Shown here: piece by piece, positions 1 through 19,779 of the stretch
How positions within the stretch are numbered: position 1 is the stretch's first letter
How the letters are laid out: each line of letters opens with the position of its first letter
NCBI GenBank assembly: GCA_037442745.1
Contig: JBBIPP010000016.1
Coordinates: 1-19,779 of the forward strand
Reading direction: 5' to 3'
DNA length: 19,779 bases
From: an archaeon
GTDB lineage: Archaea > SpSt-1190 > DYHY01
Position numbers and translations under genes: made by a program
The notes under the pieces: generated by a model
Told to the model about the DNA's origin: nothing
The model's database searches: none
What the model saw: the letters and a program-made list of their open reading frames with translations, nothing else

Positions 1-291
1 CATAGTATTTAGAATAGTGCTTGGAGAATCCCGTCCCGTCAATATAGAGGCGGCGACTCGCCTTTTTCCGGAACGAGCGTTCCGTTGTCTGGACAAGGTA
101 GAAGAGGTGGGCGTTGTTGGAATAGATTTTGTTCGAGAACCGGGAATTTCTCTCCGGGATGCACCCCTGCTTTCAATAAATACTTCCTGAACAGGTTAAA
201 CAAAGGTTTGTTTGTCACAAAATGAACAAATATCCGGGGCTCTGGCCGGATATTCCTTTCAGTCATTTTCTAGGAGGGTTTCAACAGTCCC
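1..291 (-). mobile_element. IS5-family insertion sequence, left end plus degraded transposase 5' part, running off the window start
   Basis: The minus strand begins GGGACTGTTGAAACCCTCC at 291. Positions 199-291 match the reverse complement of 19687-19779 at 89/93 nt. A transposase-like reading frame follows. An internal 9-bp inverted repeat AATATCCGG/CCGGATATT lies at ~229-254. Confidence 0.8.
2..218 (-). pseudogene. IS5-family DDE transposase N-terminal remnant (frameshift plus internal deletion)
   Basis: The first frame reads VTNKPLFNLFRKYLLKAG. After a shift at ~163 it reads IPERNSRFSNKIYSNNAHLFYLVQTTERSFRKKASRRLYIDGTGFSKHYSKYY. IDGTGF..SKYY resembles the first catalytic Asp motif (IDxTGF) of archaeal IS5 transposases. 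The helical segment usually found between the S..Y motif and IDxTG appears deleted. Confidence 0.7.
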
Positions 292-300
292 TATAACTAT

Positions 301-935
301 TGCATTTATAATTGCCAAGATGAAGTGAATGTTTCCTCTAGATTCTCAACAGGAACTGTTCGTCCCAAAAATGTTACATTGTTTCCGGTTTCGTGGGGAG
401 AAATCAAATTCCTGAAAGGTGTTGCCAATATTTTCGAATTACCGGAAGAGACTGCTTTCCGGGCAGTTCTTGCGAAGAAACTGACGCAAGGCGCCCTGCC
501 CCGGGAGGATAACTAGATCCGAAAGGGAGCTATTGGGAGCTTCTCTGGAAATTGGCAGGAATTTACGGAAAAAATTCGTTGGTTCTCGCCCAAAGGAAGT
601 TTTATTGGGCGCTCGGGACCTATCTCTTTGTCCCTGAAGCTGAACTGAGCTTCCGGGCACATGATGTTGCGTCCGGCAATTTGGCTCTTGGGAGGGGGCT
701 TTCGGTTCCCGAGATCGAACATCTTGTCAGCAACATCCGGGGCAACGCCACAAGGGAACTGACTGCAAAAGCAGGAGGAGCAAAAATAATGAATCTGCCT
801 CCGGAGCAATTGTTCGAAAAATACGTCTTTCCTGTCTCTTCGCCGTCTATAGAATCTGAATTAATCAGAAAAATTGATGGCGTATGCCCCTCATCGGACT
901 CGGGAAAGAGCCCTCAGAGCAGTTTTGCTTGCTTG
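301..935 (+). pseudogene. Possible remnant of an unknown gene, 5'-truncated by the IS
   Basis: A protein-like frame at 301-516 ends in TAG. A protein-like sequence continues in another frame (ORF 552-1082: LAGIYGKNSLVLAQRKFYWALGTYLF...). No recognisable family. The 3' boundary is uncertain. Confidence 0.3.
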
Positions 936-1680
936 CCTCCGAGTTGTCTAGGCTCGAAGGTCTTTGTCTCGTTCTTTTTGTTTTTTGTTTCTGATGCCGA
1001 CAAAAGGGCTTGTCCAAACGCCAAATGGCCAAATCCCTCTTGCATGCATTTTCTCAGGGCGTCTGACATGCAGGCAGATTGAGACTGCCCGTTTCCGGTT
1101 GCCCGGACATTCAGGTCCCCTTTTCTTTTCCTGTTTTTTCTCTTTTTTTCTTGTCTTTCATACAGGGGTGTGTCAGGACATTTGTCCCGACAATTGCGGC
1201 GAAAGCGCATCCGGCCCAGTTGGCAGGAGGCTCGCCTGGAGGCTTCCTCCAATTTCTTCCTCTTTGGTTTCTTCTGCTGTATTTGAATGAAAATGAATGT
1301 GAAAATTGTGTGCTACAGCCCCCGGGAAGAAAGTTTGGTTTTTATTGGGGGTTTGGGGGCTAGCTTTTTGGCTAGTTTGAGAATATATCCTCCCGGGGGG
1401 TTTTTCTTTTGCAGCGGTCGAAAGCCGGCCTGATATTGGTAGACAGGCCTTCCAATTTGGGTTTACGCCCGTTTGGGCTTGGGGGTGGCTAGAAGATTGG
1501 AAGAAAATCTTGGAAAGGCTGCCCTTGATTGTCCCATAAACAAGCCGGCTTTTTGACTGTGAATTGATCATTTTGATTTTTTTCCGTTTTTTGTTTTGTT
1601 TGGTTTTCTTTTTGTTTTAATTGTTGGAAAAGAGAGGGAGGGGCAGACTCCTGCCGGCCGCGCTCCCTGTTGCTCTTTTC
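896..1680 (-). ncRNA. Candidate large structured RNA or 3' UTR downstream of ftsZ
   Basis: Many complementary stems: 1627-1646/1651-1680, 1421-1432/1541-1552, 1319-1329/1389-1399, 1171-1179/1184-1192, 1094-1107 (GCAA tetraloop on minus), 1072-1090, 1001-1008/1035-1042, 913-919/937-943 and 896-913. Most imperfect pairs are G-U on the minus strand and A-C on the plus strand. Confidence 0.5.
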
Positions 1681-1731
1681 GCTTGTTTGTCCGTCGTTAC
1701 TCTCCCGTTGTTCGTGTGTGTCTGTGTAACT

Positions 1732-2799
1732 TTACGCAAGCACAGGGATTCCCAAGTGGTTCGCTGTCTGCTTCGTCCGTATTGACGTTTCCTTCGGGCT
1801 CACTGCTCCGAGGATGTGGGGTGACTTTACCCCAGTTATTATCGTCATTACGCGGATAGAGCCTTCGAGCGCAGGGTCAATCCTCGCGCCCCAGATTACC
1901 GAGGCTCCGGGGTCCATGTCCTTTGCAACGAGGTCTCCGATTGTGTTGACCTCGTCCAGAGTCATGTCCGGCCCTCCGACAACATGCACCATTGCGCCTG
2001 TCGCGCCCTTGTAGTCAACATCGAGCAAGGGGTTCGAGAGCGCCTTCCTGACGGATTCCTCCGCCCTGTTCTCGCTTGTCGATTCCCCGACTCCGATTAC
2101 CGCGACTCCGCCGTTCGACATAACTGCTTTCACGTCTGCATAGTCCAGGTTGACCAGGCTCGGTACTGCGATTGTCTCGACAATTCCCTTGATCATTGTT
2201 GCAATCAGCTCGTCTGCAACCGCGAATGCTTGCGCAATCGGGAGCTTGCCTGCAACCTCAACCAGCCGGTTGTTGTCAATTACAATTACCGTGTCAGTCA
2301 TCTGCCTGAGCTCATAGAGCCCGGCTTCCGCCTTGAAAATCCTTGCCCGTTCCATCTTGAAGGGCATTGTCACAACGCCAATCACAATCGAGCCTTGCTC
2401 CTTTGCGAGCTGAGCAACTACCGGAGCGCTTCCGGTTCCTGTTCCTCCGCCCATCCCTGCAGTGACAAAAACGAGGTCGCAGTTCCGAAGAGAATCTTTT
2501 ATGTCGTTCCTCGCTTCCTCTGCTGCAGCCCTTCCGACTTCTGGATACCCGCCCGCGCCAAGACCTTTTGTAAGGTCACGGCCGATTAGTATCTTCTTGT
2601 CAGCTTCTCTTGCATCAAGGTGGAGCTTGTCAGTGTTCAAAGCAACAACTGTAGCTCCCTGAATGCCCAGACGGTATAGTCTGTCAGCGGTATTGTTTCC
2701 GGCTCCTCCACAGCCAACTACCACTATCCTGGCTTGGCCGACTTCAAAGTCAGCCCCAGGTCTTGCCACGCTTGCCGCACTCTGTAGGACATAGTCCAT
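1732..2799 (-). CDS. ftsZ: Cell division GTPase FtsZ (archaeal FtsZ2-like)
   Basis: Motifs [26 protein letters not shown] (tubulin signature) and T7 loop [10 protein letters not shown] (the Tyr form is typical of FtsZ2). The ATG at 2799 is preferred because SD GGGGTGA lies at 2814-2808; the alternative start is GTG at 2811. Confidence 0.97.
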
Positions 2800-2807
2800 T
2801 TTTTTCT

Positions 2808-3110
2808 TCACCCCGTCATTTCTTTGTTATGGCACTTTTCTGGAACTTTTCTCCCCAATCAGGGGCCCCAAAGGACCCGAGCAAGGGAAGACTTGCTTCA
2901 GAGTGCCGAAATGACTATATACTCGGGATAGCCATAGCTGTCCCAAGAAATTCAAAAAAAATTGAACCTTACCAGTTCAAGAAAATAGAATTTCAACTAA
3001 GACAGACGGAAAGGATACCAGACCAGCTGAGTTTACCAGACTCGCCGGGACACACAAAAACCGTTACCAGCGGATTTGTGCGCAGACTGTACCTATTTCT
3101 CTTTCCGCTT
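2808..3110 (-). promoter_or_regulatory. Candidate structured 5' leader of ftsZ, including the SD site
   Basis: No ORF on the ftsZ strand. Nested stems lie across the whole region. TTACCAG (CUGGUAA on minus) sits at hairpin apices 2969-2975, 3033-3039 and 3064-3070. Stem 2815-2822/2908-2915 abuts the SD. Confidence 0.6.
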
Positions 3111-3169
3111 ATTTGATATATATCCCTAGTTGCACTCTAATTTAATCAATGAATGCTATATACTCGAGA
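2915..3169 (-). repeat. Direct repeat CTATATACTCG(G/A)GA at 2915-2928 and 3156-3169; TATA-like on the minus strand
   Basis: 11 identical bases, 13/14 overall, 241 bp apart. Confidence 0.5.
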
Positions 3170-3283
3170 ACATTAATCAAACTATTTGGATTTATGCCTT
3201 GAATTATCCTTTTTCCGATATTTAACTCTTCCGAGTGGCGAATATTTTTTGGAGTATTTATATTCGGCAATTAACTTGGAAAA

Positions 3284-3612
3284 ATGTTCCAAAGGGGGAA
3301 CTCTATTGAGATTGTTTGCGGAGCGCTCGTTTTCAACAAGAGCGGAAAAATTCTCCTCTTGAAATATCCCAAATTGAAAGGGCTGATAAAAGTTCCCGGA
3401 GGTTGTATTGATTTCTGGGAAAAATATCTGACACATTCGTGAGAGAGGTTTTCGAGGAGACTGGCTTTCGGGCAAAGCCGGGGAAGCCTCTTGAATTCGG
3501 AGAAAGCCTGCTGAGCAAGAAATATAGAAATGGGGGAAGGCACCTCGTTTTTCTCAACTATTACTGCTAAGTTGGAAGAAGGGAGCCAACACCCTCGCTA
3601 AACGACAAGGCA
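3284..3612 (+). pseudogene. NUDIX hydrolase pseudogene
   Basis: ATG at 3284 gives MFQRGNSIEIVCGALVFNKSGKILLLK...VPGGCIDFWEK. A frameshift occurs in the A-run at ~3420, followed by SDTFVREVFEETG (Nudix box) ...HLVFLNYYC and an in-frame TAA at 3568. TATA-like TTTATA lies ~25 nt upstream. Confidence 0.85.
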
Positions 3613-4160
3613 ACCGATTTCTTCCAGAACGCGAAAAAGCAGTTCTATTCTGTCTCGAAGCTTTTGGGAATAACTGATTCCGAAAAGGATATTCTCGCTA
3701 CTCCGAAAAAGTTCCTTGAAGTTTCCATTCAAATAAGAAAGGATTCGGGAAAAACAAAGATCTTCGGGGGCTTTCGCTCAAGGCACTCTACTGCGAGGAG
3801 GCCCGCCAAAGAGGGAACGTGCTAAAATCCCGATGTCAATCCTGAAGTCCGGGCTCTTTCAATGCTAATTAGCTGAAAATGCGCGGTCGCAGAAATTCCC
3901 TAAGGAGGGAGCAAAGAAGGAGTTGTCCGCAATCAGAAGGAATTGTCCATCTGGGAATTTGAGCGGATTTCCCGGAGCTATTTCCGGGCAATCTCTTAAT
4001 TTATCTTCCCGAAAATCGACATTCGGGCGCCAGACGGCTAATACGAGAATTGAAAGGTGAAAGTTCGTTTTCGCTCATAACGGGAAAGTCCTTGTCCTTG
4101 GGCAGTTCACTCGGGCGCGAAAGGTCGACAGCAATTGCGAAACATTTCGCAGGGACATAA
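3613..4160 (+). pseudogene. gdhA: Glu/Leu/Phe/Val (glutamate) dehydrogenase pseudogene, N-terminal domain only
   Basis: FFQNAKKQF...LEVSIQIRKDSGKTKIFGGFRSRHSTARRPAKEG...EVRALSMLIS*KCAVAEIP*GGSKEG...DIRAPD, with stops at 3823, 3874, 3901, 3997 and 4039. After a frame change: ITGKSLSLGSSLGRERSTA. The NAD-binding domain is absent. Confidence 0.9.
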
Positions 4161-4257
4161 TTCTTGCCGGAAGGGCTCGCTCAGCGAAAATCTTGGCAGA
4201 CACTCCGACAGGCATCCAACACAATTAAATAGGAAAAAGGACTTTTTACAAGCGGAG

Positions 4258-6462
4258 ATGGGGGGGAGCGAATCCGGGCGCCTGTTTTTTGTCCTCTTGC
4301 TGGGAGTTTTCCTTATTTTTTTCCAAGGATTCCCGGCAGAACGCCAGATCTCCTCCTGCTCCCCGATAACCGAACCGGGCTCCTATTTCCTCTCAAATGA
4401 TCTGACGAATTCAACTACGAAAATACAGAACACTTATCCGGTTTGCCTGAAAATAAACGCATCGAACGTCCGCCTTGACTGCCGAGGATTTTCAATAACC
4501 GAATATTCTCCAAGCAACTCAATAGGGATATTCGCCCAAGGTTTTGCCAGAAACATAACTATTGAGAACTGCCCGAACATTTCCGGCTTTGAGACTGGAA
4601 TTCATTTCTCTGGGATTATTGACGGAGGAATACGGAATTCTGGGATTTTCGGGAACCTAAAGGGGGTTTATCTTGCATCCTCGGGCGGCAACTCGATTGC
4701 GTTGAACAATTTTTCAAGGAACCCTACAGGAATTGGCTCGTATAATTCAGAGAACAACGAATTCGTCGGAAACAGGATTTTTGAGAGCAAGGATGCAGGA
4801 ATAGCCATTGAAGGCTCTCTGGGAACAGTCGCCCCGGGAAGGGAGAATCTGCTAATAACAAACATTCTCGCCTCCGGAGTGAAGGGAATTGAAATTGTCC
4901 GCTCTGGCGGAAACATTCTGCTCGGAAACATCCTCTCCAATTTCTCGGGGAACGCAATACACATAAGGTCTGCATCGAAGAACAATGTTTCCGGAAACGA
5001 GATTTACGGCTCGAAAATCGGGATTTTCCTTGAGACTTCCTACGCCAACTTTTTGTCCTGCAACTATTTCGCGAACAACGCGTTTTCGGACATCGAGTCA
5101 TACTACAGCACAGACGACCTGAGGAACGCTTCCTGCTCTGAAAACGCGACAATAAACGCTAGAACAACGACAACTACCCAGTCGCCTCCGACATCGGTTG
5201 TTCCCGGGACAAGCACAACAGTGCTAACAACAATCCCTGCATGCTCCTGCGGGCCCTGGGTATTGAAGGGTTGCAATTTCGGAGGGTGCCCTGAAGGGAG
5301 CGAATATTCCGAGAGGGTGTGCGCGCCAGCAGGATGCGCCCCGGAAAAGTCGTGCATAATTAACCATTATTGCTATGTTCCGCCAAAGACAACGACAACT
5401 GTTCCCGCTCCGGCATGCCCGCCGAACTGCGAAGACAATAACCCTTGCACAAGGGACTTTTGCTCGAACAACACAGGATTCCTCTGTAGCCATTCCCCAT
5501 ATCCGGAAGGGTTCGCATGCGGAAGCAATTTTGTCTGCTCAAGGAACGCCACCTGCGATAAGAGGCAGATTGCAATTTCCTGCCCCGTCTGCAATCCCCC
5601 GACGGAATGGTCGGAATGCGATTCGGAGAAAAGGACAAGGCAGGTCAATTACTGCGGTCCTGAAACCGGCTATTTCTGCGTCCCGTATTCAGAAACTGAA
5701 GCATGCGCTGCCCAAACAACAGTTCCGACAACCTCCCCTACAACAACGTTGTCAGCCCCGGAATGCAAATCAAACTCGGATTGCCCAGTCTCCCAATTGT
5801 GCTCCGGAGGGAAATGCAAGAATCCCAAACTGACATTTGTCTTCGTCCCAGTATCCTGGAACGGATCGAGGGAGGCATTCATTGGCGAAGCGGAGAAATC
5901 GCTCTCCTTTTTCGTCTCAAACACGCCCCTTTCAGCATGCCCGGAGAGGGTGAAAATTGTTTTCGGAACTGAACCCTGCCCGGCCAAAATTTCCTGCAAG
6001 ACCTGCGGGGAGGCAATTGCAATAAGGAACTGCGCAAAGAGGGTCGTTCCAGCATTCGACATTGCTGTCGGTCTGACTGATAACAACAACCTCTGCGGAG
6101 GCCCGAGCATCAGGGGATTTTCCTGCAAAGTCGGGGGGGTTTTCGTGAAAAGCGGTTTCGCCGGAGTCCTTGCCCACGAAGCAGGGCATGAGTTCGGCCT
6201 GAGGGACGAATACTGCAACTACGGGACGAAATGCGGGGCATTGGCAGTCCCAAATCCCCTGAAGAAAGAATACGGGTGCGACCCGGAATCAAAGGACTGC
6301 TGTTCTTGCTCCGGTACATACTCTGTCTGTTGCCAGGGGAATTTGAACGCTTTCGGGGGGAGGTCAATAATGAGCTATGCGAATGCTCCGGGCCCGAGAG
6401 CGTTTGACGAGCCATCCCTAGCCCACCTGAGGACTCTTGACAAAATGAGGTGTGACACATGA
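4258..6462 (+). CDS. Secreted modular protein: NosD-like right-handed beta-helix, Thr-rich linkers, Cys-rich repeats and a C-terminal metzincin-type zinc metallopeptidase
   Basis: Hydrophobic signal after ATG 4258; GIxLxxSxNNxIxxN repeats; TTTTT linkers; CEDNNPCTRDFC and WSEC..RTR modules; HEAGHEFGLRDEY zinc motif and SIMSY Met-turn. Confidence 0.85.
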   Translation: MGGSESGRLFFVLLLGVFLIFFQGFPAERQISSCSPITEPGSYFLSNDLTNSTTKIQNTYPVCLKINASNVRLDCRGFSITEYSPSNSIGIFAQGFARNITIENCPNISGFETGIHFSGIIDGGIRNSGIFGNLKGVYLASSGGNSIALNNFSRNPTGIGSYNSENNEFVGNRIFESKDAGIAIEGSLGTVAPGRENLLITNILASGVKGIEIVRSGGNILLGNILSNFSGNAIHIRSASKNNVSGNEIYGSKIGIFLETSYANFLSCNYFANNAFSDIESYYSTDDLRNASCSENATINARTTTTTQSPPTSVVPGTSTTVLTTIPACSCGPWVLKGCNFGGCPEGSEYSERVCAPAGCAPEKSCIINHYCYVPPKTTTTVPAPACPPNCEDNNPCTRDFCSNNTGFLCSHSPYPEGFACGSNFVCSRNATCDKRQIAISCPVCNPPTEWSECDSEKRTRQVNYCGPETGYFCVPYSETEACAAQTTVPTTSPTTTLSAPECKSNSDCPVSQLCSGGKCKNPKLTFVFVPVSWNGSREAFIGEAEKSLSFFVSNTPLSACPERVKIVFGTEPCPAKISCKTCGEAIAIRNCAKRVVPAFDIAVGLTDNNNLCGGPSIRGFSCKVGGVFVKSGFAGVLAHEAGHEFGLRDEYCNYGTKCGALAVPNPLKKEYGCDPESKDCCSCSGTYSVCCQGNLNAFGGRSIMSYANAPGPRAFDEPSLAHLRTLDKMRCDT

Positions 6463-7100
6463 AAAGGCACGTTTTCCCCGCAGGTCTCTTTCTCATTGTG
6501 CTTTTGATTTCTCCGGTTTTCTCGGTTTCCGCTCAGGAGTATTCGGTTGAATTCCAGGTGGAAATTTATCTGGACGGAACAGGAAAAATAATCTCATACT
6601 CACCAATCCCAGGGAGTTCATGGGAAAGTTACGGCGAATACCAGGCAACCCTTTTCTCCGGCAAAAGCCCGGTTTCCAGTTCAAATTTCTCGGCGGATTT
6701 CCTTCTCCTTACGGACCCCCCAATCGAAACCTCTGAGGCAATTGGGCTAGTCAAGCTTCCGGCAGGAAATGGATTGCCCGACAGAATCGACATACTCTCT
6801 CCCAACGGGAACCTCGTTCTCTCAGAAAGAATCTCTGTTTGCAACAAAGATTCCCTCTGCCAGAGCCCGGAGGAAAACAGGCTTTCTTGCCCAAGTGATT
6901 GCCTAGGTCTCCCAGACGGACTCTGCGAGCCCGATTTGGCCGGATGCGACTCCGACTGCGAAAATTTGGCGGATTCCGACTGCCTCCGGGTCGGGGAAAG
7001 CAAAGGCGGAGTCAACCTCTCGCTTTTCCTCTCAATTCTCCTCGGGATTGCTGTCTTCCTCGCATACTACCTCTACAGCTGGAAGAAGGCTCGCCTCTGA
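6459..7100 (+). CDS. Membrane-anchored surface protein with a Cys/Asp-rich stalk
   Basis: N-terminal signal peptide; CNKDSLC..ENRLSCPSDC..DGLC..CDSDC..DSDC; C-terminal TM helix with a basic tail (WKKARL). ATGA overlap with the upstream gene. Confidence 0.8.
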   Translation: MKRHVFPAGLFLIVLLISPVFSVSAQEYSVEFQVEIYLDGTGKIISYSPIPGSSWESYGEYQATLFSGKSPVSSSNFSADFLLLTDPPIETSEAIGLVKLPAGNGLPDRIDILSPNGNLVLSERISVCNKDSLCQSPEENRLSCPSDCLGLPDGLCEPDLAGCDSDCENLADSDCLRVGESKGGVNLSLFLSILLGIAVFLAYYLYSWKKARL

Positions 7101-7161
7101 GGGACCGTGCGGAATCACGCAAAACTCTTTATATTCGGGAGAATGGCGAAAGGGGCTTTTC

Positions 7162-8354
7162 ATGGAAATATCCAGAGGCTTCTTTTCGTTCGGCAGTCCT
7201 CAGGCAGCCGGGAAAATATTACCTGATTTGAAGAAAACCTAGTTCTTCCTAGCAGTTCTTCTTCTCGGAACGCTCTCTTTCCTCGGAGGAATGACCTTCA
7301 AGCAGGTTCTCGCAGTCTGCATAGTCGCCTCGTTCATTCTCGGGACCATTCTCTACTGGGAACTGAAGCTCGCATTCGCTTTCATAGGGCTTGCGCTATC
7401 CTTTGCATCCGGGATTCTTGACATTCCAAATTTCGTTGAATTCGCGTCCCTTGAGATAATCGAGTTCCTGATTGGAATGATGCTCTTCGTCGGATTCTTC
7501 AAGAAAAACAAGCTTTTCGAATATCTAATAGGCAAAATTGTCACGCTGCTCTCCGGAAATCAAGTCCTGTTTTTCTCGCTCCTCGTTCTCTCCGCCTTTC
7601 TCTCGGCAGTTGTCGATGAAGTGACGTCAATTCTCTTCATGACGGGAATGATTTTCTGCATATGCTCGAGAATCTGGATAGCGCCGGTTCCACTCCTTAT
7701 GCTCTCGATTTTAGCTACAAACATTTGTAGCAGCGCGACTGCTGTCGGAAACCCTGTAGTGGTGCTGATTGCAATAAAAGGCAAGCTCTCGTTCGGGGAC
7801 TTTTGTGCCGGCAACGCCGGTAACTTTGCTGGTTCTTCTCGCATTCCTTGTTTTCGTCTTTGTTTTCTTCCGGGATTATATTAGGGAATTCTCTGAAAAG
7901 ATGGGCCCGGTGCACTATCGCAAAGGTTTTGAGGAAGTCAAGTTCAGCGTAGCCAGAATAAACGGCTTGATTCTCTTGGGAATAGTCTTTCTTGGGTTAA
8001 TATTCAACGGAACAATTGAGAAGGCTCTTCATCTTAGCAAAAACAGCCTGCTTTTGGGCGAGCGCATTCCTCGACAATGTCCTTGCGGTTGCGACATTCT
8101 CGCCTGTGGTGGAAGGTCTGGAAACAGTCAATGCTGGGAACGTTCTTTGGTTGGCCTTTCTCTTCTGGGGAACCCTTTTTGGGAACCTGACAATAATCGG
8201 AAGCACGGCGAACATTGTCGCGCTGGGGCTCCTCGAAAAGAACTATTGGATAGAAATAGGCTTCCTTGAATTGATGAAATACGGCTTTTTCGTCACATTC
8301 GTGACTGTCGGCGTGGCGATTTCGGCAATACCAATAAGGAACGGTCTCGTATAA
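7162..8354 (+). pseudogene. ArsB/NhaD/CitMHS (ion transporter superfamily) permease pseudogene
   Basis: Motifs LSAVVDEVTSIL, ATNICSSATAVGNP, FLDNV and GNLTIIGSTANIV are split over three frames (7291, 7805, 8016). There is an in-frame TAG at 7240, a frameshift at ~7805 and a frameshift with apparent deletion at ~8058. Confidence 0.85.
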
Positions 8355-8371
8355 GCTGGGAGGAAAAGGAT

Positions 8372-8866
8372 ATGAAAAATGCGGATTTTTCGGGGAAAGG
8401 CCTGATTGTCAAGAAAAGGGACTGTCGATCGGAGCCTTTCCAGATTGAGAAAATAGAAAAGGGCCTAGTGCGCGCTGGAACGGGGTCCCTACTTGCAACA
8501 GATCTGGCAAAAGCAATCGCCGGGGAATTCTCCGGGAAAAAATATGTCGAATCGAGGGAGATAAGGGATAGCGTGATTTTCCGGCTCGGAAAAAAAGAGG
8601 CCGGTCTCGCGGACAGGTTCTCGAAATACAAGAAAATAAAGGAGAAAATATCCGAGGGCGAGCCCATTTTGAAAGAAAGGCTGTTTGTTCTCTGCGGGCA
8701 TATGGGAATACTCCGCTCAACATATGGGGGGTTTGAAATCGAGGTGATAAAGGAGACTGAGAATTCCTTTGACTATTCAGCCATTTTCATGGAAGCTGGC
8801 AACAGCAGAATGACCGTTCTGATAGAGTGCAGAAACGACATAATCCACATTATTCTCAGACAATAG
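8372..8866 (+). CDS. ATP-cone domain protein with an uncharacterised C-terminal domain
   Basis: IVKKRDCRSEPFQIEKIEKGL...VESREIRDSV..L...LADRFSKYKK matches the ATP-cone pattern (VxKRDGxxExFxxxKI...EI). Confidence 0.75.
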   Translation: MKNADFSGKGLIVKKRDCRSEPFQIEKIEKGLVRAGTGSLLATDLAKAIAGEFSGKKYVESREIRDSVIFRLGKKEAGLADRFSKYKKIKEKISEGEPILKERLFVLCGHMGILRSTYGGFEIEVIKETENSFDYSAIFMEAGNSRMTVLIECRNDIIHIILRQ

Positions 8867-8902
8867 GAAAAATTCAACCAGACCTTCAGTCCGCCCGGGG
8901 AA

Positions 8903-10102
8903 TCAGTATATCTTGACGTTCTTCTTAAAAGTCCTAACCGAATAAAGCGATTTTATTGCAATTGGAGCAAGTATTGATGTTGCAAAAGTCACTGCAATTA
9001 TTGCTGAGAAAGGCTCCTTTGAAAGTATTCCTGAGGAAACCCCGATTAGGCCGACTAGGAGAGAAATTTCCCCCAAGGGAATCATCCCCGCCCCTATTAC
9101 TGCTGATTCCTTCATCCCGAGGCGAAACAGCCTTGATGAAAAAAAGCCGGCAAGGAACTTGGTCGAGACTGAAACCGCGAACACTACAAGGAAGAGGAAG
9201 AGACCGTGGAGGGAAAACACGCTTTTCAGGTCGACTAGCACTCCCAAGGAGACGAAAAAGAGGCTCCCGAATATCATTTCCAGATATCTCGCGCCCTCCT
9301 TGTGGCCCCCTTCCTCGACTTTGTTTATTGAAAGGCCGGCAATGAACGCTCCTACAAGGGATGAGAGGCCGAACAGCTCCGCAAGAACCCCGTAGGAGAA
9401 TGCGACAAATACAGCGGCAATCATCGGGGCGTGCTCGTATTCCCTGTTGAGCATTGCCCAGTTATGAAGGCTTATCAGCCTATCAGAAATGAAGCGCTTT
9501 CCGAAAACATATGCTGAGACAAGGAATATTACCGCAAAGACCAGGCGCCCGAAAAGCGAGAGGATCGAGATGCTTCCGGCAAACGCCACCTGCTGGGAAA
9601 TTGAAAGCGCAAGGAGAGCCAGTATGTCGTCGAAAACCGTTGCCCCGAGAAAAACCTTCGCCTCCTTTCTGTCAAGCTTCCCTAGATCTGAGAAAACTTT
9701 GACAGTTATTGCAGTTCCTGTGGAAGCTATTGCTATTCCCATGAAAGTGGAGGCAATCCAGTCAAGGCCAAGGGCTCTTGAAACAAGCACGCCTGCGCCT
9801 ATTGGTATTGCCTGTCCGGTCGTTGCGACAACTATTGCCTTTGTGTCAGTAAGATCAGTCGCCTTCATCCCGAGGCCGACAGTGAAGAGGAGGAATATTG
9901 CGCCTATCAGAGCGACAGTCTGTATTGTCTCTGAATAGGAGACTATCCCCAGGAACGAAGGGCCTATAAGAGTCCCGATGAAAAGCCCCCCGAGTATTGA
10001 GGGTTGCTTGAAGCGAGCGGCAATGAAAAATCCGACAAGGGACGAGAATAAAAGGAGGCTTATCTGGAGGGCAATTCCAGATATTGCCTGGGCGTCCGTC
10101 AT
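8903..10102 (-). CDS. Cation:proton antiporter, CPA2 (KefB/NapA-like)
   Basis: Roughly 12-13 TM segments; FLLFTVGL, GATVFDDIL, VGAFIAGL and GMIPLGEISL. The start at 10102 is preferred because TTAAATA lies ~25 nt upstream; the ORF is open to 10156. Confidence 0.9.
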   Translation of the reverse strand: MTDAQAISGIALQISLLLFSSLVGFFIAARFKQPSILGGLFIGTLIGPSFLGIVSYSETIQTVALIGAIFLLFTVGLGMKATDLTDTKAIVVATTGQAIPIGAGVLVSRALGLDWIASTFMGIAIASTGTAITVKVFSDLGKLDRKEAKVFLGATVFDDILALLALSISQQVAFAGSISILSLFGRLVFAVIFLVSAYVFGKRFISDRLISLHNWAMLNREYEHAPMIAAVFVAFSYGVLAELFGLSSLVGAFIAGLSINKVEEGGHKEGARYLEMIFGSLFFVSLGVLVDLKSVFSLHGLFLFLVVFAVSVSTKFLAGFFSSRLFRLGMKESAVIGAGMIPLGEISLLVGLIGVSSGILSKEPFSAIIAVTFATSILAPIAIKSLYSVRTFKKNVKIY

Positions 10103-10237
10103 TCCCGCTTTGAGTTGCTGGTACATATTTAACTTTTTTCCGGGACCTTTTCTCATAGCGCGCCCCGGGCAAATGGAAGTCTTGGATTTGGAGCGGAAAA
10201 ATTCGGCAGGTACTGCCTGAAAAAGCTGGCTCGCTTG

Positions 10238-11605
10238 TTAACTTTCGGAAAAGGGGTCTGATGCGGATATTGACTGGTTAATCTCGCCAGCCAAGTTCTC
10301 AAGAAGAAGGGCTTTTGTTTCATCCAAAGACTTTCCCTGCCCTAGGAGCCAAGCAAGCTTCACATAAGCGACTTCCGGAAGAATGTCTTTTCCGAATACA
10401 GCTCCGGTATTCCCGAGAAGGCGAAGGTTCCGATAAGTGTAAGGATGGGTTGTCCCGTAGATTGTCTGGGTTGTTGCGACAACAACGCAACCAGAATCAA
10501 CCGCCCGCTTCACTGAAGGAATCCAGGATTTGGGCCCGTTGGAAATTACATGGCCGAGGCCTGTTCCCTCAATTACCAGCCCCTTGTACCTCTTGGAAAC
10601 GTAAAAGTCGATTATTTCTGGGGACATGTTCGGGGCGCATTTCACAAGAGCGACTTTGTCCTCGAAAACTGGGGAGGGAAAACTCACCTTAGCTTCCCTT
10701 GAAAATCCGGAGAAGCCAGGAAGAAGAGCCTCAACTTGGCCGTCCGGGAAAATCTTTGCGAAAGGCGTTTGGTTCACAGACTTGAAGGCATCCCTCCGGG
10801 AAGAGTGCATTTTCCTGGCTTTTGTCCCGAGATGTGCAAGGCAATAGTCTGTGTCGTTCGTTGTCCCGTGCATTACGAGAAAGACTCCTGAGAACCTCTC
10901 CTTTGCAATGAAATTCGCGGCAGCGAGGAGATTTATTGAGCCGTCAAAACTTCCCCGGTCGGGCGACCTCTGTGCTCCGACAACGCAGACAGGCTTCTTC
11001 GCCAAATGAAGGGCGAACGAGAGCGCCGCTGAAGTGTAGTGGAGAATGTCCGTTCCGTGCGTGACAATTACTCCCGATATCTCCGGGTCGTTCAATTGCC
11101 TGCCAACCTCTTCTGCGAGGAGAGAAAAGTGGGAAAAATCCATGTCTTCAGATGCTAAAGTGAATGGGGAAGAGACGCTCGCAATATCAACGATTTTCGA
11201 TATTTCTGGAACTGTTGAAATGACCTCTTCCGGCGTCCTGCACATGTAGACCCCTCCGGTTGCATAATCGACATGCGTTCCAATTGTCCCTCCGGTTGCA
11301 ACAAGGGCGATTTTCGGGAGCCCGAGCGCAGAGGAAGGCCTCTTGAAACTCAGGGGGATTGCTTTCCCTATCCCTATTCCGGCCCCAGTCCTCCTTATTG
11401 CGGTTATTTTCTCCGGATCCGCCGAGAAATTGTATCCGCTATTGAGCTTGATTACAATTATTCGCGCATTCCCCTCGGAAATCCGGGGCATCAGTATTCC
11501 TTTCTCAGAAGAGCCGTCGGAGAATTCTATCTCAACCTCGTTCCCTTCGGAAATCCCCGAGAGGAATTTTGATTCTATTTCTTCAGGATAGCTTGTCCGG
11601 GGCAT
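10238..11605 (-). CDS. gatD: Glu-tRNA(Gln) amidotransferase subunit D
   Basis: N-terminal GILMPR...KLNSGYN domain plus asparaginase motifs ATGGTI, THGTD, GAQRSPDRGS, RKMHSSRRDAF and EGTGLGH. Confidence 0.97.
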   Translation of the reverse strand: MPRTSYPEEIESKFLSGISEGNEVEIEFSDGSSEKGILMPRISEGNARIIVIKLNSGYNFSADPEKITAIRRTGAGIGIGKAIPLSFKRPSSALGLPKIALVATGGTIGTHVDYATGGVYMCRTPEEVISTVPEISKIVDIASVSSPFTLASEDMDFSHFSLLAEEVGRQLNDPEISGVIVTHGTDILHYTSAALSFALHLAKKPVCVVGAQRSPDRGSFDGSINLLAAANFIAKERFSGVFLVMHGTTNDTDYCLAHLGTKARKMHSSRRDAFKSVNQTPFAKIFPDGQVEALLPGFSGFSREAKVSFPSPVFEDKVALVKCAPNMSPEIIDFYVSKRYKGLVIEGTGLGHVISNGPKSWIPSVKRAVDSGCVVVATTQTIYGTTHPYTYRNLRLLGNTGAVFGKDILPEVAYVKLAWLLGQGKSLDETKALLLENLAGEINQSISASDPFSES

Positions 11606-11752
11606 TCTGCGAAGATGCCCCTGAAGTATAAAAGATTGGCGGATTTCTGGAGAGCAGGGTTACCCGGAACAAGACATTTTCAGCCAGGATTGCTTTCTTC
11701 GAAGGCGCTCCCCGGGAAAAACCTTTAAACCAAAACAAGTGACAGACATCCG
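11606..11752. promoter_or_regulatory. Divergent promoter region of gatD and gatE
   Basis: AAAAACCTTTAAAC at ~11717-11730 (BRE/TATA-like, ~25 nt before the gatE ATG). CTTTTATAC on the minus strand at ~11626-11634 (~25 nt before the gatD ATG). Confidence 0.6.
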
Positions 11753-13618
11753 ATGAAGGCCGGGCTAGAAATACACCAGCAGCTTGATCCAGGAAACCAG
11801 CTTGGCGTTACCGGACGGAAGCTTTTTTGCAGATGCCCTTGCGTCCTCAGGGAAGAGTCTCCTGACGTTGTTGTCAGGAGGTTCCTCCGGCCGGTTGCAA
11901 GCGAACTCGGGGAGCGCGACATCATAAGCGAGGCTGAAGCGAGTAAGAAAAAGACCTTCGTCTACGAGGCGTATTCGGATTCCACCTGCCTTGTCGAAAT
12001 TGACGAGGAGCCGCCGAAATCCCTCGATTCGGACGCCCTTGAGACTGCCCTCATAATTTCAAGGAGCCTGAATTGCAAAATCCTTCCGGAAATAAACACA
12101 ATGAGAAAGGCTATTATTGACGGCTCCTGCCCGTCAGGCTTTCAGAGGACTGCGCTTGTCGCAAGGGACGGCTTTGTCGAGGTTTCCGGAAAACGGATAA
12201 GAATAGAATCTGTCTGCATTGAGGAGGATGCGGGACGGATGATTGCCTCAGGGGACAATTCCGCAACTTTCCGCCTTGACCGTCTCGGAATCCCCTTGGT
12301 TGAGATAACAACCGCTCCGGACATCTCGAGCCCTGAAGAGGCGAAAGAAGTTGCCGGAAGAATCGGACTGCTACTTAGAATGACTGGGCGAGTCGGAAGA
12401 GGCCTTGGGACAATAAGGCAGGACATTAACATTTCCGCCGACGGGGGGGCGCGCGTCGAATTGAAGGGGGTCCAGAACCTCGGGGAAATTCCCCTTATTG
12501 TTGAGCGGGAGATCGCAAGGCAGGAAGCGCTCGTAAGAATGGGGGAGAAATACTGGCGGACGCTTTCAAGAGCCTCCGAAGGAAAAGTTCCCCTTTCTAC
12601 AGCGGAATTAACGGACTGCTTTTCGGGAACGGAGTGCAAGCTCCTGAAAGGAAAGCGGGTATTTGGAAAGAGCTTCCCCGGAATTGCCGGAATGCTGAAG
12701 GAACCTCTGGACGAAGGGAGGACATTTGGAAAGGAGGTCGCAGAAAAGGTCAGGGTTCTCACAAAAGCGAAAGGCTTCATACACACTGACGAGGATATTT
12801 CCAAATATGGAATATCTCAGGAGGAGATTTCAAAAGCAAAGAAAGCCCTCCTAGCAGGGGAAAACGACCTTGTCTTCATTGTAACGGGGGAATCTTCTTT
12901 CGATTTTGAGGGTCCCTTGAATGTGATAGAGGAAAGGATATTTTCGGCAGGGAAGGGAGTTCCTGGGGAGACGAGAAAAGTCAATCCGGACAATTCCTCC
13001 AGTTTCCTTCGGCCAATTTCCGGAAGCGCAAGGTTCTATCCGGAAACGGACATCTCCCCGGTAGGAACGTCAGACTTGCTCGGGAAATTGCCGGAAATCG
13101 AGACTCCGGAAGATAGGCTCTCAATGCTTAGGAACCTCGGACTCTCGGAAAACCTTGCAAAGAAAGTCCTTGTTTCAGAGAAATACTGGGTTTTCAGAAA
13201 GGCAATTGATATGGGAGTTCCCCCGGTTCTTTCAGCAACAATTGTCGAGGAAACAATTCCCTATCTTGAAAGGAAGGGCGTCCTTGAGTTCTCAAAAATT
13301 CCAGAGGGCGCGCTAAACATTTTCCTGAAACAAACTGGGGAGGGAAAAATACTGAGGGAATTGATTCCCTCCGCCCTTGAGGCAATCGGCAAGGGGGAAG
13401 GATTCGCGACCCAACTTTCCGGCGCTCCCGGTGCTGAATCAGTTTCAGCGGAAATTGAGAAGCTTGTCAAAAACAAGTCGGACTACATAAGAAAGGAAGG
13501 TCTATCAAGGGCAATGAGCGGGCTAATGGGGCTTGCAATGGAAAAGTTCAAGGGACAGGTCGCGGGAGCCGAGCTGAAATCCCTGATTGAACTGCATGCG
13601 AAGAAAATGGCTGATTGA
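11753..13618 (+). CDS. gatE: Glu-tRNA(Gln) amidotransferase subunit E
   Basis: GLEIHQQL, KLFCRCP, IDGS..SGFQRT, LDRLGIPLVEI, GLGTIRQD, ELKGVQ, GAD-type insertion (GFIHTDE) and RFYPETD. Confidence 0.97.
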   Translation: MKAGLEIHQQLDPGNQLGVTGRKLFCRCPCVLREESPDVVVRRFLRPVASELGERDIISEAEASKKKTFVYEAYSDSTCLVEIDEEPPKSLDSDALETALIISRSLNCKILPEINTMRKAIIDGSCPSGFQRTALVARDGFVEVSGKRIRIESVCIEEDAGRMIASGDNSATFRLDRLGIPLVEITTAPDISSPEEAKEVAGRIGLLLRMTGRVGRGLGTIRQDINISADGGARVELKGVQNLGEIPLIVEREIARQEALVRMGEKYWRTLSRASEGKVPLSTAELTDCFSGTECKLLKGKRVFGKSFPGIAGMLKEPLDEGRTFGKEVAEKVRVLTKAKGFIHTDEDISKYGISQEEISKAKKALLAGENDLVFIVTGESSFDFEGPLNVIEERIFSAGKGVPGETRKVNPDNSSSFLRPISGSARFYPETDISPVGTSDLLGKLPEIETPEDRLSMLRNLGLSENLAKKVLVSEKYWVFRKAIDMGVPPVLSATIVEETIPYLERKGVLEFSKIPEGALNIFLKQTGEGKILRELIPSALEAIGKGEGFATQLSGAPGAESVSAEIEKLVKNKSDYIRKEGLSRAMSGLMGLAMEKFKGQVAGAELKSLIELHAKKMAD

Positions 13619-15069
13619 CAAATTCGGAAATGGCAATTCTTGAACTTGGTTTTGAAATAATCGGGCGCGAAGGGGGCAAGTCCGTTTTCGAAAACGAGTT
13701 CTCCAAAGTCGTTGTCTCGGATTCCGGGAAAATGGAATATTCCCCGAAGGGGCTTCAAAAGCTTGATTCTGAAGATGTCTTCAGGATAGGAAAGATTGTG
13801 GAAGCATACCAAAAGCTCCCTGAAATTGTGGAGACTGGAGAGAAACGCGCAGGAGAGATAAGAGCGCTTGTGTCAAGATACGAGTCAGCTCTCGGAAAAA
13901 AGCTCCCGCCGGAAAAAAGAGAGTTGTACGAGAAAATTGTTTTCCTCTCAACGGGAGAGGGCGCAATGCCCCTAGAGCCCCTTCTGAAAGACCCTTTTAT
14001 TGAGGAAATAATGGTTAACGGGACCTCTTCTCCTATATTCATTTACCACAGGAAATTCGGGATGCTTCCGACAAGCCTCAGGTTCACCTCAAGCGAATAT
14101 CTCGTGGAAAAGGCGAACCAGCTCCTGTTTCCAATGGGAAGGAGGGTTGACAGGTCAAAGCCGTCGGCCCATGCAATCCTCCCTTCGGGCGAAAGGATTT
14201 CGGTTGAAATACCACCAATCTCAAAGGAGCCCTCAATTGCAATAAGGAAATTCTCGGAAACCCCCCTGACAATAACGGATTTGGTTGGCCTCGGAATGCT
14301 TGACTTTGATTCTGCCGCATTCCTGTCCTTGGCAATATCTGCAGGGGCATCGAATATCGGGGTAATTGGGAATACTGGCGCGGGGAAAACAACCCTTTTG
14401 AACGCCCTCCTGCGGTTCGTTCCGGAGAGGCAAAGGGTTGCTGTAGTGGAAGAAATTCCGGAGATTTCAATTCCCCACGAGAACAAAGTCTGCCTCTCGG
14501 AGGCTGAGAACCTCGGGATACGGATGGGCTTTCTTGTGCGAGAAACTCTCCGCCTAAGGCCAGACAGGATAGTGATTGGGGAAGTTAGGAGCCGGGAAGA
14601 CGCGTCAGCATTGAGGGAAGCCTGCCTCTCCGGTCCAGCATATTCCACATTCTACACATATCATGCGGATTCCCCAGAGGGCGCAGTCGAGCGGCTGAAA
14701 AGTCAGGGAATTGGGGAAAACGACCTCGGATATTTCGGACTTCTTGTTTCTTGCAGGCGGTTTGAGACGAAAAATGAGGGGCTTTTGAGGAAAGTTCTTG
14801 AAATCTCGGAAATTGACGGGAAAGGCAAGGTAAGGAAAATATTCAGGCAGTCCGGGAAGGGGAGAGGGAGCCTGAAAAAAATGGGCGCCAAGTCAAAAAC
14901 AGAGGAGCGGATTTCAAGGGAATTCCTCGGGGGGGTGCCAATCGGGCCTGAGATTGCCTCGAGAAAATCTCTCCTAAAGGGGCTCGCGAAACTCTCAGAC
15001 AGGGAATTTTTCAGGGAATTCTCCGAAAAAACTGCAGGAAAAACAGGGGGGAAATGGCGGACTGGCTGA
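13615..15069 (+). CDS. Type II/IV secretion ATPase (TadA/CpaF/VirB11 family), pilus assembly
   Basis: DPFIEEIMVNG, IAIRKF, Walker A GNTGAGKTT, Asp box VEEIPEI, Walker B LRLRPDRIVIGEVR and TYHA. The start is TTG 13615 or ATG 13630. Confidence 0.93.
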   Translation: MTNSEMAILELGFEIIGREGGKSVFENEFSKVVVSDSGKMEYSPKGLQKLDSEDVFRIGKIVEAYQKLPEIVETGEKRAGEIRALVSRYESALGKKLPPEKRELYEKIVFLSTGEGAMPLEPLLKDPFIEEIMVNGTSSPIFIYHRKFGMLPTSLRFTSSEYLVEKANQLLFPMGRRVDRSKPSAHAILPSGERISVEIPPISKEPSIAIRKFSETPLTITDLVGLGMLDFDSAAFLSLAISAGASNIGVIGNTGAGKTTLLNALLRFVPERQRVAVVEEIPEISIPHENKVCLSEAENLGIRMGFLVRETLRLRPDRIVIGEVRSREDASALREACLSGPAYSTFYTYHADSPEGAVERLKSQGIGENDLGYFGLLVSCRRFETKNEGLLRKVLEISEIDGKGKVRKIFRQSGKGRGSLKKMGAKSKTEERISREFLGGVPIGPEIASRKSLLKGLAKLSDREFFREFSEKTAGKTGGKWRTG

Positions 15070-15079
15070 GAAGGTCAAT

Positions 15080-15787
15080 TTGGCGAGACTTTCTGGAATC
15101 AAGATTGCGGAAAAGCTCTCAAAACCCCTGGTTGTTTTCTTCATTTGCTCCTCGGCCTATTTCCTGGTTTCATCCAGTCCGCTTTTTCTTCTTGGCTCCC
15201 TTCTACTTGCCCTTGCCTCAATCCGCCTCCCGTCAATTCTCGGAAAAGTTGCGGAAATCGAGTTCAGGAAAAGCGTTGAGAGGGGCCTTGGAAGCTTCCT
15301 GATGAAATACTCCCATTTCCTCGGGCTCGGCCTTAATCCCGTGAACGCACTGGAAGAGGCTTCGCGGGGAGAGGGAATGGCGGAAGAGCTTGCAAGAAGG
15401 ATGCTTGAGAGCGCGAGGAAAGGCGAAGCGCTTGAGAAGGCAATTTCCCGGATATCTGAGAGCGCGCTCTCGGAGAAAGCGGTCAGCGCATTCTCGGCAA
15501 TTTCGGCAGTTCTTGTTGATGGATACGACGGCTCGGCAAAGGTGCTTCTTGACGGGACTGCTCAGGGGTTAATCGAGGAAGAGGAGAACGCCCTTGAAAA
15601 GCATTCCGCTGACTCCCAGATAGTTTTCATCTCAATTGTTTTCCTCTCGGCAGTTGTCCCGGCAATCGCAGGAGTCCTCCTTGCGCTCTCGAAAGGGGGC
15701 TCCTCCCTTGCGCCCGCCCTCTTCCTCGGGGTTTTCCCGTTTTTGTCAGTTGCCCAATATCTCTATGTGAGGATCTCTTCCCCATGA
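15080..15787 (+). CDS. TadB/TadC-like (T2SS F domain) pilus platform membrane protein
   Basis: N-terminal TM pair; ERGLGSFL...GLNPVNALEE...GEALEKAI; two C-terminal TMs; follows the ATPase. The start is uncertain. Confidence 0.75.
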   Translation: MARLSGIKIAEKLSKPLVVFFICSSAYFLVSSSPLFLLGSLLLALASIRLPSILGKVAEIEFRKSVERGLGSFLMKYSHFLGLGLNPVNALEEASRGEGMAEELARRMLESARKGEALEKAISRISESALSEKAVSAFSAISAVLVDGYDGSAKVLLDGTAQGLIEEEENALEKHSADSQIVFISIVFLSAVVPAIAGVLLALSKGGSSLAPALFLGVFPFLSVAQYLYVRISSP

Positions 15788-16485
15788 TGCGGATTTTCAG
15801 GGAGTCTGACGAATCGAAAATAGAAAGGGAGTTAGTCGTGTTCCTTCTCAGGCTCTCCCGGATTCCAAAGGGCTCTCCTGCGCGCGCAATCCTCTCGAGA
15901 GCTGATGGGAAAACTGAAATCGGGCGGAGGCTCCGAAAGGCTGAAACCGCATATGAAAAGCATTCTGGACGAAAAAGCCTCGCGGACTGCATTCTCTCGG
16001 AGTTCTCCGAATTCTCGGGAAACAGGAGAATTTCGATTTTCGCAAGGACAATTGTCATAGGAATCGGGAACAATTTCGATGCGGGGGAGCTTGTGAGAAA
16101 AACCGCAAGGGAGCTCGAAGGCCTAAAATCAATTGAGGACAAGCGGAAAAATTCCCTGCGGATTCAGAAATACACCCTTCTTGCGTCCGCCGGCTTCTTC
16201 GTCCCGTTCATCCTCGGGACAACATCGTCAATAATATCCATTCTCTCAAAAATGTCAGGGGCGGGAGGGCTTTTCGGATTCGGCGCCTCGGCGGGCAATC
16301 CTGAGATTGTCGGGCTCTCGCTTTTCGGATACTGCCTGATTCTTCCGATAATTTCGGCAAAGGTCGCCTCAGACATCTCAGGGGGCTCGGACGGGGAGAA
16401 GGTTAATTCTTTCTGGAAATACTCGCTCGCTCTTCTCTTCGTCTCATCGGCGACTTTCCTATTGTCCCAAAAAATCCTCTCTTGA
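15784..16485 (+). CDS. TadC-like (T2SS F domain) pilus platform membrane protein
   Basis: KIERELVVFLL..., G..LADCI, RKNSLRIQKYTLL followed by three TMs. ATGA overlap with the upstream gene. Confidence 0.75.
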   Translation: MMRIFRESDESKIERELVVFLLRLSRIPKGSPARAILSRADGKTEIGRRLRKAETAYEKHSGRKSLADCILSEFSEFSGNRRISIFARTIVIGIGNNFDAGELVRKTARELEGLKSIEDKRKNSLRIQKYTLLASAGFFVPFILGTTSSIISILSKMSGAGGLFGFGASAGNPEIVGLSLFGYCLILPIISAKVASDISGGSDGEKVNSFWKYSLALLFVSSATFLLSQKILS

Positions 16486-16535
16486 ATAATCCAATTCTGC
16501 AAAAGAATTAAAAGGTTGCTTTGGAATTCCCGGGA

Positions 16536-16709
16536 ATGGCCGGAAGGAAGGGGCTTTCAACCCTTGAATGGATAATAATTGCGGCAATTGTGATAATAAT
16601 GATTGCATACGCCTTGGGCTACTGGTCCGGGATTTGGGGAACTGCTACTGGCGCTGCGGAGAGCGCTAACTCGACATTCTCCTCCGCAGTCTCGAAAGCG
16701 TTCGGCTAG
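16536..16709 (+). CDS. Small archaeal type IV/Flp-like pilin with a class III signal peptide
   Basis: MAGRKG|LSTLEWIIIAAIVII: basic leader, Gly at -1, Glu at +5, hydrophobic helix; 57 aa. AAAAGAATTAAAAG promoter-like element at 16501-16514. Confidence 0.88.
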   Translation: MAGRKGLSTLEWIIIAAIVIIMIAYALGYWSGIWGTATGAAESANSTFSSAVSKAFG

Positions 16710-16721
16710 GAAAGCTGGGAA

Positions 16722-17381
16722 ATGGTGGAGAGGGAAAAGCCTTCAGGTGAGACTTTCCTCCTCTCCGCCCTCGGGGAATTCTTCGGGCGCGAAGCTAAGA
16801 AAAAAAACATCCTGATAAGGAAGCTAGAGTCGGAGCTCCTCGTCCTGAAGAAACTCAAAGAGCTTGGGTTCAAGGCGAGCTCATTAAAAAACGTTGGCGC
16901 TAATAGGACTCCAAGCATTGTTCTTTCGAGCGGCCTGAAAATAGATGTTAAAACGAGAAATCTCGAGAGCCCGACAGGTTTGGACGACTTTTCAATAAAG
17001 AAGAACGGGGCGGGCGTTGCTGATGCGGTTGTCTGCCACTGCCCTCTCTCGGGCGCTTTCTATGTATTTTCGAGGGCGGAAGTAAAAGAGTTCTGGCTGG
17101 AAGGGGAATATTACTATTCACCAGACTGCCTCTATTTCTATCCGTGGAAAACAAAGGAGGAGGCTGAAGGCTATTGCGGGAAAACGAAAAAGGGAAGGGA
17201 GCGCTCCTGGGGACGGCTTTTCTCGAACAAGGACAGGTTCCTCGACTGGGCTAACTCAATAGTCTCTAGGGGAGAAGGGGCTTTTGAGGGATCCTGGAAA
17301 AAATTGAAAAATCTCTCGCCTGAAGGAAAGGAAAAGCCCGAGAAAAAAGAGCTAGATGTTTCAGACATTGCCGAGGTCTGA
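16722..17381 (+). CDS. Hypothetical protein with a PD-(D/E)XK nuclease-like fold
   Basis: SELLV..KL...GF...TPSIVL..GLKIDVKT...ADAVVC...FYVF pattern; Ser occupies the PD Asp position. Confidence 0.5.
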   Translation: MVEREKPSGETFLLSALGEFFGREAKKKNILIRKLESELLVLKKLKELGFKASSLKNVGANRTPSIVLSSGLKIDVKTRNLESPTGLDDFSIKKNGAGVADAVVCHCPLSGAFYVFSRAEVKEFWLEGEYYYSPDCLYFYPWKTKEEAEGYCGKTKKGRERSWGRLFSNKDRFLDWANSIVSRGEGAFEGSWKKLKNLSPEGKEKPEKKELDVSDIAEV

Positions 17382-17386
17382 GGAGT

Positions 17387-17626
17387 TCAGCGCCGGAACC
17401 TTTTCGTTTCCAGATTCCTTGCGAACGCGGAGACGTCAACCGGCTTTCTCACTTCGCCCGAGGGATATACTGTCGCAACTTCTGGCCAGTTCCCGCCCCG
17501 CTCGACCCTGACAACAATCCGCTCGTTCAGTTGTTTTGCCGCGGTCTGAGCTTCCTTTGTCGCAACCTCTTCCGAATCGAACGAAAACTCCCTTTTGTCC
17601 TTTAGGGAAAATTTGTATTGAGGCAT
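17387..17626 (-). CDS. Small hypothetical protein (79 aa)
   Basis: ATG preceded by purine-rich AGGAGGAAAAAGGAAA; protein-like composition; packs between its neighbours. Confidence 0.75.
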   Translation of the reverse strand: MPQYKFSLKDKREFSFDSEEVATKEAQTAAKQLNERIVVRVERGGNWPEVATVYPSGEVRKPVDVSAFARNLETKRFRR

Positions 17627-17644
17627 TTTCCTTTTTCCTCCTTT

Positions 17645-18175
17645 TTAGAGCGCTCGAAGTTTCAGCCCTGCAAGGGCCGATTTCACCTGTGAGAGGAACT
17701 CGAGAACCCCTTCCTTTGTGAACGCGGTCTCCTTTCCGGCAGAAAACGAATCAAGGGTTCCTGAGAACTGAAGGCCAGCTCCAGTAACCTTGCCCTTGAG
17801 ATCGAACAGGAGCTTGTCCATTTCCGCCTTTTTCTCCTCCGGCTTTATTGCAAGAGCCTTCCTTTCAAGCTTGAATGCGAGGGAGGAGACAAAATAAATC
17901 CGGTCTTTGTATGCCACAATTGACCCTTGGAAATCGCCTCCAGTCTTGTAGAAGGAGAAGTTGTCAATTCCGGACGCGCCAATTAGGAGGTCATCCGGGC
18001 CCTTTAGCTTCAAGACCCTCTTTGTTACCTCCATTTTCGGGCTCTCCCGCCTTGTCGCAATAATTGAAGTGAATCCTTCCTCTGAAACTAGAGCTTCTGA
18101 GACTCCCTTCAGGTTCGAAATCAGGGAATCAGTCACGTCCTTCCTTTCCCAAACTGCTCCGGGAACAATTACCAT
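17645..18175 (-). CDS. Hypothetical protein
   Basis: Likely start MVIVPGAVW at 18175, with TATATAA ~25 nt upstream on the minus strand; the ORF is open to 18244. Confidence 0.7.
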   Translation of the reverse strand: MVIVPGAVWERKDVTDSLISNLKGVSEALVSEEGFTSIIATRRESPKMEVTKRVLKLKGPDDLLIGASGIDNFSFYKTGGDFQGSIVAYKDRIYFVSSLAFKLERKALAIKPEEKKAEMDKLLFDLKGKVTGAGLQFSGTLDSFSAGKETAFTKEGVLEFLSQVKSALAGLKLRAL

Positions 18176-18268
18176 GGCAAATGTGCCACTCCGCACAGTT
18201 ATATATGTTTGTACAGGAAAACAGCCCGAAATCGGGCAATGCATTTATACTGAAAAAGTCGAAACAAT

Positions 18269-18583
18269 ATGAGGCTGAGGAGAGAACAGATGCTATTGAC
18301 AATAAGGGAAAGCCCCTCAAAAATGGATTTCAACACTTTCAAGGCGCGGATTGTGGCGCTTGCGGGGGAGATTGAACGGAAAGGGGGAAGGTCGAGCACC
18401 CTTTTCTGCGGGCCTGATTCAGAATACGACAAACTGACGAAAACAACAACCCAGTTCTGGAGAGCGAAAGTTGATGTTACCGGGCCAATAACTGAAGCTG
18501 AAATAAAGGTTCTTCAGGAAACAGTTATGAAGAACGAGTCAATACAGGCAAAGCAGGGAATTCTCTCAGCTAAAAGGCGCTGA
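18269..18583 (+). CDS. Hypothetical protein
   Basis: TTTATA at ~18244-18249 upstream; protein-like ORF divergent from the previous gene. Confidence 0.6.
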   Translation: MRLRREQMLLTIRESPSKMDFNTFKARIVALAGEIERKGGRSSTLFCGPDSEYDKLTKTTTQFWRAKVDVTGPITEAEIKVLQETVMKNESIQAKQGILSAKRR

Positions 18584-18646
18584 ATAAGCTTCCTGCAAGT
18601 TCCCGGACAATTGAGGGAAATGTTAAAGGAGAATCGGAGTATTTTG

Positions 18647-19684
18647 TTACAAGGCGTCAGGAATCGCTGAATGCTGCAAGGGTTCCCCGGGTTCCGGGAA
18701 AAGCAAGTTGTCTTCCGAATATCGCGCTCCTTTTATGAGGGCTGAATATGCTAGTTTCGATTTCTCTGACCTGTGTATTGGGAAAATGAAATCTGCCTCG
18801 ACAGCTTTCGCCGCTTCCAAATACGCTTTTCCGCAGTTGGGGTGCCCGCTCAGGCTCACTGCCCGGACAGTCCTTTCTGGAATTGCATCCCAATTGTACG
18901 TTCCATTCTCAAGAATTTCCCGAAGAGGGCTGTTCTCAGGCGCATATGTAGAATTCAGTACAACTGCCCCTCATTCGCAATAAAGTAGGTTTCCAGTCAT
19001 TATTGAGTCAAGAATTTCCTTCGATTTCCCGGTGTGGCAGAACCCGGGCGATGCAAAAACAACATACAGGTTTCCGTCAGGGAAAATGTAGGACCAGTTC
19101 GCCTCTCCGCTTCAGAAATTTCCGACAAGTTCGTCAAAAACTCCCGCATATGGGCTGTTCTCAAGGCCGACGAATCCCTTCCAGAGGCCAGTCTCAATAT
19201 GGCAGGTTATCTCTTCTTTCGGAATTCCGCTCTCTTCAATTTCCTTTGGAATCAATGTTACCAAATCCTGCGCCAGTTTTTGGGCAAAACAGGGTAGTAG
19301 GATGCATCAATTGTTCTGGCTTGAATTGACTTTTCTTATTGCATCTGATACTGCCTCGACGAAAACCTCCTCGTTCTCCCTGTTTGTCAGCTCCTCAAAT
19401 TGCTTGTATGCGGTCGTCATTCCGTGGACAATGATTGTCGGAGCCCCGTCCTCGTCTTTTAGCCTCCTGAATTAGGAAAAGTTTTCTGCATCAACCATTT
19501 CGTCCCCTGTGACCTCGGCATAAATGCCAAACATTGTTGCGAGGGAAATTTTGTTTTCCGTTCCCGAAAAGAAAGTGTCCCTGAAAAGGAGCGCTCCCGG
19601 AAGGTTCTCAATTCCCCCTTTGGCTGACAATATGCGCGGTTATTTCGCATTTTCCGGCAAAAGTGTCGAAAGAATAATTTTCTC
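18647..19684 (-). pseudogene. Metallo-beta-lactamase/beta-CASP ribonuclease-like pseudogene, 5'-truncated by the IS
   Basis: One continuous frame with stops at 19642, 19474, 19309, 19114 and 18973. It contains ILLPCFAQKLAQDL, VVFASPGFCHTGKS, VVLNSTYAPENSP, SLSGHP and FIFPIH, in beta-CASP/RMMBL motif order. The HxHxDH region is missing. Confidence 0.75.
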
Positions 19685-19686
19685 AG

Positions 19687-19779
19687 GGGTCTGTTGAAAC
19701 CCTCCTAGAAAATGACTGAAATGCATATCCGGCCAGAGCCCGGGATATTTGTTCATTTTGTGACAAACAAACCTTTGTT
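19687..19779 (+). mobile_element. Second copy of the IS5-family left end, running off the window end
   Basis: GGGTCTGTTGAAACCCTCC...; inverted match to 199-291 with 4 mismatches in 93 nt. Confidence 0.8.

Follow-up and report, generated by a model that had tools for sequence, protein, structure and literature searches.

What occupies the 862 nucleotides that follow ftsZ in this archaeal genome? Archaea have few long, conserved and structured non-coding RNAs, and one would not be expected in a tightly packed genome of 1.1 Mb; little is known, moreover, of how archaea adjust FtsZ levels post-transcriptionally. We analysed the window, that is the whole 19,779-nt stretch of DNA presented above, and compared the region behind ftsZ with its counterparts in related genomes. 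An earlier note on this DNA had proposed a large non-coding RNA or giant 3' UTR that is co-transcribed with ftsZ. Our preferred reading, to which we assign a probability of roughly 55%, is that the tract encodes a lineage-specific, multi-domain structured RNA which would be transcribed as a 3' continuation of the ftsZ mRNA. If it is indeed transcribed with ftsZ, it provides a testable element with a looped CCACCCCC and defined domains, and illustrates the roughly tenfold growth of a short 3' element in a single lineage.

The ftsZ locus and the domains of the tract

The ftsZ gene lies on the minus strand (1732..2811; Pfam Tubulin/FtsZ GTPase domain, E 3.6e-47; FtsZ_C, E 4.8e-36). It probably starts at the ATG at 2797-2799, with an SD-like GGGGUGA at 2808-2814, and its stop codon is at 1732-1734. 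Orthologues in G001, G003, G002 and G004 are 97%, 96%, 82% and 73% identical, respectively. W denotes the genome of the window, and W, L097, G001 and G003 make up the lineage set of four. From the ftsZ stop to the end of a convergent gene runs the non-coding tract (870..1731, minus strand, ftsZ sense), an 862-nt gap with a convergent stop codon on either side. These limits are somewhat wider than the 896..1731 given before, since the convergent ORF is intact in L097 and places the boundary at about 870. The window also contains decayed DNA, namely the convergent gene and a NUDIX gene, both of them broken; no tRNA was found in it.

All domains described here are read on the minus strand. D1 (1627..1680) is a long interrupted hairpin in the MFE structure, in which GAAAAGAG (1673-1680) pairs with CUCUUUUC (1627-1634). 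Its tip at 1642-1659 is a conserved GGCCGGC-AGGN-GCCGGCC hairpin, and the 7-bp tip stem is present in all four genomes, with one pair exchanged between C-G and G-C and another between G.U and G-C. An A-rich, predicted single-stranded linker follows (1558..1626), which evolves at a neutral-like rate (W-L097 identity 0.60-0.72; ftsZ four-fold sites, 0.77) and has the conserved AAAAUGAUCAAUUCACAGUC (1555-1574) at its end. D2 (1413..1560) is closed by a 12-bp stem (1541-1552/1421-1432) and contains further, inner stems together with a large C-tract loop; here lies the 8-mer CCACCCCC (1481..1488), the hallmark of the clade's ftsZ 3' region. In D3 (1312..1415, MFE) an 11-bp stem (1389-1399/1319-1329) closes a loop containing CCCCCAAACCCCC (1347-1359), and G001 and G003 have a stem closing a C-tract loop in the corresponding position. 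The most conserved block (1041..1280) comprises the D4 hairpins, including the one at 1172-1191, the anchor CACCCCUGU (1162-1170), which is kept in all four genomes, and most of the D5 multiloop with its UCCGG-GCAA-CCGGA (GNRA) hairpin at 1094-1107 and another hairpin at 1073-1090. Terminal hairpins (896..960, MFE; W-L097 divergence 35%) directly precede the first U5 run after the ftsZ stop (869..873), the candidate 3' end of the transcript. Every helix named in the earlier note was found in its place, the 9-bp hairpin at 1172-1191 and the terminal hairpins at 896-960.

Folding, constraint and phylogenetic spread

The sense strand of the tract folds at -247.4 kcal/mol versus -213.8 +/- 3.9 kcal/mol for 20 dinucleotide shuffles (z -8.7; none of the 20 as good), whereas the plus strand behaves like its shuffles (z -0.27; 8 of 20 as good). 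The dense structure claimed for the minus strand thus goes beyond chance, and the claimed strand asymmetry is real, as is also seen in the composition of the sense strand in W (A 0.35, C 0.26, G 0.21, U 0.17). Sense-strand folding is likewise better than shuffled in L097 (z -6.9) and G001 (z -4.5); the G003 tract folds no better than its own shuffles (z -1.3). In W, 52% of the unpaired positions are A, and over the genomes examined the share is 42-53%; A-rich unpaired positions are typical of structured RNAs. Helices of at least 5 bp hold 15 G.U pairs and not a single 1x1 A.C mismatch, in line with the reported G-U polarity toward the ftsZ strand, a count to be read with a folding program that favours G.U by construction.

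Domains D1 to D3 recur in the relatives with some compensatory changes. For D2, RNAalifold on the four genomes yields 25 pairs, 6 of them changed on both sides, and the named structure keeps 91% of cells paired versus 30-60% when the partners are slid. Both partners have changed in 4 of its 20 pairs, and 12 of 500 shuffles reach its covariation score of 0.275, on four sequences only. D3 has 3 of 10 pairs changed on both sides, in a part where the MAFFT alignment is poor. Across all W helices of at least 5 bp (137 pairs), comparison with L097 shows 30 changed pairs, 13 of them kept (5 double compensations and 8 single changes) and 17 broken, with 14 more falling in gaps; under the global MFE structure, 20 changed pairs are kept and 37 broken. 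Paired sites have changed nearly as often as unpaired ones (14.6% vs 17.2%). Covariation is modest and comes from four sequences, which lack the power for an R-scape-type test.

All four lineage genomes carry, 3' of ftsZ, a tract that measures 810-940 nt and has its anchors in common with the others. In G002 (~270 nt), L098 (~150 nt) and G004 (~140 nt) its place is taken by shorter versions, related genomes having only 60-270 nt here. Between W and L097, 127 of 776 tract sites differ (16.4%) compared with 23.1% of 199 ftsZ four-fold sites (P 2e-6), and within block 1041-1280 only 15 of 221 aligned sites do (6.8%; binomial P 8e-11 against the same four-fold rate). Linkers diverge by 28-35%. Beyond this pair of genomes the four-fold sites are saturated (identity 0.36-0.52) and the distal half of the tract aligns poorly, being hardly alignable with G001 and G003; the anchors are still present in G003, at a four-fold identity of only 0.36. 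Judged from these substitution patterns, parts of the tract are under strong purifying selection.

The spread of this proposed new RNA element is narrow. When 41 genomes (its own and 40 relatives) were searched at the DNA level, the tract was recovered from its own genome alone, besides one 27-nt match at E 8e-4. Model R1, built on D2 (1413-1560 in W), returned from 28 sources just its four training sequences, two other matches having E values of 4.7 and 9.9. The DNA runs X3 and X4 contain an L097-like variant. Judged by the DNA samples in which it occurs, the lineage probably lives in subsurface or hot-spring communities. In a genome-wide scan for A/C-skewed 400-nt windows, no second such tract was seen among the 12 regions inspected of 34 merged regions listed; those inspected were low-complexity coding regions, N gaps and a CRISPR array. 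A blastn search of window positions 1-1731 against the 1.14-Mb assembly returned only the self-match for 300-1731, and the segment 1-300 is repeated at many contig ends. The tract is therefore single-copy in its own genome, and neither a known repeat or MITE, named earlier as a possible identity, nor another mobile element, as judged by copy number and terminal repeats, accounts for it. Nor does any RNA family fit: Rfam 15 gave no match at gathering score in the whole window, and even with E values of up to 1 allowed, nothing matched in L001 and L013-L016, which are this locus and the loci of four relatives (38,263 bases, both strands). RNase P RNA and SRP RNA are located elsewhere in the genome (C8:15619-15922 and C14:3269-3553).

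The C-tract is shared by the wider clade. The 8-mer CCACCCCC is found in sense orientation no more than 950 nt from the ftsZ stop at 13 of the 22 loci whose FtsZ is at least 66% identical, compared with 2 of 139 more distant loci, the background elsewhere being 16 occurrences in 1.18 Mb. A profile of the short form, R2, was built from 12 short elements and finds one copy per genome, always at ftsZ, in five of five relatives' genomes. Run on the long tracts, R2 gives no match (best E 0.44, D3 of G003), so the homology of both forms rests on the shared 8-mer and its position. A two-C-tract regular expression produced 228 matches over the genome and was too noisy for use. Mimicry of the anti-SD sequence by the C-tract was dropped: the 16S rRNA ends in ...GAUCACCUCCU, the ftsZ SD of short-form relatives is of the GGGAGGG type and not complementary to CCCACCCC, and the ftsZ start region of W ranks only 220th of 903 genes for pairing with the C-tract loops. 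An interaction between the 5' leader and the tract was likewise without support, as their duplexes scored z -0.55 to -1.7 against shuffles.

Transcription and competing explanations

Neither a conserved promoter word nor a U5 run lies between the tract and ftsZ, and for this reason a co-transcribed 3' extension is the best reading. Sense-strand U runs of at least 5 number one in W, two in L097, none in G001 and one in G003. The first is at tract position 862 in W and 824 (a U7) in G003, with none within 939 nt in G001, and L097 carries internal U6 and U5 runs at positions 229 and 684. A U4 at tract position 104 in W, right after D1, could end part of the transcripts. Promoter-type 7-mers number two in W (positions 115 and 391) and zero in L097, G001 and G003. 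The RNA runs X7 and X8, which share words with this stretch, hold ftsZ coding pieces of relatives and leave the tract uncovered, which proves nothing either way, and one RNA-library contig goes 54 nt past the ftsZ stop into A/C-rich sequence, possibly through DNA carry-over. The initial proposal of a large co-transcribed RNA is supported in part: the tract is non-coding, it is retained in position and partly in sequence and structure in all four genomes, it has strongly constrained blocks, and it lacks a conserved promoter word or U5 run on its ftsZ side, all of which would suit a giant 3' UTR or a non-coding RNA produced along with ftsZ.

In the model that we favour, transcription would start at a TATA-like box at 2915-2922 upstream of ftsZ, run past the ftsZ stop, since no strong U-tract terminator follows it, and end ~860 nt further on, at the first U5 run (869-873). 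The RNA would then fold into at least seven local G+C-rich domains with A-rich single strands between them, and two of these domains, the adjacent D2 and D3, would each expose a C-tract (CCACCCCC and CCCCCAAACCCCC, respectively) in a large loop. By virtue of its stable hairpins the message may be protected from 3'-to-5' decay. The C-tract loops, in turn, may be bound by a factor acting in trans, for instance a KH-type RNA-binding protein or a G-rich RNA, through which the amount of FtsZ is set.

Could the tract instead encode a small, fast-evolving, low-complexity protein? The main ORF (1173-1571, minus strand; 132 codons in W) begins at an AUG ~160-200 nt after ftsZ. It is open from this positionally conserved AUG in all four genomes (132, 118, 130 and 141 codons, for products of 118-141 residues), and between W and L097 its indels (15, 1+11, 3 and 12 nt) leave the reading frame intact, and the stop is common to both. 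Open frames are expected here because the sequence is U-poor, and pN/pS in the ORF's own frame is 1.37, exceeding the 0.73 and 0.63 of the other two frames, with substitutions spread as 15/19/11 over the codon positions. The second ORF (914-1252) has a pN/pS of 0.59 and codon-position counts of 13/12/14, and a stop falls inside it in L097. Protein-coding conservation, which the earlier note had named as a refuter for these two ORFs, was thus not found. No Pfam family was detected in the tract, no homologue of the ORF among 5.8 billion protein clusters (lengths 72-231 residues), and no SD at a working distance from its AUG; the four products are not collinear, their shared SHP being specified by CCACCCCC, which belongs to D2 in W and to D3 in G001. 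The tract is non-coding, and we consider a protein from this AUG very improbable. Read-through of the ftsZ stop codon was also rejected, as the in-frame extensions (80 codons in W, 53 in L097) use different frames over D1. We give equally little credence to a role of the tract as DNA, be it an oligo-T terminator wall against the convergent gene, a quadruplex-prone G-rich template or another chromosomal site. The antisense strand, opposite the A-rich sense strand, does carry T runs of at least 5 (11, 12, 8 and 3 in W, L097, G001 and G003), and that of the short form reads as four G-tracts. A terminator wall, however, needs neither 860 nt nor GC-rich helices nor conserved 220-nt blocks, and the G.U and A.C counts point to folding of the ftsZ strand.

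The tract might also give a separate trans-acting RNA, either processed from a read-through transcript of ftsZ or driven by its own weak promoter. Such an RNA would function apart from the ftsZ message, perhaps by scaffolding or by sequestering G-rich sequences such as the GGGGG-type ribosome-binding sites that abound in the genome. Its size, modular GC-rich domains, A-rich linkers and conserved blocks suit a free-standing RNA as well as a UTR, GGGGG runs in many translation-start regions of the genome pair strongly with the C-tract loops, and W has the two promoter-like 7-mers noted above. These words are missing from the other three genomes, however, the close association with ftsZ throughout the clade speaks for action in cis, and the start region of ftsZ itself ranks 220th of 903 genes in pairing with the loops, so that no specific target stands out; we regard a trans-acting RNA as unlikely. 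Slightly less probable still is that the tract is mostly non-functional spacer with accumulated palindromes, in which only a small ancestral C-tract element near the terminator is functional and the blocks shared by W and L097 reflect recent ancestry or recombination. The similar divergence of paired and unpaired sites and the many pairs broken between W and L097 would fit this, as would the poorly alignable distal half, the 60-270 nt on which related genomes manage and the other decayed DNA in the window. Against it, 810-940 nt persist here, at a genome size of 1.1 Mb, in four genomes with saturated ftsZ four-fold sites, 6.8% divergence over 221 sites stands beside 28-35% in the adjoining linkers, and sense-strand z values of -4.5 to -8.7 in three genomes are unexpected for drifting DNA.

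Relation to known RNA elements and to FtsZ control

A 3' extension of the ftsZ message would differ in scale from what is on record. To our knowledge, archaeal 3' UTRs described so far measure tens to a few hundred nt, whereas this tract has ~860 nt, several domains and partial sequence constraint. Work on aCPSF1 termination describes archaeal transcript ends as oligo-U tracts and the KH domains of archaeal aCPSF1 as binding U-tracts, not C-tracts (Li et al. 2021, eLife, PMC8716108). In agreement with this mode of termination, the tract is without strong sense-strand U-tracts until its end, as expected for read-through by RNA polymerase. No comparable element was found in the literature searched on DPANN/Undinarchaeota non-coding RNA, archaeal ftsZ UTRs, NusA/KH proteins, or 3' UTR isoforms and termination.

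Tight regulation of ftsZ dosage is a feature of both domains. In E. coli, DicF controls ftsZ as a trans-acting sRNA on the 5' region. In Haloferax, the regulator of ftsZ2 is reported to be CdrS, a DNA-binding protein encoded upstream (PMC8406309). Neither of these controls involves a long, structured extension at the 3' end, and the DNA upstream of ftsZ in W has no cdrS-like ORF.

An analogy for the C-tract loops comes from eukaryotes, where alpha-globin is an example of a message with a C-rich 3' UTR stability element. Poly(C)-binding KH proteins are reviewed as binding such elements (PMC9701828). The tract resembles them in its several C-tracts, the short A-rich or purine spacers, the predicted single-stranded context and the presumed location in a 3' UTR, but has no known binding protein; the genome offers only KH-domain genes, two KH_1 loci and one NusA-type KH_5 locus, whose presence is not evidence of binding. 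Aeropyrum NusA is said to prefer CU-rich sequence. More generally, archaeal NusA is described as consisting of KH domains and binding RNA (PMC8116511). By analogy, a KH protein that binds the loops and stabilises or silences the ftsZ message is a plausible working model.

In architecture, the tract comes nearest to the large structured bacterial RNAs. The classes held in Rfam include OLE, GOLLD, HEARO, ROOL and raiA. From these it differs in its archaeal host, its fixed place at one gene's 3' end, the lack of an Rfam match and a far weaker covariation; like them, it spans 0.5-1 kb, combines many GC-rich helices with A-rich joins, is narrowly spread and has no known function. It is tempting to speculate, though we hold this scenario to be doubtful, that a short ancient C-tract element grew into a ~0.85-kb RNA machine in a small DPANN-type clade, attached to the ftsZ message or cut from it, whose loops recruit a protein or RNA partner and so couple FtsZ synthesis to the cell cycle or the host-attached state. 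If true, the tract would be an archaeal counterpart of the large orphan bacterial non-coding RNAs, tied to cell division.

The ftsZ locus and its downstream tract

The window is the entire contig C16 (19,779 bases); it belongs to a 1.14-Mb genome bin of 20 contigs, taken as that of a DPANN-type archaeon, and carries, on its minus strand at 1732-2811, an ftsZ gene with Pfam FtsZ domains. The genome holds two ftsZ paralogues; the second, on contig C2, is 52% identical to the window copy and is read as directly preceding putative secE and nusG/spt5 genes. The leader of the window copy (2797-2922, minus strand) has a strongly structured predicted fold (z -4.4, 200 shuffles), and its segment from a TATA-like GUAUAUAG to an SD-like GGGGUGA is conserved in the window, the metagenome contig L097, the relative G001 (of the same genus) and the relative G003. 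Purine runs of the GGGGG type, not GGAGG, lie 5-12 nt upstream of the start codon in many genes genome-wide, even though 16S rRNA ends in the common ...GAUCACCUCCU.

An earlier note had placed a structured tract downstream of ftsZ at 896-1731. Such a tract is indeed there, although its actual span is wider, covering 870-1731 on the minus strand between the ftsZ stop and the end of a convergent gene. Every helix proposed in that note was recovered in place, and the reported strand asymmetry was borne out: in the ftsZ sense, 896-1731 folds at -247.4 kcal/mol against -213.8 +/- 3.9 in dinucleotide shuffles (n=20; z -8.7), compared with z -0.27 for the opposite strand. A and C predominate on the sense strand (A 0.35, C 0.26, G 0.21, U 0.17). 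In the local fold, G+C makes up 59% of paired and 35% of unpaired bases, and A makes up 52% of the unpaired ones. The suggested G-U polarity is also present, with 15 G.U pairs and zero 1x1 A.C mismatches in tract helices of at least 5 bp, although this count is weaker than it appears because the folding program favours G.U by construction.

The convergent gene is intact in L097 as a 276-codon ORF ending at the equivalent of about window 865; no Pfam family was found for it. The window copy (330-862, plus strand) is 64% identical to that ORF with 58 gaps, whereas the adjoining ftsZ is 94% identical, and it is broken, being truncated by a repeat, stopped at 514-516 and frame-shifted near its end; it is probably a pseudogene. 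A repeat of ~290 bp occupies window 1-300; copies of 85-100% identity lie at or close to many contig ends (C2, C3, C5, C6, C7, C11, C12, C14, C17, C19, C20 and the far end of C16), and the repeat is probably an assembly-breaking insertion sequence or MITE. The tract itself is neither repeat nor MITE, as window 300-1731 is single-copy within its own genome. Elsewhere in the window, a NUDIX-like gene (3284-3570, plus strand) has a frameshift near 3440 giving two overlapping ORFs, the second piece scoring 16.7 bits against Pfam NUDIX, under the cut-off of 21.1. At a contig end of the same genome (G000:C9:64451-65050) lies a CRISPR-like array with 36-nt direct repeats ending ...AAUUUCUACUAUUGUAGAU, which we take to resemble Cas12a-type repeats.

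Long and short forms among relatives

FtsZ identity to the window copy is 99.7% in L097, 97% in G001, 96% in G003, 82% in G002, 80% in L098 and 73% in G004. The window and the first three share 810-940 nt of like sequence 3' of ftsZ, with four common anchors: the hairpin GGCCGGC-AGGN-GCCGGCC; AAAUGA.CAAUUC.CAGUC followed by a long CCGG-rich stem; CUAGCCACCCCCAA; and CACCCCUGU..A.AGACA. The distal half of the tract is alignable with G001 and G003 solely at the anchor and one hairpin, and sense-strand folding z values are -6.9 in L097, -4.5 in G001 and -1.3 in G003. Shorter versions occur in G002 (~270 nt), L098 (~150 nt) and G004 (~140 nt), where a C-tract loop is closed by a long stem and followed by U-runs. 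In L098 the stem/C-loop element is followed by a double U6 terminator and then by a further ~330 nt of A-rich non-coding DNA with hairpins (3715-4060), which extends to the next gene.

At loci with FtsZ 66-74% identical, the 60-110 nt from the ftsZ stop to a U-run hold a near-invariant C-tract element (for example CCGUCCCGACCCACCCCCAGAGGGCC). A triple C-tract pattern lies within 200 nt of the stop at 10 of 16 such loci and at 0 of 139 more distant ones, the background being 0.003 per 200 nt. Of 22 loci whose FtsZ identity is 66% or more, 13, the window among them, have the exact 8-mer CCACCCCC in the sense orientation no more than 950 nt past the stop; the 22 include three near-duplicates and one locus without downstream DNA. 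The 8-mer is also present at 2 of the 139 more distant loci, and 1.18 Mb of other sequence contains it 16 times. R2, a profile of 12 short elements, has a single significant copy, at ftsZ, in each of 5/5 relatives' genomes. Because the same profile fails to reach the long tracts (no significant match, best E 0.44), we regard a shared ancestry of the two forms as no more than plausible. The short-form relatives (L020-L028, L099-L104) have the ftsZ stop codon in the loop of a small hairpin, CUCCU(U/C)...(A/G)AGGAG; in their RNAalifold model a helix GUCCC/GAGGGC around the C-tract competes with a U-run-proximal hairpin AGAGGGCC/GGCCCUCU, a possible switch.

Constraint on sequence and structure

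Between the window and L097, ftsZ four-fold sites (n=199) are 76.9% identical, whereas only 127 of 776 aligned tract sites differ (16.4%; binomial P 2e-6 against 23.1%). Divergence falls to 15/221 sites at 1041-1280 (6.8%; P 8e-11) and 3/65 at 1421-1500; the A-rich linkers, like the 3' end of the tract, reach 28-35%. The blocks were chosen post hoc from the divergence profile, but the P values hold after correction for ~40 windows. Against G003 the ftsZ four-fold sites are saturated (identity 0.36), and the tract anchors are nonetheless kept. The low divergence, the kept anchors and the non-coding character of the tract together place parts of it under purifying selection not acting on a protein.

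Conservation of structure is real but modest. The earlier view of one large structured RNA stands in so far as the tract is non-coding, has constrained blocks and three domains that recur, but changes between the window and L097 break many of the predicted pairs. All four genomes keep the tip stem of the long hairpin D1 (1627-1680); one of its pairs switches from C-G to G-C, which mends a C.U mismatch of the window. In the four-genome RNAalifold model of D2 (1413-1560), both sides have changed in 6 of 25 pairs; a 20-pair structure has 91% of cells paired, against 30-60% with partners slid, and both sides changed in 4 pairs. The D2 covariation score of 0.275 compares with a mean of 0.198 in shuffles, 12/500 of which score at least as high. 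The four sequences compared represent about three independent lineages, too few to give a formal covariation test any power. The D3 stem (1312-1415), poorly aligned by MAFFT, closes a C-tract loop in the window, L097, G001 and G003. Among the 137 pairs in the window's local helices of at least 5 bp, 93 are unchanged in L097, 8 are kept after a single and 5 after a double change, 17 are broken and 14 gapped. Paired and unpaired sites change at nearly equal rates (14.6% and 17.2%), and the global MFE fold keeps 20 pairs and breaks 37.

Transcription and possible roles

No Rfam family matched the window at gathering score, nor, at E up to 1, its locus and four relatives' loci; no tRNA was found in the window, and the genome's RNase P and SRP RNAs are located elsewhere than the tract. 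That the tract encodes a small protein is very improbable. An AUG is positionally conserved and opens an ORF of 132 codons in the window, 118 in L097, 130 in G001 and 141 in G003, with frame-keeping indels between the first two, but the four products are non-collinear and the sequence is U-poor, and on these grounds coding is rated so low. Protein-coding conservation of ORFs 1173-1571 and 914-1252, which the earlier note had raised, was sought by pN/pS and codon positions and not found: between the window and L097, substitutions at codon positions 1/2/3 number 15/19/11 in the former (pN/pS 1.37, above its two other frames) and 13/12/14 in the latter (pN/pS 0.59, with a stop in the L097 copy). 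None of six ORFs in or overlapping the tract reached a Pfam cut-off, ORF 914-1252 alone having two weak matches below it, and the 132-codon ORF had zero homologues of 72-231 residues in a collection of 5.8 billion protein clusters.

Our preferred reading, at a probability of about 0.55, is that the tract is transcribed together with ftsZ and forms a structured 3' extension of its message. Sense U runs of at least 5 number one in the window, at the far end (869-873), one in G003, at the end, zero in the 939 nt of G001, and two internal ones in L097 (U6 at 229, U5 at 684); antisense runs number 11, 3, 8 and 12, respectively. A report on Methanococcus describes termination efficiency as set by U-tracts together with aCPSF1 (PMC8716108). 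The simplest reading of these runs is that polymerase from ftsZ would read through the tract and polymerase from the convergent gene would soon be stopped; the window's U4 after D1 and the internal U runs of L097 may end a share of transcripts. Two sediment metatranscriptome runs yielded relatives' ftsZ coding pieces only, one contig extending 54 nt beyond the stop into A/C-rich sequence. A free-standing, trans-acting RNA is a distinctly weaker candidate: promoter-type words (the TTTAAA/TTATAA family, enriched upstream of the genome's genes) occur twice in the window tract and not at all in the L097, G001 and G003 tracts. Slightly less probable still is that the tract is for the most part neutral spacer with a small core that functions, and a role at the DNA level ranks as low as the small protein.

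As a 3' extension of the message, the tract could protect the message's 3' end through its stable domains, while its C-tract loops could dock a factor tuning FtsZ output; pairing with the ftsZ ribosome-binding site or leader was unsupported. KH-domain proteins are classic C-tract readers in eukaryotes; the genome encodes such proteins, which are at most candidate readers of the tract RNA. A limited literature search found no description of such an ftsZ-linked element, and it has no Rfam family. A structured 3' UTR or ncRNA is already a known kind of object; what is new here is the length of the tract, its modular display of C-tracts, its attachment to ftsZ and the lineage of its host.

Follow-up and report, generated by a model that had tools for sequence, protein, structure and literature searches.

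CsrB and RsmZ are bacterial RNAs that carry an A(N)GGA loop motif in 8-22 copies, and an oligomeric RNA-binding protein is captured by these copies. T-box leaders lie upstream of an aminoacyl-tRNA-related gene and are built of a Stem I with a specifier loop and an antiterminator/terminator with a UGGN bulge. The operator of the E. coli thrS gene acts through mimicry of an anticodon arm, and repeated loop motifs are also known from staphylococcal RNAs of the RNAIII and RsaE type. To our knowledge, little has been learned about the regulation of ftsZ in archaea, and the regulatory RNAs of uncultivated archaea with small genomes are almost unexplored. In the titles and abstract openings of the literature, nothing was found on an archaeal ftsZ leader RNA or on the loop motif described here.

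The locus lies in a window of 19,779 nucleotides, the whole stretch of archaeal DNA that was analyzed, which belongs to a genome (G000) of 1,136,343 bases in 20 contigs with a completeness of 94.5%. The ftsZ gene occupies positions 1732-2799 of the minus strand, with its ATG at 2799 and its stop codon at 1734-1732, and was identified by the Pfam families Tubulin (3.6e-47) and FtsZ_C (4.8e-36), while a second ftsZ paralogue of about 52% identity is found elsewhere in the genome. The Shine-Dalgarno sequence of ftsZ, GGGGUGA (2808-2814, minus strand), paired best with the 16S rRNA 3′ end of the same genome, at -10.9 kcal/mol. Hairpins that repeat one loop motif are located 148-284 nt upstream of the ATG.

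In this study, these hairpins are read as a structured RNA whose repeated loops are recognition sites for multivalent binding by one putative trans-acting factor, most likely a protein, that would act on the output of ftsZ. This reading is preferred tentatively, with somewhat less than even confidence. It is like CsrB and RsmZ in that differing stems present one short, G-rich apical motif, and in the logic of multivalent capture, whereas the motif here is YUGGUA, present in four copies in an archaeal element that is fixed upstream of ftsZ and has no match in Rfam. A sponge of the CsrB/RsmZ type itself was rejected, as the CUGGUAA loops contain GG and lack the GGA core, and CsrA (Pfam PF02599) had no match in the 94.5% of the genome that is covered. 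A T-box leader was rejected as well, since no T-box family of Rfam matched, the downstream gene is ftsZ, and UGGU is apical instead of standing in a bulge. The exposed UGG(N) could pair with (N)CCA, as is reported for the two G residues of RNase P L15, which pair with the CCA end at C74 and C75 (PMC1874595). Stem I, specifier, and antiterminator are lacking here, the motif is present in 3-4 copies compared with one, and the RNase P RNA of this genome is encoded elsewhere, at C8:15619-15922. The genes of the SRP RNA (C14:3269-3553) and of 16S rRNA were likewise located elsewhere, so that the element is none of these three RNAs, and ARAGORN identified no tRNA in the window.

Like the thrS operator, the locus has two adjacent hairpins with loops that resemble the anticodon loop of tRNA-Thr at six of seven positions. 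Unlike that operator, it stands upstream of ftsZ without overlap with a ribosome-binding site, its stems differ from an anticodon stem, and its variants break the rules of anticodon loops; a thrS-type position at the start of a synthetase gene was rejected with the distance to the ftsZ ATG given above. Division genes with tandem promoters and long leaders are comparable in that two conserved TATA boxes stand about 200 nt apart with non-coding DNA between them, whereas here a multi-hairpin RNA that covaries and repeats one loop motif fills the space between the promoters.

Hairpins and the repeated loop motif

Hairpins A (3050-3083), B (3023-3048), and C (2947-2994, with an outer and an inner stem) were recognized on the minus strand from the sequence and the minimum free energy (MFE) fold. 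All three carry the loop CUGGUAA, at 3070-3064, 3039-3033, and 2975-2969, respectively. A fourth copy of the motif, CUGGUAU, is placed in the junction at 3015-3021 and occurs only in this genome and in L088, a metagenome contig of a near-identical strain. The enclosing helix P1 is formed in the MFE fold by GCGGAAAG (3101-3108) and the complementary CUUUCCGU (3006-3013). A conserved pyrimidine tract, CCUUUCCGUCUG, extends over 3003-3014 and would either supply the 3′ side of P1 or stay single-stranded; the consensus fold of RNAs begun at the predicted transcription start leaves it unpaired. Hairpin D (2925-2944), which consists of GGGACAGC, a variable tetraloop, and GCUAUCCC, was recognized from the alignment and the consensus fold. 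Its substitutions turn A-U into G-U and G-C into G-U, changes that are tolerated on the ftsZ strand only, and one substitution in L088 mends a C-A mismatch.

RNAfold returned the helices of P1, A, B, and C in the MFE structure of 3125-2940 (minus strand), at -52.6 kcal/mol with z = -3.36, and none of 200 shuffles was equally stable. The opposite strand of the same region reached -39.6 kcal/mol (z = -3.20, 1 of 200 shuffles) and is 13 kcal/mol weaker because several pairs are G-U pairs available on the ftsZ strand only. The preliminary description had given the hairpins, the motif copies, and P1 with sequences and coordinates that all proved exact when rechecked on the minus strand. Its observation that the wobble pairs work on the ftsZ strand alone agrees with the G-U pairs found, and the comparison with shuffled sequences that it had proposed came out in favor of a stable fold. 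The loops of the three hairpins differ in size in the MFE fold, with 4, 7, and 5 nt, and three loop geometries for one heptamer fit a read-out of sequence by a binding factor and also base pairing with another RNA.

At the gathering score, Rfam 15 produced no match in the whole window, and at E-values up to 10 the region 2700-3400 gave only three matches at chance level, with 11-18 bits against cut-offs of 50-94. This agrees with the earlier proposal of an undescribed RNA control element for archaeal cell division, which is supported in its RNA-level nature by the covariation and is in line with the lack of an Rfam match and the constant place beside ftsZ; only the position of the element speaks for the control of division. 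Further candidate functions were rejected. The pyrimidine tract does not serve mainly as an anti-Shine-Dalgarno sequence, since it is the best partner of the ftsZ ribosome-binding site in G003 only and not in G000 or G001. The loops are not mimics of a Shine-Dalgarno sequence, as the 16S 3′ end pairs best with the real Shine-Dalgarno sequence and with the junction at 3023-3008. Small open reading frames over the element (e.g., 2955-2827) are broken by indels in relatives.

The CTGGTAA heptamer occurs four times in the window against 1.17 expected, and four of 200 shuffles attained this number. Across both strands of the whole genome it is present in 55 copies, and the element is the sole cluster with at least three CTGGTA or TGGTAA inside 160 nt. 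Any heptamer repeated three times inside 110 nt was found at 119 loci of the genome, compared with 11-24 in shuffled genomes, and at seven of these 119 loci all three copies lie in the loops of local hairpins. With seven comparable loci, the statistic within the genome is modest and suggestive only when taken alone; the case is carried by conservation and covariation in relatives and not by the pattern in a single genome. No second cluster of CTGGTA(A), as further copies or a regulon would give, was detected across the genome. A TGGTA cluster at C8:57826-57976 turned out to be a duplicate of a tRNA-Ala D-arm, and the CTGGTAA copies at C4:74525 and C4:74668 lack a similar fold.

Conservation and covariation beside ftsZ

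The element precedes ftsZ in the genome of the window, in G001 of the same genus, and in G003 of another genus of the same family, and it holds the same place on contig L088. The preliminary description would have been refuted by an absence of the motif in relatives, and the motif is present in all three of these (G001, G003, and L088). The upstream neighbor is a set of frameshifted Nudix remnants on the opposite strand in G000, a 273-aa open reading frame on the same strand in G001, and a gene for an FkbM-type methyltransferase on the opposite strand in G003. Since the upstream neighbors vary and ftsZ is constant, the element travels with ftsZ.

Covariation was assessed in four sequences (G000, L088, G001, and G003), of which G000 and L088 are near-identical, so that it rests on about three lineages. 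The sequences were aligned with R1, a covariance model built on P1, A, B, and C, against which they scored 147-197 bits; in this alignment, which is fitted to the structure, 88.2% of the cells pair. Pairs changed on both sides accounted for 14 of 41, compared with 5.4 ± 1.6 in shuffles, none of 500 of which attained 14, and when the partners were slid by 1-3 columns at most three such pairs were counted. RNAalifold on plain MAFFT alignments recovered hairpins A-D, with 11 of 51 and 15 of 42 pairs double-changed.

The double-changed pairs are distributed over all three hairpins, with three in A, five of nine in B, and five in C (two in the outer and three in the inner stem). In P1, one pair is double-changed in G003 and three of eight pairs have an unpaired cell, while L088 and G001 have an extra G-C pair. 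In the four sequences, all 7 columns of loop A and all 7 of loop B are invariant, and invariant columns number 7 of 24 in stem A, 5 of 18 in stem B, and 8 of 24 in stem C, whose loop reads UUGGUUA in G003. The pattern of constant loops on variable stems, which had been described from one genome, is thus upheld across relatives, and the proposed check of related sequences returned a constant CUGGUAA in A and B with compensated stems.

Direct-repeat sites for a transcription factor, with CTGGTAA as a DNA operator upstream of the ftsZ promoter, would account for repeats that are directly oriented and precede a conserved TATA box, and the motif on the other strand, TTACCAG, is loosely like a TTGCCC motif of family f3. 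The distances between the motif copies are, however, 31/64 bp in G000, 33/69 bp in G001, and 37/74 bp in G003, and this drift, by which helical phasing is lost, counts against the phased operators that the preliminary description had considered from spacings of 64 and 31 bp near whole helical turns. The inverted-repeat flanks are moreover compensated and contain G-U pairs that are useless on the other strand, and a DNA site needs neither. Complementarity kept through double changes, together with strand-specific G-U pairs, favors RNA, so that operators are regarded as very improbable, and the earlier placing of the feature at the level of RNA on the ftsZ strand, with constant loops and covarying stems, is retained.

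Candidate promoters, predicted start, and 3′ end

A distal TATA box, ATATATAT (3116-3123, minus strand), stands in a 27-nt block, AGAGTGCAACTAGGGATATATATCAAA, that is identical in G000, L088, and G001. Among 19 ftsZ upstream regions that were examined, 11 have ATAWATA followed 27-28 nt on by TAGG, TAGA, or AAGG. This layout was found in 11 of 15 regions in the small-genome families f1-f3 and in none of four in the large-genome family f4, and the four exceptions in f1-f3 have UA(G/A)U at the same place. With the usual geometry between archaeal TATA boxes and transcription starts, and with the conserved spacing, the start is predicted at the A/G of UAGG (3092-3094), and the distance from there to the first loop is 24-26 nt in all three species. 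The hairpin RNA would thus probably start near A3094, upstream of hairpins A, B, and C.

The 5′ strand of P1, GCGGAAAG, lies at 3108-3101 between the distal TATA box and this predicted start, which makes its presence in the RNA doubtful. Of the enclosing helix in the preliminary description, the complementarity in the DNA and in the MFE fold was recovered, and its formation in the transcript is what became doubtful. P1 would require transcripts begun at a promoter still further upstream; candidates for such a promoter are GTATATAG at 3163-3156, which is shared by G000 and L088 only, and TATAAATA at 3262-3255.

A second, proximal TATA box, GTATATAG (2922-2915), is part of an 18-mer at 2905-2922 (minus strand) that is identical in G000, L088, G001, and G003. 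It is a candidate for the ftsZ promoter, with a start predicted near 2894. As this box lies downstream of the hairpins, transcription of the ftsZ mRNA may begin beyond them, in which case the element could be a small RNA in its own right. In all ten f3 genomes, a covarying hairpin carries in its loop an AU-rich element at the position of the proximal TATA box, and the AU-rich element at this position is likewise looped out in G002 and G004. The stems of these hairpins differ in sequence by genome and contain 2-6 G-U pairs. The looping of the AU-rich element indicates that the region is transcribed from upstream in f3, G002, and G004.

The 3′ side of hairpin C contains a run of eight U (2953-2960, minus strand), which may be an archaeal oligo-U terminator; such terminators end the transcript in a run of at least five U. 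The run is U8 in G000 and L088 and consists of U4 plus interruptions in G001 and G003. Its position after the inner stem of hairpin C would suit an insulator or attenuator, in which the hairpins and the U-run halt distal transcripts before the ftsZ promoter and the loops serve folding or tertiary contacts without a ligand. Runs of U5-U6 after the last hairpin in G002, G004, and G010 and the two conserved tandem TATA boxes are in keeping with such a role. It is considered unlikely, though more than a marginal candidate, since the run is broken in G001 and G003, since the outer stem of C, which covaries, and hairpin D are located beyond it, and since termination leaves three or four identical heptamers, invariant across genera, unexplained.

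The covarying outer stem on the 3′ side of the U8 run indicates that at least some transcripts should read through, and hairpin D is also beyond the run. The sequence evidence fits a long structured leader as well as a small RNA of its own, and partial termination could yield the two together. In the mechanism proposed here, transcription from the distal promoter (TATA box at 3123-3116, start near 3094) would give a structured RNA, confined to this lineage and encoded on the ftsZ strand, that comprises hairpins A, B, and C, reaches at least 2947, and probably includes D as well. If the RNA is a leader, binding of the factor would set how much of the distal transcription and translation reaches ftsZ; if it is a small RNA that ends at the U-run, it would titrate the factor.

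Motif turnover and the putative partner

The number of YUGGU(A/U) motifs in RNAs of the G000 type is four or more. They are located in A, B, the junction, and C in G000, and in A, B, the linker before hairpin C, and C in G001, while G003 carries them in A, B, and linker copies, with UUGGUUA in C; in G001 and G003, the linker sequence UUUGGUAG takes the place of the junction CUGGUAU. Beyond these species the motif changes. G002, a genome of the same family with an FtsZ that is 82% identical, has a smaller element with an enclosing helix, two hairpins, and a U6 run, and UGGGCAA occurs three times at the same position. In G004, of the same order, UGGUG is repeated seven times at this position, and the genomes of f3 carry (U/A)GCCC(C) two or three times, frequently within loops, together with one conserved covarying hairpin. 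UGG is thus retained in the variants of the other two genomes of the order (G002 and G004), in which the fourth base changes.

Different motifs, each repeated at the same position in its own lineage, suggest a specific, co-evolving partner, and the pair of RNA and partner attached to this cell-division gene may be fast-evolving. The working surface of the RNA would be the repeated YUGGUA, which stays constant while the stems evolve freely and of which three copies are apical as CUGGUAA. These copies would be bound multivalently and in a sequence-specific manner by a single trans-acting factor, for which an oligomeric RNA-binding protein is the most probable candidate.

The partner could also be another RNA. 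Here, the CUGGUAA loops and the CU-rich tract would be seeds of a small RNA that base-pairs with mRNAs or with one further RNA, by analogy with the repeated loop motifs of RNAIII- and RsaE-type RNAs. A heptamer that appears in three loop geometries and once single-stranded suits a Watson-Crick read-out, and the C-rich loops of the RNAs at the same position in f3 are complementary to the G-rich Shine-Dalgarno sequences of their ftsZ genes. Only 3 of the 55 genomic sites of the complement TTACCAG, however, are close to a putative start codon, which is no enrichment; the complement forms no cluster anywhere in the genome, and no conserved copy of it was found in the ftsZ leaders of G000, G001, and G003. 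A base-pairing small RNA is therefore judged quite unlikely.

The preliminary description had also named the 3′ ends of tRNAs as speculative ligands. A sensor or sponge of this kind would pair the UGGU of its loops with the ACCA-3′ of uncharged tRNA and thereby tie read-through or translation of ftsZ to aminoacylation. UGG is the part that is kept in the variants of the G000 type, G002, and G004, many tRNA genes of G000 end in ACCA, and the L15 pairing of RNase P offers a precedent. The architecture and Rfam match of a T-box are missing, however, the fourth base is G in G002 and mismatches the common A73, the motifs of f3 are C-rich, and four base pairs would be too few without a second contact, for example to the tRNA elbow, of which none was found. 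Given the changing fourth base and the C-rich motifs, tRNA 3′ ends as a universal ligand find little support, and the proposal is held to be highly unlikely. If it were true, the element would be a convergent archaeal counterpart of the CCA recognition by T-boxes and RNase P that captures free ACCA-3′ ends with its three or four exposed UGGU loops and couples ftsZ to the supply of amino acids in a host-dependent archaeon with a small genome.

Mimicry of the anticodon arm of tRNA-Thr(GGU) would read the loop as C32-U33-GGU-A37-A38, bound by ThrRS or by an enzyme that modifies anticodon loops. The anticodon loop of tRNA-Thr(GGU) in G000 is UUGGUAA and matches at six of seven positions, and the adjacent hairpins A and B would suit a dimeric enzyme. 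The rule for such loops (U33, purine 37, and a Thr anticodon) fits A and B in 4 of 4 sequences and C in 3 of 4, and it is broken by UUGGUUA in hairpin C of G003 and by UGGGCAA in G002, both of which are invalid as anticodon loops. A match of six in seven to one of 41 anticodon loops has an estimated probability of about 0.05 by chance, the stems next to the loops have 3-4 bp with bulges and are not the 5-bp anticodon stem, and the gene downstream is ftsZ and not thrS. Such mimicry is given only a very slim chance. For the preferred factor-binding RNA, the locus is a concrete, covariation-supported candidate in which a promoter-proximal RNA displays one motif several times. Should a partner be found, the locus would represent a new circuit, post-transcriptional or by attenuation, in archaeal division, and should none be found, the element would still add a new family of structured RNAs to catalogues of the Rfam type.

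The element is lineage-restricted, known from a few related small-genome archaea that have no cultivated host, and was found in 3 of the 17 species genomes of the phylum in the collection. In these 17 genomes, R1 matched three genomes at E ≤ 0.01 with a single copy each and nothing more, and weak matches were obtained in three further genomes at E-values of 0.10-0.95. BLAST across 41 relatives returned three matches. The metagenomes were scanned with the invariant 18-mer, picked outside the hairpins, which gave nine stretches with one true homologue (L088). Among other loci, R1 gave a weak match in L012 (E = 0.0061), and its match in L019 (E = 0.0011) was rejected, as hairpins A and B are skipped. 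An FtsZ-anchored search covered 80 loci, with the upstream sequence read in the ten closest and 17 scanned for the motif; among these 17 only L004 was positive, with a sequence equal to that of G003. The public records of the nearest FtsZ genes carry the submitter labels Undinarchaeota, Altiarchaeota, or Micrarchaeum.

RNAs between the predicted promoters of ftsZ

Structured RNAs differing from the ftsZ element, the RNA with CUGGUAA loops upstream of ftsZ, were found about 60-220 nt upstream of ftsZ at loci of f3, another family of the phylum's small genomes (L104, L106-L113 and L116). They occupy the same inter-promoter position as that element, which lies between a distal and a proximal TATA box. 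Repeated (U/A)GCCC(C) motifs occur in these RNAs, together with one conserved covarying hairpin, either CCGG...CCGG or CUGAG...CUCAG, and an AU-rich TATA-like element forms the loop of a second covarying hairpin. In G002, a genome of the same family as the present one, a compact variant of the ftsZ element (one locus, recorded as both L005 and L103) lies 215-95 nt upstream of ftsZ and consists of two hairpins, an enclosing helix and a U6 run, with UGGGCAA occurring three times. The structure at the f3 loci may represent a fast-evolving ftsZ leader that occurs across the phylum.

Likeness to 16S rRNA and repeats elsewhere in the genome

The junction and CU tract of the ftsZ element (window 3023-3006, minus strand; CUGGUAUCCUUUCCGU) resemble the 3' end of the genome's 16S rRNA, CUGGAUCACCUCCU, and only one other region is predicted to form a better duplex with it. 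This likeness is not kept in the family relatives G001 or G003, which carry the ftsZ element.

At six loci of the genome beyond the ftsZ element (C10:7404, C9:60519, C9:38243, C9:19850, C8:63100 and C5:1080), a span of 110 nt contains three or four copies of one heptamer, three of them in local hairpin loops. Two more CTGGTAA copies, 143 nt apart, occur in an intergenic region at C4:74520-74735 (plus strand), where a 5-bp stem closes one copy and no likeness of the pair to the ftsZ element was evident. An incomplete second copy of the 5' portion of tRNA-Ala, comprising the acceptor and D arm, was located at C8:57850-57976 (minus strand); stable hairpins come next after it, and a tRNA-Ala(GGC) gene lies about 70 nt downstream.

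Reading frames around ftsZ

Downstream of ftsZ, window positions 1-1731 include four ORFs (1173-1571, 552-1082, 914-1252 and 513-809), all of them without a Pfam match, and tblastn of the ORFs at 1173-1571 and 552-1082 against seven related loci gave no match. This region may be non-coding or poorly conserved.

On the upstream side, two neighbouring short ORFs in different frames (3284-3570, plus strand) together resemble one frameshifted Nudix hydrolase, the second with a weak Pfam NUDIX match below the cut-off (E 0.0078). They probably represent a pseudogene in divergent orientation to ftsZ. The 775-aa ORF at 4135-6462 (plus strand) carries NosD/beta-helix and Cys-rich repeats and a weakly matching reprolysin-like metallopeptidase end; its product appears to be secreted or located at the cell surface.
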